From: Ignavibacterium sp.
GTDB taxonomy: Bacteria; Bacteroidota; Ignavibacteria; Ignavibacteriales; Ignavibacteriaceae
Direction of reading: 5' to 3'
NCBI GenBank assembly: GCA_020354005.1
Contig: CP070637.1
Span: forward strand, 1,869,049-1,931,487
DNA: 62,439 bases
Shown: positions 1 through 62,439 of the stretch, one piece after another
Layout: every line of letters starts with the position of its first letter
Numbering within the stretch: position 1 is the first letter of the stretch
Position numbers and translations under genes: made by a program
The notes under the pieces: generated by a model
Databases searched by the model: none
What the model was told of the DNA's origin: nothing
Seen by the model: the letters and a program-made list of their open reading frames with translations, nothing else

Positions 1-75
1 ATCCTTCCCGTTTTTATTTGCAATACCTTGCTTAACCTTATCGGGATTTTCTCTTATAAATTTTATATCGAGCAT
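1..75 (-). CDS. serS: seryl-tRNA synthetase, first 25 codons only (gene runs off the window start)
   Basis: The reverse complement of 1..75 reads ATG CTC GAT ATA AAA TTT ATA AGA GAA AAT CCC... This translates to MLDIKFIRENPDKVKQGIANKNGKD, the conserved SerS N-terminus. A GGAG lies 8 nt upstream (complement of 84..87). It is absent from the ORF track because it is truncated. Confidence 0.6.
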   Translation of the reverse strand, partial: MLDIKFIRENPDKVKQGIANKNGKD

Positions 76-87
76 AATTTGAACTCC

Positions 88-2541
88 TTATTTCGCAACA
101 ATATTATATATTCTGTTCTTCACATAAATTTCTTTTATAATGTTCTTCCCTTCAGTGTGTTTACGTATCTTATCATCATTGAACACCTTCTCCTTTACAG
201 ATTCCTGTTCACTGTCCAAAGGCATTTTTATTGTTGAGCGAAGCTTTCCATTGATTTGTACCGCAATGTTTACAGCTTCTTCAACTAATCCTTCCGAATC
301 CACTTTAAACCATAAAGGTTTTTCAAAGATGGAAGCAGTATTACCTAACAACTGCCAGCATTCCTCTGCAAGGTGCGGTGCAAGCGGTGCTAGCATAACA
401 GCAAATCTTTGTAAAACATATGCTTGTATTTCATTCGAGCAATCATTAAGATTTTTAATATTATTTAACAGCTCCATTAACGCAGCAATAGCAGTGTTAA
501 AACGGAAATGTTCAATCTCTTCATCTGCTTTATCCAATGTTTGATTTGTCTTTTTATAAACAAACTGTTCAGTTTCGGACAAGCTGGACAAATCATATTC
601 AGCTTTTGGTGTAACATCTTTCAAAATGTTTTCATGATTAGTAAAGATGTCATATACTTTATTTACAAATCTGTCAGTTCCTAATATTCCTTTATCGCTC
701 CAGTCACCACCCATTTCAAAAGGTCCCATAAACATCAGGTACAATCTAAAAACATCAGAGCCGTAAAGTCTTGTAAAATCTTCGGGATTAACAACATTGT
801 TTTTGGATTTTGACATCTTTGAACCTTGATTAGTTATCGTTCCCTGGTGGATCAAAGTCTGAAATGGTTCATCGCTATTAGCTAAGTTGATGTCTCTAAG
901 AAACTTGTGAATAAATCTCGCATAGAGTAAGTGCATTGTTGCGTGTTCTGCACCACCAATATACATATCAACAGGCACCCAATCATCGGCAAGCTTTTCA
1001 TCAAACATTTTTGTATTAATGTTAGGATCTAGAAAGCGTAAATAATACCAGGATGAATCCATAAACGTATCCATCGTATCGGCATCACGTTTTGCATCGC
1101 CGCCGCACTTTGGGCATTTAGCATTTATAAATTCTTTATTTGCTGTTAATGGAGATTCACCACCGGGTTTGAAATCTACATCATAAGGAAGCTCAACCGG
1201 CAGATCTTTTTCATCAACTGCTACTTCACCACAAGAAGGACAATGAATAATCGGAATCGGCGTTCCCCAGTATCTTTGGCGGGAGATGAGCCAATCTCTT
1301 AATTTGTAGTTAATTGTTTTAGTACCCAATCCTTTGTCTACAAGCCACTGTGTAATTTTTTTCTTTGCATCAACTACATTTAGTCCGTTGAGAAAATCAC
1401 TATTAATTGCCGGTCCATCACCAAGGTACGCATCACCTTCAAAATCATCCGGTGGTTGCACTGTTCTGATAATCGGAAGATTAAACTTTTCTGCGAATTC
1501 CCAATCACGTTCATCCTGTCCGGGAACTGCCATTATGGCACCCGTTCCGTATGTAAGCAGAACATAATCAGCAATCCATATCGGAATTTTTTCATCATTA
1601 ACCGGGTTTACTGCAAACGCACCAATAGGAGTACCTGTCTTTTCTCTTACAGTTGAAGACCTTTCAATCTCTGTTAGTGATTTGATTGAATCACGATAAT
1701 CCTGAACTGTTTTCTTGTACTCTTCAGTTGTGAGTTTATCAACTAAAGGATGTTCAGGTGCAAGTACAACGTATGTCGCTCCAAATAATGTGTCAGGTCG
1801 TGTCGTGAACACTTTTATTTCTTCATTGCTGTCACTGACTTTAAATATAGCATCTGCGCCATCACTCTTACCTATCCAGTTGCGCTGCATCAATTTTGTT
1901 TTTTCCGGCCAGTCAATTTTATCCAATCCTTCCAACAACTCTTCAGCATAATCGGTTATCTTAAAGAACCACTGGTAAAGATTTTTTTGGATGACAGTCG
2001 TACCGCATCTTTCGCAAGTTCCGTCTCCTTGCACTTGCTCGTTTGCCAATACAGTTTGATCTTTTGGACACCAATTAACCGGTGCTTGTTTTCTATATGC
2101 CAATCCTTTATTAAATAGCTGAATAAAAAGCCATTGATTCCATTTATAATAATTTGGATCGCAGGTCATCAGTTCAGCATCCCAGTCGTACATGCATCCA
2201 ATATTTTTTAACTGTTCACGGATATCGTTAATATTTATTATTGTACTCTCTTTAGGGTGGACTCCCGTTTCTATCGCATAATTTTCTGCGGGAAGACCAA
2301 ATGCATCATATCCCATCGGTTCGAAAGTGTTAAAACCTTTCAATTTTTTATAACGTGTCCACGAGTCCGCCGGTGCATAGTTGTACCAATGCCCAACATG
2401 CAGTTTTGCACCGGATGGGTAGATGAACATAACAAGCGAATAAAGCTTGTTTTCAACGTTTGAAAAATCAGTTTTGTGGACTTTTTTTTCATCCCAAAAT
2501 CGTTGCCATTTGGATTCTATTTCAGCGTGGGGGTATTTCAT
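88..2541 (-). CDS. leuS: leucyl-tRNA synthetase
   Basis: 817-aa ORF. The N-terminus is MKYPHAEIESKWQRFWDEKK. It has the class I HIGH-type motif (KLHVGHWYNY) and a KMSKS motif (GSKMSKSKNN), plus a CP1 editing-domain-length insertion. Confidence 0.97.
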   Translation of the reverse strand: MKYPHAEIESKWQRFWDEKKVHKTDFSNVENKLYSLVMFIYPSGAKLHVGHWYNYAPADSWTRYKKLKGFNTFEPMGYDAFGLPAENYAIETGVHPKESTIININDIREQLKNIGCMYDWDAELMTCDPNYYKWNQWLFIQLFNKGLAYRKQAPVNWCPKDQTVLANEQVQGDGTCERCGTTVIQKNLYQWFFKITDYAEELLEGLDKIDWPEKTKLMQRNWIGKSDGADAIFKVSDSNEEIKVFTTRPDTLFGATYVVLAPEHPLVDKLTTEEYKKTVQDYRDSIKSLTEIERSSTVREKTGTPIGAFAVNPVNDEKIPIWIADYVLLTYGTGAIMAVPGQDERDWEFAEKFNLPIIRTVQPPDDFEGDAYLGDGPAINSDFLNGLNVVDAKKKITQWLVDKGLGTKTINYKLRDWLISRQRYWGTPIPIIHCPSCGEVAVDEKDLPVELPYDVDFKPGGESPLTANKEFINAKCPKCGGDAKRDADTMDTFMDSSWYYLRFLDPNINTKMFDEKLADDWVPVDMYIGGAEHATMHLLYARFIHKFLRDINLANSDEPFQTLIHQGTITNQGSKMSKSKNNVVNPEDFTRLYGSDVFRLYLMFMGPFEMGGDWSDKGILGTDRFVNKVYDIFTNHENILKDVTPKAEYDLSSLSETEQFVYKKTNQTLDKADEEIEHFRFNTAIAALMELLNNIKNLNDCSNEIQAYVLQRFAVMLAPLAPHLAEECWQLLGNTASIFEKPLWFKVDSEGLVEEAVNIAVQINGKLRSTIKMPLDSEQESVKEKVFNDDKIRKHTEGKNIIKEIYVKNRIYNIVAK

Positions 2542-2742
2542 TAACCTGCAGTAAATTTAAAATTGATTGCAAATTTAGCCAAAAGGGGAGGGAATTCAAA
2601 TCTTAGTGATTGTTATTAAATGGCTTGATAACTGTTACACCGAGCTTGTCGAGGTGTGACTTCAGAACAACTTATCAGTCTTCGACAATTCGCCGTGGCG
2701 GACAGACTAACAATTATTGGACTAATGATGATATGATATTAA

Positions 2743-3267
2743 TTAAAGTCTTGTATATTTTAACTTCCAATTAAGTTTCCAGGTTTTACCGTTGTTTTTT
2801 GATGCTTCCCAATTCCAATCGAATGAATCTTCTTTTATGTTATGGAAAATCATTCGCTGTATTATCTCATTACCCTCATACTCTATCTTTCTGGATAATA
2901 CCATCTTCTCATCTTCTTTGGAGCCGGTAAATACCATATAATTGCCTTCGGTATCAACCCAGGTTTGCTGCCAGATCTTCTTTGAATGATTATATACTGA
3001 GAAACTTTTTCCTTTAAAATCTACTCCCGGATTTCCATTAAAATTCTCTTGAATAACACAGCCATTTAGTATTGAATTAATAGTATTTGTTCCTTCGCTT
3101 TTCGTTCCATTAGCATTTTCCCATTCCACTTTCCACTCACCAATCCAAAAATCGAGCTGGTGGCATTCTTCGCATTCGCATTTTGCATCTTTATCATCTG
3201 CCGTTAAAAAAGGAAGGAATGTAAAAAGGATTACAAAAATTGTGATAAGAATTGATTTGATTTTCAT
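2743..3267 (-). CDS. secreted hypothetical protein (DUF1579-like by eye), with CECEECH just after the signal peptide
   Basis: I place the start at the internal ATG at 3267 (MKIKSILITIFVILFTFLPFLTADD, a signal peptide), preceded by GGAGAT. The tracked N-terminal extension to 3348 runs through the strong terminator hairpin of the upstream gene, so it is unlikely to be coding. Confidence 0.6.
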   Translation of the reverse strand: MKIKSILITIFVILFTFLPFLTADDKDAKCECEECHQLDFWIGEWKVEWENANGTKSEGTNTINSILNGCVIQENFNGNPGVDFKGKSFSVYNHSKKIWQQTWVDTEGNYMVFTGSKEDEKMVLSRKIEYEGNEIIQRMIFHNIKEDSFDWNWEASKNNGKTWKLNWKLKYTRL

Positions 3268-3285
3268 TGTTAATATCTCCTCATT

Positions 3286-3356
3286 AAAAAAAAAAATCCC
3301 TGCTGCAGAGCCAATATCACGGGTGGCAAATACCGGCTCTTTGAGCACAGCAGGGA
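3286..3356 (-). terminator. rho-independent terminator of the FG-GAP/ASPIC gene
   Basis: On the minus strand, tccctgctg...agagcc...ggctct...cagcaggga forms a long hairpin (3297..3305 pairs with 3348..3356; 3307..3312 pairs with 3335..3340). An 11-T run follows (complement of 3286..3296). It lies 22 nt after the stop at 3378. Confidence 0.75.
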
Positions 3357-3377
3357 ATTACCTTAACAAGTTCGGGA

Positions 3378-5726
3378 TCATTTGAGTAAGATCATCTTTT
3401 TAGAGGAGATAAACTGTCCCGCTTCTATAGTATAAATATAGACGCCGGAGGGCAATTTTTCACCCCCAAAATTTAGTTCGTAAAATCCCGGTGCTTTTTT
3501 CTCATTTACTAATAAAGCAACCTCCTTACCCAAAATATTATATACACTTATCTTTACCTCTACTTCTTTCGGAACGGCATAAGCAATCTTTGTTTCGGGA
3601 TTAAAGGGATTGGGATAATTTTGCCCAAGATTGAATTCAGTAGGTACATTGATTAATTCGTCTCCTGCTGATGTGGTTGATTCAACATTAACTAACCAGG
3701 TTCGGGATGTAATGTTAAATCCGTTTGTTATTTCTACAACAACTGTATCGGTGCGTGGTGTAGGCTTGAAGGCAGTAGCTCTGTAGTTGAATAAAGTATC
3801 CGACGATTTGAAGAATCCATCTTCTGTCCAGGTATAAGAAAGTGGGTAACCCGTTGTGTCTACAGCAGATATTGTAAAAGTGATAGTTGTTCCTAGAGTC
3901 ACCGTGGTGTCGGTAATAGCCGGGCTCTCAAAAATAATAACCGGATAGCCTGGTAGTATTTGTACATTAATATATTCTGTCTTTATCTTGCTTTCTGAAT
4001 TACCGGCAGTGTTAACTGTTAACTTTACTGAAAAATTTCCGACAGAATTATATGTCCATTCAGGATTCTGTACAGTTGCATCGATAGCCCCATCATTATC
4101 AAAATCCCATTCCCACGAAGTGACCGGGGAATTCGGATCTACAATTGAAATATCCCTAAACTTTACTGTAAATGGTGTTCCCAATCCCTCAGTTTTGTCA
4201 GCAATAAAATCTGCTCGTAAAAATCCCGCAGATATAGATTCTGTGATATTGTAGTTGCTATTTGCAGATAGATTAGTTAGAAGCTCGCTTGAACCTGACG
4301 GCCATAGCAAAATTACTGAATCAACCATTGTGGCATCTCCTAATCCAAAATGTACCTGCAATGCATTTTGGCTGTTAAAACCGTTCTGAGAATTAATTTC
4401 TCTGTACTGCCAGACTGAATTCCCATCAATAACAGCTTTTATTTTTACTTTAGCTCCTAAAGCAGATCGGTTAGATACAGTACCCACAAGATCAAAAGTT
4501 ACCCAGTTATTTCCGTTTTGTGTTTCATTCCTGAATAAACCAGCTGCATCCCCGGTTCCGGAAAAAAATATATCCAGTTTGCCATCTTTATCATAATCTC
4601 CTATAGTTGATCCACGTGTTCCACCTGATAAAGTAAATGCTGTACTAACGCTCGTAAAGGTTCCATCATCATTACGAAAATAGAGGTTACCGGACTCTGA
4701 TGTTATTATTGCATCCAGATCACCATCGTTATCTAAATCAGCCCAGGAATTTCCCAAATGAGCGCCTGAAATGGTCATTGCTGTATTTGTATTTATATAA
4801 GTACCATTTTCATTTACGTAGAATCTGTTTTGTCTACCCGAATAGTTAGTAAGAAATGCATCCAGATCACCATCATTATCATAATCGAACCAGTTCCAGG
4901 TTTGTCCATCTTGCAGATCAGTAGCAATTGGATTTGTGTTGATTCTCTCGAATGTGGCAAATCCTGTTTCGATAAACATATTTTGATACAACCTGTCAAC
5001 ATCAACCGGACCTACTGCAGGTCCTGCCCCAATAAAGAGATCTACATCACCATCCAAATCATAATCGTACCATGTTGCAATTGTATAAGCTGCTGTTGAC
5101 TGTGAGAACTCAAAATCGAAATTTTTTGTAAAGCTGCCATCAGTGTTATTAAGAAAAAAATGTGAGGGAGTTCCACCCCCACCGACGAATCCTAGTGGAT
5201 GTGTAACGAACAGATCTATATATCCATCATTATTAACATCTCCCCATGTACTTGCCCAACCGCGGTTATCTTCATCCGGACCAATGTCTCCTCTTTGTAT
5301 CTCTGTAAAAACATCATTACCATCGTTTCTATATAGGCGTGATGGATTACCGGCAATGAAGCAATCAATATCACCGTCATTATCATAGTCTCCCCAGGTA
5401 GGTCCATTGCTTTGGCCACCTAATCCAGTACCGAGGTCGGAGTCAATTGTTTCAAATCCCCCTGCACCATCACCTCTAAAAAGGAAATTCTTCGTACTGA
5501 ATAGATCAAGATTCCCATCATTATTGTAATCAATCCACGCAGTACCAGAATAGTTAGTCGCGAAGTTTGTTGTTGCAATGGGATTCGAGGGATCGGTTAC
5601 TTTTACAAAAGTCTGAGCCGATGTGTAATTGATACCAGCAACAAAGATTAAAAGAAGAAACAATACTGAGAATTTGTCAGGTTTTGGTTTTGTTAAACCG
5701 GCAAAAAGGTTGTATAACTTATACAT
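3378..5726 (-). CDS. FG-GAP/VCBS-repeat protein with ASPIC/UnbV-like and PKD domains and a T9SS C-terminal sorting domain (CRTAC1-like)
   Basis: 782 aa.
- Repeated DxDxDGxxD loops: DYNNDGNLD, DYDNDGDID, DVNNDGYID, DYDLDGDVD, DYDNDGDLD, DLDNDGDLD, DYDKDGKLD.
- UnbV-like segment: GAKVKIKAV...SQNALQVHFGLGD.
- PKD-like segment: WEWDFDNDG...NPEWTY.
- C-terminus NPFNPETKIAY...SGVYIYTIEAGQF..KKMILLK, typical of T9SS type A CTDs.
- N-terminal signal peptide. Confidence 0.85.
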   Translation of the reverse strand: MYKLYNLFAGLTKPKPDKFSVLFLLLIFVAGINYTSAQTFVKVTDPSNPIATTNFATNYSGTAWIDYNNDGNLDLFSTKNFLFRGDGAGGFETIDSDLGTGLGGQSNGPTWGDYDNDGDIDCFIAGNPSRLYRNDGNDVFTEIQRGDIGPDEDNRGWASTWGDVNNDGYIDLFVTHPLGFVGGGGTPSHFFLNNTDGSFTKNFDFEFSQSTAAYTIATWYDYDLDGDVDLFIGAGPAVGPVDVDRLYQNMFIETGFATFERINTNPIATDLQDGQTWNWFDYDNDGDLDAFLTNYSGRQNRFYVNENGTYINTNTAMTISGAHLGNSWADLDNDGDLDAIITSESGNLYFRNDDGTFTSVSTAFTLSGGTRGSTIGDYDKDGKLDIFFSGTGDAAGLFRNETQNGNNWVTFDLVGTVSNRSALGAKVKIKAVIDGNSVWQYREINSQNGFNSQNALQVHFGLGDATMVDSVILLWPSGSSELLTNLSANSNYNITESISAGFLRADFIADKTEGLGTPFTVKFRDISIVDPNSPVTSWEWDFDNDGAIDATVQNPEWTYNSVGNFSVKLTVNTAGNSESKIKTEYINVQILPGYPVIIFESPAITDTTVTLGTTITFTISAVDTTGYPLSYTWTEDGFFKSSDTLFNYRATAFKPTPRTDTVVVEITNGFNITSRTWLVNVESTTSAGDELINVPTEFNLGQNYPNPFNPETKIAYAVPKEVEVKISVYNILGKEVALLVNEKKAPGFYELNFGGEKLPSGVYIYTIEAGQFISSKKMILLK

Positions 5727-5893
5727 TTTAGCACCTTTGGATTTAAATTAAACTTATTGCTTTCAGGTTTAAGTATACTTATAAAAGTCAGTTTATGGTA
5801 TCCTCCATTATGGGGGATTTTTAAAGAGAATTAAGATTCTTGAGGTGGATAGGTTTAGGTTGGAAAAACAACGGAAATGATTTTATCAGTAAT

Positions 5894-6580
5894 TTAGATT
5901 ATTCTATCCTTAGTCGCTTTTTCTATTGCGGCTGCCTTTGTATTTACATTTAATTTTTGGTAGATGTTTTTTATGTGTGAACGGACAGTTTCCTTATTTA
6001 TGTGCAACTCATCTGCGATCATCGTATAACTTTTCCCCTTTGTCATCAGTTGTAAAACTTCCGTCTCCCTTGAAGTGAGTGGAGACAGAGTACTCTTTTG
6101 AAATGAGCCAATTACCATTCTTGCGATGCTTGTACTCATTGGTGCACCGCCAAGGCGGACTTCATCGATGGCTTCAATTAATCTTTCGGGGGAAACATTT
6201 TTGGTTAGATAGCCTGTTGCACCTGCGCATAATGCATTAAAAACTTTCTCGTCTTCATCGTGAACAGTAACAGTTAGAATATCGATGTTAGGCTTTGCTG
6301 ATTTTATTCTTTTTATTCCTTCGATACCCGATATTCCCGGTAATCCGATATCCATTAGTATTACATCGGCGTTATCGTTTGCTAAATTTTTTATTGCTTC
6401 TTCACAGGTATCATAATCAGCAATGCAAATGAATTTTTCGTTTTCGTTGATGAGCGTAACAAAGCTTTCCCGTATTAAGTTATCGTCTTCAATAATTACA
6501 ATCCTGCACAAGCCATGTTGATTCATATTTCTAAGGGAATAATTTTGTAACCGGTTAACTGTTTTAACAGCAGTATGCAT
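5894..6580 (-). CDS. two-component response regulator, NarL/FixJ (LuxR-type HTH) family
   Basis: The receiver domain reads IVIIEDD...VILMDIGLPGISG. The C-terminal LuxR HTH reads LTSRETEVLQLMTKGKSYTMIADELHINKETVRSHIKNIYQKL. The ATG lies 3 nt after the kinase stop codon. An alternative ATG at 6526 is possible. Confidence 0.9.
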   Translation of the reverse strand: MHTAVKTVNRLQNYSLRNMNQHGLCRIVIIEDDNLIRESFVTLINENEKFICIADYDTCEEAIKNLANDNADVILMDIGLPGISGIEGIKRIKSAKPNIDILTVTVHDEDEKVFNALCAGATGYLTKNVSPERLIEAIDEVRLGGAPMSTSIARMVIGSFQKSTLSPLTSRETEVLQLMTKGKSYTMIADELHINKETVRSHIKNIYQKLNVNTKAAAIEKATKDRII

Positions 6581-6583
6581 TTG

Positions 6584-9500
6584 CTAATTAAAATTTACTG
6601 ATTTCACCGGAAACTTTCCCTTAAATGAAATTTTAGTTCCTTCGCCTGGATTTGAATCTATAAAAATTGATGATGCTAATTTCTCTGCTCTATCCCGCAT
6701 ATTCTTTAGCCCATTTCCCTTACTTCGTGTGTCTTTAGCAAATCCTTTACCATTATCTGTTAACACAATCTCTATCTCATCTCCTTCAAGATGAGAATCC
6801 AATTGCACCTTTTCACTGTTTGAATGCTTTAATGAGTTATTCATACCTTCTTTGAAGATAAGAGCCAAATGACGTTTCCAATCGACGTCGAGCGTTGCAG
6901 CTTGCAGATTCTCATCCAATCCACTTACTTCAAACTTGATATCGGTTCGTCCATACAGATCATCTCCAAAATCTTTCAGACGTACCATCAACTCGTACAA
7001 TGTTTCCTGCTGGGGATCGATTGCCCAGATAAAATCTTTTGTGCCATTATATAGCTGGGTGGAATTATCTGATATTTGATTTAGTAAAGTTGTTATCTCT
7101 GAAAAGGCGTTGCCAATATTTCTTTTTATTAATTCTGTTAATAAAGAAATTCTTGTTAAACGATGACCAAGCTCATCGTGGAAATCTATTGCTGTTTTTC
7201 TTCTAACCTTTTCGGCTTCCTCTTCACGTATCTTTTCATTTTTAACAGCACGTTTTACTTGAGATTTAACCATTACTCTATGTATAATTATGGAAATTAC
7301 AATTAGTGCCGAAACAATGATCAGATAAAACCATGCTGTTTTCCAAAAGGGTGTAGCAATTAATATCGAAAGACTTGCCTGTTGCGTGCTCCATATTCCA
7401 TCACCATTAGTACCTTTAACCAATAATGAATAATTGCCCGATGGAAGGTTTTGTAGGATTATCTTATTCTCCTTTCCTAGGTCTATCCAGTTCTCTTCAT
7501 ATCCATTTAATTTATATTTGTACTTTATTCTTACGGGATTGGAATAATCGAAGGAGAGTACATTAATCTGAAGCGAATTTTGATCATAGTCTAAGTCCAA
7601 TTGTTCATTGCCTTTATCAAGATTTTGCAACTGACCATCACTTTCAATCAGATTAACCGATGATATAATCACAGGGCTGTTAAAAGTGTTAATCTTCACA
7701 TCACCGGGATTGAATACATTCAGCCCATTACTTCCCCCAAAATAAATCTTCCCGTCTGTTCCTTTTAAGTAAACACCCTGGCTATATAAGTTGCTTTGGA
7801 GTCCGTCCTCTTTTTCAAAATTTTGAAATGTGTTTTCTTTTGAATTAAATCGAGAGATGCCATTGATTGTACTGATCCAAAGGTCATTCTTTTTAACCTC
7901 AACAATTCCGCAGATAACATCATTTGGTAATCCATCCTGTTCGTAAATTGCTTTGAAGCTTTTTGATTGAGGATCGAATAAGTTTAAACCTCGTGCTGTG
8001 CCTACCCATAATTTACCATTGGAATTCTGATTGATTGAATAAACATAATTATTGCTTAAAGAATTGGGATTGTTTAATTCCTGAATATAGGAGGTGAAGC
8101 TTTTATCATCAGGATTAAACAAGTATAAACCGCCGTAAGTCCCAATCCATATTTGATCTGTATCATCTTTGTAAATTGATAGAATATAATCTGCAGCATT
8201 GCTTTTACTCTCTTCATTTATTAGTGAAAAGTGCTCAACTTCATCATCATTAATAAGAAACAGCCCGCTGCTGTAGGTGCCAATCCACAGCTTCCCTTTT
8301 GAGTCGAAGAGCAAATTTTTTATTGTCTTATTCTTTAGCTTTTCTGTGAGTGGTTTGTTTTTTACTTCAGAAACTTTGTTCTTGCTATAATTATACCTGA
8401 AAAGTTTATCACGTGATGATATCCAGAGGACATTATTTCCATCCACGGCTAGTGCATTAATTGGCATCCCCTCTAACTTGGAATTAGTAATTCTTTCAAC
8501 AATAGCATCAAATCTGTTTAATCCATTGAATGTTCCAATCCAAATACTTCCATCTTTATCTTCTGCAAGGGAAGTAATATTGTTGGCGCTCAGCGTATTT
8601 AGGTTCTCTTCGTTGTGCTGTAACAATGCAAAGTTACTTTTACGGTTTATTAATTTTGAAATTCCTGAGTTATAAGAATTGATCCAAAGCACACCTGACC
8701 TATCCTCAAAAACTTTATTGATAAAGTTACCACTGAGTGAATTTACATCATCAGAGCTTTTATAGAAGAAATACGTTTTTTCATTTTGATCATATTTTAT
8801 TAGACCATTTATTGTCCCCAGCCAAAATTTACCTAAATGATCTACCGTTATTGATTGTATTCCGATCTCCGGTAATGTTTCAATTAAATTGTATTTGTTT
8901 TTATTCTTATCAAAGGTGAGCAAACCTTTATTAGTGCCCAATACAAGTGTATTGCTTGAATTTTGATAGATTGAATTTACCCCAAATGGAGATTTTTTAC
9001 TTTCATCAGAAATACTGGTATCCTCAAATTTATCCCGAAGGTGTGAATATTTAGAAAGCCCAAACCAACCGCCTGCCCATATAGTTCCTTTGCTATCAAC
9101 TAATAATGATCTTACTGCTTTATTAGGTAAACGGCTCTCCGCGGATACAATTTCGTAATGGGTGAATTTATTTAATGTGGGATTATATTTATTGAGTCCT
9201 CCTGCTTCTGTTCCAAGCCAGATGTTGCCATCAGTATCTTCGGTTATAGCCCAAATAATGTTATCTGTGATGCCATCCTCAACTGAGGGATCATATACAA
9301 ATCTTTTAAAGCTTTTTCTGCTTGCATCCAGCATATTCAGGCCGCCGCCCCATGTTCCTATCCACAAATTACCCTTGTTGTCTTCGAATAAGGATATAAC
9401 ATCATCAAAAGAAATCGATTCGGGATTTTCGGGATCGTATGTAAAAGTTTTGTAATTAATCCCATCATATCTCACAAGGCCGTACATTGTACCAAACCAT

Positions 9501-9682
9501 ATATAGCCTTCACTATCCTGTAGCATATCGTATGTAAGATTTATCGCCACACCTTTTTCTAATGATAGCTGAGTGAATCTTGCATCATTATGGCCCTTTG
9601 ATACAGCTTGGATGAAAATTAAGGGAATAATGATCATTACCATTTTTATCAAAGGCATACTGTGTCTATTAAGAGTGTTCAT
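6584..9682 (-). CDS. sensor histidine kinase with periplasmic two-component-regulator propeller repeats, a Y_Y_Y domain, a TM helix, HisKA_3 and HATPase_c
   Basis: 1032 aa.
- Many repeats of the form G.LW.GT..GL..(Y/F).
- A Y_Y_Y-like segment: YKYKLNGYEENW.
- A TM helix: AWFYLIIVSALIVISIII.
- H-box: DFHDELGHRLT.
- C-terminal ATPase: LTDNGKGF...GNGLKNM. Confidence 0.9.
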   Translation of the reverse strand: MNTLNRHSMPLIKMVMIIIPLIFIQAVSKGHNDARFTQLSLEKGVAINLTYDMLQDSEGYIWFGTMYGLVRYDGINYKTFTYDPENPESISFDDVISLFEDNKGNLWIGTWGGGLNMLDASRKSFKRFVYDPSVEDGITDNIIWAITEDTDGNIWLGTEAGGLNKYNPTLNKFTHYEIVSAESRLPNKAVRSLLVDSKGTIWAGGWFGLSKYSHLRDKFEDTSISDESKKSPFGVNSIYQNSSNTLVLGTNKGLLTFDKNKNKYNLIETLPEIGIQSITVDHLGKFWLGTINGLIKYDQNEKTYFFYKSSDDVNSLSGNFINKVFEDRSGVLWINSYNSGISKLINRKSNFALLQHNEENLNTLSANNITSLAEDKDGSIWIGTFNGLNRFDAIVERITNSKLEGMPINALAVDGNNVLWISSRDKLFRYNYSKNKVSEVKNKPLTEKLKNKTIKNLLFDSKGKLWIGTYSSGLFLINDDEVEHFSLINEESKSNAADYILSIYKDDTDQIWIGTYGGLYLFNPDDKSFTSYIQELNNPNSLSNNYVYSINQNSNGKLWVGTARGLNLFDPQSKSFKAIYEQDGLPNDVICGIVEVKKNDLWISTINGISRFNSKENTFQNFEKEDGLQSNLYSQGVYLKGTDGKIYFGGSNGLNVFNPGDVKINTFNSPVIISSVNLIESDGQLQNLDKGNEQLDLDYDQNSLQINVLSFDYSNPVRIKYKYKLNGYEENWIDLGKENKIILQNLPSGNYSLLVKGTNGDGIWSTQQASLSILIATPFWKTAWFYLIIVSALIVISIIIHRVMVKSQVKRAVKNEKIREEEAEKVRRKTAIDFHDELGHRLTRISLLTELIKRNIGNAFSEITTLLNQISDNSTQLYNGTKDFIWAIDPQQETLYELMVRLKDFGDDLYGRTDIKFEVSGLDENLQAATLDVDWKRHLALIFKEGMNNSLKHSNSEKVQLDSHLEGDEIEIVLTDNGKGFAKDTRSKGNGLKNMRDRAEKLASSIFIDSNPGEGTKISFKGKFPVKSVNFN

Positions 9683-9860
9683 ATTAATTTTTCTATATTA
9701 TTTAAATCTTCTTAAATACATTAAAATATACTACTTACTACCTGTAAAATAAATCACACAATTTGGGGGAGTTATAAAGAAAAAGTATTCCAGACGGATA
9801 TTTCTACGGAATAATTTAAGTTTGAATACTGAATAATAAATTTATTGGGGGCATAACATT

Positions 9861-11915
9861 ATGCAAAATACTTTCGACCAATATTTTAATCCAAAATCAA
9901 TTTGTATCATAGGCGCATCATCCAAACCCGGCAGCCTAGGATACGAACTAACAAAATCAGTAAAGCTCTATGGTTACACGGGTGAGCTTTATCTAATAAA
10001 TCCTAAAGCTGAAGATATACTTGGTTATAAATGTTATCCTTCTGTTAAAAAAGTTAAAGATACAATTGATGTTGCGATAGTTATGGTTCCTAAAAAATTT
10101 GTTGAGGCAGCTATAGCAGATGTATTGGATAAGGGAACGAAGGCAGTAATACTGATTACTGCCGGATTTAAAGAAACAGGTAAAGAAGGGGAAGAAGTCG
10201 AAAGAAAGATTTTAAGTATGGTTAAAAATGCCGGGGCACGATTGGTTGGGCCAAATTGTATGGGATTAATCAATACATCAAGTGCAATTAAGATGAACGC
10301 TACCTTTGTTGCCGAAGAACCTGAAATCGGAAAGATGGCATTTTGTTCACAGAGTGGTGCGATAGGAGCCGCCGTGCTTAATTCTTTAAGGGAAACAGAT
10401 ATCCGCTTTTCCCAATTTATTAGTGTTGGTAACAAAGCTGATGTATCCGAGAATGATATTCTGGAATATTGGCTAACCGAAAAAAACACAGATGTTATAA
10501 CCTACTATCTTGAAAGCTTTGAAGATGGTAAAAAATTCATCAAATATTTTATTGATGATGACGTAACTAAACCTGTTATAATTGTAAAAGGCGGCAGGAC
10601 ATCAAGCGGTATCAAAGCTGCATCATCACATACCGGTGCACTTGGAAGCAGCGATAAGGTAGTGGATGCCATAATGCAGCAGTTTGGAATTATCAGGGCG
10701 GAGGATTTGAATGATCTTTTTAACATCGCAAAGGGATTTGAAAACTTTCCACTTCCAACCGGCAGCAGAATTGGTGTAATAACAAACGCCGGCGGTCCTG
10801 CAATTTTAACTGTGGACACTTTAGAAAAAAACGGATTGACTTTAGCAGAGCTTGACGATAGTACAAAAGCAAAACTATCGAACGTTGTTCATCCGGAGGG
10901 TAGTGTTAATAACCCGGTTGATCTGTTGCCTATCGGAACGGCAGAACAGTTTCAAAAAGTAAATGAGATTGTTTTGGCTGATGAAAATGTTGATACGATT
11001 ATTTCTGTTTTTGTTGAACCGATAATGGTAAAAGCTCTCCCGGTAATTGAAGGCATCAATTCTATTAATTCTGCAAAGCCCCTGCTGCAGGTAGTTATGC
11101 CATTACCAGAATTTTGGGATGAGTACCGAAAAGAATCAAAAACAAGAAAGCCGCTTTTCAGATATCCTGAAGATCCTGCTGTTGTTATCGCAGCAATGCT
11201 TAAATACAAAAACAAAACTCAAAATAATGTAAGATTAAAAGAAGGTTCTGCTAAGCAAATAAATATTGCACGAACCGATGGTGAGTTTCTTTCCCAGCAA
11301 GATGTTCAGATAGTAGCGGATGTATATTCATTGCCAATAATTGAAGATAAGCTAATTAATGTTAAGGATATCAAAGCTATAGATGTTGATTATCCTGTTG
11401 TGCTGAAAGCTGTAGGTAAGGAAATAGTCCATAAATCTGATCTGAATGGTGTAGTATTGAATGTGCAAAATAGAGCTGAATTAATTCAATATGCTGATAA
11501 GATGCAGAGTAGTTTTAATAAAAGAAAAATAGTCATCGATAAGTTTTTAATTCAGCCATTTGTAAAACAAAAATTCGAACTTCTTGTGGGCGGATTCAGG
11601 GATCCGAGTTTTGGTCCAATGGTTATTTTCGGATCTGGTGGAAAGTACGTGGAGTATTTAAGTGATACAATTATTCGCTCTGCATTTCTGTCGGATGCTG
11701 ACATTAATAATATGATTCAGTCAACAACAATCGGAAAAATCATACAGGGTGTAAGGGGAGAGAAACCAGTTGATGTGGATAAAGTTAGAACTGTAATAAA
11801 ATCTGTTGCTCAAATGATGATTGACAACGAATTTATTACAGAATGTGATCTGAATCCTTTACTAATAGGGGAGGACAATCAAGTATATGCAGTAGATGTT
11901 CGGATTAAGTGTTGA
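9861..11915 (+). CDS. acetate--CoA ligase (ADP-forming) family protein, fused alpha/beta type
   Basis: 684 aa.
- N-terminal CoA-binding domain: SICIIGASSKPGSLGY.
- Succinyl-CoA-ligase-like segment: GPNCMGLIN...SQSGA, with SSHTGALGS.
- C-terminal ATP-grasp part. Confidence 0.85.
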   Translation: MQNTFDQYFNPKSICIIGASSKPGSLGYELTKSVKLYGYTGELYLINPKAEDILGYKCYPSVKKVKDTIDVAIVMVPKKFVEAAIADVLDKGTKAVILITAGFKETGKEGEEVERKILSMVKNAGARLVGPNCMGLINTSSAIKMNATFVAEEPEIGKMAFCSQSGAIGAAVLNSLRETDIRFSQFISVGNKADVSENDILEYWLTEKNTDVITYYLESFEDGKKFIKYFIDDDVTKPVIIVKGGRTSSGIKAASSHTGALGSSDKVVDAIMQQFGIIRAEDLNDLFNIAKGFENFPLPTGSRIGVITNAGGPAILTVDTLEKNGLTLAELDDSTKAKLSNVVHPEGSVNNPVDLLPIGTAEQFQKVNEIVLADENVDTIISVFVEPIMVKALPVIEGINSINSAKPLLQVVMPLPEFWDEYRKESKTRKPLFRYPEDPAVVIAAMLKYKNKTQNNVRLKEGSAKQINIARTDGEFLSQQDVQIVADVYSLPIIEDKLINVKDIKAIDVDYPVVLKAVGKEIVHKSDLNGVVLNVQNRAELIQYADKMQSSFNKRKIVIDKFLIQPFVKQKFELLVGGFRDPSFGPMVIFGSGGKYVEYLSDTIIRSAFLSDADINNMIQSTTIGKIIQGVRGEKPVDVDKVRTVIKSVAQMMIDNEFITECDLNPLLIGEDNQVYAVDVRIKC

Positions 11916-11925
11916 ATGAATAACT

Positions 11926-12915
11926 CTATAATACACTTAATTTAGTGAGATTCGCTCTTTCACCTATGGCAATCAGTTTATTGCCCTCATCTACAATTGT
12001 GTCGGATTGTGGATTGTATATGAATATTCCCTTCTCTTCGTTTTGAACCGCCACTATTATTATATTCAGTTCGCTTCTTAACGGCAATTCAGCAAGCGTT
12101 TTCTTATGCATTGCAGAACCTTGCTTAACGGTTATCTCCTCTATCTCAAGATCGATTTTCTTATCCCTGGCAACTACATCAATAAAATCCATTACACCGG
12201 GACGGAGGAGAAGTTCTGCCATTCTTACCCCCCCAAGCTCATAAGGTTTTACTACGCGGTCTGCTCCCGCTTTTATCAGTTTTGATTCGGTGTCATACTC
12301 AATAGCTCTGGCAACTACAAAAATATTTGGATTAAGAGACTTAGCCGATAAAGTTGCGAATACATTTTCAGCATCAGATGAAAGGACAGCTACTAAACCT
12401 TTAGCCCTTCCCACCCCTACTCTGCGCAAAGTACTGTCTTTGGTTGCATCTGCACCATCAAATAAGTACCCATACTCTTCAAAATTTTCAAATGATTCAG
12501 TTTTGCTGTCAATTACTACAAAAGGAACATTAGCTTGTTTTAGCTCCTGACAAATATGAGAACCCATTCTTCCAAAACCGCAAACAATATAATGGTCGTG
12601 CAAATCATCAATCTTCTTCTGCATTCTCAACCTCCTGAAAATTTTACTTTCTATCAAAATTTGAATTCCGGTACTGCCAATGTAAATCACTGTGGCAAAA
12701 CTTAGAACTACCAGCACGAGTGTAAAGATCTGGCCCTGCGCGGTTAGGGGATGCACCTCTTCATAGCCGGTTGTTGTAACGGTAATAATTGTCATATAAA
12801 GAGAATCTGAAAAGTTCCATCCCTCAACAAGCATATACCCGAGAGTTCCACCAGATATAACCACAAGCAATGTTAAAGTTGCGTTGCGTAAAAATTTTAC
12901 TCTTCTATCAATCAC
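11926..12915 (-). CDS. 2-TM potassium-channel homologue with RCK (TrkA-N/TrkA-C) gating domains and an atypical pore signature
   Basis: Two TM helices flank the pore segment SLYMTIITVTTTGYEEV. It has a Rossmann-type TrkA-N (IVCGFGRMGSHICQEL) and a TrkA-C-like C-terminus. The architecture resembles MthK/Kch. Confidence 0.8.
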   Translation of the reverse strand: MIDRRVKFLRNATLTLLVVISGGTLGYMLVEGWNFSDSLYMTIITVTTTGYEEVHPLTAQGQIFTLVLVVLSFATVIYIGSTGIQILIESKIFRRLRMQKKIDDLHDHYIVCGFGRMGSHICQELKQANVPFVVIDSKTESFENFEEYGYLFDGADATKDSTLRRVGVGRAKGLVAVLSSDAENVFATLSAKSLNPNIFVVARAIEYDTESKLIKAGADRVVKPYELGGVRMAELLLRPGVMDFIDVVARDKKIDLEIEEITVKQGSAMHKKTLAELPLRSELNIIIVAVQNEEKGIFIYNPQSDTIVDEGNKLIAIGERANLTKLSVL

Positions 12916-13060
12916 AATTGTATATTTGTTTTAACCTTGCTAAGATATAAAACCATTTTAAAAGATTCTCTAAATACCTTGCTTTAGGTAATAACTACTT
13001 TCATTTTTATATTTGCTTACCGGAAGGAGAAACATAGTTTTATAATTAAAGTTTTGTACA

Positions 13061-13603
13061 ATGAAAAAGTTTAAGTCAATAATTTCATTAATTTGCTTGA
13101 CATTCGTCGCAAATGGGTGTCTTTTGTTTCATTCGGTTCAGTATGAAATTACACCCGTTGATGGGAAAACTGGTTCAGCTGTGCTTACAGTTGAAGATAT
13201 AAGGTCCGATGCAATTAATAGTACTGAATTAGATGAGGACAAAAAAAACCTGTTTGATTTTATGTATAAGAGCGATGAGTTCATTAAACAGATGAAGGGT
13301 GAGGGTAAAATTATTAATTCCCGCGAGCTAATTGTTAAAGGCGAAAAGCTTGTTGGCAAAATTGTTTTTGATTATGATGATATCGAAACAGTTGAAGGAA
13401 TCGTTTACGAGGAGCCGTTCTACTATCTTACACTCTCGCCAGCCGATAGTATAATCTCAACCAATGGTGAAGTAATTAGATCCGATATGCACAAAAGAAT
13501 CATCTGGGATAATTCAATAAAAGTATTAAAGTTTAAGATGTTTAGCGACAAGGTTGAAGGACAAAACCTGTTAGGCATGGCACAGTATTATGAAACAGAG
13601 TAG
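13061..13603 (+). CDS. hypothetical lipoprotein
   Basis: 180 aa. It has a signal peptide with a lipobox-like FVANGC. It lies 2 nt upstream of priA. No recognisable family motif. Confidence 0.5.
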   Translation: MKKFKSIISLICLTFVANGCLLFHSVQYEITPVDGKTGSAVLTVEDIRSDAINSTELDEDKKNLFDFMYKSDEFIKQMKGEGKIINSRELIVKGEKLVGKIVFDYDDIETVEGIVYEEPFYYLTLSPADSIISTNGEVIRSDMHKRIIWDNSIKVLKFKMFSDKVEGQNLLGMAQYYETE

Positions 13604-13605
13604 CA

Positions 13606-16071
13606 ATGTATGTTGAAGTCGTATTTCCTCTTCCCTTTAGAAAAGCATTTACATATAAAGTCCCTAGGGAATTAGAATCCAATGCAGTTTTTGGTGTAAG
13701 AGCTATAGCTCCCTTCGGTAGAAGAACACTTACCGGTTTCATTATAAACATATCCGATAGAACTTCTGTAAAAGAAAAGATAAAACCCATTTCAGATATT
13801 CTTGATGAAGCACCAATTATTAATAAAACAAGCCTGAAGTTTTACCAGTGGATTGCAGATTACTATCTGTGTTCACTGGGCGAAGCATTACGTTTAGCCG
13901 TTCCACACGGTTCAGCAGTTGAATCGAAAAGGAAAATTCAAATCGATCCTGATTTTTCTGCGGAGTTATTATCAAAGGAGAAAAACAAATCATCCATCAG
14001 GGCGAAAATCTTAACAGAGTTAACAAAACGAGTTCAGATTAACCAGTCTTACCTTCAAAAATTAGTTGGCAGGAAAAGCATTTATTCACAGCTTCAGACG
14101 TTACAAAAAGAAGGTGCCATTACAATACTGGATGCAATTGAATCCGCAAAGGCAAAACCCAAAATAGTTAAGCACATCAAGTTAAATAAAAAAGTTGGTG
14201 AGATATATGCGATCTTTCCCGAGCTCGAAACAAGATCTCCAAAGCAGGTAAAGATCTTATTAGAACTTATTGCTGCAAAAGGTAAAGAGCTTCCCGTTTC
14301 TAACTTATTACATAAGACGGAGTCGTCAAAATCATCGGTTGATTCTCTTGAGAAAAAAGGCTTGGTAAAAGTAATTGATAAGGAAGTTGAGAGAATTTAC
14401 TCTGAAGTTTATAAAGAAGAGCATAAGGAAATAACATTATCCAATAAACAACAACAAGTAACCGATTCTATTATTGCCCCAATAAAACAGGGAAAGTTTG
14501 AACCTTTTCTTCTTTACGGTGTAACCGGCAGTGGTAAAACACAGGTATATATCGAATTAACAAAGATAGCGCTGAAGAATAAAAAGACTGTTTTAATACT
14601 TGTTCCTGAAATTTCTCTTACTCCGCAAATGACATCGAGGATGATAAATAATTTTGGAGATACTGTAACTGTAGTTCACAGCCGTATGTCTGCCGGCGAA
14701 AGATATGATGCGTGGAAGAGAGTATTAAAAAATAAATCTAAAGTTGTTATCGGAGCACGCTCGGCATTATTTGCCCCGCTTAAAAACATCGGTTTAATTG
14801 TTGTAGATGAAGAGCACGACTCAAGCTACAAGCAAAGCGATTCGATACCAAAATATAATGGAAGAGATGCTGCAGTGTACTTGGGGAGTTTGTATAAATG
14901 CCCCGTATTGTTGGGATCGGCAACGCCTTCTATCGAAAGTATGTACAATGCTAAATCCGGTAAATATAAATTATTGCAGCTACCGGATAGGATTGATGAT
15001 GCCAAGTTGCCAAAGATCTCTTTGGTAAACGTTCAAGCTGAACGTAAAAAGAAGAAGATGGAGAACATCTTCTCAAAAACTTTATTAGACAAGATTGAAG
15101 ACCGTTTAAGAAAAGATGAAGGTGTAATAATTCTTCAAAATCGGAGAGGATTCTCAACTCAGATTTTTTGTGACGACTGTGGCGAAGTTGAAACCTGTGA
15201 TAATTGTTCCGTGCCAATGGTTTTTCATATAAATAAGAACCTGCTTCAATGTCATTACTGCGGTTTGATTAAAGATGTGCCCGGTGCTTGCACACATTGC
15301 GGTTCTTTGGGAATAAAGTATTTTGGAACCGGCACTGAGCGGGTGGAAGATGAGCTTGAGTTTTATTTTCGGAGAGCTAAAATATCACGAGTGGATTCGG
15401 ATTCAATTTCCCGCAAAGCAGTTTTAAGTAAAATTCTTCTTTCATTTAGTAAAGGTGATATTGATATACTTGTTGGTACCCAGATGGTTTCCAAGGGTCT
15501 GGATTTTTCGAGAGTTACGTTAGTTGGAGTGATTTCTGCTGAGACTACTTTATGGCTGCCGGATTTCAGAGCGGATGAACGAACCTTTCAATTGCTCACA
15601 CAAGTTTCCGGCAGATCAGGTAGAAGTAAAACACCAGGTGAGGTAATTATCCAAACACACAATGAAAAACATTTTGCTTTGCAGATGGTATTGAAGAACG
15701 ACTACTTTGGATTTTATCACAAGGAAGTTGCTGACCGGAAAAAATTAGGTTACCCACCGTTTACAAGACTTGCACTCATTGAAGCAAAGGACCACTCCGA
15801 AAAGAAAGCAAGGGGGGCTATTCAAGACTATCACAGCCAGTTGATGAGATACAAAAAATGGCTGCAAATTTCTGAACCAGCATACGCCGTTATTGCAAGA
15901 ATAAAAGGGAATTATAGGTTTCACATTCTTATAAAGAGCAGCAAAGAAGCAGATCCTGGAGGAGGTATTTTACATAAAGCAATACTTGATTCATTTATGG
16001 AATTTAACAGGAGTTCAAGATATAAAGAAGTAAATCTTTTTTACGATGTCGATCCCCAGAGTATAATGTAG
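13606..16071 (+). CDS. priA: primosomal protein N' (replication restart helicase PriA)
   Basis: 821 aa.
- Walker A: GVTGSGKT.
- DEEH box: VVDEEHD.
- Cys-rich zinc-binding insertion: CDDCGEVETCDNCSVPMVFH...CHYCG...CTHCGS.
- PriA-type N-terminus: VEVVFPLP. Confidence 0.95.
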   Translation: MYVEVVFPLPFRKAFTYKVPRELESNAVFGVRAIAPFGRRTLTGFIINISDRTSVKEKIKPISDILDEAPIINKTSLKFYQWIADYYLCSLGEALRLAVPHGSAVESKRKIQIDPDFSAELLSKEKNKSSIRAKILTELTKRVQINQSYLQKLVGRKSIYSQLQTLQKEGAITILDAIESAKAKPKIVKHIKLNKKVGEIYAIFPELETRSPKQVKILLELIAAKGKELPVSNLLHKTESSKSSVDSLEKKGLVKVIDKEVERIYSEVYKEEHKEITLSNKQQQVTDSIIAPIKQGKFEPFLLYGVTGSGKTQVYIELTKIALKNKKTVLILVPEISLTPQMTSRMINNFGDTVTVVHSRMSAGERYDAWKRVLKNKSKVVIGARSALFAPLKNIGLIVVDEEHDSSYKQSDSIPKYNGRDAAVYLGSLYKCPVLLGSATPSIESMYNAKSGKYKLLQLPDRIDDAKLPKISLVNVQAERKKKKMENIFSKTLLDKIEDRLRKDEGVIILQNRRGFSTQIFCDDCGEVETCDNCSVPMVFHINKNLLQCHYCGLIKDVPGACTHCGSLGIKYFGTGTERVEDELEFYFRRAKISRVDSDSISRKAVLSKILLSFSKGDIDILVGTQMVSKGLDFSRVTLVGVISAETTLWLPDFRADERTFQLLTQVSGRSGRSKTPGEVIIQTHNEKHFALQMVLKNDYFGFYHKEVADRKKLGYPPFTRLALIEAKDHSEKKARGAIQDYHSQLMRYKKWLQISEPAYAVIARIKGNYRFHILIKSSKEADPGGGILHKAILDSFMEFNRSSRYKEVNLFYDVDPQSIM

Positions 16072-16178
16072 AGAGCTGTGATTACAATTGTAGAGAGCTT
16101 CAACTTGCAACACTCGATTACCAAAAAATAATAAAAAGCGTGTAGCTTAAATAATGAGTGCTGAAAATAGAAACTTTA

Positions 16179-16207
16179 GTGAGACTCACAATTAATGTGA
16201 GTCTCAC
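16179..16207. terminator. perfect 11-bp inverted repeat between the convergent priA and Yip1-like genes (putative bidirectional terminator)
   Basis: The sequence is gtgagactcac aattaat gtgagtctcac. There is no strong T tract on either side, so termination is inferred from position only. Confidence 0.45.
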
Positions 16208-16214
16208 ATATAAC

Positions 16215-17051
16215 TTAAGCTATAAAAAACTGGAGAAACGGAACTACTGTTGCAAGTAAGTAGAATATAACATCAATTATTATCCATACACAAAATACCA
16301 TTACAATATATTTAGTACTGGAAGAAGCCTTAAACATTTTTGATAACCCAATACCAATTACAATAAAAGCCCAAATTGAAAAAACATCAAGTTTACCTAA
16401 TATAAATCCCACAACTGATAATTTTTCTGCCTGAATTAATGTTGCAATATTTACATCGTTAAGTAGTCTGCTAAAAGCTAAAGATAAAACTGCTGCTATA
16501 ATAACGTGTATCATTCCGATGTAGGCAGCTAATCCGTTAGCAACGAGTGCAGACGCATATGTTCCCTCCCCTTTCAATGCAAGTTTTGAGAGCATTAAAT
16601 GAATAGCTGCAATAATTAAGAAGATGATGAATCCAACAACAAAAATGCTGACGGTTTGAATTACCAATCTAACCGGACTGGTACTTTGGTCCATCTGTTC
16701 GATTATTGCATCCATTTGCTGGTCTGCCTGTTGCTGTGTTATCTGTCCGTTTTTTACAGCTTCATCCAACTGTTCCTGAACCTTCGCAGCTTGCTTCTGC
16801 TTTGCCTGAAATGCAATCTCGCTGTTTTGCATCAAAATAATTTGTGTAATAGCAACAAGTGCAAGTAAAATTACAAGCGGTAATACCCAATCTTTCGTTC
16901 TCGGTGGGAACTTTGATACATTATCAAATGTTTTACCCGGTTCAGTAAATACACCAATCATTTTATCTGAATGACTGAGTTCTTCCTGAGATTCTTCCTG
17001 TTCGCTGTTATTTAATTGCTCGTTGTTTTCAGTGGTATCTGAATTGTCCAT
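16215..17051 (-). CDS. Yip1-domain family membrane protein
   Basis: 278 aa. It has an acidic N-terminus, then 5 predicted TM helices with a Gln-rich coiled insert (QKQAAKVQEQLDEAVKNGQITQQQADQQMD). The layout is typical of bacterial Yip1/DUF1282 proteins. Confidence 0.65.
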   Translation of the reverse strand: MDNSDTTENNEQLNNSEQEESQEELSHSDKMIGVFTEPGKTFDNVSKFPPRTKDWVLPLVILLALVAITQIILMQNSEIAFQAKQKQAAKVQEQLDEAVKNGQITQQQADQQMDAIIEQMDQSTSPVRLVIQTVSIFVVGFIIFLIIAAIHLMLSKLALKGEGTYASALVANGLAAYIGMIHVIIAAVLSLAFSRLLNDVNIATLIQAEKLSVVGFILGKLDVFSIWAFIVIGIGLSKMFKASSSTKYIVMVFCVWIIIDVIFYLLATVVPFLQFFIA

Positions 17052-17242
17052 AAGTACCCTCCTGTAAAGAATTTTGTGATAGATAACAAAAAGTTATTCA
17101 TAGTTAATTCAAAAGGCAATTAAAATCTTATTATTGGTAAAAATATAACTTTGATGGTTCGATGTTAAGAAAGTCATATATCATTTATTAAATTTGAATA
17201 ACAATTTATTGATACAATTTTTTATCAAACCGGAATGAGATA

Positions 17243-18622
17243 ATGAAACCTAAAACAATCATAGAACCATTTAAAATAAAATCTGTGGAACCAATAAGGT
17301 TCACCACACGCGATGAACGTGAAAAATTATTGAAAGATGCTGGTTACAATCCTTTTAAGCTGCATGCAGATGATGTGCTAATAGATTTACTAACAGATAG
17401 CGGTACTTCTGCTATGAGTGCAAAGCAATGGGCAGGTGTGATGGAGGGTGATGAATCATATGCAGGTTCAAAAAGCTTTTACAAGTTTGAAAGTGCTGTA
17501 AATAAAGTAACACATATGAAGTATATCATTCCAACTCACCAAGGAAGAGCTGCAGAAAAAATTCTTTTCTCGATTGTGGGTGGGCCGGGAAAATATTTTC
17601 CGAACAACACTCACTTTGATACCACTCGTGCAAATATTGAATTCTCCGGTTCCGTTGCAGAAGATATATTAACAGAGGTAGGAATGCACCCTGAAGAGCG
17701 CGCAGATTTTAAAGGAAATATGGATATTGGAAAACTCAAAGCATTTATAAAAGAAAAGGGTGCTAAAAATATTCCGCTTTGTATGTTAACTGTAACTAAT
17801 AATTCCGGTGGAGGCCAACCTGTGTCGATGCAGAACATTCGTGATGTAAAGGAAGTTTGTAAGAAGTATAGTATTCCTTTATTTCTTGATGCCTGCCGCT
17901 TTGCAGAGAATGCATACTTCATAAAGAAGCGTGAACCGGGTTATGAAAATAAATCAGCATTGGAGATTGCACAGGAAATGTTTTCCTATGCGGATGGCGC
18001 AACGATGAGTGCAAAGAAAGACGCGCTGGTTAACATAGGTGGTTTCCTTGCAATGAATGATGAACAGCTGGCAATGCAGTGCAGGAATCTTCTAATTGTA
18101 ACTGAAGGCTTTCCAACTTATGGCGGATTATCCGGTCGTGATCTGGAAGCGGTTGCACAGGGATTGGAAGAGGTGGTTGATGAACATTATCTTGAATACA
18201 GAATAAAAAGTGTAGAGTACCTTGGCAATAAATTAATTGATGCCGGTGTGCCGATCATCGAACCGCCCGGAGGGCATGCAATTTACATTGATGCAAAAAG
18301 ATTTCTTCCGGATATACCACCCGAACGATATCCGGGCCAATCAATTGTTTGTGAATTGTATATGGAAGGCGGTATTCGCGCAGTAGAGATTGGCAGTGTA
18401 ATGTTTGGTAAGTATGATGAAAATGGAAAACTAATTCCCGCAATGATGGAGCTTGTAAGAATGGCAATTCCAAGAAGAGTATATACACAGAGTCACGTTG
18501 ATTATCTTATTGAAATAGTCCTTGAGGTCTATAACAATCGTATTAAACTTAAGGATTACGAAATCACTTATGAAGCACCGATGCTAAGACATTTCACTGC
18601 TGAGTTTAAACCAATTGCTTAA
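17243..18622 (+). CDS. tnaA: tryptophanase-like beta-eliminating lyase (PLP-dependent)
   Basis: 459 aa. It is collinear with TnaA/TPL: EPFKIKSVEP, IDLLTDSGTSAMS, PTHQGRAAE, GGQPVSM. Three motifs match TnaA rather than tyrosine phenol-lyase at the positions I recall: RFAENAYFIK, the PLP-Lys motif SAKKDALVNIGG, and EGFPTYGGLSGRD. Substrate specificity is not proven. Confidence 0.8.
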   Translation: MKPKTIIEPFKIKSVEPIRFTTRDEREKLLKDAGYNPFKLHADDVLIDLLTDSGTSAMSAKQWAGVMEGDESYAGSKSFYKFESAVNKVTHMKYIIPTHQGRAAEKILFSIVGGPGKYFPNNTHFDTTRANIEFSGSVAEDILTEVGMHPEERADFKGNMDIGKLKAFIKEKGAKNIPLCMLTVTNNSGGGQPVSMQNIRDVKEVCKKYSIPLFLDACRFAENAYFIKKREPGYENKSALEIAQEMFSYADGATMSAKKDALVNIGGFLAMNDEQLAMQCRNLLIVTEGFPTYGGLSGRDLEAVAQGLEEVVDEHYLEYRIKSVEYLGNKLIDAGVPIIEPPGGHAIYIDAKRFLPDIPPERYPGQSIVCELYMEGGIRAVEIGSVMFGKYDENGKLIPAMMELVRMAIPRRVYTQSHVDYLIEIVLEVYNNRIKLKDYEITYEAPMLRHFTAEFKPIA

Positions 18623-18625
18623 TGA

Positions 18626-19453
18626 ATGAAAATCAAAAAGAAATATGTTCATAACAATAACCGGCAAATCTTCAGGATATTGCCATCCAATAACGATAAA
18701 CTTGTAATTGAAGAAAGGAACATCGAAAAGAAACAGGCATACTTCAACTGCCTGAATATTGTTAACGGAAAAAAGTTTTTTAAAAACCTTCAACTTGATG
18801 AGAAATTCTGGATTGGTATAGAAACCGTTCACAATGATGTAATCCTGTTTCATAAATTCAGAAAACCGGATATGCCGCAGCATCTTGGTGTACTTGCCTT
18901 CGATATTAATAAAAAGAAAATAATTTGGGAGAATGCTGAGCATACATTTTTATTTGTTAAGGATGGAAAGGTCTTTACCTTTCAGCAGTTGTTCGAACAG
19001 CGAGAATACTTTACCTTAAATGTAAATAGCGGGGAGGTTGTTGATAAATTAGGCACTGATTTTAACTCTATAAATGTACTGCGCGAGGAAGTCAGTGCAT
19101 CTGAAGATTTTAGCAGCTATCACTTTCCAATTACTTTTGTTAATCAGAGTGATTTAGACCAGCAAGTTGTTGATGCGATGCAGAAAGTAAAAGAAAAAAA
19201 TGTAATTACAGGTAAAATCGAATATGTATTGAAAGAAGAGCTTCTAATGTTTAATTTTCATAAAATTGAGCAGGATAATTCTCTGAATAATTCGTTTAAG
19301 GCTGTTGACTTAACGAATGGAAATTATATATTAGAAAGAGTGTTAAACGTCCGTACTAATGCTTTTGTGCCGGATTCATTTTTTTTGAAGGACAACATGT
19401 TATTTTTGTTGATTGAAAAAACAAAGCTGGAGGTGTACACAATTATAAACTGA
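18626..19453 (+). CDS. hypothetical protein (DUF4905-like by recollection)
   Basis: 275 aa with no signal peptide. The N-terminal pattern is FRILPSNNDKLVIEERN...DEKFWIGIE...ILFHKFRKPDMPQH. The ATG lies 3 nt after the tnaA stop. Confidence 0.5.
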   Translation: MKIKKKYVHNNNRQIFRILPSNNDKLVIEERNIEKKQAYFNCLNIVNGKKFFKNLQLDEKFWIGIETVHNDVILFHKFRKPDMPQHLGVLAFDINKKKIIWENAEHTFLFVKDGKVFTFQQLFEQREYFTLNVNSGEVVDKLGTDFNSINVLREEVSASEDFSSYHFPITFVNQSDLDQQVVDAMQKVKEKNVITGKIEYVLKEELLMFNFHKIEQDNSLNNSFKAVDLTNGNYILERVLNVRTNAFVPDSFFLKDNMLFLLIEKTKLEVYTIIN

Positions 19454-19456
19454 TTA

Positions 19457-20035
19457 ATGGGAGTTATTATGGAACTGACCAACGATGAAAAAGAACTGTT
19501 ACTTAATTCTGCAAGGCAATCGATAGCTGCAGCATTTGAGAAATCCTCAAAACCGGAAATTGATTATACTGCTTACCCTGTGCTTAAACAAATTACAGGT
19601 GCCTTTGTTACGCTAAAGATAAACCACGAACTGCGTGGTTGTATAGGTTATGTGATTGCGCAGGTACCTTTATTTGAAACTGTCTGTGAAGCTGCTCAGG
19701 CTGCTGCATTTCAGGATCCCCGTTTTAATCCTCTTTCGGTTAATGAGTTTGATAAAGTTGAAATTGAAATATCGGTTTTGACTCCATTCGAACCAATCTC
19801 GAGTTATGATGAAATTGAAGTTGGTAAACACGGATTACTTTTGGATGAAGGTGGAAGAGCCGTACTATTACCACAGGTAGCAAGTGAAAATAATTTTGAC
19901 CGTGCACAATTTTTAACTGCACTTTGTCATAAGGCAGGATTATATGGCGAATATTGGAAGGAGAGAATGTTAAAAATAAAAGTATTTACTGCAACTGTTT
20001 TTTCGGAAAAAATAAAGGAGGAAAGTGATGGATAA
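19457..20035 (+). CDS. AMMECR1-domain protein (AmmeMemoRadiSam system protein A)
   Basis: 192 aa containing GAFVTLKINHELRGCIGY and DPRF.PL, the hallmark AMMECR1 motifs. Confidence 0.85.
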   Translation: MGVIMELTNDEKELLLNSARQSIAAAFEKSSKPEIDYTAYPVLKQITGAFVTLKINHELRGCIGYVIAQVPLFETVCEAAQAAAFQDPRFNPLSVNEFDKVEIEISVLTPFEPISSYDEIEVGKHGLLLDEGGRAVLLPQVASENNFDRAQFLTALCHKAGLYGEYWKERMLKIKVFTATVFSEKIKEESDG

Positions 20036-20849
20036 CATACGTACTCCACACGTGGCAGGATTGTTTTATCCTGCTGATCCGGATCAACTACAAAATGATA
20101 TTGTTAGACTTTTAGATTCAAGCAAACCTGAAAAAGAATATGATAACATCTTTGGTTTGGTTGCACCGCACGCTGGCTATGTTTACTCAGGAAAAACTGC
20201 TGCGTATGTTTATAGTCTGTTAAGAGGAAAAACCTATAAACGTGTTGTAGTAATTTCACCAAGCCATAGCGAATACTTTCCGGGCATCTCGGTTTTTAAG
20301 GGTGATGGCTATCAAACACCAATAGGAATTTTGAAAATAGACGAGGAGTTTGCGACAAAACTTGTTGAGGACAGCAGGAATATTTTCAGAGGAGTTGAAG
20401 GACACCGCAGTGAGCACGCTTTAGAAGTGCAACTACCATTTTTACAAACAGTTCTTAAAGATTTTAAAATGGTACCGGTTGTAATGGGAGATCAAGGTAA
20501 AATATTTGTGGATGAGTTAGCCGAAAAATTGGCTGAAGTTGCAGATGATGAAACATTAATCGTTGCAAGCTCAGATATGTCTCATTTCCATTCCAAAATG
20601 GATGCGGATGAACTTGATTCGATTGTAGAGGATCGAATAAATAGTTTTGATTTCAGTTCATTGCAATCCGATCTTGATAAGAAAAAAACAGAAGCCTGCG
20701 GCGGCGGACCGATTGTTACAATGATGAAAGCAGCATCTCTGCGAAATAAAAATCATTCTGCCGTAATTCACCGATCCGATTCCGGGGATGTTACCGGTGA
20801 TACCAAAGAGGTTGTAGGTTATCTCTCCGCTGTTGTATACGGGGATTAA
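20028..20849 (+). CDS. MEMO1-family protein (AmmeMemoRadiSam system protein B)
   Basis: About 273 aa. Motifs: PHVAGLFYP, VAPHAGYVYSG, EHALEVQLPFLQ, SSDMSHF. AAGGAGGA lies upstream of the ATG at 20028, which overlaps the AMMECR1 stop by 8 nt. The track begins at the GTG at 20025. Confidence 0.85.
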   Translation: MDNIRTPHVAGLFYPADPDQLQNDIVRLLDSSKPEKEYDNIFGLVAPHAGYVYSGKTAAYVYSLLRGKTYKRVVVISPSHSEYFPGISVFKGDGYQTPIGILKIDEEFATKLVEDSRNIFRGVEGHRSEHALEVQLPFLQTVLKDFKMVPVVMGDQGKIFVDELAEKLAEVADDETLIVASSDMSHFHSKMDADELDSIVEDRINSFDFSSLQSDLDKKKTEACGGGPIVTMMKAASLRNKNHSAVIHRSDSGDVTGDTKEVVGYLSAVVYGD

Positions 20850-20854
20850 TATAA

Positions 20855-21763
20855 TTGAATAAAAACGTAGTTATTATCGGAGCCGGTAGGATTTCATATT
20901 CACTGGCTTCGGCACTTACCAAATCTGAATACAACATCGTTTCAATCATTAGCAAAAATATTAATTCTTCAAATGCATTAGCAAAAAAAATCCGAATTGA
21001 TAATTTCTCTGATGACCTGAATGATATTCCCAAATCAGCGGGTATATATTTTCTTTCCGTTCCTGATGGAGAAATAGCTGCAGTTGCATTGCAGCTTTCG
21101 AAACTAAAGTTAAATTTTAAGCAGTCCTTATTCATCCATCTCTCTGGTGCTGAAAATATATCCGTCTTAAAACCTTTGAAAAGAAAAAGAGCAAAAATAG
21201 CTTCGCTTCATCCAATGCAAACCTTCCCATCAAAAATAATAGTAAGTCTTAAAGGTGTTCACACAGCACTTGAAACAGATAATGAATCTACTTATAAACT
21301 ATTATTAAAAATATCCAAAGGTTTGCAGTTGATTCCATTTAGAATAGATTCAAAGAACAAATCATATTATCATTTAGCAGGTGTTTACGCCTCAAATTTT
21401 TTAGCTGGCAATCTTTTTCTTGCTAACCAGTTATTATCTCTTAACAAGATTGATAGAGAAAAACATTTTGATATTCTGCGTTCAACCATAAATTCTACTC
21501 TAAAGAATATTGAGAATATTGGTCCTGCAAATGCCTTATCTGGTCCGGTTGACAGGGGAGATATTCAAACTATAAAGAATCACATCTCATCACTAAAAAA
21601 AAATGTAAGGAAATCTTCAAGTAATTACTTCTCAACTCTGCTAAAAAATTACCTTTTACAGTCGTTAAGCCTGATAGATTTAGTTGAAGAAAAACAGGGT
21701 CATTTAGCTAATTCTCACACAAAAATAAAAGAATTGTTGGTACAGGAATTGAGCGCCCTCTAA
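20855..21763 (+). CDS. Rossmann-fold NADP oxidoreductase with a DUF2520-type C-terminal domain (PanG-like putative ketopantoate reductase family)
   Basis: The TTG start is almost forced, because the GxGxxG loop (VVIIGAGRIS) begins at residue 5. The C-terminus with YHLAGVYASNF and LSGPVDRGD is typical of DUF2520. Confidence 0.7.
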   Translation: MNKNVVIIGAGRISYSLASALTKSEYNIVSIISKNINSSNALAKKIRIDNFSDDLNDIPKSAGIYFLSVPDGEIAAVALQLSKLKLNFKQSLFIHLSGAENISVLKPLKRKRAKIASLHPMQTFPSKIIVSLKGVHTALETDNESTYKLLLKISKGLQLIPFRIDSKNKSYYHLAGVYASNFLAGNLFLANQLLSLNKIDREKHFDILRSTINSTLKNIENIGPANALSGPVDRGDIQTIKNHISSLKKNVRKSSSNYFSTLLKNYLLQSLSLIDLVEEKQGHLANSHTKIKELLVQELSAL

Positions 21764-21803
21764 AAATCAATTTCATTCTATTTTAATATATTTGGATACT
21801 CAA

Positions 21804-23321
21804 ATGAATAGTAGTGTACAAGGAGGAATAATCATAGAAAAAAATAGCACAACAACCGTTGAAAATATTGTATCGCTAGCTAAGCGTCGTGGCTTTGTTT
21901 TTCAGTCTTCCGAAATTTACGGTGGCTTGAACGGATGCTGGGATTACGGTCCGTTGGGTGTAGAACTATTGAAGAATATTAAGGAAGAATGGTGGAAGGC
22001 GATGACATACCGGGACGATGTGGAGGGGCTTGATGCTTCAATACTTATGCATCCAAGAGTTTGGGAAGCATCCGGACATGTTGAGAATTTTACTGATCCG
22101 ATGATTGATTGCAAACAATGTAAATCACGTTACCGTATGGATGTTTTGGGGGATTCGTTCAGTGAGAAGCGACAAAAGAAAGCAATTGAAGCATTAAAAA
22201 ATAAATTGAATGGGAAAGAAGAATTAGTAAATAGAATAGACGAAGTGTATGCAAATCCCGGTGATGAAAATCCGTTTGATACTATTTTAGAAGATAAAGA
22301 TCTTGGTTTACTCTTATTGGAGGAATTAAACTGTCCGCAGTGTGGTAACAAAAACACATTTACAGAAGCCAGAAAATTTAACCTTATGTTCAAAACTTTT
22401 GTGGGACCTGTTGAAGATAGCGGTGCAGTTGTATATTTAAGACCGGAAACTGCACAGGGAATTTTTGTTAATTTTCTCAATGTTCAGAGTGCATCACGAT
22501 TAAAGCTGCCGTTCGGTATTGCACAGGTTGGTAAGGCATTCCGTAATGAAATAAACACTAAGAATTTTCTCTTCCGCACACGTGAATTTGAACAGATGGA
22601 AATGCAATTCTTTGTAAATCCAAAAGAGGATACGAAGTGGTACGACTACTGGAAAGAAATGAGACTGGAGTGGTTCAAGTCTCTTGGAATTACTCCTTCG
22701 AAGCTGCGGTTTCACGATCATCCGGTTGAGAAGCTTGCACACTATGCTAAAGATGCCACCGATGTTGAATATGAATTTCCATTTGGCTGGGGAGAGATAG
22801 AAGGAATACATAACCGGACTGATTATGATCTTGGGCGGCACGAAGAATATTCAGGCAAATCATTAAAGTATTATGATGAATCTGTAAAAGAAAAATATGT
22901 ACCTTATATAATTGAAACCTCCGCAGGTGCGAGCAGATCATTTATGGCATTCCTGATTGATGCTTATTATGAAGAAGAAGTAAAAGGTGAGTCGAGAGCC
23001 GTATTAAAATTTCATCCGCGTCTTGCACCAATTAAAGCAGCAATTTTCCCTCTTGTTAATAAAGATGGCATGCCTGAAATTGCTCGTGAGATAGAAGCTG
23101 ATCTGCGAAAAAGCTTAAAAGTATTTTATGACGACAAAGGTGCTGTAGGAAGACGTTACCGCAGGCAGGATGAAGCAGGTACTCCTTACTGTATAACCGT
23201 TGATAATCAAACACTTGAAGATAAGACGGGTACAGTGCGGGAAAGAGATTCAATGGAACAGGAAAGAGTTGCAATTGATCAGCTTGCAGGATATTTACTG
23301 AGTAAACTTCGTAATCAATAA
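21804..23321 (+). CDS. glyQS: glycyl-tRNA synthetase (dimeric class II, GlyQS type)
   Basis: Motifs: VSLAKRRGFVFQSSEIYGGL, YLRPETAQGIFVNF, FRNEI.....FRTREFEQMEMQFF, ETSAGASR. The track begins at the TTG at 21792; the first ATG is at 21804. Confidence 0.93.
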   Translation: MNSSVQGGIIIEKNSTTTVENIVSLAKRRGFVFQSSEIYGGLNGCWDYGPLGVELLKNIKEEWWKAMTYRDDVEGLDASILMHPRVWEASGHVENFTDPMIDCKQCKSRYRMDVLGDSFSEKRQKKAIEALKNKLNGKEELVNRIDEVYANPGDENPFDTILEDKDLGLLLLEELNCPQCGNKNTFTEARKFNLMFKTFVGPVEDSGAVVYLRPETAQGIFVNFLNVQSASRLKLPFGIAQVGKAFRNEINTKNFLFRTREFEQMEMQFFVNPKEDTKWYDYWKEMRLEWFKSLGITPSKLRFHDHPVEKLAHYAKDATDVEYEFPFGWGEIEGIHNRTDYDLGRHEEYSGKSLKYYDESVKEKYVPYIIETSAGASRSFMAFLIDAYYEEEVKGESRAVLKFHPRLAPIKAAIFPLVNKDGMPEIAREIEADLRKSLKVFYDDKGAVGRRYRRQDEAGTPYCITVDNQTLEDKTGTVRERDSMEQERVAIDQLAGYLLSKLRNQ

Positions 23322-24488
23322 ATGATGAAAAAATTTGCAGCTTTGTTAATTACCTTTGCTGCAGTTAGTTTTCAGATCAACGCACAGGACGCAAGGTTTG
23401 ATTCGATTGTTGTAGAAGGGATTAAACAGGTCTATAACATTGAATTCGATTCGGCAAACAAAAACTTCCAAAAACTAATAACAGATTACCCAAACCATCC
23501 TGCAGGATACTTCTTTGTTGCAATGATAGATTGGTGGAATATTCTTCTGGATACTTCCACAGATGAGTACGATGAAATATTTTTTGAAAAGATCGATAAG
23601 GTAATTAACCGTTGTGATAAAATTCTTGAAGAGGATCCTGATAACGTAGATGCACTTTTTTTTAAAGGCGGGTCGATAGGTTTTAAAGGAAGACTAAATT
23701 CATTGAGGGATGATTGGCTTAGTGCTGCCGATAATGGAAGGATTGCATTACCTTTAGTTGAACAGGCCGGTGAACTTGACCCAACAAATGTTGACGTTCA
23801 GCTCGGCTTTGGCATCTATAATTATTATGCTGCGGTTATTCCTGAAGAATATCCTATTGTAAAGCCTTTGATGATATTTATACCATCTGGTGATAAAGAC
23901 CTTGGTATTAGGCAGTTGAATAGTATTGCGGAAAACGGAAAGTACACTAAGTACGAAGCCCAATATTTTCTAATGACCTTATACTATAATTTTGAAAAAG
24001 ATTTTAACGCCGCGGAAGCATATTCAATTATGTTGAATAATGAGTTCCCGAACAACCCGGTATTTGAAAGATGGCGTGGAAGGTTAGCAATAAAAAACAG
24101 TGATTTGGTTTTAGCTGATTCAATCTTCAAAAGAATATTATGGAAGGCGGATAATAACTTTCCCGGTTATAACACCCCAAGAACAATACGAGAAGCAAGC
24201 TACTATGTTGCCTATCGCTATCGCACATTAGGAATGAATGATTCCGCACAAGTGTATTTTGAGGGTTGCGTAGAATATTCGATGGAGCTTGATAAGAACG
24301 GAGATTCCGGGTTCCTGATTAATGCAACTCTTTATTTAGGTATTATAAAAGAATTTAAAAAGGAATATGCTGCAGCAAAAATGTATTATGAAAAAGTCCT
24401 GGATATGAACGAGTTTGCTAACTCACACACTCTGGCAAGTGATTACCTGAAGAGGATTGAAAAAATTGAAAGTTCGGGAAAAAGATAA
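23322..24488 (+). CDS. secreted TPR-like repeat protein
   Basis: 388 aa with a signal peptide (MMKKFAALLITFAAVSFQINAQ). It is helical-repeat rich (for example YYVAYRY, AAKMYYEKVLDM). The ATG immediately follows the glyQS stop. Confidence 0.55.
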   Translation: MMKKFAALLITFAAVSFQINAQDARFDSIVVEGIKQVYNIEFDSANKNFQKLITDYPNHPAGYFFVAMIDWWNILLDTSTDEYDEIFFEKIDKVINRCDKILEEDPDNVDALFFKGGSIGFKGRLNSLRDDWLSAADNGRIALPLVEQAGELDPTNVDVQLGFGIYNYYAAVIPEEYPIVKPLMIFIPSGDKDLGIRQLNSIAENGKYTKYEAQYFLMTLYYNFEKDFNAAEAYSIMLNNEFPNNPVFERWRGRLAIKNSDLVLADSIFKRILWKADNNFPGYNTPRTIREASYYVAYRYRTLGMNDSAQVYFEGCVEYSMELDKNGDSGFLINATLYLGIIKEFKKEYAAAKMYYEKVLDMNEFANSHTLASDYLKRIEKIESSGKR

Positions 24489-24494
24489 AGTGCA

Positions 24495-25430
24495 CTAAAA
24501 AGCAGTAAGCAAGGTAATTCTGTGCAGACCACCAATTGTGCCAAAAGACGAGTATCCGTAATCAAACCTGTATGTAGAAACTTGAATTCCCAATCCTATA
24601 TTAAACCCTGCTATTCCAGCAGTGGTACCAATTTTAAGCTCATCACGTTTTTCGTTATTGTAACCGAAACGCAATGAGAAGACTTTACTGAGATAAAATT
24701 CAGCGCCGACAGCAAAAGCTTTAAAATGCTGAATAAAATCATCACGTTTTTCATTTAACTTGTGAAAATCAAGTGACAACCGTAAAGGTAGGTTTTCGAG
24801 TCTTTTTGAAATACCAAATGCAACATCCATCGGCAAATCTTCTTTGGTATCAAGGAATGAAGATAGTTGTGTACCTAGATTAAGTACCACAAATGCAATA
24901 TTTATCTGGTGCTTTGGTATTGCATAATGAAGACCTAAATCCAATGCTAATGCACTTGAAGAATGGTCTGCAATACTAGAGTAGATAATTTTAGCATTTG
25001 CACCATAGTAAAAATTTTCATCAAGTGCTCCGGCATAGCCAATTAAAAACGCAAACTCTCCGGCACCAAACTCACCGGTTCTGTTTCCAAATTCATCTGC
25101 TTTATCAAAAGTTCCGTAATTAATGTATTGCAATGCAGTGCCAATTCTTCCCACTCCTTTAATCTCCGTTGAGTATGCTAGACTCGCAAGATTTATATCC
25201 ATCAAATATTTTGTGAAGGCAAACGAAATAGGTGAGTCATCTGAAAGCTTCATCCCGGCAGGATTGAAAAATATAATATCGGCATCATAAAAATAAGTAA
25301 GGAAACTTCCACCAAGTGCACCAGCACGTGCACTCGAATTTACCCTTAAAAATTCGTAAGTGTTCTGGCTAAACAAGTTGCCAAAGGAAAGTAATATTAT
25401 TGCTATAAGTAGAAAAAGTGTTCTATTCAT
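24495..25430 (-). CDS. porQ: PorV/PorQ-family outer-membrane beta-barrel (T9SS PorQ-like)
   Basis: 311 aa. After the signal peptide comes YEFLRVNSSARAGALGGSF, the characteristic PorQ N-terminal motif. The rest has alternating beta-strand character and ends in an aromatic residue (LLTAF). Confidence 0.7.
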   Translation of the reverse strand: MNRTLFLLIAIILLSFGNLFSQNTYEFLRVNSSARAGALGGSFLTYFYDADIIFFNPAGMKLSDDSPISFAFTKYLMDINLASLAYSTEIKGVGRIGTALQYINYGTFDKADEFGNRTGEFGAGEFAFLIGYAGALDENFYYGANAKIIYSSIADHSSSALALDLGLHYAIPKHQINIAFVVLNLGTQLSSFLDTKEDLPMDVAFGISKRLENLPLRLSLDFHKLNEKRDDFIQHFKAFAVGAEFYLSKVFSLRFGYNNEKRDELKIGTTAGIAGFNIGLGIQVSTYRFDYGYSSFGTIGGLHRITLLTAF

Positions 25431-25590
25431 AAAATTCCGTTAAATCTGGTGCAGATATTTACCCATATTCAAAAGTAATCGCAAGGTGAAATAGAGGGTA
25501 ATAATCATAACTGCCTAATTTATGATTCCATTCTGTAAAGTCAGTATTCGACGAGCTCAGACTAACAAAAATGGATTATATAGTCAAACT

Positions 25591-25609
25591 ATCCGCCCGG
25601 CGGATTTTT
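25591..25609 (+). terminator. orphan GC-rich hairpin plus T-run in a divergent promoter region
   Basis: atccgcccggcggat is followed by tttt. There is no plus-strand gene upstream, because porQ is on the minus strand. See the related finding. Confidence 0.35.
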
Positions 25610-25755
25610 GAAGATTGACATTTTAGTATCATTATTAACAAAATTGACCGATATATTCCCTTCAAAAATTCAACCAAACATAAAATTATGCTGTCAAGTG
25701 TATAAAAGAACAAGGCTTGATATAATTGTGCAATCTGATGATATTCGTATAAGCT

Positions 25756-26382
25756 ATGTGCAGATATTTTTTTAAAAATAATTCATTTTTTCTAAGATTC
25801 TTATTTTTTTCTCTTCTATTTGCATCAACAATTACATTTTCTCAAATCCAAACTAATTTGGAGATGCTCTACTCACTTAGCGATTCACTCACTTCACAAA
25901 TTGTTAGTGAAATCCCTAATGGGAAGGAAAGCATTCGGTTAAAGCTAAATTTAGGTGATGCGTACTCAATATTTGCAAACCAAATTCGGAGGGGATTTAC
26001 TGAGAATGGAATTGAAATAATGTCATCTGATACCAACGATACAAACCTGCTGGAGATGAACATTGTTATGGATAATGCCGGTGTTGAATATGGTGAATTA
26101 GATAGAAGCGGATGGTTTGGTGATTACTATGCTCCTCGAACTGTTTTTATTTCTGGAAATTATTTCACTTCAAATACAGCTAATCCTTTATCGGATTATT
26201 TTATATCCGTTACAGATACTATTAGAGTAAAAGATATAAATACACTTGAGAATGAATCATTTGCATTTACAAGGGGCCAGATTCCCACCGAGCCGTTCTT
26301 TTCAAGTATTTGGGAACCTGTTATTGCGATTGGTATTGCGGCGGCTGCAATAATTTTGTTTTTTTCAATACGTAGCCAGTAA
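25756..26382 (+). CDS. hypothetical protein with a signal peptide and a C-terminal TM anchor
   Basis: 208 aa. The N-terminus is FFLRFLFFSLLFASTITFSQ and the C-terminus is PVIAIGIAAAAIILFFSIRSQ. No family motif recognised. Confidence 0.5.
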   Translation: MCRYFFKNNSFFLRFLFFSLLFASTITFSQIQTNLEMLYSLSDSLTSQIVSEIPNGKESIRLKLNLGDAYSIFANQIRRGFTENGIEIMSSDTNDTNLLEMNIVMDNAGVEYGELDRSGWFGDYYAPRTVFISGNYFTSNTANPLSDYFISVTDTIRVKDINTLENESFAFTRGQIPTEPFFSSIWEPVIAIGIAAAAIILFFSIRSQ

Positions 26383-26453
26383 TCAATTTTACCTTTGAAG
26401 GATTTTTAATTTTGATTAATATTATAATCTTGTTTTTCGTAAAAAATCTATTT

Positions 26454-27209
26454 ATGCATAAGTTACTTATATTTATATCGATTCTGTTAATTGGTTGGGG
26501 TTGTTCGGGGACTATAGACACAGTGAACCTAAGCCCTGAAGAACGTCTTCAATACGCTATTAAATTATATGAAGAAGAAGATGACGAAGAAGCAGTAAAA
26601 GAGTTTGAAGCGATTCTCCTTCAATATTCGGGTAGCAGTATTGTTGATGATGCACAATATTATCTTGCACAAACAAGGTTTTTAAGGGAAGAGTATATTA
26701 TTGCTGCTTATGAATTCAGCAAACTGATAAAAAATATGCCTGCTAGTAACTTTGTTTCCGATTCACAATATATGCTCGCTGAATGCTATTACCAGTTATC
26801 GCCAAATTATAATCTAGACCAGACATATACAGTAAAAGCTATCGATGAATTTCAGGCATTTATAGATTTCTTCCCTCTTAACGAAAAAGTACAGGATGCC
26901 GAAGCAAGGATTCACGAATTAAATATTAAGCTTGCTGAGAAAGATTTTACAATCGCAAATATTTACGCAAAACTTGATTACTATACTGCTTCAATGAAAT
27001 ATTATGACCAGGTTGTTGAAACTTATCATGATACTAAGTTTGCCCCGCGAGCTTTGTTTAGAAAAATTATGCTGTTGATGGAACGCGAGCGTGAAGATGA
27101 AGCATTGGCTGAGATGAGAAAGTTTATGCTGCTGTTCCCTGAAGACGAAGAAGCAGAGTATATAGGCGAATTAAAAACTTCACTGGAGGAAAAAATTTCC
27201 TTTAATTGA
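26454..27209 (+). CDS. bamD: outer membrane protein assembly factor BamD (lipoprotein, TPR-like)
   Basis: The ATG at 26454 gives MHKLLIFISILLIGWGCSG, a lipobox. BamD/YfiO-like repeats are present: DAQYYLAQTRF...YIIAAYEF, SQYMLAECYY, IANIYAKLDYYTASMKYYDQVV. The tracked TTG at 26412 adds an unlikely 14 aa. Confidence 0.8.
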   Translation: MHKLLIFISILLIGWGCSGTIDTVNLSPEERLQYAIKLYEEEDDEEAVKEFEAILLQYSGSSIVDDAQYYLAQTRFLREEYIIAAYEFSKLIKNMPASNFVSDSQYMLAECYYQLSPNYNLDQTYTVKAIDEFQAFIDFFPLNEKVQDAEARIHELNIKLAEKDFTIANIYAKLDYYTASMKYYDQVVETYHDTKFAPRALFRKIMLLMEREREDEALAEMRKFMLLFPEDEEAEYIGELKTSLEEKISFN

Positions 27210-27685
27210 TGAGCAGCACGAAGAAAGTTGAAGATAGTAAAATAATAAGTACCGAACTTGTACTGCCCCATCACACCAACCAGCTCGGTAATCTTTTAGG
27301 CGGGCAGCTAATGCACTGGATTGATATAACCGCTGCTTTAAGTGCCGCAAAAATTAATAACGGAATTTGTGTTACAGCATCGGTTGATAGAATTGATTTT
27401 CATCACGCAATTAAATTAGGTGATGCCGTAACATTAAAAGCTTCGGTTAACAGGGTTTTTAATACATCGATGGAAGTGGGGGTAAAGGTATTTGCTCAAT
27501 CTTTTAGAAAAAATACAGCTGTTCACAGCAACACTGCATACCTGACTTTTGTTTCTGTTGATGAAATCGGTAAACCTGTAAAAGCAATTGACGTAATACC
27601 TGAAACTGAGGATGAAAAACGACGATTTGAAGAGGCACTTGAAAGAAGAAAGAACAGGCTCAATTACAGAACTGGCAAGATTTAG
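27209..27685 (+). CDS. acyl-CoA thioesterase (hotdog fold, YciA/BFIT type)
   Basis: Motifs: LVLPHHTNQLGNLLGGQLMHWID and TASVDRIDFHHAIKLGD...NTSMEVGVKVF. The ATG at 27209 overlaps the bamD stop. Confidence 0.8.
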   Translation: MSSTKKVEDSKIISTELVLPHHTNQLGNLLGGQLMHWIDITAALSAAKINNGICVTASVDRIDFHHAIKLGDAVTLKASVNRVFNTSMEVGVKVFAQSFRKNTAVHSNTAYLTFVSVDEIGKPVKAIDVIPETEDEKRRFEEALERRKNRLNYRTGKI

Positions 27686-29774
27686 TGTAATAATACTCTG
27701 TCTTCTCTGTTCTAATTCTGCTTATAGTCAAATACCTATTAATGGCTTCTGCAATTTAAATTCTTATCCATCTTTCACCGGGTATACTCAACTAACTACT
27801 TACGATTTAAATAACGATTCATATCCGGATATCCTTCTTTACTCACCAAACAGTAGCAGCATTATTATAGCCGAAGGTAAAGAGAATTTTGAATTCACGG
27901 ATTATAAAATTGTTAATGTGCCTTATTATTTATCCAATCTAATTCCCCTTGGTGAAGAAAGTGCATATTCGATGGATTATGTATTTACTTCGCGAAAGAG
28001 CAGAACCGCAGGAATTTTTAATATACCACTCTCCGGGGATTTCAATCCAATAGCTGAGATTGAGTTTGATTCCTTTCCCGAAAACATCGGTGCTGCAGAT
28101 ATCAATAAGGATGGCTATTCAGAATATCTAATTTCGGGCAGTGGCTTTAACGGTCTGTCCGTTCTTTTCTTTAAAGATGATGAACTTACCGAGATAAAAA
28201 TAAATATCAACCAAAGTTACAGCGAAGCTGTCTTTGCAGAAGTCTCTAACGATGGATACCCGGATATAATTGCATTTAATCTGTTCAGTAATTCAATTGA
28301 TATCTTTTATAATGATGGTACCGGAAATTTTGAACTAATTCGTCAAATTAATCCGGGGGCAAATGTAGAAAGTATTCAATCAGTTAAAATTGACAACGAT
28401 GAATATATTGATATAGTATACACCGCAGGTAATTCGTTTAAAATATTATACGGCGATTTTCGTTCTGCCTTTGATTCATCTTTGGTAATAAACACTCAGT
28501 ACAATCCGCATAAATATATTATTGCTGATTTTAACTCAGATAGTGATAATGATATCGCATACGTTGATACAACATATGGTTTGCTTTCTGTAATATTCGG
28601 GAAAGAGAAGAATCAATTTTATGATGAAGTTCTTTATTTAAAGAAGAAGGGAATAATTAATCTAAACTTGCTTAGCTCATATACTTCAGCAGGGCTTGCA
28701 TTACTAAACTATCATGGGGCAATCAGTACCATATCGAAATTGTCTTCGTTAGTGGATGAGATGGATATTGTTCCCGTATTAGAAGCTTCAGTTATATCAA
28801 CCTTTGATTATGGGAATGACGGGGTACCGGATTATTCATATATAGATAATTTTTCTAATTCAATAAATTTCCTTATTAACAGTCCCAATGGAATCCCATC
28901 AAGTTTCTATTCTGAAATTATTTCCGGAGAGCATAATAGTATAAAAGTGAATGATGTATATTCATTTAAAAAAACGTTCTATGCCTTCTCTCCGGGAGAC
29001 AAAATACTGGAGGCAATAAAATTTGATTTTAAGTCAGGTGAGATTGAAAGTCACCAGCTTTACGCTCCCGGTTCAATTGAAGATATAGAAATTTACAAAT
29101 CAAAAAAAGTGGAGCGGATTTATTTAGCTTATCAAAGAAATAACTACTTACGATTTGGAGAATACAATTATAAAAATTCTGAATATGTTTTAAGAGAATA
29201 TGCAACCATTGATTCTAATGTTGTTGCAGCTAATATTTTTTCTTCTACAGAACCAATACTGAATTACTGGAAGACAACAGGAGATTCACTGCAATCGATT
29301 GAAGTGAAGATAACTTCGAGGGGCATCAATTATACAGAGAAGGGCAAAATTGTTATTATACCGGATTATTCCATTAACTTCTTAACACAATTCTCATCAA
29401 ACCAAAAAAATCCCATTTCGTTTGCACTGTTTAATTCAGACACACAATTTTTTGGAATTGTTTCGGATGAATCTATGTTTAATATTACGAAACCAATTGG
29501 TTATAGATACGATTTTGTATCTAATAAATCAAATTTACTATACAGCGAAGGTAAAAAGCAGTTCGTTAACCAAAATGCTTTCCTGTACATTTGGCGGGAT
29601 GGATATTTTAACGAACTGGAAATTAATGATTTTGGAAACGATTTGATTTTAACAAGACTATTTGATGCAAAACAGGTAATGGATTTTATCGTTCAAGAAT
29701 TTACAAGTGAGAATAATTATTTAATCTACAGCCAGCAATCGGAAGGATTCTTATCATTACAGCGATTAAAGTAA
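27612..29774 (+). CDS. secreted FG-GAP/VCBS-like beta-propeller protein
   Basis: 720 aa. It has six D.N.D(G/S)..D loops: DLNNDSYPD, DINKDGYSE, EVSNDGYPD, KIDNDEYID, DFNSDSDND, DYGNDGVPD. The h-region and cleavage site (FSVIILCLLCSNSAYSQ) begin at residue 24. The only canonical start (ATG at 27612) overlaps the thioesterase gene by 74 nt, so the true start is uncertain. Confidence 0.6.
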   Translation: MKNDDLKRHLKEERTGSITELARFSVIILCLLCSNSAYSQIPINGFCNLNSYPSFTGYTQLTTYDLNNDSYPDILLYSPNSSSIIIAEGKENFEFTDYKIVNVPYYLSNLIPLGEESAYSMDYVFTSRKSRTAGIFNIPLSGDFNPIAEIEFDSFPENIGAADINKDGYSEYLISGSGFNGLSVLFFKDDELTEIKININQSYSEAVFAEVSNDGYPDIIAFNLFSNSIDIFYNDGTGNFELIRQINPGANVESIQSVKIDNDEYIDIVYTAGNSFKILYGDFRSAFDSSLVINTQYNPHKYIIADFNSDSDNDIAYVDTTYGLLSVIFGKEKNQFYDEVLYLKKKGIINLNLLSSYTSAGLALLNYHGAISTISKLSSLVDEMDIVPVLEASVISTFDYGNDGVPDYSYIDNFSNSINFLINSPNGIPSSFYSEIISGEHNSIKVNDVYSFKKTFYAFSPGDKILEAIKFDFKSGEIESHQLYAPGSIEDIEIYKSKKVERIYLAYQRNNYLRFGEYNYKNSEYVLREYATIDSNVVAANIFSSTEPILNYWKTTGDSLQSIEVKITSRGINYTEKGKIVIIPDYSINFLTQFSSNQKNPISFALFNSDTQFFGIVSDESMFNITKPIGYRYDFVSNKSNLLYSEGKKQFVNQNAFLYIWRDGYFNELEINDFGNDLILTRLFDAKQVMDFIVQEFTSENNYLIYSQQSEGFLSLQRLK

Positions 29775-29800
29775 TTTCTGCATTCGCAATCATATCTTTT

Positions 29801-31477
29801 TTGGCCCCCTCATTTTTGAATGCACAAACAATTTCGGATGAAGAACTGGATTCACTCTTCAACAAATTTTTACAAATGAGATATCCAGATATGAGTCTAG
29901 AAATCTCCGGACCCATTAAAGATGACGAAGCGATAGAAAAATGTGGCTTGGGATTGGTAAATTCTCTGGCTCTTAATTTTGAACGTTTAACATATCAGCA
30001 GCAACAATTGCTGAAACCCTTATTGCAAAGACCGGCTACTGACGTAAGTTTTGTTACACCTGATGGTTATTTTAGAGTGCATTATGATACTTCAGGTTTT
30101 AATGCACCCGTTTACGATTTAAGTCTTCTTGCTGATGCGTTAGATTCCACTTACCGGTTTGAAATTGATTTTCTCGGTTACAACATTCCACCGGGAGATT
30201 CTGCAGTGAATTCAGGGCAACCTCCGGACAGCTATGGAGGTGATAACCGTTATGATGTTTACATTGGAAATATTGGCAGAATTTACGGTTACACGCAATA
30301 TGAACTTGAGATTGAACCGGGCAGTGGCAGGTTCACCTCTTATATGCATATTCATAATAGTTTTGCAGGATTTTATTCGACAGGCATCAATGGTGCAAGA
30401 GTAACAGTTGCACACGAATTTCATCATGCCATTCAAGGCGGAAATTATATCTACCCGTATAATGATAGATATTTTTATGAACTAACTTCTACAGCAATGG
30501 AGGAGTTTGTGTTCGATGATGTGAATGACTACTATGATTATATGAAAAGTTACTTTAATAACCCTTCACGTCCTTTTGTAAGAAATAATGTTTTGAATGG
30601 TGATGGTTATGATATTGCTATCTGGAACATTTTTCTCGAAAAAACATTCGATTATGAATTAATAAAAAGGCAGTGGGAATTAATGCCAAGGATGAGAGCG
30701 ATTTCTGCAATAAATAACAGTCTTTTGGAAAGAGGAACATCATTTAAAAAGGAATTCAACCAGTTTGCTATCTGGATGTTTTATACAAATTACAGAGCTA
30801 TCCAGGGGAAATATTTTGAAGAGGCAGCTAACTATCCATTAGTTAAACCAATATCTGTGGTTGATTTTACCCCTCCATTTAAAACTGTTGAGGGATGGGC
30901 CAATGTAACTTCTCAAAATTATGTTCTATTTGATGAGTATGGTGGTGATGATTCTCTGGTAGCGATCATATCCAATGGGGATGTACAGAATGCTGTAGGA
31001 GATTTGAATACTACTTTAAATTACAGTTACACACTTTACTCTGATGTCTCCAGTGGCGAACGCTATTTAGCACCAAATTACTCATCTGATTTTGATGCAG
31101 AGAATTTCAATTGGTGGTCTGTTTCTGAAATACTAAACAATCTCCTTGTACGCGAAGATACGACGTCTTATTCTCCACTTGCGGAAACGAATTCTTTCGC
31201 ATTTCCAAATCCATTTGTCTATGAAAAAAACTTTAACATAATCAGCATCGCATATAACGGAAATAGTGGTGATTTAGTTGATTTTAATGTTTATTCATTA
31301 TCAATGGATTTAGTCCATTCTTCGTCCGCTCTAGTCGGCCCATTAGTAAATAACTCGTTGGGAGTTACCTGGAATGTTCTAGATGAAAATAATGGAAGAC
31401 TAGCTTCTGGTGTATACATTTATGTTATTAAAAATGGGGATGATGTTGTTAAGGGAAAGGTTGTGATTTTTAATTAA
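29801..31477 (+). CDS. putative HExxH zinc metalloprotease with a T9SS C-terminal sorting domain
   Basis: It has the motif VAHEFHHAIQG. The C-terminus is FAFPNPF...SGVYIYVIKNGDDVVKGKVVIFN. The tracked TTG start leaves only MAPSFLNAQ before the mature part. The frame is open from 29717, and ATT AAA at 29765 would give a full signal peptide. See the related finding. Confidence 0.7.
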   Translation: MAPSFLNAQTISDEELDSLFNKFLQMRYPDMSLEISGPIKDDEAIEKCGLGLVNSLALNFERLTYQQQQLLKPLLQRPATDVSFVTPDGYFRVHYDTSGFNAPVYDLSLLADALDSTYRFEIDFLGYNIPPGDSAVNSGQPPDSYGGDNRYDVYIGNIGRIYGYTQYELEIEPGSGRFTSYMHIHNSFAGFYSTGINGARVTVAHEFHHAIQGGNYIYPYNDRYFYELTSTAMEEFVFDDVNDYYDYMKSYFNNPSRPFVRNNVLNGDGYDIAIWNIFLEKTFDYELIKRQWELMPRMRAISAINNSLLERGTSFKKEFNQFAIWMFYTNYRAIQGKYFEEAANYPLVKPISVVDFTPPFKTVEGWANVTSQNYVLFDEYGGDDSLVAIISNGDVQNAVGDLNTTLNYSYTLYSDVSSGERYLAPNYSSDFDAENFNWWSVSEILNNLLVREDTTSYSPLAETNSFAFPNPFVYEKNFNIISIAYNGNSGDLVDFNVYSLSMDLVHSSSALVGPLVNNSLGVTWNVLDENNGRLASGVYIYVIKNGDDVVKGKVVIFN

Positions 31478-31595
31478 TTTAAAGACACTTCATTCATTTA
31501 CGCTTTCAATTTTCTATATCCCTCGTTACAAAATAAAAGCTTATTTTTGTACTCTTTAATTTTTACAAAAGTTTATTAGAACCTAAAAAATCTAA

Positions 31596-32234
31596 ATGAG
31601 AAATTATTCCGTATCTGCCATCGATTTGAATATGACCTTTGGTAGAAGACTGATTTTTAATGGAATTAATTTCAGTTTTGATGAAAAAGGAATTTATGGA
31701 ATATCCGGTCCGAATGGTTCTGGCAAATCAACTCTCGTAAAGATAATGGCCGGTCTATTAACCCCATCAAAAGGTAAGATTATTCATAAAAGCTCTGATA
31801 AAGAAATCATTCCGGAAAAGCTCCACAACTATATCGGTTTTGTTTCGCCTTATCTAGTTTTGTACGAGGAATTTTCTGCCTGGGAAAATCTTATTTATTA
31901 TGAAAAAATAAGGGGAATTCTTCTTGATCGAGATTTAGTAAAAGAATTACTTAAAAGGTTCTTGCTTTACAACAGAAGAGACGATTTAATTAAAACTTAC
32001 TCATCAGGAATGAAACAAAGGATGAAATTTGTTTTTGCACTCATTCATAAACCGCAGCTTTTAATTCTTGATGAACCAACCTCCAATCTGGATGAAGAAG
32101 GAAAAGCAAGTGCATATGATTTAATAAAAGCTAAAGCAGAAAAAAGCATTGTTGTGATTGCTTCAAACGAACAAACAGATTTGGACCTATGCAGTGAGAC
32201 CTTGGACTTGAAAAATTATAAAGCAGTTAACTGA
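31596..32234 (+). CDS. ccmA: haem exporter ABC ATP-binding protein CcmA
   Basis: Walker A is GPNGSGKST, the signature is YSSGMKQR and Walker B is LLILDEP. The assignment rests on its position at the head of the ccmBCDEF cluster. Confidence 0.8.
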   Translation: MRNYSVSAIDLNMTFGRRLIFNGINFSFDEKGIYGISGPNGSGKSTLVKIMAGLLTPSKGKIIHKSSDKEIIPEKLHNYIGFVSPYLVLYEEFSAWENLIYYEKIRGILLDRDLVKELLKRFLLYNRRDDLIKTYSSGMKQRMKFVFALIHKPQLLILDEPTSNLDEEGKASAYDLIKAKAEKSIVVIASNEQTDLDLCSETLDLKNYKAVN

Positions 32235-32240
32235 ATTATT

Positions 32241-32906
32241 ATGTTCTCAAAAGCATTTGCAGTTTTTCAAAAAGATTTTCATTCGGAGATAAGAACCCGT
32301 TACGCAATAAACTCACTTGCTATGTTCATCATAGTGGCGATCAGTGTTATTCTTTTTGCAGTGGGACAGGAAAAAATTTCAGAAGCTTTAACAGGCGGAC
32401 TTTTTTGGGTGGTTATTTTCTTTACTGCAATGTCCGGTCTTGCACGTGCATTTGTTTCCGAGGAGGAGAGAGGGACATCTTTAACACTGCAGCTTACAGC
32501 ATCTCCATCTATTGTTTTCTCAGGCAAGCTCATATTTAATGTTATCCTTGTCTTCTGCATGAACACAGTTATTGCATTGTTGTACGCTGCTCTTTTTGAA
32601 TCATTTATTATTCAAAACTTTTTGCTGTTTTTTCTCTCATTTGTATTTGGAAATATTGGTTTAGCCATTTCATCAACCATTATTGCTGCTATTATTGCAA
32701 AAGCGGGCGCTAAAGGAACTCTGTATCCGGTGCTCTCATTTCCCATATTATTACCTTTGATTCTATCGTCGGTTCAGTTAACTTTGTTTGCTTTGGATGG
32801 CACAACTATTGAACAAGCTAAGTTTGAATTAGCAATTGTTGTTAGTTACGATGTTGTGATGCTTACAGTATCCTACTTGCTGTTCGATTTTATTTGGAAA
32901 GATTAA
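32241..32906 (+). CDS. ccmB: haem exporter membrane protein CcmB
   Basis: 221 aa with six TM segments. It has a CcmB-like FxxExxxGTxxxL motif (FVSEEERGTSLTLQL). It sits between ccmA and ccmC. Confidence 0.8.
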   Translation: MFSKAFAVFQKDFHSEIRTRYAINSLAMFIIVAISVILFAVGQEKISEALTGGLFWVVIFFTAMSGLARAFVSEEERGTSLTLQLTASPSIVFSGKLIFNVILVFCMNTVIALLYAALFESFIIQNFLLFFLSFVFGNIGLAISSTIIAAIIAKAGAKGTLYPVLSFPILLPLILSSVQLTLFALDGTTIEQAKFELAIVVSYDVVMLTVSYLLFDFIWKD

Positions 32907-32937
32907 CAAAATCCTCAATTATTTTAATGTTTTTGTT

Positions 32938-33642
32938 ATGCCCTGGAAAATAATACTGTTTCTACTCCTTTCGTTTGTCTCAATTGCGGGAATTGCTTTT
33001 CCCATTGTTGAGAATCCGCAGACATGGTACGAGTTTCCAAATATTCCCGGTTTAGAAGAAAACGCAAAGATAATATTCTTCCATGTTCCAACAGCATGGC
33101 TATCTCTTATTGCTTTTCTTATGTCGACAGTTTTCAGTTTTAGATATTTAAAAAGGAAAGATCTGGATGATGATGCAAAAGCATATAGTTCTGCTCAACT
33201 TGGGATGATTTTTTGCATTCTTGCCACAGTAACCGGATCGGTTTGGGCTAAATTTGCCTGGGGTGCATTTTGGAGCTGGGATCCAAGGCAGACAAGCATC
33301 TTTGCATTGCTGTTAATTTACGGAGCACTTTTCGCTCTCCGCTCATCAATCGAATCGGAAGAGAAACGAGCTACACTTTCGGCAGTATATTCATTGATTG
33401 CATTTGTTACTGTACCGTTTTTTATATTTATCATGCCTCGAATTATGAAGGGTTTGCATCCCGGTTCCGCTGATGATACAAATGCTGGTCCGGTAGTAAA
33501 CTTTAATATGAATTCCAGTATGCTGCTAATCTTCTTTCTTTCGCTAATAGGATTTACAATTTTATATTTTTGGATGTGGAAAGTAAGTTACAAGTCGATA
33601 ATTTATCAGGATAAACTAAATAAAAATTTAATTAGAGGATAA
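32938..33642 (+). CDS. ccmC: haem exporter / cytochrome c assembly protein CcmC
   Basis: It has the WWD-type tryptophan-rich motif WAKFAWGAFWSWDPRQT plus flanking conserved His residues (FFHVP; the second His lies in GLHPG). Confidence 0.9.
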   Translation: MPWKIILFLLLSFVSIAGIAFPIVENPQTWYEFPNIPGLEENAKIIFFHVPTAWLSLIAFLMSTVFSFRYLKRKDLDDDAKAYSSAQLGMIFCILATVTGSVWAKFAWGAFWSWDPRQTSIFALLLIYGALFALRSSIESEEKRATLSAVYSLIAFVTVPFFIFIMPRIMKGLHPGSADDTNAGPVVNFNMNSSMLLIFFLSLIGFTILYFWMWKVSYKSIIYQDKLNKNLIRG

Positions 33643-33644
33643 AA

Positions 33645-33797
33645 TTGGAGAGTTTTTTATCAAATAATGCAATTTACATTGTGATGATTATTGTTCTTAT
33701 TGTTTGGGCTGGGATTTTTTTCTATTTGTTCAGCCTGGATAAAAGAATAAAAAGTGTTGAAAAAGAATTAAAAGACGGAGTAAAAAATGAAGAATAA
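33645..33797 (+). CDS. ccmD: CcmD-family small membrane protein (50 aa, not in the ORF track)
   Basis: My own translation from the TTG at 33645 is LESFLSNNAIYIVMIIVLIVWAGIFFYLFSLDKRIKSVEKELKDGVKNEE*. This is a single TM helix followed by a basic tail, located between ccmC and ccmE. It overlaps the ccmE start by 11 nt. Alternative starts are the GTG at 33681 and the ATG at 33684. Confidence 0.6.
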   Translation: MESFLSNNAIYIVMIIVLIVWAGIFFYLFSLDKRIKSVEKELKDGVKNEE

Positions 33798-34179
33798 ATA
33801 TATATTCGGTGGTTTTATCATAGTTGTATTTCTTGGAATTATGGGTTACCTGTTTACCCAAAGTAACATCCAGTACCAGGATGATTTTACCCAGGTGATG
33901 AAAACCAGCAAAACTGTAAAAGCGACTGGAAGCTGGGTAAAAGAAAAGAACTACCAGATTGATAAAGTGAACAAAACTTTTTCTTTCTACATAGTAGATG
34001 CTAACGGCAACGAAATGAAAGTAGTCTACAATGGTACTATACCAAATAACTTCGAATCAGCTACAAGTGTTGTTGTAACAGGGAAATATGTTGAGGGGTA
34101 TTTTCACGCGAAAGATATCTTAACTAAATGCCCAAGTAAGTACGAAGAGCAACAACAAGTACAAACTTCAAATTTGTAA
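33787..34179 (+). CDS. ccmE: cytochrome c maturation haem chaperone CcmE, CxxxY variant
   Basis: 130 aa. It has an N-terminal TM anchor, an OB-fold-like body (KATGSWVKE...FYIVD...MKVVYNG..P) and a C-terminal LTKCPSKY motif (Cys codon at 34129..34131, Tyr codon at 34141..34143). Confidence 0.85.
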   Translation: MKNKYIFGGFIIVVFLGIMGYLFTQSNIQYQDDFTQVMKTSKTVKATGSWVKEKNYQIDKVNKTFSFYIVDANGNEMKVVYNGTIPNNFESATSVVVTGKYVEGYFHAKDILTKCPSKYEEQQQVQTSNL

Positions 34180-34217
34180 TACAAATACAACTTTAAGATT
34201 TAATTGGAGATGAATTT

Positions 34218-36629
34218 ATGATAGGTTCTATCGTTCTTGTATTTGCTCTTGCTGCAAGCATAATGGCAATGGTTATGTACTATTTAAATTTCAAGGGTTA
34301 CAAGAACACTATAAATTATGCAAGGATTTCCTACCATACAATGGCAGTGTTAGTAATTGTTGCCTCTACTTTGGTGTGGCATGCACTTTTAACACATCAG
34401 TATCAGTATAAATACGTTTTCAGCTACAGTAATAATTCTTTATCAACTGGATTCCTAATCTCTTCCTTTTGGGGCGGACAGGAGGGGAGTTTTATGTTGT
34501 GGTTGCTCATAACAGCAATCATTGGAATTTTTCTCCAATCCTATGCATCAAAGCGTAACGATCTTGAACCTCGCGTAATGACTGTCTTCGCCCTGGCAAC
34601 TAGTTTTCTCCTTCTAATGGTTTCACCATGGTTCAAGAATCCGTTTGAGCTTATTTGGGCAACTCCAATGTTCCTTGAACTTAAATCGATCAATCCTGAA
34701 TATCTTAACTTACCATTTCTTCAATCTTTCTTCTTTACAGATCAGTCTGCTGGAACCAGTTTTATTCAAGCTAATCCCGAGCTTAATAATCTGCTAGCCG
34801 GTGCTGGTGTTTCTATGAACCAGTTTATAGCTGATGGAAGAGGATTGAATCCGCAGCTACTAAACTTTTGGATGCAAATTCATCCGCCAATTCTTTTTGT
34901 AGGTTTTGGAATGTCAACTGTTCCATTTGCATTTGCGTTAGCAGCTTTAATGAAGAACGATTACAGGGATTGGGTAAGGCAAGCATTTCCGTGGCTTCTT
35001 GCTGGAATGGGAATACTTGGATTAGGGATTATGCTAGGCGGCTATTGGGCTTACGAAATGCTTGGCTGGGGTGGTTATTGGGCCTGGGACCCGGTTGAAA
35101 ACTCAAGCCTGATTCCATGGATTATCGGCGTTGCCGGTATTCACACTCTACTTGTACAACGAAAGAGTCAAAGCAAGGGAGGAATAGGCAAGTTTGCAAA
35201 GACTAATCTTATATTGTGCATCCTCACATATATTTTAGTACTGTACAGTACTTTCTTAACGAGAAGTGGTGTGCTTGGTGATGCATCTGTTCACTCCTTT
35301 GTTGATCCCGGTATGACAGTTTACTTATTCCTCCTCCTTTTTATTGGAACATTTTTATTATTGGGTTTGGGGGCAATTGTATACAGATGGAATTCATTAA
35401 ACGAAGAAACTCCGGCTGAAGAAAATCTTCTCTCCCGTGAACTTGCTTTATTTACTGCAGCAGTAGTCCTAATTGCTTCTGCAATAATAGTATTTGTAGG
35501 CACATCTGCACCTATGTTTGGCCAATCAGTAGATACCTTTTTCTATAACGAAATGAATCTGCCCATAGCAATTATAATTGGTTTACTAAACGGATTGAGC
35601 TTGCTTATTAAATGGAGACACACTGAAAAACAAGACATTTTCAGAAAGTCAGTCCCATCAGTGGTAATTGCATTTGTGTTCACACTTGTGCTTGTTTTAT
35701 TCGGCGGAGTTGATGATATAATGCTCGTACTTTTAGCCTTTTCCATGGCGTTTGCTTTGGTTGTTAATACAGAGATAGCTATTAAAATAATTAAGGGCAA
35801 CAAAAAAATGTTAGGGGCTTATATATCGCATATAGGTATTGCTGTTTTTGTTCTCGGTGTTATTGGTTCAGCAGCCTACAGCAAGCAGGTAGATGTTGAT
35901 CTTAAAAAAAATCAGACAACAAGTGCATTTGGTTATGAAATGACATTTACCGGATGGGAGCCTATTGATAATAACACAAAATATTCTTTTAATATTGATG
36001 TAAAAAAAGGCGGCTCTGATTATCAAGTTAAACCGGTTATGTATATAAGTGAGTTTAACAACAGCCTGATGCGGATTCCGGCTATTCTTACTCTTCCCAC
36101 ACAAGATTTTTATGTTTCTCCTAATGGCTATGAAGATGGAACAGCAGATGCAAATCATAACACGAAAAGAATCTCACTAAAAAAGGGGGGTAGTACTGAA
36201 TTTAATGGTGCACAAATTACCTTCACTTCATTTAATCTTGGTGCTGAAACTATGGCAGCTATGCAGGAAGGTCGTGACTTTCAAATGGGTGCAATATTAA
36301 AGCTTGAGAAGGATGGCAAAGAAAAAGAATTTGAACTGCTAAGGAAATCTGTTGGTGGGAAAATCGAATTCACTTCATTCACTTCCGAAGAACATGATCT
36401 TAAAATTGATTTAGTAAACCTTGCTGCCGGAAACGTTGAAATTTCAGTTTCCAGGCTTACTGATGACGGTCATGATCATTCGAATGATGCTAAAGAGGAA
36501 GTATTGTCTGTTAGTGCCAGCATAAAACCATTTATCAACTTTGTATGGATTGGTGTTGCTGTAATGGTATTCGGATTCTTTGTTTCTATGACAAGACGGT
36601 TACAGGAGTCTATGAAAAAACAAGAATAG
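34218..36629 (+). CDS. ccmF: cytochrome c-type biogenesis protein CcmF (haem lyase component)
   Basis: 803 aa and polytopic. It has the WWD motif WGGYWAWDPVENSS, a CcmF_C-like periplasmic domain and a final TM helix. Confidence 0.92.
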   Translation: MIGSIVLVFALAASIMAMVMYYLNFKGYKNTINYARISYHTMAVLVIVASTLVWHALLTHQYQYKYVFSYSNNSLSTGFLISSFWGGQEGSFMLWLLITAIIGIFLQSYASKRNDLEPRVMTVFALATSFLLLMVSPWFKNPFELIWATPMFLELKSINPEYLNLPFLQSFFFTDQSAGTSFIQANPELNNLLAGAGVSMNQFIADGRGLNPQLLNFWMQIHPPILFVGFGMSTVPFAFALAALMKNDYRDWVRQAFPWLLAGMGILGLGIMLGGYWAYEMLGWGGYWAWDPVENSSLIPWIIGVAGIHTLLVQRKSQSKGGIGKFAKTNLILCILTYILVLYSTFLTRSGVLGDASVHSFVDPGMTVYLFLLLFIGTFLLLGLGAIVYRWNSLNEETPAEENLLSRELALFTAAVVLIASAIIVFVGTSAPMFGQSVDTFFYNEMNLPIAIIIGLLNGLSLLIKWRHTEKQDIFRKSVPSVVIAFVFTLVLVLFGGVDDIMLVLLAFSMAFALVVNTEIAIKIIKGNKKMLGAYISHIGIAVFVLGVIGSAAYSKQVDVDLKKNQTTSAFGYEMTFTGWEPIDNNTKYSFNIDVKKGGSDYQVKPVMYISEFNNSLMRIPAILTLPTQDFYVSPNGYEDGTADANHNTKRISLKKGGSTEFNGAQITFTSFNLGAETMAAMQEGRDFQMGAILKLEKDGKEKEFELLRKSVGGKIEFTSFTSEEHDLKIDLVNLAAGNVEISVSRLTDDGHDHSNDAKEEVLSVSASIKPFINFVWIGVAVMVFGFFVSMTRRLQESMKKQE

Positions 36630-36670
36630 GATTTTTAGCTGCATATTTTATCTCTGAAATTATATAGATT

Positions 36671-36701
36671 AAAGCCCCTCTTAAATTTGGTGGGGCTTTT
36701 T
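36671..36701. terminator. hairpin plus T-run after ccmF, abutting the stop of the convergent rhodanese-like gene
   Basis: aaagcccc tcttaaatttggt ggggcttt is followed by tt. It is preceded by an A/T-rich stretch, so it could act on both strands. Confidence 0.6.
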
Positions 36702-37728
36702 AGTTTCCCGTTTCATATTCAAAATTATTTATGTCAGAATCTGAAAAAGCATAATCGAATAATTCCTGATCATCTATCATTCTGGTGTAAAATAATTTAT
36801 TCCCGCCAAACAAATGTGTTCGGGCACTATAGCCAAGCACTCTAAGATACGCTACTAAGCCGGCACTTAACTGTCCGTTATATCCGTAAACTGTTATTTT
36901 TTGGTTAAGAGGTAAAGTCTGAAGAAACTCAGTGCTTCTGAAATGATAAAAAGGTGAATCTTCGTATGAGACTGTTCCATCAGGGTGCCCAAGACCTGGC
37001 ATTGTACCGGAAATTCTGGCGTTATAAAGTCTACTTTTTCCATAACATATTAGGTAGTCATCATTCAAGATACTTATACTAAGGATGTATTCTTTATTAA
37101 AATTAAAACCGGCTCTAACAATTTCCTCAATTCGTAATTTGATGTTCTCTTCAACTGAAGAATTTGGGTCGGCAAATATAATTTGCGGCAAATCAGTAAA
37201 TTCATTTTTTGGAAAAGCTTCATTAGTATATGAAGTAACATTCGGGGAATCGCCCACTGTGTTCAACCAGGAGTCTGCAAAATCTCTATTCCAGGATGCC
37301 ATACCATATTTAAGTGAAAGGACTTTATTAAAACCAGCTAAGCGAAGTAAAGATGCAAAGTATGCAGAACTCTGGCCGTTTTTACTTACCAAAATAACTT
37401 TGGTATAGTTTGAATCATGATTCTCTTCAACAAATGAGTAAAGTGAATCGGAAGATTTATTTATTGCATTACGAATGTGACCGACTAAGTAGTCATCGGG
37501 GTTACGTAAATCAATTACCAGATAACCATCTAAGTTTATATTTACATCCTCCGCATCTGCCAGGGGAGGGGCTAAATTTGAATTAATAAAATCTCCATTT
37601 GATTCAAAGTACAACAGCATCTCTGCAGTGGTGGTTAACTCACCTGTAAAGGGAGGTGGTGTGATATCCTCCAAACAACCGTAGAGTATTAGTATGGAAG
37701 CGATTAGAAATTTAAATTGATTACTCAT
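36700..37728 (-). CDS. lipoprotein with two rhodanese-homology domains, both lacking the catalytic Cys
   Basis: The lipobox is ILILYGC. Domain 1 reads LVIDLRNPDDYLVGHIRNAIN...KVILVSKNGQSSAYFASLLRLAGF. Domain 2 reads ITVYGYNGQLSAGLVAYLRVLGY. The active-site loop position is Ser in domain 1 and Gly in domain 2. Confidence 0.7.
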   Translation of the reverse strand: MSNQFKFLIASILILYGCLEDITPPPFTGELTTTAEMLLYFESNGDFINSNLAPPLADAEDVNINLDGYLVIDLRNPDDYLVGHIRNAINKSSDSLYSFVEENHDSNYTKVILVSKNGQSSAYFASLLRLAGFNKVLSLKYGMASWNRDFADSWLNTVGDSPNVTSYTNEAFPKNEFTDLPQIIFADPNSSVEENIKLRIEEIVRAGFNFNKEYILSISILNDDYLICYGKSRLYNARISGTMPGLGHPDGTVSYEDSPFYHFRSTEFLQTLPLNQKITVYGYNGQLSAGLVAYLRVLGYSARTHLFGGNKLFYTRMIDDQELFDYAFSDSDINNFEYETGN

Positions 37729-37741
37729 TTATTCTTTCCCT

Positions 37742-38539
37742 TCATTCAACACTTACATGAATACTTTCAGCAACTCCAATAAACATCCCAATAACGTTAT
37801 CTCCTTGCACATTCCACTCAACTGATCCGCCACCTTGAATGAATGGATCATTTATTCCCTGACTGGAGGTGCGCGAATCAAAATAAGGTTTAAAGGCTTT
37901 ATCAAACGCGAACACTTGAATTAATCTGCTGCCATCATAAATAGAAGAACGATATTGTTCTGGTAATGATGAGGATCTGACACCTACCGTTGAGTTACCA
38001 GTTATGAACTGTGGCACAGATACCGAAAAATAGTCTGGGGCTCTTTCAACAGTTGAGGAACTAATAATCCACAAAGCAGAATATACTTCATCTTGAAACG
38101 AACGCACTTCTGCCTCAAGATAATAGCCGCTTTGATTATAATTAGATTGCACTATTATTGGGATTTCCGGTATGTAGGTTTTACTATAAATAAAAGTTTC
38201 ATCACGTTCGGCAAACAACTCGTAAACCTGACCACTTTCAATATAAAATTCGTACAATGACTGGTATAACCCTTCGGAGTTATAATGTAATGGAATAATC
38301 TGTGTGCTGTCTATTCTTAAGTATGCGCTTATATTTTTCAGTTCCGCCTGTTCGATATTATACTGTGTACCCAAAGGTAAAGTTTTTGTAAATCGCACAC
38401 CCGGAAATCTTTCATCCGGTCTCAACTCTGCTTGCACTACTGTAAATTCTTCATGGGCAATACTCGTGTTTACAACCTGTTCATTTTCGCAACCGATTAG
38501 AGGAAAAAATAAAGTTGTTATTAGAAATATTTTTTTCAT
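37742..38539 (-). CDS. DUF4249-like lipoprotein (usual partner of a TonB-dependent receptor)
   Basis: MKKIFLITTLFFPLIGCEN is a lipoprotein signal, using the ATG at 38539, 2 nt after the receptor stop. The track begins at 38548. Size and position immediately downstream of a CarboxypepD_reg-type TonB receptor fit DUF4249. Confidence 0.55.
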   Translation of the reverse strand: MKKIFLITTLFFPLIGCENEQVVNTSIAHEEFTVVQAELRPDERFPGVRFTKTLPLGTQYNIEQAELKNISAYLRIDSTQIIPLHYNSEGLYQSLYEFYIESGQVYELFAERDETFIYSKTYIPEIPIIVQSNYNQSGYYLEAEVRSFQDEVYSALWIISSSTVERAPDYFSVSVPQFITGNSTVGVRSSSLPEQYRSSIYDGSRLIQVFAFDKAFKPYFDSRTSSQGINDPFIQGGGSVEWNVQGDNVIGMFIGVAESIHVSVE

Positions 38540-38541
38540 TT

Positions 38542-40872
38542 TTACCATTTAACAATAATTCCAACTGAGGGAATAAACGGAAAAAGTGTAATTTGCTTTA
38601 CAACAGGTACCGGTTTTCCATTATCATTCTCCTCCAATACAACGTAGCGTGCAAAAGGATTATCACGATTGTAAACATTGTACAGATTTATGTAAGTTTC
38701 AAATTGTGAATTAAGCCAAATAAAATTATATGTGGCATTTAAGTCTAACCTATGATATGAAGGAAACTGAGTTGAGTTTATCTCAGAGTAGTTAAATTGT
38801 ACTTCACTATTTGTTCCTATCCCAATTGGATTAAAAATAAACTGACCGGGTGGTAATGTGTACCACTGGCCGGTAGCATAAGACCAGGTTGCACTTAAAT
38901 TCAGTTTTTTAAAGATATCGTAAGCAACCGCAACTGAAATATCATGACGTCTGTCATAACGTGGGTAGAATAACCTTCCATTGTTTAATTCTGAAAATTG
39001 ACGTTGTGTCCACGATAAAGTATATCCGATCCAACCGGTTAATCTTCCTATACCTTTGTTCAGGAAAAATTCTATACCATACGATTCGCCATTTCCCTGT
39101 GTGAATTGTTCTTCTATATTTTTATTTATTGGATCTAGCTGAGGATTGTTAACAAATTCATATAAACCGATCATATCTTTATAATATCCCTCAACACTCA
39201 ATAAATATTCCTTGTTATTCCAGTATGAATTAAATCCAATAACAAATTGAGTTGATCTGCTTGGATCTATCAATGATGTTGAGGGGTACCAAAGATCGGT
39301 AGGCAAAGTAATATCATTTCTTATAAGAAAATGAATGAATTGATGAACAACTGCAAAACCACCTTTGAGAATTAAATTTGGGTTAAAAGAATAAGAAAAT
39401 GAAATTCTTGGTTCAAATCTTAAGAACTTCTGTTCGTTAAAATAGTACAACCTACCTCCATAATTCGCCCAGAATTCAGGGGTAAACTGAGATTCAGCCT
39501 GAACATAAAATGATGCTTCAATCGATGTAATATCATCACCTGCATATGGATCCCTTTCAAGCACATCCGAGTAAACATCACTATATACCAGATTGTAGTT
39601 GTGCAAGAATAATTCAAATCCCATTTTGAATGTATGGTCCTGATGCCATATAATTTCTGCATTTTGTCTAAAACTTAAATCTGTGAGATTGGAATTAGAG
39701 AAGTAGGTATAGGACGTTACACTTGTGGGATTAACACCGATTTTTGATGAAAAATCATAATTAACAAAACTCAATATCGAATTTAGAAAGAGTGATTTAG
39801 TGCTTGCCTGCTGCCAGTTTAAACTAAGATTTACATTACTCCAGGAAATATCATAATCGGTACCTGTTGCGTTTGAAGGACTATATGCGTGATCTTGATT
39901 ATAGAGAGCACTCAACGAGAGAGTATTTCTTTCAGTTAGTAAAAATGTGATCTTTCCATTAAGATCAACAAAGTTATATCGGGGTACCCTACTGGAAGTT
40001 CTGAAATTCTTTTGAATAAGATCATAATACATTGCTCGTCCCGAGATCATATAAGTGCTCTTTTCTGATAATGGACCCTCAAAAGATGCAAATGAATTAA
40101 TGAGTCCAACTCCTATTACACCTTTCTCTTTTTCTTTAGTGCCCGATTTTAATTTTATATCAAGCACTCCAGAAAGCCGCCCGCCGTACTCAGCAGGAAA
40201 CGCACCTTTAATCAATCTTACATCTCCCAAAGCATTTGAGTTGAAGGTGCTTGCTATATTACCAAGATGTGCCGGATTATAGACAACAACTCCATCGACC
40301 AAGGTTAAAGTCTGGTCCGGTGAACCACCTCGCACATATAATCCTGATGATATGTCCGATGCTTTATTCACACCGGGGAGCATTTCTAATGATTTAAATA
40401 AATCGACCTCACCACTTATCGTCGGCAGTTTTTCTAAGAGCTCCGGAGAAACATCGATAAGACTGGAAATATTCTTTTCAATTTTTTTCCCTTCAACAAC
40501 AACCTCATCTAACTTAATACTATCTGCGTACATTTCGATGTTAAGTGTTTGATAAGAAGTATCTCCTATGAGAGATAATTGTCTAATTGTAGTTTTGTAA
40601 CCAATGTGTCTAAAGATAAATATGTACAGGCCTCTTTCTAACGAAGGAACCACATAAAATCCATACCTGTTTGCTGAGGAGCCTGTGAACGGCTGTTCAT
40701 TTATATTTAGAGAATCTTTGTACACAAGAATATTTGTACCAATTAGTGCTTCACCCGTAACAACGTCAGTAATAAAACCAGAAACACTAACCTTTGATTC
40801 TTGTGCAAATATTGTATTAAGATAGATGGAAAGTTGAGTTGAGATGAGCAGTATCAGGATTAAGAATATCAA
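38542..40872 (-). CDS. TonB-dependent receptor with an N-terminal carboxypeptidase-regulatory-like domain
   Basis: 776 aa.
- CarboxypepD_reg-like segment: VSGFITDVVTGEALIGTNILV.
- Plug domain: EVVVEG...LPGV......GLYVRGGSPDQTLTLVDG..VYNP.HL.
- Long beta-barrel ending in IIVKW.
- TTG start as tracked. Confidence 0.9.
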   Translation of the reverse strand: MIFLILILLISTQLSIYLNTIFAQESKVSVSGFITDVVTGEALIGTNILVYKDSLNINEQPFTGSSANRYGFYVVPSLERGLYIFIFRHIGYKTTIRQLSLIGDTSYQTLNIEMYADSIKLDEVVVEGKKIEKNISSLIDVSPELLEKLPTISGEVDLFKSLEMLPGVNKASDISSGLYVRGGSPDQTLTLVDGVVVYNPAHLGNIASTFNSNALGDVRLIKGAFPAEYGGRLSGVLDIKLKSGTKEKEKGVIGVGLINSFASFEGPLSEKSTYMISGRAMYYDLIQKNFRTSSRVPRYNFVDLNGKITFLLTERNTLSLSALYNQDHAYSPSNATGTDYDISWSNVNLSLNWQQASTKSLFLNSILSFVNYDFSSKIGVNPTSVTSYTYFSNSNLTDLSFRQNAEIIWHQDHTFKMGFELFLHNYNLVYSDVYSDVLERDPYAGDDITSIEASFYVQAESQFTPEFWANYGGRLYYFNEQKFLRFEPRISFSYSFNPNLILKGGFAVVHQFIHFLIRNDITLPTDLWYPSTSLIDPSRSTQFVIGFNSYWNNKEYLLSVEGYYKDMIGLYEFVNNPQLDPINKNIEEQFTQGNGESYGIEFFLNKGIGRLTGWIGYTLSWTQRQFSELNNGRLFYPRYDRRHDISVAVAYDIFKKLNLSATWSYATGQWYTLPPGQFIFNPIGIGTNSEVQFNYSEINSTQFPSYHRLDLNATYNFIWLNSQFETYINLYNVYNRDNPFARYVVLEENDNGKPVPVVKQITLFPFIPSVGIIVKW

Positions 40873-41001
40873 TTCTTTTACTACGGTAATTAAATTAAAA
40901 CATTTCCCGTAAAGAAATAATAAAAATTGAAGTCATTATCAAACACATAATTTCCTCAATCGTATGATTTTATTTATATGAGATGATAGTGTAGTGATAA
41001 T

Positions 41002-41033
41002 ACAAAAAAGCCGGCTAGTAATTTAGCCGGCTT
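41002..41033 (-). terminator. strong intrinsic-terminator-like hairpin with its T-run on the minus strand, and no obvious gene to terminate
   Basis: In aaaaaagccggcta gtaattt agccggctt, the 9-bp GC-rich stem pairs 41008..41016 with 41025..41033. On the minus strand the stem is followed by tttttt. It lies about 130 nt upstream of the TonB receptor start codon. Confidence 0.5.
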
Positions 41034-41282
41034 CTTTGAGGTGGTTGAGTTGAGTATGGCAATCTTAAATGTATTTTCTTTAAGTAAGTGTAAGTTATAT
41101 GAGGGTGATAACTTAACACTGTATATTCAAATATTTAGAAAGAACTTTATCAAATCTGTGATTAACTATTTTCAATTCGTATGCCATTGAGAGTATAAAC
41201 GTCAATCTTAGCGCAAACCTGCCATATTCGTCGGTATTAAGATGTTTTTGAATTTTTGAAGAAATGAAAATGATTTGAATCT

Positions 41283-41301
41283 GAATTATTCAGAATAATT
41301 C
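41283..41301. promoter_or_regulatory. perfect 9-1-9 palindrome GAATTATTC A GAATAATTC (candidate dimeric regulator site)
   Basis: Read directly from the sequence. It lies in the 730-bp non-coding region between the TonB receptor gene and tRNA-Asn. Confidence 0.3.
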
Positions 41302-41602
41302 GGGTAGATATTATCAATAGTTTGGTAGTATTTACCTGTAATAATTTCTAAAATGGTATAAATGGAAAATAATTTATTCATTTTTTAGAGTGTTTTAATT
41401 TCTTTTTATGACAAAATTGTCGTTTTATCTATTATCATTTCCCTTTAAATTGAAAAGAATTTTTAAATATTTATGGCTCTGGATAGATATCAATTTCATA
41501 ATTAATTGATTTTCAAGATACAATACCTTTAATAGTGTCATTTATAGAGAACTTGTAAAAATTCAAGTATGCACCTATATTTGTTTTCGTTTTGAAAAAT
41601 AT

Positions 41603-41674
<72 letters not shown>

Positions 41675-41685
41675 CAAAAATTGAA

Positions 41686-41711
41686 ATCCTGATATGTATC
41701 GGGATTTTTTA
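41686..41711 (+). terminator. rho-independent terminator after tRNA-Asn
   Basis: atcctgat atgt atcgggat forms an 8-bp stem with one G-U pair, followed by tttttt. Confidence 0.7.
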
Positions 41712-41834
41712 ATTAATACCTATACTAGTATACATTAACACACTTTTTGTAGGAAGCAATTACCATTCTTCTCATGATATCCAACTATTAGTCGCCCGAG
41801 AATTTTTTACCATCGCGTATTTGGTTAATTTTAG

Positions 41835-41861
41835 GTTCACAAAAATTCTTTTATTGTGAAC
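41835..41861. promoter_or_regulatory. 8-bp perfect inverted repeat GTTCACAA-N11-TTGTGAAC upstream of gdh (candidate operator)
   Basis: Read directly from the sequence. Its centre is about 55 nt upstream of the gdh ATG. The half-sites contain TCACA / TGTGA, but in the opposite relative order to a CRP/FNR box. Confidence 0.35.
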
Positions 41862-41901
41862 GAATTTGGGTTCCTTTGCTGTTAATCATTGAGGTAGAAT
41901 A

Positions 41902-43188
41902 ATGAACAAAAAATCTTATAATCCTTTCGAAACTGCTCAGGCAAAATTCGATCAGGCTGCAGAGTTGTTAGAGTTAGATAAAGCCACAAGAGAATTATTA
42001 CGATATCCACTTAGAGAATATCACTTCAGTATACCTGTGCGTATGGATGACGGCAGTGTAAATGTATTTAGAGGTTTCAGAGTGCAGCATAATGATGCAC
42101 GTGGACCTGCAAAAGGGGGAATACGATTTCACCCGCAGGAAACAATCGATACAGTCCGCGCACTTTCAATGTGGATGACCTGGAAGACAGCTGTAGTTGA
42201 CTTACCATTAGGCGGCGGGAAGGGCGGCGTTATCTGTGATCCTCATTCCTTAAGTGCTACTGAACAGGAAAAACTTTGCCGTGGCTGGGTTCGGCAGATT
42301 TTTAAAAATGTAGGCCCGAATGAAGACGTTCCTGCACCCGATGTGATGACAAGCGCACAGCATATGTTGTGGATGCTTGATGAATTTGAAGTACTCAATG
42401 GTGCAAAGAGCCCTGGATTTATTACAGGCAAGCCTGTAGGTATGGGCGGCTCGCTTGGAAGAAGAGAAGCGACAGGATATGGTGTAATGATTACCGTTCG
42501 TGAAGCGTTAAAAGAATTAAGTATAAAACCGCAGGACACTACTGCAAGTTTTCAGGGATTTGGAAATGTTTCTCAATACGCTCTGGAACTATATAACCAG
42601 ATGGGCGGCAGTGCAATTTGTGTTTCTTGTTGGGATCAGGAAGATCAGACCAGCTATTCATTCAAGAAAAAAGATGGCATTGATCTGAAAGAGCTGATGG
42701 ATATTACCGATATCTTTGGCAGCATTGATAAAACAAAGGCTAAAGAATTAGAATATGAAGTTTTACCTGGTGATGCGTGGATTGAACAGGAAGTAGATAT
42801 CTTAATGCCCGCTGCATTGGAAAATCAGATTAATGAGGATAATGTTTCAAAGATAAGTAACCAGGTTAAGATAATAGCTGAAGGTGCAAATGGACCAACA
42901 ACCAATGAAGCTGATGAAGTGATAACTGAAAGAAATATTTTTGTCATTCCTGATTTTCTTGCAAACGCCGGTGGTGTTACCTGCAGCTATTTTGAACAAG
43001 TGCAAAGCAACACCAATAACTACTGGGAAAAGGATGAAGTGCTTGCCAAGCTTGATTACAAGATGAGATCTGCTTTTGTTGCGGTTAATGATTTTGCTAA
43101 AAGTCATAAATTGAATATGCGGGATGCAGCTTATGCAATTGCAGTAGACCGTGTTGCTCATGCTTGCCACGATAGAGGATGGGTGTAA
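41902..43188 (+). CDS. gdhA: glutamate dehydrogenase (Glu/Leu/Phe/Val dehydrogenase family, about 47-kDa type)
   Basis: 428 aa. Motifs: GPAKGGIRFHP, the catalytic-Lys region LGGGKGG, GFGNV in the dinucleotide fold, EGANGPTT and ANAGGVT.SYFE. Confidence 0.93.
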   Translation: MNKKSYNPFETAQAKFDQAAELLELDKATRELLRYPLREYHFSIPVRMDDGSVNVFRGFRVQHNDARGPAKGGIRFHPQETIDTVRALSMWMTWKTAVVDLPLGGGKGGVICDPHSLSATEQEKLCRGWVRQIFKNVGPNEDVPAPDVMTSAQHMLWMLDEFEVLNGAKSPGFITGKPVGMGGSLGRREATGYGVMITVREALKELSIKPQDTTASFQGFGNVSQYALELYNQMGGSAICVSCWDQEDQTSYSFKKKDGIDLKELMDITDIFGSIDKTKAKELEYEVLPGDAWIEQEVDILMPAALENQINEDNVSKISNQVKIIAEGANGPTTNEADEVITERNIFVIPDFLANAGGVTCSYFEQVQSNTNNYWEKDEVLAKLDYKMRSAFVAVNDFAKSHKLNMRDAAYAIAVDRVAHACHDRGWV

Positions 43189-43219
43189 TAAGTTAATTAA
43201 TGTCAATTAATATTATTAG

Positions 43220-44947
43220 ATGATAGCAGGAAACAAAAAACAACTTCCCGAATTTTCAGAAAAGTTTTTTAATTCAAGTGAGCAGATTACCGGCATTGGA
43301 ACCGGTGAGTATGGTGGCAAAGCGAGCGGTCTTATCTTTATAAATGATATACTTAACTCAAAGTTTAATGCTGATGAATTCCCTGACTTTACTGTAAATA
43401 TTCCTGCTATGACTGTAATTCCGACTGATGTATTCGATACATTTTTGCAGCGGAACAATCTTTATGATATTGCAACTTCAGATGAAAGTGATGATAACAA
43501 AGCGCTGGCGTTCCAAAAAGCAGATCTTCCGTTTGAAATACTTGGTGACTTAAGAAGATTGATTTCAAATGTTAAAAGTCCATTAGCCATTCGTTCTTCC
43601 AGTATGCTTGAGGATGCTATCCACGAGCCTTTTGCTGGAATTTATTCAACTAAGATGACTCCGAATAACCAACCGGAAATTGATACAAGATTTCAGAAGT
43701 TGGTTGAAGCAATTAAACTGGTTTATGTTTCGGTATACTTTAAGTCAGCTAGGGATTATATGGCAGCAACCAAACATAATATTGATGAAGAAAAAATGGC
43801 TGTAATAATTCAGGAGGTTGTTGGTAACCGGCATGGCGATCGTTACTATCCTGAACTTTCCGGTGTTGCGCGCTCATATAATTTCTACCCATTCGGAAAT
43901 TCAAAACCTGAACAAGGCGTGGTTAACCTTGCCTTTGGGTTGGGTAAAACAATAGTAGATGGTGGGGTATCCTGGGTATATTCACCAACCTTACCGAAAG
44001 AGGGTCCACCATATGGTTCGGTAGGTGAATTGATGAAGCAGACACAAACGAAGTTCTGGACGGTAAATATGGGTAAACCACAAGATTATGATCCCATAAA
44101 CGAAATAGAGTTTATGAATAATGAGAATATAACTACTTCAGAGGCTGATGATACATTGAATTACGTTGCGTCAACTTATATAGCAAGTTCAGATAGAATT
44201 TCAATCGGTGTCGGCTCTCCTGGTCCTCGGATTATAAACTTTGCTCGCATTTTAGTGCTGAATGATGTGCCTTTAAACAATTTAATTAAATCACTACTAT
44301 CAATGTGTGAGGAAGCTCTTAAAACACCTGTGGAGATTGAATTTGCAGTTACATTTAATCCACACCGGTTTGGTTTTCTGCAGGTAAGGCCTATGGTTGT
44401 TTCCACAGATGAAATTGAAGTTGCTGAAGAAGAACTATCAGCCAAAAATATCTTAGTAGCATCAGATAATGTATTAGGCAATGGAATAAATGATACCATA
44501 ACTGATATCGTTTATGTTGTCCCCGAAAAGTTCGAGAAAAAGTACACCAATCAAATTGCAAATGAACTGGAAGCAATTAATAAAAATCTTGTTAAGGAAG
44601 GTAAACCTTATCTTCTAATTGGATTTGGGAGATGGGGTAGCTCTGACTCTTGGCTTGGGATACCTGTTAATTGGGGTCAGGTATCCGGTGCTAAAGCTGT
44701 TGTGGAAGCTGCACTGGAAAAGATGAACATTGAGTTCAGTCAGGGTTCTCATTTCTTTCATAATCTTACAAGCTTTAAAGTAAGTTATTTCTCTGTTAAA
44801 GAAGCTGATACAAAAAAAATAAATTGGAATTGGCTGAAAGATCAGAAGACTAAACAAGAAACTGAATTTATTCGTCACGTTAAGTTGTCTTCACCTTTAA
44901 AGATTAAAGTTGATGGCAGGAGAGGACGTGGAGTAATAATAATTTAA
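43220..44947 (+). CDS. PEP/pyruvate-binding (PPDK_N ATP-grasp) domain protein lacking the PEP-utiliser TIM barrel; paralogue A
   Basis: 575 aa.
- PPDK_N hallmarks: YGGKASGL, LAIRSSSMLEDAIHEPFAGIYST, MAVIIQEVVG, GLGKTIVDGG, PVEIEFAV, FLQVRP.
- C-terminal module: LLIGFGRWGSSDSWLGIPV...SQGSHFFHNL, shared with the next gene.
- It lies 31 nt after gdh. Confidence 0.8.
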   Translation: MIAGNKKQLPEFSEKFFNSSEQITGIGTGEYGGKASGLIFINDILNSKFNADEFPDFTVNIPAMTVIPTDVFDTFLQRNNLYDIATSDESDDNKALAFQKADLPFEILGDLRRLISNVKSPLAIRSSSMLEDAIHEPFAGIYSTKMTPNNQPEIDTRFQKLVEAIKLVYVSVYFKSARDYMAATKHNIDEEKMAVIIQEVVGNRHGDRYYPELSGVARSYNFYPFGNSKPEQGVVNLAFGLGKTIVDGGVSWVYSPTLPKEGPPYGSVGELMKQTQTKFWTVNMGKPQDYDPINEIEFMNNENITTSEADDTLNYVASTYIASSDRISIGVGSPGPRIINFARILVLNDVPLNNLIKSLLSMCEEALKTPVEIEFAVTFNPHRFGFLQVRPMVVSTDEIEVAEEELSAKNILVASDNVLGNGINDTITDIVYVVPEKFEKKYTNQIANELEAINKNLVKEGKPYLLIGFGRWGSSDSWLGIPVNWGQVSGAKAVVEAALEKMNIEFSQGSHFFHNLTSFKVSYFSVKEADTKKINWNWLKDQKTKQETEFIRHVKLSSPLKIKVDGRRGRGVIII

Positions 44948-44960
44948 TGGTTGGTTGGAA

Positions 44961-47723
44961 ATGAACGAAAAAAATAAACCTCTTGTAGATATAGTAGATG
45001 ACCTGAAAGAGCGCGCAAAGGAGCTAAACTGTTTGTATGCAGTTCAGGAAATACTGCAGGACTTCGATGCAAGCGTTGAAGATATATGTGACAGATTAAT
45101 AAAGGCAATACCACATGGCTGGCAGTATCCGGATGTATGTCAGGCTTGCATAACTCTCAGGCATACAAAGTATCAATCCGAAGGATTTATAGAAACTGAA
45201 TGGTCTCAATGTACTGAGATAATTGTGCGTGATGAGGTTGTTGGGAAAATTTGTGTATTGTACATAGAGGAACGGCCAATTGCTGACGAGGGACCATTCC
45301 TTAAAGAAGAGCGTAAACTTATTGATACAATTGCGGAACTGTTTGGACTATTTTTATTGCATAAGCAGCTAAAAGCAATTTTTGAAGGTCAGGATTTAAA
45401 GGATGAAGAGCAAAAAACTGAGTGGTTGGTAATAATCGATCTGTTGAGACGGACTGATCCGAATTTACTTATCAGGGTATCAAGAAGGATGGTAAACTAC
45501 CTTTTCTGGAATGGAATAAAAGAAGCAGAGGAGTTGATGAATCACTTTAGTCCATCATATAAAAGGGGAATTAATCCTTTAGAAGAAATAAACAAACCAT
45601 TTCAAAAACAGATAAGTGCCGATATACTTTCAATCAGCAACGACATATTTAAAGTAGCAGGAAAGCATTTAAAGAAAGAGCAGACCTTGGAACTAATCCA
45701 AAACTGGATTAAAGAAGACCGGTCGAACTTCCTGGTTAATACACTGGAAAATTCCGGTTCCACATTATTACAGATTAGCGGTGCAATAGAAAAATATTAT
45801 CATTTATCACCGCTTGGTTTAGAACTATCAAAACCCCGCGAAAGGAGTTTAAGAGTATCATTAACAAGGCGACTCCTAAATGATAAGTCAAGTTTTGTGC
45901 GTATTGCAGGAAAAGTTATCGAGGTTAAAGATTTTAATGATCTGATTAAACGTATAATCTTTCCGGTGGGAAGTCACGGAAAACTTGGCGGTAAAAGCTC
46001 AGGTCTTTTCTTAGCAATGCAAATCTTGAAAAAGGCAACGGCAAATAAAGAAATACTTGGAGAGGTCAAGTATCCTAAAACTTGGTATATAACTTCCGAT
46101 GGAATTTTCAATCTTATGAATTACAATGATCTGTCGGATGTAATCGAACAGAAATATAAAAATATCGATCAGGTAAGACAGGAGTATCCATATATAATTC
46201 AGTTGTTTAAAAATTCACTTTTTGATCCTGAAATTATTAAGGGTCTTTCTGTTGCTTTAGATGATTTGGGTGAAGTTCCAGTGATAGTCCGAAGCTCAAG
46301 TCTACTTGAAGACCAGGTGGGAGCATCTTTTGCGGGCAAATACAAAAGTTTGTTCCTTGCTAATCAAGGTTCAAAGGAAGAACGTCTCATTGCTTTGATG
46401 GATGCAATTGCAGAAGTTTATGCATCTACTTTTGGTCCCGATCCTGTTGAATACCGGGCACAGCACGGTCTGCTCGATTATCATGAAGAGATGGGGATTA
46501 TGATACAGGAAGTTGTTGGTAAAAAAGTTGGAAAATATTTATTACCTGCTTTTGCCGGTGTTGCATTTAGCCAGAATGAATTTAGGTGGTCGAGCCGGAT
46601 TAAAAGGGAAGATGGATTGATAAGAGTTGTTCCCGGTCTTGGTACAAGGGCGGTTGATCGATTAAGCGATGATTATCCAATCTTAATTGCACCCGGACAG
46701 CCGAGATTGCGTGTTAATGTTACACAGGATGAAGTGATTAGATATTCACCAAGGCATATTGATGTTATGAATTTAGAGACTCGTTCCTTTGAAACAATCG
46801 AAATAGATAATTTGCTAAAACAGTATGGTAAGGAATATCCCCAAATAAGCAAGCTTGTTTCAGTTTTGAAAGATGATATTCTTAAAAAACCGAGAGCATT
46901 GGGAATTGATTTCGAGAAAGACCAATTTGTTGTAACTATGGAGGGCTTAATTACCGATACACATTTTGTTAAACAGGTAAGTACAATTCTATCCGAGTTG
47001 CAGGATAAATATGGTAATCCTGTTGATATTGAGTTTGCACACGATGGAGAGAACTTATACTTATTACAGTGCCGCACCCAGAGTTTTGTTGGTGATAGCA
47101 AGCCTGCGGAAATCCCAGAAGATATACCTGATGAAAAAATTATATTCAGTGCAAACCGTTTTATCTCAAACGGTGTTGTTTCTAATATCACCCTCATTGT
47201 TTACGTTGATCCTCAAAAGTATAGCGAGATTGAAAGTCACGAAGAATTATTAGCAGTCGGAAAAGCAATCGGAAAATTAAACTCTATTTTACCACAGCGC
47301 CAATTTATCCTAATGGGACCCGGACGTTGGGGCAGCAGAGGTGATATTAAGCTTGGTGTAAGTATTACCTATTCCGATATTAACAATACCAGTATGCTAA
47401 TTGAAATTGCCCGTAGAAAGAAAGGTTATGTACCAGATCTTTCCTTTGGTACACATTTCTTTCAGGATCTTGTAGAGGGAAATATCCGTTACCTACCACT
47501 TTACCCTGATGATGAAGGAATTATTTTTAATGAAGATTTTCTCGACAAATCAAAAAACGTACTTCCCGACGTTTTCCCGGAGGCTAAAGAATTATCCGAT
47601 GTAATTAAGATAATTAACGTGCCGGATAGTACCAATGGTGAGGTTTTAAATGTTCTTATGAATGCTGATATGGAAGAGGCAGTGGCAATCCTCGCAAATC
47701 AGGATCAATATAGTTCAAAATAG
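44961..47723 (+). CDS. PEP/pyruvate-binding (PPDK_N ATP-grasp) domain protein with an N-terminal sensor-like module; paralogue B
   Basis: About 920 aa.
- N-terminal module: ELNCLYAVQEIL...PHGWQYPDVCQACITL...GPFLKEERKLIDTIAELFG.
- PPDK_N hallmarks: LGGKSSGL, VIVRSSSLLEDQVGASFAGKYKS, MGIMIQEVVG, GLGTRAVD, PVDIEFAH, LLQCR.
- C-terminal module: ILMGPGRWGSRGDIKLGV...SFGTHFFQDL.
- The ATG at 44961 is 13 nt after the paralogue A stop; the track begins at the TTG at 44955. Confidence 0.8.
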   Translation: MNEKNKPLVDIVDDLKERAKELNCLYAVQEILQDFDASVEDICDRLIKAIPHGWQYPDVCQACITLRHTKYQSEGFIETEWSQCTEIIVRDEVVGKICVLYIEERPIADEGPFLKEERKLIDTIAELFGLFLLHKQLKAIFEGQDLKDEEQKTEWLVIIDLLRRTDPNLLIRVSRRMVNYLFWNGIKEAEELMNHFSPSYKRGINPLEEINKPFQKQISADILSISNDIFKVAGKHLKKEQTLELIQNWIKEDRSNFLVNTLENSGSTLLQISGAIEKYYHLSPLGLELSKPRERSLRVSLTRRLLNDKSSFVRIAGKVIEVKDFNDLIKRIIFPVGSHGKLGGKSSGLFLAMQILKKATANKEILGEVKYPKTWYITSDGIFNLMNYNDLSDVIEQKYKNIDQVRQEYPYIIQLFKNSLFDPEIIKGLSVALDDLGEVPVIVRSSSLLEDQVGASFAGKYKSLFLANQGSKEERLIALMDAIAEVYASTFGPDPVEYRAQHGLLDYHEEMGIMIQEVVGKKVGKYLLPAFAGVAFSQNEFRWSSRIKREDGLIRVVPGLGTRAVDRLSDDYPILIAPGQPRLRVNVTQDEVIRYSPRHIDVMNLETRSFETIEIDNLLKQYGKEYPQISKLVSVLKDDILKKPRALGIDFEKDQFVVTMEGLITDTHFVKQVSTILSELQDKYGNPVDIEFAHDGENLYLLQCRTQSFVGDSKPAEIPEDIPDEKIIFSANRFISNGVVSNITLIVYVDPQKYSEIESHEELLAVGKAIGKLNSILPQRQFILMGPGRWGSRGDIKLGVSITYSDINNTSMLIEIARRKKGYVPDLSFGTHFFQDLVEGNIRYLPLYPDDEGIIFNEDFLDKSKNVLPDVFPEAKELSDVIKIINVPDSTNGEVLNVLMNADMEEAVAILANQDQYSSK

Positions 47724-47733
47724 GTATAGTAAA

Positions 47734-49185
47734 TTATTGAGTAACTTCCTCTGTTTCCCTTACTAATTTTTCACCACTCCGAACCCACTTTATAAGTCCT
47801 CCCATAACATTTACTGCTTCATATCCATTGGATTCTAAAAATGATAAAGCGTAACGTGACCGGTTACCGGACAAGCACTGAACCATTATTTTTTTATCCT
47901 TCGGTACTTCTTCAAGGTGATTGTATAGTTGTGTGTGTGCAATATTGTAGGCACCCTTAATGAATCCTATTTCCTCTAATTCAGAGGCTCTGCGGACATC
48001 AAGCAAAAAGTTGTTTTCATCCACCAGCATCTCTTTTAATTCCGTAGCCGTAATGTCCTCCGAAGTAATAAATTCTCCACCACTTGATTTATACTCGGCT
48101 AAATCATCATCAGTAAAGAAACCTTGGATGTTATCTAGACCTATCCTGATAAGATCGATAACTGCCTCTTGATATTGATCTTCCTCTAAGATTAAATAGA
48201 TAGATTTATCAGGTGTAACATAGCAGCCAACTGTAGTGTTAAATGCTGAATCCATCGGTGCAAATATTGAACCACTTAAATGCCCGCTTTTATATTTTTT
48301 CCAGTTCCGTGTGTCAATAATAATTGTGTCATCATTACTAACAACTTCATTTATTACAGAGGTTTTTAATCTTGTTGGCTCGGGGAATTTTCCTAAATAT
48401 TTGGGACCAGTTTTATTTTCAAACTTCATTCTGGCAAAGTACATAGGCGGCTCCGGCTGACCTGATAAAATATAATTTACAAATCCATCTTTGTTACCTG
48501 CTTCCCTTATTGCCGGATTAAATTGTAATTCATAGCCTACAGTAGATGAAGGAACTGCACCCAATGCCTTCCCGCAAGCAGAACCGGCACCGTGCCCCGG
48601 CCAAACCTGCAGATAATTCTGGAATGATTTGAATTTTTGTAATGACTCGTATAGTTCTTTTGCAGAAGGAACCATAGCACCTTCCATCCCTGCTGCTGAT
48701 TCAAGTAAGTCGGGTCTTCCCACATCACCTACAAAAACAAAGTCTCCTGAAATAATCCCCATTGGATTACCACCACCACCTGCTAAATCGGATACCACAT
48801 AACAAATGTGTTCCGGTGTGTGACCGGGTGTATGAACTATCTCAAACTTAATATTTCCAAACTGAAAAGTGTCACCGTCTTTGAGAAGTCTTGAAGTATA
48901 ATCACCATTTTTTACCCATTCATATTTCCAATCGTCTGTTCCTTCATCGGAAACGAGGATTTGAATTTTTAGACGATCTCCAAATTCTTTTAATCCAGAA
49001 AGATAATCTGCGTGAATATGCGTTTCTGTACCAGCAACAATTTTTAATCCCTCTGCATTTGCGATGTTGATATACCTGTCAATATCACGCATCGGATCAA
49101 TTATAACCGCTTCTCTTGTTTGCTGGCAGCCAATGAGGTAAGAGTATTGTGCTAACTTCGGTTCAAATATTTGTCTGAAAAACAT
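47734..49185 (-). CDS. MBL-fold persulfide-dioxygenase-like domain fused to two rhodanese-homology domains (CstB-like architecture)
   Basis: 483 aa.
- Metallo-beta-lactamase motifs: ETHIHADYLSG, HTPGHTPEH, GDVGRPDL.
- The middle rhodanese-like domain has no active-site Cys.
- The C-terminal rhodanese has the loop VQCLSGNRS. Confidence 0.85.
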   Translation of the reverse strand: MFFRQIFEPKLAQYSYLIGCQQTREAVIIDPMRDIDRYINIANAEGLKIVAGTETHIHADYLSGLKEFGDRLKIQILVSDEGTDDWKYEWVKNGDYTSRLLKDGDTFQFGNIKFEIVHTPGHTPEHICYVVSDLAGGGGNPMGIISGDFVFVGDVGRPDLLESAAGMEGAMVPSAKELYESLQKFKSFQNYLQVWPGHGAGSACGKALGAVPSSTVGYELQFNPAIREAGNKDGFVNYILSGQPEPPMYFARMKFENKTGPKYLGKFPEPTRLKTSVINEVVSNDDTIIIDTRNWKKYKSGHLSGSIFAPMDSAFNTTVGCYVTPDKSIYLILEEDQYQEAVIDLIRIGLDNIQGFFTDDDLAEYKSSGGEFITSEDITATELKEMLVDENNFLLDVRRASELEEIGFIKGAYNIAHTQLYNHLEEVPKDKKIMVQCLSGNRSRYALSFLESNGYEAVNVMGGLIKWVRSGEKLVRETEEVTQ

Positions 49186-49209
49186 AGTTCATCTCTGTTT
49201 TTGTATGAT

Positions 49210-49256
49210 AAAAAAGTTAAGGTTATTTCTTAGATATTAATCTTTGAAATAACCTT
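49210..49256 (-). terminator. rho-independent terminator after the peroxiredoxin gene
   Basis: An 11-bp perfect stem pairs aaggttatttc (49219..49229) with gaaataacctt (49246..49256). On the minus strand it is followed by aacTTTTTT. It separates the peroxiredoxin gene from the MBL-rhodanese gene. Confidence 0.7.
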
Positions 49257-49284
49257 ACACAATTTAGTTTATTTCTAAATTTCC

Positions 49285-49923
49285 TCACTTATTTGGCTGC
49301 GGTGTTATACGCAAATAAGGTTTGACTGCTTTGTAACCTTTGGGAAACCTTTCCTTCAATTCTTTCTCATTCTGAATTGAGGTAACAATGACAACATCAT
49401 CGCCATCCTTCCAATTAACCGGGGTAGAAACACCATAATTTGCAGTTAATTGTAATGAGTCTGTTACTCTTAGGATCTCAGTAAAATTTCTTCCGGTGGA
49501 AGCCGGATAGGTAATTGTTAGTGCGACAGTTTTATCAGGTTTTATTATAAATACAGATCTGACAGTTTCTGTTTTATCGGCATTTGGGTGCACCATATCG
49601 TAAAGCTGAGATACTTTTTTATCAGCATCGGCAATTACCGGAAAATTCATCTCAGTATTTTGTGTTTCATTAATATCCTTTATCCATTCGGCGTGTGCAC
49701 TTGATGGGTCAACAGACAAACCAAGTACTTTCACACCTCTTTTATCAAACTCGGATTTTAGTTTTGCAACCTCTCCAAGTTCGGTAGTGCAAACCGGTGT
49801 AAAGTCTTTGGGATGAGAGAATAATATTCCCCATGAATCTCCAAGATAATCGTAAAAATTTATTTTTCCTTCACTCGATTCCTGTGTGAAGTCCGGTGCT
49901 TTATCACCCAATCGAATAGACAT
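49285..49923 (-). CDS. 1-Cys peroxiredoxin (Prx6-type)
   Basis: 212 aa. It has the peroxidatic motif DFTPVCTTE. Only one Cys is present in the whole protein. The Prx6-like C-terminal extension is present. Confidence 0.9.
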   Translation of the reverse strand: MSIRLGDKAPDFTQESSEGKINFYDYLGDSWGILFSHPKDFTPVCTTELGEVAKLKSEFDKRGVKVLGLSVDPSSAHAEWIKDINETQNTEMNFPVIADADKKVSQLYDMVHPNADKTETVRSVFIIKPDKTVALTITYPASTGRNFTEILRVTDSLQLTANYGVSTPVNWKDGDDVVIVTSIQNEKELKERFPKGYKAVKPYLRITPQPNK

Positions 49924-50276
49924 ATGTACCTCCTATGTTTGATGTAATTTATTGGATTAATGAGATTAAGACACTTATAGCATTAGCAGATTGTGTGCTT
50001 AATTAACAGTTTAAAAAATTCAAAACTAAACAATAAGTAATTTCAGGAAATGTGAGAAGAAAATAAGCAGAAACCTAGCAAGTGCTCCTCTCAGAAATCT
50101 TGATGCCAAGATATAGCTAAAACTTAATTATTTCAACAACTAAGGGAGTTTGTGTGATGTATGCACATTCAGCTTTTATTTTTCGTTTTTTATTGCTTAT
50201 TTCATATTGTTTTTTAATCTTCAAGGTTATAACTCATATCATAATTTTTTCCTTTAACATTTTTTAGGAGGGCACA

Positions 50277-51053
50277 ATGAAAAATGTGTATTTCTCTCTA
50301 TCATTTCTTATCCTGTTCATTCTCTCTGTCTGTAGTATTACAGCGCAGGAAAGTTCAACAGAACCATTAATGTTTCTCGTTCATGAGGATGTTGTATATC
50401 CATATATGGCCGATCAATATGAAAGCACCATAAAAGAGTTCAAGGAACTGCTGACCAGCAGCAAAGTAGATGAAATGTCCTTTAATACTGCACAGATTGA
50501 ATACTTTACTTACACCTATTTAACACCTGTTACTAATTTCGAGGGACTGGCAAGTTATATGGCAACTGGGGAGTCTATGATGGAAAAAGTTGGTGCAGAA
50601 AAATTTGCAGATGTTATGAAAAGCTTTGATGGCTGTTATAGTTCGCACAGGAACTATTTGCTTAATTTACGTAATGATTTATCTTACATAGAAAAGCAAG
50701 GATTGGATCCGGAAGAAGGTCTTAATTTCAGGCATTTAGATTACTTTCACATTATACCGGGAAAAGCAGAGGAGTTTACAGAGGTTCTTAAAGAGTGGAA
50801 AGCATTATATGAAGCAAAGGGAATTAAGCAAGGATACAGGGTTTATTTTGGCGGAATGGGATTAGATCTGCCTATGGTTTTGATGGTAAGTCCATCTAAA
50901 AGCAGGGCACAGTGGGCAATGGAATCAGATGAACAGGATGAAATATTAGGTGAGGATTGGAATAGAATGATTAGCAAAACAATGGCGTTAGTTTGGAAGT
51001 TTGAACATAAAAATGGAATGATGAGGCCGGATCTCTCTTACAAATTAAAATAA
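50277..51053 (+). CDS. secreted hypothetical protein
   Basis: 258 aa with a signal peptide (FSLSFLILFILSVCSITAQ). AGGAGG lies 6 nt upstream of the ATG. No family motif recognised. Confidence 0.5.
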   Translation: MKNVYFSLSFLILFILSVCSITAQESSTEPLMFLVHEDVVYPYMADQYESTIKEFKELLTSSKVDEMSFNTAQIEYFTYTYLTPVTNFEGLASYMATGESMMEKVGAEKFADVMKSFDGCYSSHRNYLLNLRNDLSYIEKQGLDPEEGLNFRHLDYFHIIPGKAEEFTEVLKEWKALYEAKGIKQGYRVYFGGMGLDLPMVLMVSPSKSRAQWAMESDEQDEILGEDWNRMISKTMALVWKFEHKNGMMRPDLSYKLK

Positions 51054-51306
51054 TATTTGTAACCTGACATAGTGTTTTTAGACTGGTTATAAAATATTTG
51101 ATTTATGATCATTTTTAGAAAATAAGTTATAAGATAGAATAAGTATGTCTTTATCTAAATAATTATGTCTAATTAATAGAACATTCTTAAAATGAGCATT
51201 TGTTGGTATTCATCTAACAGTTAAAATTTTGTCATATAATACATTTTTGTTCCATATCCTCGTTTGGTACGCTGATTGGGTTTGATTTAGTAAGGAATAA
51301 GAAAGG

Positions 51307-51570
51307 ATGATGAAAATGTTAACAAAAAAGATAAGTTTCGTGGTACCTCAGCCAGCAAACGTTACGATGAAATTGTACGATTCGATTGGCAATTTTATTA
51401 CAACAGTTTTCAAAGAGAAAAAACCAGTGGGAATTTATAAAGTAGAATTTTCAGCTGATGAAAAAACAGTTGCTAGCGAAGATATTTATACTCTGCGGAG
51501 TGGTAATTACAAATATGAGCTAATTATAGGCAGCAATGTAGAAACAAAAAGAATGGATTTGAGAAAATAA
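51307..51570 (+). CDS. 87-aa ORF consisting essentially of a T9SS C-terminal-sorting-domain-like (FlgD-Ig-like) segment; possible gene remnant
   Basis: ISFVVPQPANVTMKLYDSIGNFITTVF..KKPVGIYKVEF....LRSGNYKYELIIGSNVETKRMDLRK parallels the CTDs of the three cargo proteins in this window. It has no signal peptide and no cargo domain. Its own terminator follows. Confidence 0.4.
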   Translation: MMKMLTKKISFVVPQPANVTMKLYDSIGNFITTVFKEKKPVGIYKVEFSADEKTVASEDIYTLRSGNYKYELIIGSNVETKRMDLRK

Positions 51571-51601
51571 TCTGTAAATAATAGAGTTCATTAATACTTT
51601 T

Positions 51602-51626
51602 AGGCGATCTTATGATCGCCTTTTTT
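51602..51626 (+). terminator. rho-independent terminator
   Basis: aggcgatc ttat gatcgcct is followed by ttttt. It lies 31 nt after the stop of the 87-aa ORF. Confidence 0.7.
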
Positions 51627-51796
51627 ATTGGATTAAAAATAAATCTTTCCCGATAAGACTTCCGTTAAAAACATTTTTTTAAAGAAATACTTCTTTCAAA
51701 ACTGTATATGTTTTTTAAAAGATATTTTCACATTAAATTTGCAGGTGTAATGTGCATCAATTTCATTTGGGACTTTAATTAATTATCTAATATCAA

Positions 51797-52636
51797 TTGT
51801 GTGGAGGAGATGTGGAAAAGATAATTTATAAGATTACATCGATCATACTTCTTCTTGTTTTATTCTCTTGTGGAAAGAGTGATGAAAAGCAACCTGTTGA
51901 TAGAACAAGTTCACTTACTACAAAAGTCCACACTTTAGAAAAACAAACCGGGGACTGCTCTACCGAAGATTTAGGTAATTGTGCAATAATTCAGTTAGAA
52001 TATATTGAAGTATTTTATAGTGAAAATATTACGGTTGAGGAAAAAATTAATACCCGCATAAATAATGAACTTCTAAAACCTATCAGTAACGAAGAAAGCA
52101 ACGAAAGTTTTGAAGATATGATGACTGGCTTCCTTGATGAGTATAAAAATTTTAAAGAGGAATTCCCCAAATCGGCACAGCATTGGAAATTAGAGAGAAT
52201 TGCAACAGAACTATTTAAGAGTAAAAGCTTATTTTGTATTGAGTTATTTGAGTACGCTTATCTTGGGGGTGCACATCCAAATAGTTACAGGAACTTTATT
52301 AATTTCAATCTTACCAACGGTGATGACCTAAATTTATCAGATATATTAGTCAAGGATTATTCAGAAAAGCTACATGTTATTGGTGAAGAGATATTCAGGG
52401 AAATAAATGAAATTGAACTAACCAAAGATTTAACAGAAGCAGGCTACTGGTTCGATAACAATAAATTTAGTTTGAACAATAACTTTACTATAGACGAATA
52501 CGGTTTGACCTTCTATTACAATAATTATGAAATAACAGCATATGCATTTGGACCCACCGAATTATTCATACCATATAATCGTATCAGCGATTTAATAAAA
52601 CCGGATGGTTATTTAGGTGGTTTTATAAGTGACTGA
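51797..52636 (+). CDS. DUF4163/DUF3298-domain lipoprotein (RsiV-like fold family)
   Basis: The lipobox is LLVLFSCGK. The motif YAYLGGAHPNSYRNFINFNLTNGDDLNLSDIL is characteristic of DUF3298. The exact start is uncertain: the TTG at 51797 is tracked, and a GTG at 51812 is possible. Confidence 0.65.
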   Translation: MCGGDVEKIIYKITSIILLLVLFSCGKSDEKQPVDRTSSLTTKVHTLEKQTGDCSTEDLGNCAIIQLEYIEVFYSENITVEEKINTRINNELLKPISNEESNESFEDMMTGFLDEYKNFKEEFPKSAQHWKLERIATELFKSKSLFCIELFEYAYLGGAHPNSYRNFINFNLTNGDDLNLSDILVKDYSEKLHVIGEEIFREINEIELTKDLTEAGYWFDNNKFSLNNNFTIDEYGLTFYYNNYEITAYAFGPTELFIPYNRISDLIKPDGYLGGFISD

Positions 52637-52670
52637 CAGTTTTTATTAATCAAATAATTATATAAAAAAA

Positions 52671-53531
52671 GTGAAGAAAATCATGAAGATTATTCGCATC
52701 CTGCTAATTACTTTTTTATTAACTATTACAATCATGGCACAAGATGAAGAAAAAAAGGATACTCTGTGGACACCTTCGGGTGGTATTGGTTTGAATCTCT
52801 CGCAAGTGGCTTTTGAAAACTGGAGCCAGGGCGGAGAAAACTCGATTGCATTTACATTGTTTACCTTGTTGGGCTTAGATTATATTGGAGATCCTTGGAA
52901 ATGGAAAAACATGTTAAAGGTTACCTATGGAAGAACTAAAGTTGGTGATCAGGAATATAGAACAAATGATAATGAAATATTTTTTGAGAGTCTTCTAATC
53001 TACCATGTTAACTGGGAAATAAGCCCTTATGCTGGATTGACTGCAAGAACAGCAGTTACAAAGGGCTTTGATTATAGTGTTGATCCAGCACTGCAAATCG
53101 TAGATTTTCTTGACCCACTATATCTCACCCAGGGGCTAGGTTTTATTTATGATAAACTAGAAAATTTTAGTTTTAGATTAGGTGTTGGATTTAAACAAAC
53201 ATTTGCAAAGGATTTTAGTCCAAGATATACAGATGATCCTGAGACTCCAAACGAGGTGGAAGACTTTAAATTCGAATCCGGAATCGAATCTGTTACTACT
53301 TATAAAGTACAATTCTTGGGAAATATGGAATATTACACGTACCTGAGATTGTTTGGAAGATTTGAAGACATTTCGGTTTGGGACGTTAGATGGGATAATC
53401 TTTTAGTTGCAAAGATTAACGATTACTTTAATGTTAATTTCAATCTCCTTCTTATTCATGATATAGATGAAACACGCAGAACTCAGATTAAAGAAGCATT
53501 GCAATTAGGAGTATCATTTACATTATTTTAG
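52671..53531 (+). CDS. DUF3078-like outer-membrane beta-barrel protein
   Basis: It has a signal peptide, then W.PSGGIGLNLSQVAFENWSQGGENSIAF, the N-terminal signature I associate with DUF3078. The rest has alternating beta-strand pattern and ends in SFTLF. Confidence 0.6.
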   Translation: MKKIMKIIRILLITFLLTITIMAQDEEKKDTLWTPSGGIGLNLSQVAFENWSQGGENSIAFTLFTLLGLDYIGDPWKWKNMLKVTYGRTKVGDQEYRTNDNEIFFESLLIYHVNWEISPYAGLTARTAVTKGFDYSVDPALQIVDFLDPLYLTQGLGFIYDKLENFSFRLGVGFKQTFAKDFSPRYTDDPETPNEVEDFKFESGIESVTTYKVQFLGNMEYYTYLRLFGRFEDISVWDVRWDNLLVAKINDYFNVNFNLLLIHDIDETRRTQIKEALQLGVSFTLF

Positions 53532-53613
53532 GTCGCACATAAAAATAAATTTGCAACTTTGTTAAATTCCCCTTGAAATTGTCGTGATTACTAATAACTA
53601 TTCTCTATAGAAT

Positions 53614-54021
53614 ATGGTTTGTCCGGTTTGCAAAGAACAAATGATAATTCTTGAACTGCACGAAGTTGAGATTGATTACTGTCCAGCTTGTTCAGGTATA
53701 TGGCTTGATGCCGGTGAATTGGAGTTATTGCTTGAGGATCAGGGTGAAAGAGAAAAAATAGTGTCTTCATTCCACTTGGATCCTGAGCATCCCGAGAAAC
53801 CTTATAGATGTCCCATCTGTAGAAAGAAAATGGATAAAGTCTATGTTGGAGAAAAAAAAGAACTATTGATTGATAAATGCCCGGATAACGATGGTTTATG
53901 GTTTGATGAAGGTGAGCTAAAAGATGTTTTGAATTTGGGGGATAAGGATAATAAAGTTGTAGAACTGCTGAACGATCTATTCGGCGCAAATTTAAATAAT
54001 CAAAACGGAGGAAATAAATGA
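53614..54021 (+). CDS. double zinc-ribbon protein (two zf-TFIIB-type CxxC...CxxC modules)
   Basis: Module 1 is [10 protein letters not shown]......[17 protein letters not shown]. Module 2 is [10 protein letters not shown]......[17 protein letters not shown], whose second knuckle is degenerate. The stop overlaps the lemA start (ATGA). Confidence 0.7.
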
Positions 54022-54572
54022 TTGGTACAATCATACTTATAGCTGTAATTGTAATTATAGCTCTGGTGTTCATATCTTACTATAACTCACTCGTAAAACT
54101 GAGGAACCAGGTTAAGAATGCATGGTCTCAGATCGATGTTCAGCTAAAAAGAAGACATGATTTAATTCCCAACCTGATTGAAACTGTTAAGGGATACATG
54201 ACTCACGAACGGGAGACATTGGATAGCATCACAAAAGCGAGGAGTCAAGCCGTTCAAGCTGAAACGGTTGGTGAAAAAGCAAAGGCCGAAGGTGAACTTA
54301 CAAGGACACTTGGAAAATTTAATCTTGTGGTTGAGAACTATCCTGATTTAAAAGCAAATCAAAATTTCTTATCGCTGCAGGAAGAATTAACATCAACTGA
54401 AAATAAAATTTCTTTTTCTCGCCAAAATTATAATGACCAGGTACTCTTTTATAATAATAAGATCCAAATGTTTCCATCAAATATTGTTGCAGGTATGTTC
54501 AGGTTCACAGAAGAGGAATTTTTTGAAATTGAAGATGAAAAAGAAAAAAAGGTTCCTAAGGTTAGTTTTTAA
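54018..54572 (+). CDS. lemA: LemA family protein
   Basis: 184 aa. It has an N-terminal TM helix, then [37 protein letters not shown]...L and [20 protein letters not shown]...R..YN. Confidence 0.9.
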
Positions 54573-54595
54573 TAATACTAATTTAAGATTTTTTT

Positions 54596-55804
54596 ATGTG
54601 GGAATTAGTTCAGGCGAATAAGAGAAAATCCGTTGGACTTATAATAGTGATGGGTGTAACTCTTATTCTTTTAGGATTTATATTTGGAAGTGCATACCAT
54701 CCGGAAAGTGGGGGAATGGTTGGTATATTCATAGCTTTCATTTTATGGGCTATCCTTTTTTTAGTTACTTACTCCAGCGGTAGTAAAATACTTCTTGCGG
54801 TTAGCGGTGCAAAGGAAGTTACAAAAGATGTTCATCCCCAATTGTATAACGTAGTTGAAGAGATGAAAATTGCATCTGGTCATCCACATATGCCCAAAGT
54901 GTATATAATTGATACTCCTGCACCAAATGCCTTTGCAACCGGGTTAAAACCAAATAATACTGCTGTTGCAGTTACTGCCGGACTTCTAACAAAATTGAAC
55001 AGGGATGAACTGCAGGGTGTTATTGCGCACGAGATGGCTCACATTGTAAACCGTGATGTTTTATTTATGACAGTTTCAGGAATAATGTTAGGGGTCATTG
55101 TTTTGTTGTCACAGGTTTTTGTAAGAAGTATGTTTTTTGGTGGCATAGGTGGAAGACATTCCAGATCGAAAGATGCTGGGCAGGCACAAATTGTATTTCT
55201 GGTAATAGCAATTGTATTTGCTATATTAGCACCTATTGCCGCACAGCTGCTTTATTTTGCTATATCGCGGACACGGGAATACCTAGCCGATGCTTCTGCA
55301 GTAAGGTTTACACGTTATCCGGAAGGTTTAGCCTCCGCATTACACAAGATATCACGATCATCAGATGAAATAAAATCTGCAAATAAAGTTACTGCACCAA
55401 TGTACATTGCAAATCCGTTAAAAAAGAAGGGCAGAAAGTTAAGTGACTTAACCAGCACACATCCGCCAATATCTGAAAGGATTAAAATACTGAGGAGTAT
55501 TGGACGCAGCGCTGATTTTACTTCTTACCAAAATGCATTCAATCAGGTGAGTGGAAAGGAGACAAAAATAATTCCTCAGTCAGGTTTAAAAGATGCTACA
55601 CCTATAGATATTCGGGGCGCATCAGGATTACCGTTTGTGGGTGAAACCAAGAAGCAGGTGCAAAGAAATGTTGGGGACCTGGTAATGCAATTGAATGACT
55701 ATTCCTTTATTAACTGTCCTTGTGGCGTTAAGTTAAAAGTCCCGCCGGCATATAAAAATAAGAAAGTCTTCTGCCCTCGCTGTAAGAGGCAACATAGTTC
55801 TTAA
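54596..55804 (+). CDS. M48-family (HtpX-like) zinc metalloprotease with a C-terminal zinc-ribbon
   Basis: Two N-terminal TM helices, HEMAHIVNRD (HExxH), two more TM helices, EYLADASAV and THPPISERI. The extra C-terminal tail reads NCPCGVKLKVP......FCPRCKRQH. Confidence 0.85.
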   Translation: MWELVQANKRKSVGLIIVMGVTLILLGFIFGSAYHPESGGMVGIFIAFILWAILFLVTYSSGSKILLAVSGAKEVTKDVHPQLYNVVEEMKIASGHPHMPKVYIIDTPAPNAFATGLKPNNTAVAVTAGLLTKLNRDELQGVIAHEMAHIVNRDVLFMTVSGIMLGVIVLLSQVFVRSMFFGGIGGRHSRSKDAGQAQIVFLVIAIVFAILAPIAAQLLYFAISRTREYLADASAVRFTRYPEGLASALHKISRSSDEIKSANKVTAPMYIANPLKKKGRKLSDLTSTHPPISERIKILRSIGRSADFTSYQNAFNQVSGKETKIIPQSGLKDATPIDIRGASGLPFVGETKKQVQRNVGDLVMQLNDYSFINCPCGVKLKVPPAYKNKKVFCPRCKRQHSS

Positions 55805-55923
55805 TGCTCTTCATAAGCCTACTCTGTTTGGATCTTTAGTTATTTTGAATTTTTTAAAATTTCATTTTAAGTTAGATGTAGTGTGTTATTAGGTTAGACT
55901 GAAGTGAAAAATAATATTCATGA

Positions 55924-58149
55924 ATGAAACCGCCTTGTTTATTTAAACTTATTAATGGAGAAATCAGTACAATTTTTTCTAAACCTCAACCATTCGTTTG
56001 CACTAAACTAACTCTGATTGTTTTATTGCTGTTAGCTAATGCAATTTTTGCACAAGAGTCTTCCACATCCCGATACCAATTCATATCGCCTGTTCCAAAC
56101 TCAATAATGATTTTACCCGAGACAAATATTATTATTAGAGAAGCTGGCAAAATTGATGAATTAACATTAATCAATAATAATTTAATCGTTACCGGTTCAA
56201 TCAGTGGAAAGCACCCGGGTTCATTTGTTCTTTCGGATGATCAAAGAACAATTATATTCAAACCGAATGAAAACTTTATGAAAGGAGAAACTGTATATGT
56301 CTATTACAGTGGAGGAATTAGTAATATAGGGGGAGATGAACTACCTCCATTCGATTTTAAATTTAAAATAAGTGAAATATTCAGTGCAAAGGAGTATTCC
56401 AGAATTATTAGCAAAATTTTGGAACAGGAAACTAAGCCCAAATTTAGTATAACTAAAAAATCAATAAGTAAAAGTATTTTTTCCACTGATGAAGAATTGC
56501 CGGAAGATTTTCCAACTTTGACTATCAACACATACAATAATCCTACTGAGGGTTTTTTATTTATTTCACCTTACAGCATAGGCCAACCATTAGGTTATCT
56601 AATAATAACTGATAACCAGGGCATCCCGATATACTACACAAAATATAGTTCAAGTAAGCACGGCCTTACACTCCAACCCAATGGTCTGCTCACATACTAT
56701 GATCTTCAAACCATGCGTTTTTATGCTATGGATTCTTCGTACACACTTGTAGATACATTCAAGACCGGTAACGGGTATATTACTGATATTCACGAGTTAC
56801 AAATTCTGCCAAACGGTCATGCTTTACTAATGGCGTATGATCCACAACCTGTTAGAATGGATACCATTGTGCCAGGAGGAGATTCATCTGCCACTGTAGT
56901 TGGGCTAATTATTCAGGAGTTGGATAGCGGTAAGAATGTTGTTTTTCAATGGAGGAGCTGGGATCATTTTTCAATTTTTGATGTTACCGAAGATATTGGA
57001 CTTGATTGGAGATGGATAGATTACGTTCACGGTAACGCAATTGAATTAGATTCTGATGGAAACTTGCTTGTCTCTTGCAGACATATGGATGAAATTACAA
57101 AAATTGACAGGCAAACTGGTGATATTATTTGGCGGCTTGGTGGTAAAAAGGCAAAGAATAATGATTTTATATTTACTAATGATGAGATTACATTCTCGCA
57201 CCAGCACGATATAAGAAGATTATCTAATGGTAATATTACAATGTTTGATAATGGAAACCTGCATTCGCCAAGCTTTTCAAGACCTATAGAATATCAGTTA
57301 GATGAGCAGAACTATACTGCAAATTTAGTCTGGGATTTTAGTTATGATCCAGTCGTTTATTCACGGGCAATGGGTAATACACAAAGGCTACATAACAATA
57401 GTTCAATTATCGGATGGGGAATACGATCAGGAGATTTGCGTGCGATAACAGAAGTAAATGATGATGGTACTGTTGCTCTTGAACTTTCTCTTCAGGATAA
57501 TATGTTAAGCTATCGGGCTTTTAGATTTGATTGGAAGACTAATCTTTTTATTGCAGATCCCGACTCAATATTTTTTGAATCAATCGAAGTTGGCGATTCT
57601 TCTACAATTTATTTCAACCTTGTAAGTAACTCTGCAAATTCGATAAACATCACTTCGTTCTACAATACTGACTCAGCTTACAGTGTCTTAACTGCGGTCC
57701 CATTCATTGTTCCTGCATTCGGTAAAGTTCCTATTGAAATAAAGTTTAAACCATTTGAAGAGGGTTATTTCAAAGATATTCTTCACATACGTTCAGATAC
57801 TGAGACGAGCAGAGTTGCACAACTAATGATATTGGCTGGAAGAACAGATTCAACAATATCTTCTATTGACAATCAAGCGGTTGTCAGTGAATTCAGGTTG
57901 GAACAAAACTATCCAAACCCATTCAACCCCATTACAACAATTCAATATCAGATTCCTGTAACGGAATGGGTCACAATAAATGTCTATGACGCGCTCGGGA
58001 ATGAAATTCTGACTTTAGTAAACGAAAAAAAACGTGCAGGAATTTATGAAATTGAATTTGATGGCAGTTTGTTATCAAGTGGAATTTATTTTTATAGGTT
58101 TCAAGCTGGGGAATATAAAGATGTGAAGAAATTAATTTTACTGAAATGA
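55924..58149 (+). CDS. arylsulfotransferase-like (ASST / Arylsulfotran_2 beta-propeller) protein with a T9SS C-terminal sorting domain
   Basis: Motifs: DIHELQILPNGHALL, IIQELD.GKNVVFQWRSWDH, DYVHGNAIELDSDGNLLVSCRHMDEITKID..TGDIIWRLGG, FSHQHDIRRLSNGNITMFDNGN. The CTD reads NYPNPFNPITTIQYQ...SGIYFYRFQAGEY.DVKKLILLK. Confidence 0.7.
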   Translation: MKPPCLFKLINGEISTIFSKPQPFVCTKLTLIVLLLLANAIFAQESSTSRYQFISPVPNSIMILPETNIIIREAGKIDELTLINNNLIVTGSISGKHPGSFVLSDDQRTIIFKPNENFMKGETVYVYYSGGISNIGGDELPPFDFKFKISEIFSAKEYSRIISKILEQETKPKFSITKKSISKSIFSTDEELPEDFPTLTINTYNNPTEGFLFISPYSIGQPLGYLIITDNQGIPIYYTKYSSSKHGLTLQPNGLLTYYDLQTMRFYAMDSSYTLVDTFKTGNGYITDIHELQILPNGHALLMAYDPQPVRMDTIVPGGDSSATVVGLIIQELDSGKNVVFQWRSWDHFSIFDVTEDIGLDWRWIDYVHGNAIELDSDGNLLVSCRHMDEITKIDRQTGDIIWRLGGKKAKNNDFIFTNDEITFSHQHDIRRLSNGNITMFDNGNLHSPSFSRPIEYQLDEQNYTANLVWDFSYDPVVYSRAMGNTQRLHNNSSIIGWGIRSGDLRAITEVNDDGTVALELSLQDNMLSYRAFRFDWKTNLFIADPDSIFFESIEVGDSSTIYFNLVSNSANSINITSFYNTDSAYSVLTAVPFIVPAFGKVPIEIKFKPFEEGYFKDILHIRSDTETSRVAQLMILAGRTDSTISSIDNQAVVSEFRLEQNYPNPFNPITTIQYQIPVTEWVTINVYDALGNEILTLVNEKKRAGIYEIEFDGSLLSSGIYFYRFQAGEYKDVKKLILLK

Positions 58150-58869
58150 CATCTTTAAGGATATTTTTACTGCTTTAAGAATTTCAAATCTATGAATTCT
58201 ACACTCCGTAAAACCAGACTGATAATTACAATTCATATACACCACATTTAATAGCTATTTTAATTATTAACCCTTTATTGCTAAGGCACGCAATATTTTC
58301 ACATTATCAATAGTATGGAACTATATATAATTGCCGAGGGTCAATTGTTGATAGTGTTTTCCCGATGTTGACAAAAAGTAATAAAGTATTTTCATTTTTA
58401 AGAAAATATATTTTTTAATCTTGTTGATTCTATTAAGTTAAATTTAGTAAGCGTTGAATTTTCTGATGTTTTTGTACGATCCATTGAGAAATTCTTTCTG
58501 GTACGATTTTTCAGTACTAATTATTAACATGTTATTTTAGTGAAACTAGGATTAAGAATTTTTCTCCAAAGAGAGAGTCATGGTCGTTATAAATCAGCCT
58601 GACTACCCTAGTCTTGCTGATGTAAACGGGGTAAGAAATTTAAAATTTTACTGTAAAACAGTACACGCCGAACTACACATTTTACTAAAGAAGTTCTTTA
58701 GCTGTTTAAATAAGATTTTTTCTAATCCAATCGATTGTAATCATTTCATCTTTGCATACCCCAGCAGTACCCCATCATTTGATGGGAATTATTTTTATCG
58801 AAATAGTTTTATTCAATTTCTATGCTTTCAGTGGGAGAGAATTAAAGTAATTGATGGAGGTTAATTAAA

Positions 58870-60033
58870 ATGGTAGCAATAATTGTTGTTATAACAATAA
58901 TCGTTTTTATAATCGTAGATATTGTATTGAGAGTATCTATGAAGAAAATGGAACTAAAGAAACAAAAGAAAGAAAGAGAAGAAGCTCTTGACGTCGGATT
59001 AAAGTTGGATTACACGCACGAAGCAAAATCACTTAAACGTGTTGAAGTACAAAATCCAAAAGCAAAAATATTAGCAGTAGACGATGAAGAGATTATTCTG
59101 GATAGCTTTCGGAAAATTCTTGTTCTTGCCGGTTACTGTGTTGATACTGTAGAAAAAGGGAAGGAAGCAATAGGGCTGATTCAGCAGCACAATTACGATT
59201 TTGTTTTTACAGATCTTAAAATGCCCGAAATGGATGGAGTGGATGTAACAAAGGCTGTTAAACATCTTCGTCCTGATATTGATGTAATTGTAATAACCGG
59301 GTATGCCTCCATTGAAACTGCGGTTGAGACAATGAAGTTCGGTGCAATGGATTATGTTGAAAAACCATTTACTGAAGATGAATTGGTTGATTTTGTTAAC
59401 AAAGCTTTAATCAAACGGCAGGATAAAATTGAAAAACAAATGAAGCCAACAGTTCGACTCGTGACTGCAACTACAAAAGAATCAACTTCGAAACATGAGT
59501 TTAATGTGCCGGCCGGAATTTTCGTTGCCCCCCAGCATACTTGGGTAAATATTGAAATGAATGGTACAGTACGCATTGGAATCGATGATTTTGTCCGGAA
59601 AATAATTGGGCAGATTGAGAAGGTTGTATTACCGGTAGTGAAAACAGAAATAAAAAAGGGTGAAGTACTGTTTTCTATCACTCATAAAAATCATTCGTTC
59701 GAAATACCATCTCCAATAAGCGGAAAAGTAACGCACGTAAACATGGAACACATTGAGCATCCTGAGTGGATTGTTGCAAAACCCTTTGAATTAAGCTGGA
59801 TGGTTTGTCTTGAACCCTCAAATTTATCCGATGAATTACATTCTCTTAAAATTGGAGAGGGAACAATCAAATGGTATAAGGAAGAAATCGATAAGTATGA
59901 TGAGATTATTAGTAAAGTGGCAAAAGAAAATCGGGAGGTTGATTTGGTGATGGAGAGTAAAAGTAAAGCAGAAGAGGATTATAACGATGAAAAAATATGG
60001 AAGGAATTTTCCAAATCATTTTTTCATAATTAA
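58870..60033 (+). CDS. membrane-anchored response-regulator receiver domain fused to a GcvH-like (lipoyl/biotinyl-attachment fold) domain
   Basis: GGAGG lies 7 nt upstream.
- TM helix: VAIIVVITIIVFIIVDIVL.
- REC domain: ILAVDDEE...FVFTDLKMPEMDG...VIVITGY...GAMDYVEKP.
- Then HTWVNIEMNGTVRIGIDDFVRKIIGQIEKVVLP.V...IKKGEVLFSI......FEIPSPISGKV..VN, which aligns by eye with the glycine-cleavage H-protein fold.
- No DNA-binding or enzymatic output domain. Confidence 0.75.
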   Translation: MVAIIVVITIIVFIIVDIVLRVSMKKMELKKQKKEREEALDVGLKLDYTHEAKSLKRVEVQNPKAKILAVDDEEIILDSFRKILVLAGYCVDTVEKGKEAIGLIQQHNYDFVFTDLKMPEMDGVDVTKAVKHLRPDIDVIVITGYASIETAVETMKFGAMDYVEKPFTEDELVDFVNKALIKRQDKIEKQMKPTVRLVTATTKESTSKHEFNVPAGIFVAPQHTWVNIEMNGTVRIGIDDFVRKIIGQIEKVVLPVVKTEIKKGEVLFSITHKNHSFEIPSPISGKVTHVNMEHIEHPEWIVAKPFELSWMVCLEPSNLSDELHSLKIGEGTIKWYKEEIDKYDEIISKVAKENREVDLVMESKSKAEEDYNDEKIWKEFSKSFFHN

Positions 60034-60086
60034 ATAAAAATTTTAGTACTAACAAAATTATTATTGAACACTACTGAGAGTTAATT

Positions 60087-60635
60087 ATGATGAAATTTAT
60101 ATTCACCCTAATAGTATTGGTTCTTTTTACATCTGTATTCTTTCTATATTCGGATGAAAAAGACCAACCTGAAAATAAAGAACTATCACCCCTAACTATT
60201 TCAAACGCACCAGCGTTTGTATCTGGAAATGTTTCGAATCTGGATACGGTGGAAATGCCTGATGAAATAATTTCTTCATCATCAGTAGGCGAAGTAACAT
60301 TTCCTCATCTGTTTCATTACGAGGATCTGGAATTCGAATGTGAAGAGTGTCATCACGAAATAAATGCTGCAAAATTAATTACTCCTCACGATAAATACTT
60401 TAGCGATTTTTGGATCGATTGCAACATATGCCATAATGGAAATGAGACCGTAAAAATGGAAGCTCAGGCTTGCTCAAACTGTCATCACTCACATCCACAC
60501 AATATTGCTGATGAGACTCTGTGTGCTAAGGTAGTCATTCACCAAAGTTGTTGGGAGTGCCACGAGGTTGGGACGGGTGTTGCAGCCAGTGAAAGCTGTG
60601 AAATGTGTCATACAGGTGAGCGAAAAAAGATATAA
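60087..60635 (+). CDS. periplasmic multihaem cytochrome c (cytochrome c3 family-like, five CXXCH motifs)
   Basis: It has a signal/anchor helix. The five haem motifs are CEECH, CNICH, CSNCH, CWECH and CEMCH. The c3-like lead-in is VTFPHLFH. Extra His residues are available for bis-His ligation. Confidence 0.85.
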   Translation: MMKFIFTLIVLVLFTSVFFLYSDEKDQPENKELSPLTISNAPAFVSGNVSNLDTVEMPDEIISSSSVGEVTFPHLFHYEDLEFECEECHHEINAAKLITPHDKYFSDFWIDCNICHNGNETVKMEAQACSNCHHSHPHNIADETLCAKVVIHQSCWECHEVGTGVAASESCEMCHTGERKKI

Positions 60636-60678
60636 CAAAATAATATTCTTATTAAAATGAAAACTTTAATCCGGAGTA

Positions 60679-61551
60679 ATGATGAATAGAAGAAGTTTCT
60701 TTAAAACTACTGCATCTGTTGGGGCAGCATTATCCTGTAAAGACCTTTTTGCAGAAGAAAAAAAGGGACAGATAGAATTTTTTGGGGTTCTTGTTGATAC
60801 AACGCGATGCATTGGTTGCAGATCGTGTGAAATTGCCTGTGCAGAAGAGCATGATCTATTTGTGCCGGATGTTCAAAATGATTCCGCATATGATCAGGTA
60901 CGAAACACAAGTGATAAGCAGTGGACTGTTGTAAATAAATTTGATACCGAAAAAGGTGAAGTGTTTGTAAAGAGACAATGTATGCATTGCTGGCAGCCCG
61001 CTTGCACTTCTGCTTGTTTAACAAACGCAATGTATAAAACAAAAAATGGTCCGGTGATCTGGCGCGAAGACAAGTGTATGGGCTGCAGGTTTTGCATGGT
61101 TTCCTGCCCATTTGAGATTCCTAAGTTTGAATATCATGAATGGAATCCAAAAATTCAAAAATGTAATATGTGCTGGGACCGGCTTAAGAAGGGACAAAAG
61201 CCTGCTTGCGTTAGTGCTTGTCCCACTGATGCTTTAATGTTTGGGATGAAAAGAGAACTTATGGAAATTGCAAGACACCGTGTTTATAATCATCCGGATA
61301 AGTATGTGCACAACATTTACGGAGAGCACGAAGTAGGTGGAACTGGCTGGCTTTATCTTTCAGCAGTGCCTTTCGAGCAGATTGGATTTAGAACCGATCT
61401 CGGCACTACTCCTTATCCTGAGTATACAAGAGATTTTCTTTATGCTGTACCTGTAATTCTTTTTGCCGTTCCTGCATTTCTGCTGGGTCTTCATCTATTG
61501 TCGGAACGAGATAATGATAAAAATAATAGTGAGGGGTGGAATAATGAATAA
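60679..61551 (+). CDS. Tat-exported 4x[4Fe-4S] ferredoxin-type subunit with a C-terminal TM anchor (HybA/NrfC/DsrO-like)
   Basis: The twin-arginine signal is MMNRRSFFKTTASVGAAL. The four Cys clusters are CIGCRSCEIAC, CMHCWQPACTSAC, CMGCRFCMVSC and CNMC...CVSAC. The C-terminal helix is FLYAVPVILFAVPAFLLGLHLL. Confidence 0.88.
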   Translation: MMNRRSFFKTTASVGAALSCKDLFAEEKKGQIEFFGVLVDTTRCIGCRSCEIACAEEHDLFVPDVQNDSAYDQVRNTSDKQWTVVNKFDTEKGEVFVKRQCMHCWQPACTSACLTNAMYKTKNGPVIWREDKCMGCRFCMVSCPFEIPKFEYHEWNPKIQKCNMCWDRLKKGQKPACVSACPTDALMFGMKRELMEIARHRVYNHPDKYVHNIYGEHEVGGTGWLYLSAVPFEQIGFRTDLGTTPYPEYTRDFLYAVPVILFAVPAFLLGLHLLSERDNDKNNSEGWNNE

Positions 61552-62439
61552 TACAGCTGTTCTCACCTCTGAATTTAAGAGATTCATTAAGTTCTTATGG
61601 CAGGAAATGCAACCGAGAGGAAAATGGATAACACCGTTTAACGTTATATCTATTCCAATCATAATACTCGGTCTTGTTATACTTTACTTCAGGTTCACAC
61701 AGGGATTAGGTTCTGTTACAAATTTATCTCAGGAATTTCCTTGGGGATTCTGGATAGGATTTGATGTAGTTACCGGTGTTGCATTTGCAGGCGGTGCATA
61801 CATCATAACTTTTGTTGTTTATGTGATGCGTGTGGAAAAATATCATTCAATTGTAAGGGTAACCGTACTGAACGGACTATTAGCATATATCTTTTATGCA
61901 GGGGCTCTTGTTTTAGATCTTGGAAGACCTTGGAACATAATAAATCCTATTATCGGGAATTCGTTTGGCTATAACTCTGTATTATTTCTGGTTTCGTGGC
62001 ACTTTTTGCTTTATATGATCGCTGAGTTTGTGGAATTCTCTCCGGTAATTGCTGAATGGCTACAGTGGGAAAAAGTAAGAAAATTTGTAACAGTATTAAC
62101 ACTTGGTGCAGTGATATTTGGAATAACACTTTCAACTCTTCACCAATCGGGATTAGGAGCATTATTTCTTCTGGCAAAATCAAAAATTCATCCTTTATGG
62201 TATAATGAATTTATACCTATACTGTTTTTAGTCTCAAGTATCTTCGCCGGATTATCAATGATAATCTTTGAGGGCTCAATCAGCCATAAAGTCTTTAGAG
62301 AAAAGATTGATGATAAAGATCATGCTGCACACAATGATATAATTTTTGGGTTAGCTAAGGGAGCAGCAATAACAATGTTTGTCTATTATTTTTTCAAAGC
62401 TCTCATCTTCATTCATAGTGAAGAGTGGACTTTAATAAA
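61544..62439 (+). CDS. NrfD/HybB-family polytopic quinone-interacting membrane subunit (3' end beyond the window)
   Basis: It is not in the ORF track because no stop occurs before the window end. My own translation from the ATG at 61544 (8-nt overlap with the previous gene) is MNNTAVLTSEFKRFIKFLWQEM...EFPWGFWIGFDVVTGVAFAGGAY...LDLGRPWNIINP...STLHQSGLGALFLLAK...HPLWYNEFIPILFLVSSIFAGLSMIIFE. These are conserved NrfD/HybB blocks. Confidence 0.8.
   Translation, partial: MNNTAVLTSEFKRFIKFLWQEMQPRGKWITPFNVISIPIIILGLVILYFRFTQGLGSVTNLSQEFPWGFWIGFDVVTGVAFAGGAYIITFVVYVMRVEKYHSIVRVTVLNGLLAYIFYAGALVLDLGRPWNIINPIIGNSFGYNSVLFLVSWHFLLYMIAEFVEFSPVIAEWLQWEKVRKFVTVLTLGAVIFGITLSTLHQSGLGALFLLAKSKIHPLWYNEFIPILFLVSSIFAGLSMIIFEGSISHKVFREKIDDKDHAAHNDIIFGLAKGAAITMFVYYFFKALIFIHSEEWTLI

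Follow-up and report, generated by a model that had tools for sequence, protein, structure and literature searches.

The gdh-A-B locus

The window analyzed here is a 62,439-nucleotide stretch of contig CP070637.1 from Ignavibacterium sp., in which three genes lie closely packed on the + strand. The first of these, gdh (41902-43188), encodes a hexameric-type glutamate dehydrogenase (GDH) of 428 amino acids with Pfam domains ELFV_dehydrog_N (E 1e-53) and ELFV_dehydrog (E 2e-69), and its nearest solved structures are the GDHs of Thermococcales, Thermotoga and Bacillus (E ~1e-119). Gene A (43220-44947; 575 amino acids) follows after 31 nt, and gene B (44955-47723) starts either at TTG 44955, giving 922 amino acids, or at ATG 44961, giving 920; the ATG, which is the start in the database gene call (P0121), lies 13 nt behind A. 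The first-pass annotation had described two paralogous reading frames tightly behind gdh, and all three reading frames were confirmed at the positions described, as was every motif it had listed: GGKASGL/GGKSSGL, RSSS.LED, IQEVVG, GLG...VD, PV(E/D)IEFA, LQ.R, G.GRWGS and (Q/F)G(S/T)HFF. A and B share 27% identity (E 2e-35) over both their ATP-grasp domains and their C-terminal modules, which is far above chance, and are paralogues.

Upstream of gdh lies an inverted repeat, GTTCACAAAAA / TTATTGTGAAC (41835-41861), which had been proposed as a shared upstream palindrome. The repeat is present, occurring once in the window where chance alone would yield 0.88 occurrences at the stringency used, but conservation upstream of gdh is lacking in relatives with A proteins of 88% and 75% identity, and from these comparisons it is probably not a conserved operator. 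A five-locus alignment revealed another element, the TTTGGTTAATTTT box (41820-41832, + strand), some 70 nt before gdh begins; recognizable variants of it precede gdh at four further loci, Calditrichota among them.

Domain structure of A and B

Both proteins carry a complete PPDK_N nucleotide-binding ATP-grasp domain, located at residues 31-405 of A (43310-44434; Pfam, E 1e-34) and residues 343-724 of B (45981-47126; Pfam, E 2e-60). GGK34, R125-SSS, Q198, E374, Q388 and R390 (A numbering) are invariant across the A and B families. With 8000 word-sharing candidates compared, homologues of A number at least 7999 at E<=1e-5, the best 120 of which are 59-91% identical to it. The AF2 model of A (pLDDT 86, pTM 0.86) gave rifampin phosphotransferase (RPH), HpeI, PEP synthase and PPDK as its top Foldseek matches, with E values down to 7e-15. 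Since chains consisting of the ATP-grasp only (5hv6 and HpeI 9goj) are among these matches, the similarity appears to come from the ATP-grasp. Neither A nor B has a PEP-utilizers or PEP-utilizers_C Pfam match, even at E<=1. In agreement with the first-pass annotation, Pfam, PDB profile, Foldseek and hhalign searches thus describe PPDK_N proteins with no TIM-barrel acceptor domain and no recognizable swivel domain.

The C-terminal module that the two proteins had been said to share is real and about 170 amino acids long. In A it is a new alpha/beta domain according to the AF2 model and conservation (residues 396-575; 44405-44944), and in B it occupies, together with a tail, residues 713-922 (47091-47720), with GPGRWGS (788-794), the glutamate in LIEIA, and SFGTH834FFQD. 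The invariant residues of the A module are N454, G470-R471-W-G473-S, D476, G480, E496 and S507-x-G509-x-H511-F-F. Among 156 copies of the module (representatives at 50% identity), R471, G473, E496 and S507 are each found in 156 and H511 in 155, bearing out the earlier proposal that the histidine of G[ST]HFF is invariant. This histidine, His511 of A (codon 44750-44752, in SQGSHFFHN), is invariant in two homologue alignments and is a candidate catalytic or phospho-carrier residue; its counterpart in the A/B comparison is His834 of B (codon 47454-47456). Even a clade with no more than 22% identity to A retains the motif. Clustering at 50% identity gave 2307 clusters with the module, which is preceded by PPDK_N in every architecture examined.

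Sequence and profile searches with the module returned zero Pfam and zero PDB matches. Modeled alone, it reached a pLDDT of 88.6, and Foldseek of this model against PDB and BFVD gave no match at E<0.001. In hhalign, the comparison with swivel seeds yielded a probability of 0.3%, and that with the swivel region of PtsP was negative. The C-terminal region is thus not the standard PEP-utilizer mobile domain but a previously undescribed domain in which a cluster of Arg, Glu, Ser and His is kept essentially invariant. Because it has no detectable relation to known phosphohistidine domains, it is the conservation of the histidine that suggests a phospho-carrier role. A literature search turned up no paper on this gdh-A-B system and, as had been supposed, no characterized member with this architecture.

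B has additional parts that the first-pass annotation overlooked. Its N-terminal ~340 amino acids are GAF-like and helical. This conserved region (residues 1-340; 44955-45974) has a mean column identity of 69%, and its first ~135 residues are weakly GAF-like (ELNCLY, GWQYPD, EGPFLKEERKLI). A GAF match was obtained for six of 12 B orthologues, with a best E value of 3e-4, and also for residues 86-129 of P0159. A PDB sequence search with the N-terminal region had no match, and the remaining ~200 residues gave no fold assignment. Equally unremarked was a minimal nucleotidyltransferase domain at the C-terminus of most B orthologues (68/71), which shows weak similarity to MntA. The B of this window is a short form lacking this domain.

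Conservation of the gene neighborhood

The neighborhood was surveyed at the loci of the 80 best matches, nearly all from metagenome-assembled genomes, so that the counts describe close orthologues. B directly follows A in 75/76 loci, with a median gap of ~0 nt and many overlapping pairs; the two genes are thus conserved neighbors. They also occur as natural A-B fusion proteins, with two PPDK_N stretches in P0241 and P0242 and two C-module stretches in P0241-P0243. In 63 of 72 loci, spread over about ten named phylum-level groups, the gene immediately upstream of A is a gdh orthologue, and all three proteins are highly conserved in sequence across phyla. Where gdh is not adjacent, the neighbors are peptidases and an oligopeptide transporter. 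A TIM-barrel gene, which would be expected of a split PpsA, is not a conserved neighbor in the 160 loci examined, and the loci of both families examined show no other conserved pathway genes near the module. A and B make up an obligate pair of ATP-binding enzymes, and with gdh they form a conserved functional module.

A frequent fourth neighbor, missed in the first-pass annotation, is a metallophosphoesterase (Metallophos) gene, which lies convergent right after B in 46/61 loci; no Metallophos homologue was found in the window. As the window lacks this gene and its B lacks the nucleotidyltransferase domain, both are dispensable.

The link to GDH, which had been suggested from this locus, reaches beyond the A-B pair to other paralogous clades and another class of GDH. 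Two further clades, one fused to a response-regulator receiver (REC) domain and one divergent (~551 amino acids), adjoin GDH genes of a different class. In the REC-fused clade, an NADP-GDH of the E. coli GdhA class is directly upstream in 28/57 loci, and GDH, present in 45 of 80 loci, is the sole conserved neighbor. At one locus (L032), a second gdh is directly followed by a gene for a REC-PPDK_N protein.

Relation to known systems

RPH, PEP synthase and PPDK share with A and B the PPDK_N-type ATP-grasp and its nucleotide-site motifs. Among structures, they match the A model best (5hv3/5hv1, E ~1e-14; 2ols; 1kbl), and they also supply the top NCBIfam partial matches; RPH, like A and B, has a further domain with an invariant histidine after the ATP-grasp. 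In A and B, however, sequence, profile and Foldseek comparisons show that this following domain is not the PEP-utilizers swivel; there is no TIM barrel or rifampin-binding acceptor domain; the proteins form a paralogous pair; and their context is GDH rather than antibiotic resistance or gluconeogenesis.

Enzyme I-Ntr (PtsP) offers an analogy, combining an N-terminal GAF-type sensor with a catalytic-histidine module at the carbon/nitrogen interface; of these likenesses, the GAF-like similarity of B is the one computed here. PtsP uses PEP instead of ATP and has canonical swivel and TIM-barrel domains but no ATP-grasp, whereas A and B carry an ATP-grasp and lack the canonical swivel and TIM barrel. 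The E. coli enzyme, with its GAF domain and histidine-phosphorylated module, senses glutamine and 2-oxoglutarate.

HpeHI, CreHI and phenylphosphate synthase PpsAB are two-component small-molecule dikinases (PMC12167813) and, like A and B, consist of two co-encoded dikinase-superfamily proteins; HpeI (9goj) matches the ATP-grasp of A structurally (E 7e-10). HpeHI divides its domains between the subunits, with nothing but the ATP-grasp on one and the swivel and substrate-binding domains on the other (PMC12167813), whereas A and B each combine an ATP-grasp with the new C-module and lack a swivel.

Proposed function and alternatives

The reading that we tentatively favor, at less than even probability, is that A and B are a signal-controlled, ATP-driven pair of covalent modifiers acting on GDH, or on its metabolic node, at the carbon/nitrogen branch point through the histidine of the new domain. 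The ATP-grasp would bind ATP in the manner of PEP synthase, PPDK or RPH and phosphorylate or pyrophosphorylate His511 in A and His834 in B, with the C-module standing in for the canonical swivel domain. The phosphoryl group would then be handed from the histidine to the target, the co-encoded GDH. A and B would act as a heteromer, and the GAF-like and helical region of B may serve as a metabolite sensor or in target docking. In most lineages, the nucleotidyltransferase domain on B would add possible AMPylation, and the neighboring metallophosphoesterase could undo the modification; the version in this window would be a reduced form lacking both. Dikinase chemistry is presumed throughout. A regulatory role is favored because the cassette is fused to sensor-type domains (GAF-like and REC), and because B orthologues carry a minimal nucleotidyltransferase and have a convergent Metallophos gene. 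The same logic of a dedicated modifier for one branch-point enzyme is proposed as in GlnE (glutamine synthetase adenylyltransferase), AceK (isocitrate dehydrogenase kinase/phosphatase) and MntA-type protein adenylyltransferases, although the A/B core has no sequence relation to GlnE or AceK, and modification of GDH by A and B is a proposal.

The linkage to gdh fits just as well with a small-molecule substrate that takes part in the GDH reaction. With rather modest probability, A and B could be the two subunits of an ATP-dependent ligase or a small-molecule (di)kinase acting on 2-oxoglutarate, glutamate, ammonia or a nicotinamide cofactor, which GDH would supply or remove and for which the C-module or the B N-terminus would bind the acceptor. 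All characterized relatives encountered here, namely PEP synthase, PPDK, RPH, HpeHI and PigC, act on small molecules (PMC12167813), and the invariant cluster of Arg, Ser, His and Glu could just as well serve to bind a carboxylate substrate. As two structurally different GDH classes that have only their chemistry in common are both linked to the family, a shared metabolite explains the linkage at least as well as a shared protein surface, and the peptidase and oligopeptide transporter neighbors provide a context of amino-acid catabolism. On the other hand, no acceptor domain of TIM-barrel or rifampin-binding type is recognizable, further pathway genes are not conserved around the module, and REC, GAF-like and minimal nucleotidyltransferase fusions are more typical of signaling enzymes than of catabolic kinases. 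Another reading is a phosphorelay for carbon/nitrogen status like the nitrogen PTS with its GAF-containing Enzyme I-Ntr, in which a metabolite is sensed and phosphoryl groups pass to targets encoded elsewhere, with gdh merely co-transcribed in the same regulon. The GAF-like N-terminus of B, the REC-fused paralogues and a helix after the invariant histidine (in the AF2 model of A and in alignments) would fit, but GDH is the sole conserved neighbor in both families examined, separate paralogous clades each adjoin a GDH gene, arguing for a direct relation, and conserved genes for an HPr-like or EIIA-like partner are missing from the vicinity, making this reading unlikely.

If A and B instead helped GDH to assemble or served it as a scaffold, whether non-catalytically or in an ATP-dependent way, and their ATP-grasp did no more than sense nucleotides, this would account for the tight genomic coupling and the high conservation of all three proteins across phyla. 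Such a role is very improbable, since across the 2307 clusters both paralogues keep the nucleotide-site residues and the catalytic-looking set of Arg, Glu, Ser and His invariant, as expected for enzymes and not for scaffolds. A split ordinary PEP synthase or PPDK, with the C-module as a diverged swivel and the TIM-barrel PEP/pyruvate domain elsewhere, is largely refuted and scarcely credible. Its one weak hint is a phmmer alignment of B with PEP synthase 8a8e that extends ~25 residues past the ATP-grasp into the first swivel strands (IIFSANRFISNGVVSNITLIV vs VILKGLGASPGIGAGRVVVI; E 0.0036). Against it, PF00391 and PF02896 have no match even at E<=10, the signature T/SxxGGxxxH (PMC12167813) is missing, and Foldseek of the module model retrieved no PPDK, RPH or Enzyme I domain, in line with the hhalign result and the lack of a conserved TIM-barrel gene nearby. 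Moreover, there would be no need in a split enzyme for both subunits to carry the same pair of domains, as A and B do.

Whether as a covalent regulator of GDH or in another of these roles, the three-gene set recurs across many bacterial phyla and thus probably has a controlling or serving part in a key step that connects carbon with nitrogen metabolism.

The gdh, A and B genes

The cluster consists of three open reading frames on the forward strand: gdh at 41902-43188 (+; 428 aa), gene A at 43220-44947 (+; 575 aa) and gene B at 44955-47723 (+; 922 aa when read from a TTG codon). The database entry for B, P0121, starts at an ATG at 44961 (+) and is 920 aa long. The intergenic gaps are 31 nt between gdh and A, and 13 nt between A and the ATG of B. 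The three genes are as described in the first-pass annotation, made from the sequence alone, and the sequence motifs it listed were all found at the expected places in A and B. The two proteins can be aligned with each other from the ATP-grasp domain through the C-terminal domain (27% identity, E 2e-35), and members of the family carry the generic database names "PEP/pyruvate-binding domain-containing protein", "hypothetical protein" and "pyruvate, phosphate dikinase".

The gdh product contains the ELFV_dehydrog_N and ELFV_dehydrog domains (Pfam, E 1e-53 and 2e-69) and matches glutamate dehydrogenases (GDHs) of the PDB over its full length (E ~1e-119). Its score against the NCBIfam model GdhA_Arch (471) lies below the equivalog cut-off of 750, and substrate specificity is therefore assigned from family membership; by this sequence-based assignment, the protein is a hexameric GDH of the ELFV family. 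In an alignment of 59 GDHs linked to A/B, the NAD(P)-binding domain has two short insertions, shared by the 59 in comparison to three Thermococcales GDHs, at residues ~243-252 and ~279-286 (nt ~42628-42657 and ~42736-42759, +), with Trp244, Tyr252, Ala280 and Tyr285 at least 95% conserved among the 59. Judged against these three Thermococcales sequences alone, the insertions could be candidate docking or modification sites.

The box TTTGGTTAATTTT (41820-41832) lies some 70 nt before the gdh start codon, and variants of it are recognisable upstream of gdh in four other loci, two Calditrichota among them; it may serve the gdh-A-B module as a promoter or operator element. The adjacent palindrome, proposed in the first-pass annotation as a shared upstream element, is real and unique in the window, but as a conserved operator it was rejected: it is not conserved in relatives whose A proteins are 88% and 75% identical, and in the window its frequency does not exceed that expected by chance at the stringency of the search. 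Further upstream, about 230 nt from gdh, a tRNA-Asn(GTT) gene (41603-41675, +) is followed by a hairpin at 41684-41707, with 11-nt arms AAATCCTGATA/TATCGGGATTT, and then by a T-run, which together look like the tRNA-Asn terminator. As this terminator-like hairpin separates tRNA-Asn from gdh, gdh probably has its own promoter, predicted to lie within roughly 190 nt after the hairpin.

Further upstream, on the opposite strand (37742-40872, -), are two ORFs, one of 776 aa and one of 268 aa whose N-terminus resembles a signal peptide; judged by sequence, the first has the appearance of a TonB-dependent-receptor-like protein of the outer membrane and the second that of a lipoprotein. Convergent to B on its downstream side, at 47734-49923 (-), are two genes, one for a 483-aa protein with metallo-beta-lactamase-fold and rhodanese parts and the other for a 1-Cys peroxiredoxin of 212 aa. 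Both also follow B in L167, a locus with an 88% identical A; more distant loci lack this arrangement, which makes it lineage-specific.

Genomic context of A and B

A and B are paired, co-inherited and sometimes fused ATP-grasp proteins of the PPDK_N type. Scanning a single genome for each GTDB species recovered at least 585 loci with a relative of A, and context was counted in the best 80 of these (L001-L080), which are mostly metagenome-assembled, with ORFs called mechanically, so that the percentages describe close orthologues. The best 80 loci come from Calditrichota, Bacteroidota, Ignavibacteriota, Zixibacteria, Acidobacteriota, Aminicenantes, Latescibacteria, Planctomycetota, Chlorobiota and bins labelled Anaerolineae, and they include relatives of Melioribacter and Caldithrix. 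Among the 80 loci, A is followed by B in 75 of the 76 with room, with a median gap of ~0 nt and many overlaps, and the pair first noticed in the window is thus kept as neighbours.

The family is also genomically tied to GDH. In 63 of 72 loci from the same best 80, the gene immediately before A is a gdh (66-80% identical), which bears out the linkage suspected in the first-pass annotation, and across phyla the gdh, A and B products are each 55-80% identical. Unbiased clustering of the neighbouring ORFs revealed only one further conserved gene, encoding a metallophosphoesterase (PF00149, ~288 aa) that lies convergently and immediately after B in 46 of 61 loci (e.g., L001 8838-9701 and L081 13187-14053, both -). 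Nine loci have no upstream gdh; in six of these, an oligopeptide transporter, peptidases or a RimK-like ATP-grasp protein is encoded there, in one a PPDK_N paralogue, and the others gave no informative match. In two Bacteroidales-type loci with no adjacent gdh, the ORF directly upstream of A is of 288 aa (L042, 8997-9863, +), encoding an ATP-grasp protein of the RimK/glutathione-synthetase type, or an equivalent 289 aa (L063, 9030-9899, +).

The ATP-grasp core

Exactly one PPDK_N domain (PF01326) is found by Pfam in each protein, at residues 31-405 of A (E 1e-34) and 343-724 of B (E 2e-60), both above the gathering score, and beyond this domain Pfam at E<=1 returns noise only. The ATP-grasp parts give partial, sub-threshold matches in NCBIfam to the models for PEP synthase, PigC/RedH and rifampin phosphotransferase. 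The AlphaFold2 model of A, built from 116 homologues, is confident (pLDDT 86, pTM 0.86), and a Foldseek search of the PDB with it (E<=0.001) returned only the dikinase family, namely RPH (E 7e-15), HpeI, PEP synthase and PPDKs, with the matches to RPH, PEP synthase and PPDK ranging from E 7e-15 to 1e-6. Several of the matched chains consist of the ATP-grasp domain only (5hv6; HpeI, 9goj), indicating that the similarity comes from this domain; the whole-A search holds no separate information on the C-terminal domain.

Five residues are invariant in 116 A and B sequences (A numbering): K34, the Lys of GGK; R125, the Arg of RSSS; E374, the Glu of IEFA; and Q388 and R390, the Gln and Arg of LQxR. 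We take these nucleotide- and Mg-site residues to correspond to the catalytic residues of PPDK. Given this invariant nucleotide site, both A and B look catalytically competent.

The C-terminal module

A and B each end in a new domain of about 170 residues (the C-module) bearing an invariant set of Arg, Glu, Ser and His. Searching 1.84 billion representatives with a C-module profile (E<=1e-3) gave 2307 clusters at 50% identity, and in every architecture checked PPDK_N directly precedes the C-module. Among these are the A type (~575-586 aa), the B types (~915 and ~1060 aa), forms fused to a response-regulator receiver domain (REC; ~990 aa) and others of 700-815 aa. In addition, there are natural A-B fusions (P0241, P0242 and P0243; 1523-1654 aa) with two C-module stretches each; the two that were scanned, P0241 and P0242, also have two PPDK_N stretches each, and P0242 carries a nucleotidyltransferase tail.

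Arg471, Gly473, Gly480, Glu496, Ser507 and Gly509 (A numbering) are each conserved in 156 of 156 C-module copies, His511 in 155 of 156 and Asn454 in 154 of 156, in agreement with the earlier proposal that the His of the G[ST]HFF motif is invariant. In the C-module model, GRWGS lies in the loop after one strand, Glu496 at the end of the next strand, and Ser507 and His511 at the start of the following helix, the two conserved loops being the least confident parts. From this order of secondary-structure elements alone, the conserved residues are predicted to make up a single site along the sheet's C-terminal edge.

The identification of the C-module as the PEP-utilizers swivel domain was rejected as far as such a relationship is detectable, with four independent approaches negative. 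PF00391 matched neither whole A and B (Pfam, E<=1) nor 26 isolated C-modules (E<=10), and Pfam at E<=10 found nothing recurrent in the latter. A C-module profile run against all PDB sequences retrieved no dikinase or Enzyme I, the only matches being chance-level ones to longin (E 0.013), and hhalign against a swivel profile of four sequences only (E. coli PpsA, PtsI, PtsP and a metagenomic EI) gave a probability of 0.3%. The C-module model on its own is confident (pLDDT 88.6, pTM 0.88), and the structural comparison, which consists of Foldseek against the PDB and BFVD, yielded nothing at E<0.001, the best values being E 0.09 and 0.05 with TM-scores of about 0.36-0.38; no dikinase, RPH or Enzyme I domain appeared in either list. 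The signature of the swivel phosphohistidine domain, T/SxxGGxxxH (PMC12167813), is replaced by SQGSH in A and SFGTH in B, consistent with the canonical motif not having been seen on first inspection. No swivel-type GGxTSH protein is encoded in L001-L081, and one is encoded in L162.

As the swivel searches by sequence, profile and structure were all negative, the C-module is treated as a distinct alpha/beta domain, on the strength of sequence and model comparisons, for which there is no existing domain model. It may instead be a very remote derivative of the swivel domain: in a phmmer alignment of B with the PEP synthase 8a8e (E 0.0036), the sole hint of such kinship, the match runs ~25 residues past the ATP-grasp domain and reaches the first swivel strands of the PEP synthase. 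A third, acceptor-binding domain (TIM barrel, rifampin-binding or carbohydrate-binding) was not found in A or B with Pfam or NCBIfam, and no gene for one is conserved near the 80 + 80 loci of the A and REC-type scans, which agrees with the TIM barrel having been reported absent before.

The flanking domains of gene B

Upstream of its ATP-grasp domain, B has an N-terminal region of ~340 aa that is conserved, with a mean column identity of 69% among 12 orthologues from different lineages. The first ~135 residues give weak GAF (PF01590) matches in 6 of the 12 orthologues, below the gathering score (best E 3e-4) and with none in the window's own B; the remainder of the region has no match in Pfam or among PDB sequences. 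At the other end, 68 of 71 B orthologues in L001-L080 are ~1060 aa long and carry a C-terminal minimal nucleotidyltransferase domain (PF01909), with a GS...DIDIL motif and weak MntA-like similarity (e.g., residues about 915-1060 of the long-form orthologue P0159). Neither the window's B nor the rest of the window has this domain (NTP_transf_2, GS...DxD), and a search of the window for nucleotidyltransferase and metallophosphoesterase homologues was negative. The window's B is the rare short form, and its lineage has lost the tail.

In L170 (7732-10439), the B orthologue is called as two ORFs of 213 and 684 aa, and in L169 (7732-10494), a near-identical contig from another metagenome sample, it is intact at 920 aa; a frameshift, a pseudogene or an error of assembly accounts for the split. 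A role in anti-phage defence was also considered and rejected: PADLOC is blank for A, B and the REC-type core, and gives no more than generic matches for the nucleotidyltransferase tail and the metallophosphoesterase.

Other GDH-linked clades

The link to GDH is a property of the whole A/B family. In L032 (15892-20263, -), a 992-aa protein of REC-PPDK_N-C-module architecture is encoded immediately after a second GDH (44% identical). A metagenome scan for this REC-type clade gave a best 80 loci (L085-L164; 784 kb in total), in which, as in the A scan, percentages describe close orthologues. Of the 57 with room, 28 encode a GDH of the E. coli GdhA class directly upstream of the REC-type gene and in the same orientation, and one such GDH that was checked scores 761 bits against an NADP-GDH equivalog cut-off of 536. 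GDH genes, one or more per locus, occur in 45 of the 80 loci, and GDH is the only conserved neighbour. Under a rough assumption of one to three GDH genes per several-megabase genome, chance would give well under one in 784 kb, compared with the 56 observed. In at least 11 of the 80 loci, an A-like protein of ~575 aa (37-42% identical to A) is encoded beside the REC-type paralogue, which suggests a second, parallel "short plus long" pair. A metallophosphoesterase homologue lies directly downstream of the REC-type gene, on the same strand, in L085 and L148.

A divergent clade of 551-aa proteins, 22% identical to A, retains GGK, RSS, GRLGS and QGTHF, holds two G[ST]HF motifs and escapes the PPDK_N Pfam model at E 0.01. 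One member (L074, 4981-6636, -) adjoins a gene for a 453-aa GDH, and another (L060, 6763-8421, -) has a GDH gene within about 2 kb.

Possible functions of the A/B pair

A and B share the PPDK_N-type ATP-grasp domain with the PEP synthase/PPDK/RPH superfamily. In the PEP-utilising dikinases (PEP synthase, PPDK, RPH and glucan water dikinase), ATP is cleaved to AMP and its beta- and gamma-phosphates pass via a phosphohistidine. These enzymes have a swivel phosphohistidine domain and an acceptor domain; both were looked for in A and B and not found, and these proteins are therefore not filed among the dikinases. They also differ from the two-component dikinases HpeHI, CreHI and PpsAB, in which one subunit is ATP-grasp only and the other carries the swivel and substrate-binding domains (PMC12167813), whereas A and B both hold an ATP-grasp domain and the same C-module. 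By analogy, A/B likely work in a way related to the PEP-utilising dikinases: the ATP-grasp domain would phosphorylate the invariant His of the C-module, as it does the swivel His in relatives, and the phosphoryl group would then be passed on. GDH itself is a possible, though doubtful, recipient. It is favoured because sensor-type domains (GAF-like, REC) recur in fusions with the catalytic cassette, a domain resembling protein adenylyltransferases is present in most B proteins, the frequent phosphoesterase neighbour could serve as an eraser, and no other pathway genes are conserved. In the main competing explanation, in itself unlikely, the pair would be a kinase or ligase for a small molecule, namely a metabolite of GDH; all characterised relatives act on small molecules, and the two different GDH classes share only their chemistry. 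Less likely than either are a PTS-Ntr-type phosphorelay to other targets, which is distinctly improbable, a scaffold role, which is very improbable, and a split but otherwise ordinary PEP synthase, which is scarcely credible.

With GDH as the target, a more complete scheme can be drawn, which is somewhat unlikely to hold as a whole: GDH would be under post-translational control in about ten or more phyla, through a heteromeric pair and a new His domain, with AMPylation, eraser and REC arms. The A/B heteromer would move phosphate from ATP onto GDH when B senses a metabolite, using the His-bearing domain that has no detectable structural relative. In most lineages, the nucleotidyltransferase domain would add an AMPylation arm and the metallophosphoesterase would be a dedicated eraser, and the REC-controlled paralogues would act likewise on NADP-GDH.

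Significance

For bacterial GDH, we know of no dedicated covalent regulator of the kind that glutamine synthetase has in GlnE and isocitrate dehydrogenase in AceK. Nothing was found in the searched literature connecting PPDK_N-C-module proteins with GDH, and the A/B module combines a possibly new fold with an unrecognised GDH link. The hypothesis that GDH is the target can be tested directly with three purified proteins. As a new domain in the place of the swivel domain within the dikinase superfamily, the C-module would change the view of the mechanism of this superfamily. The hosts, including Ignavibacteriota, Calditrichota, Bacteroidota, Acidobacteriota, Zixibacteria and Aminicenantes, are abundant in sediments and soils. 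The size of the family (2307 clusters for the C-module alone, in several clades), its identity across phyla and its coupling to two GDH classes therefore point to something new at the glutamate/2-oxoglutarate node, be it a regulatory mechanism or an ATP-dependent reaction.
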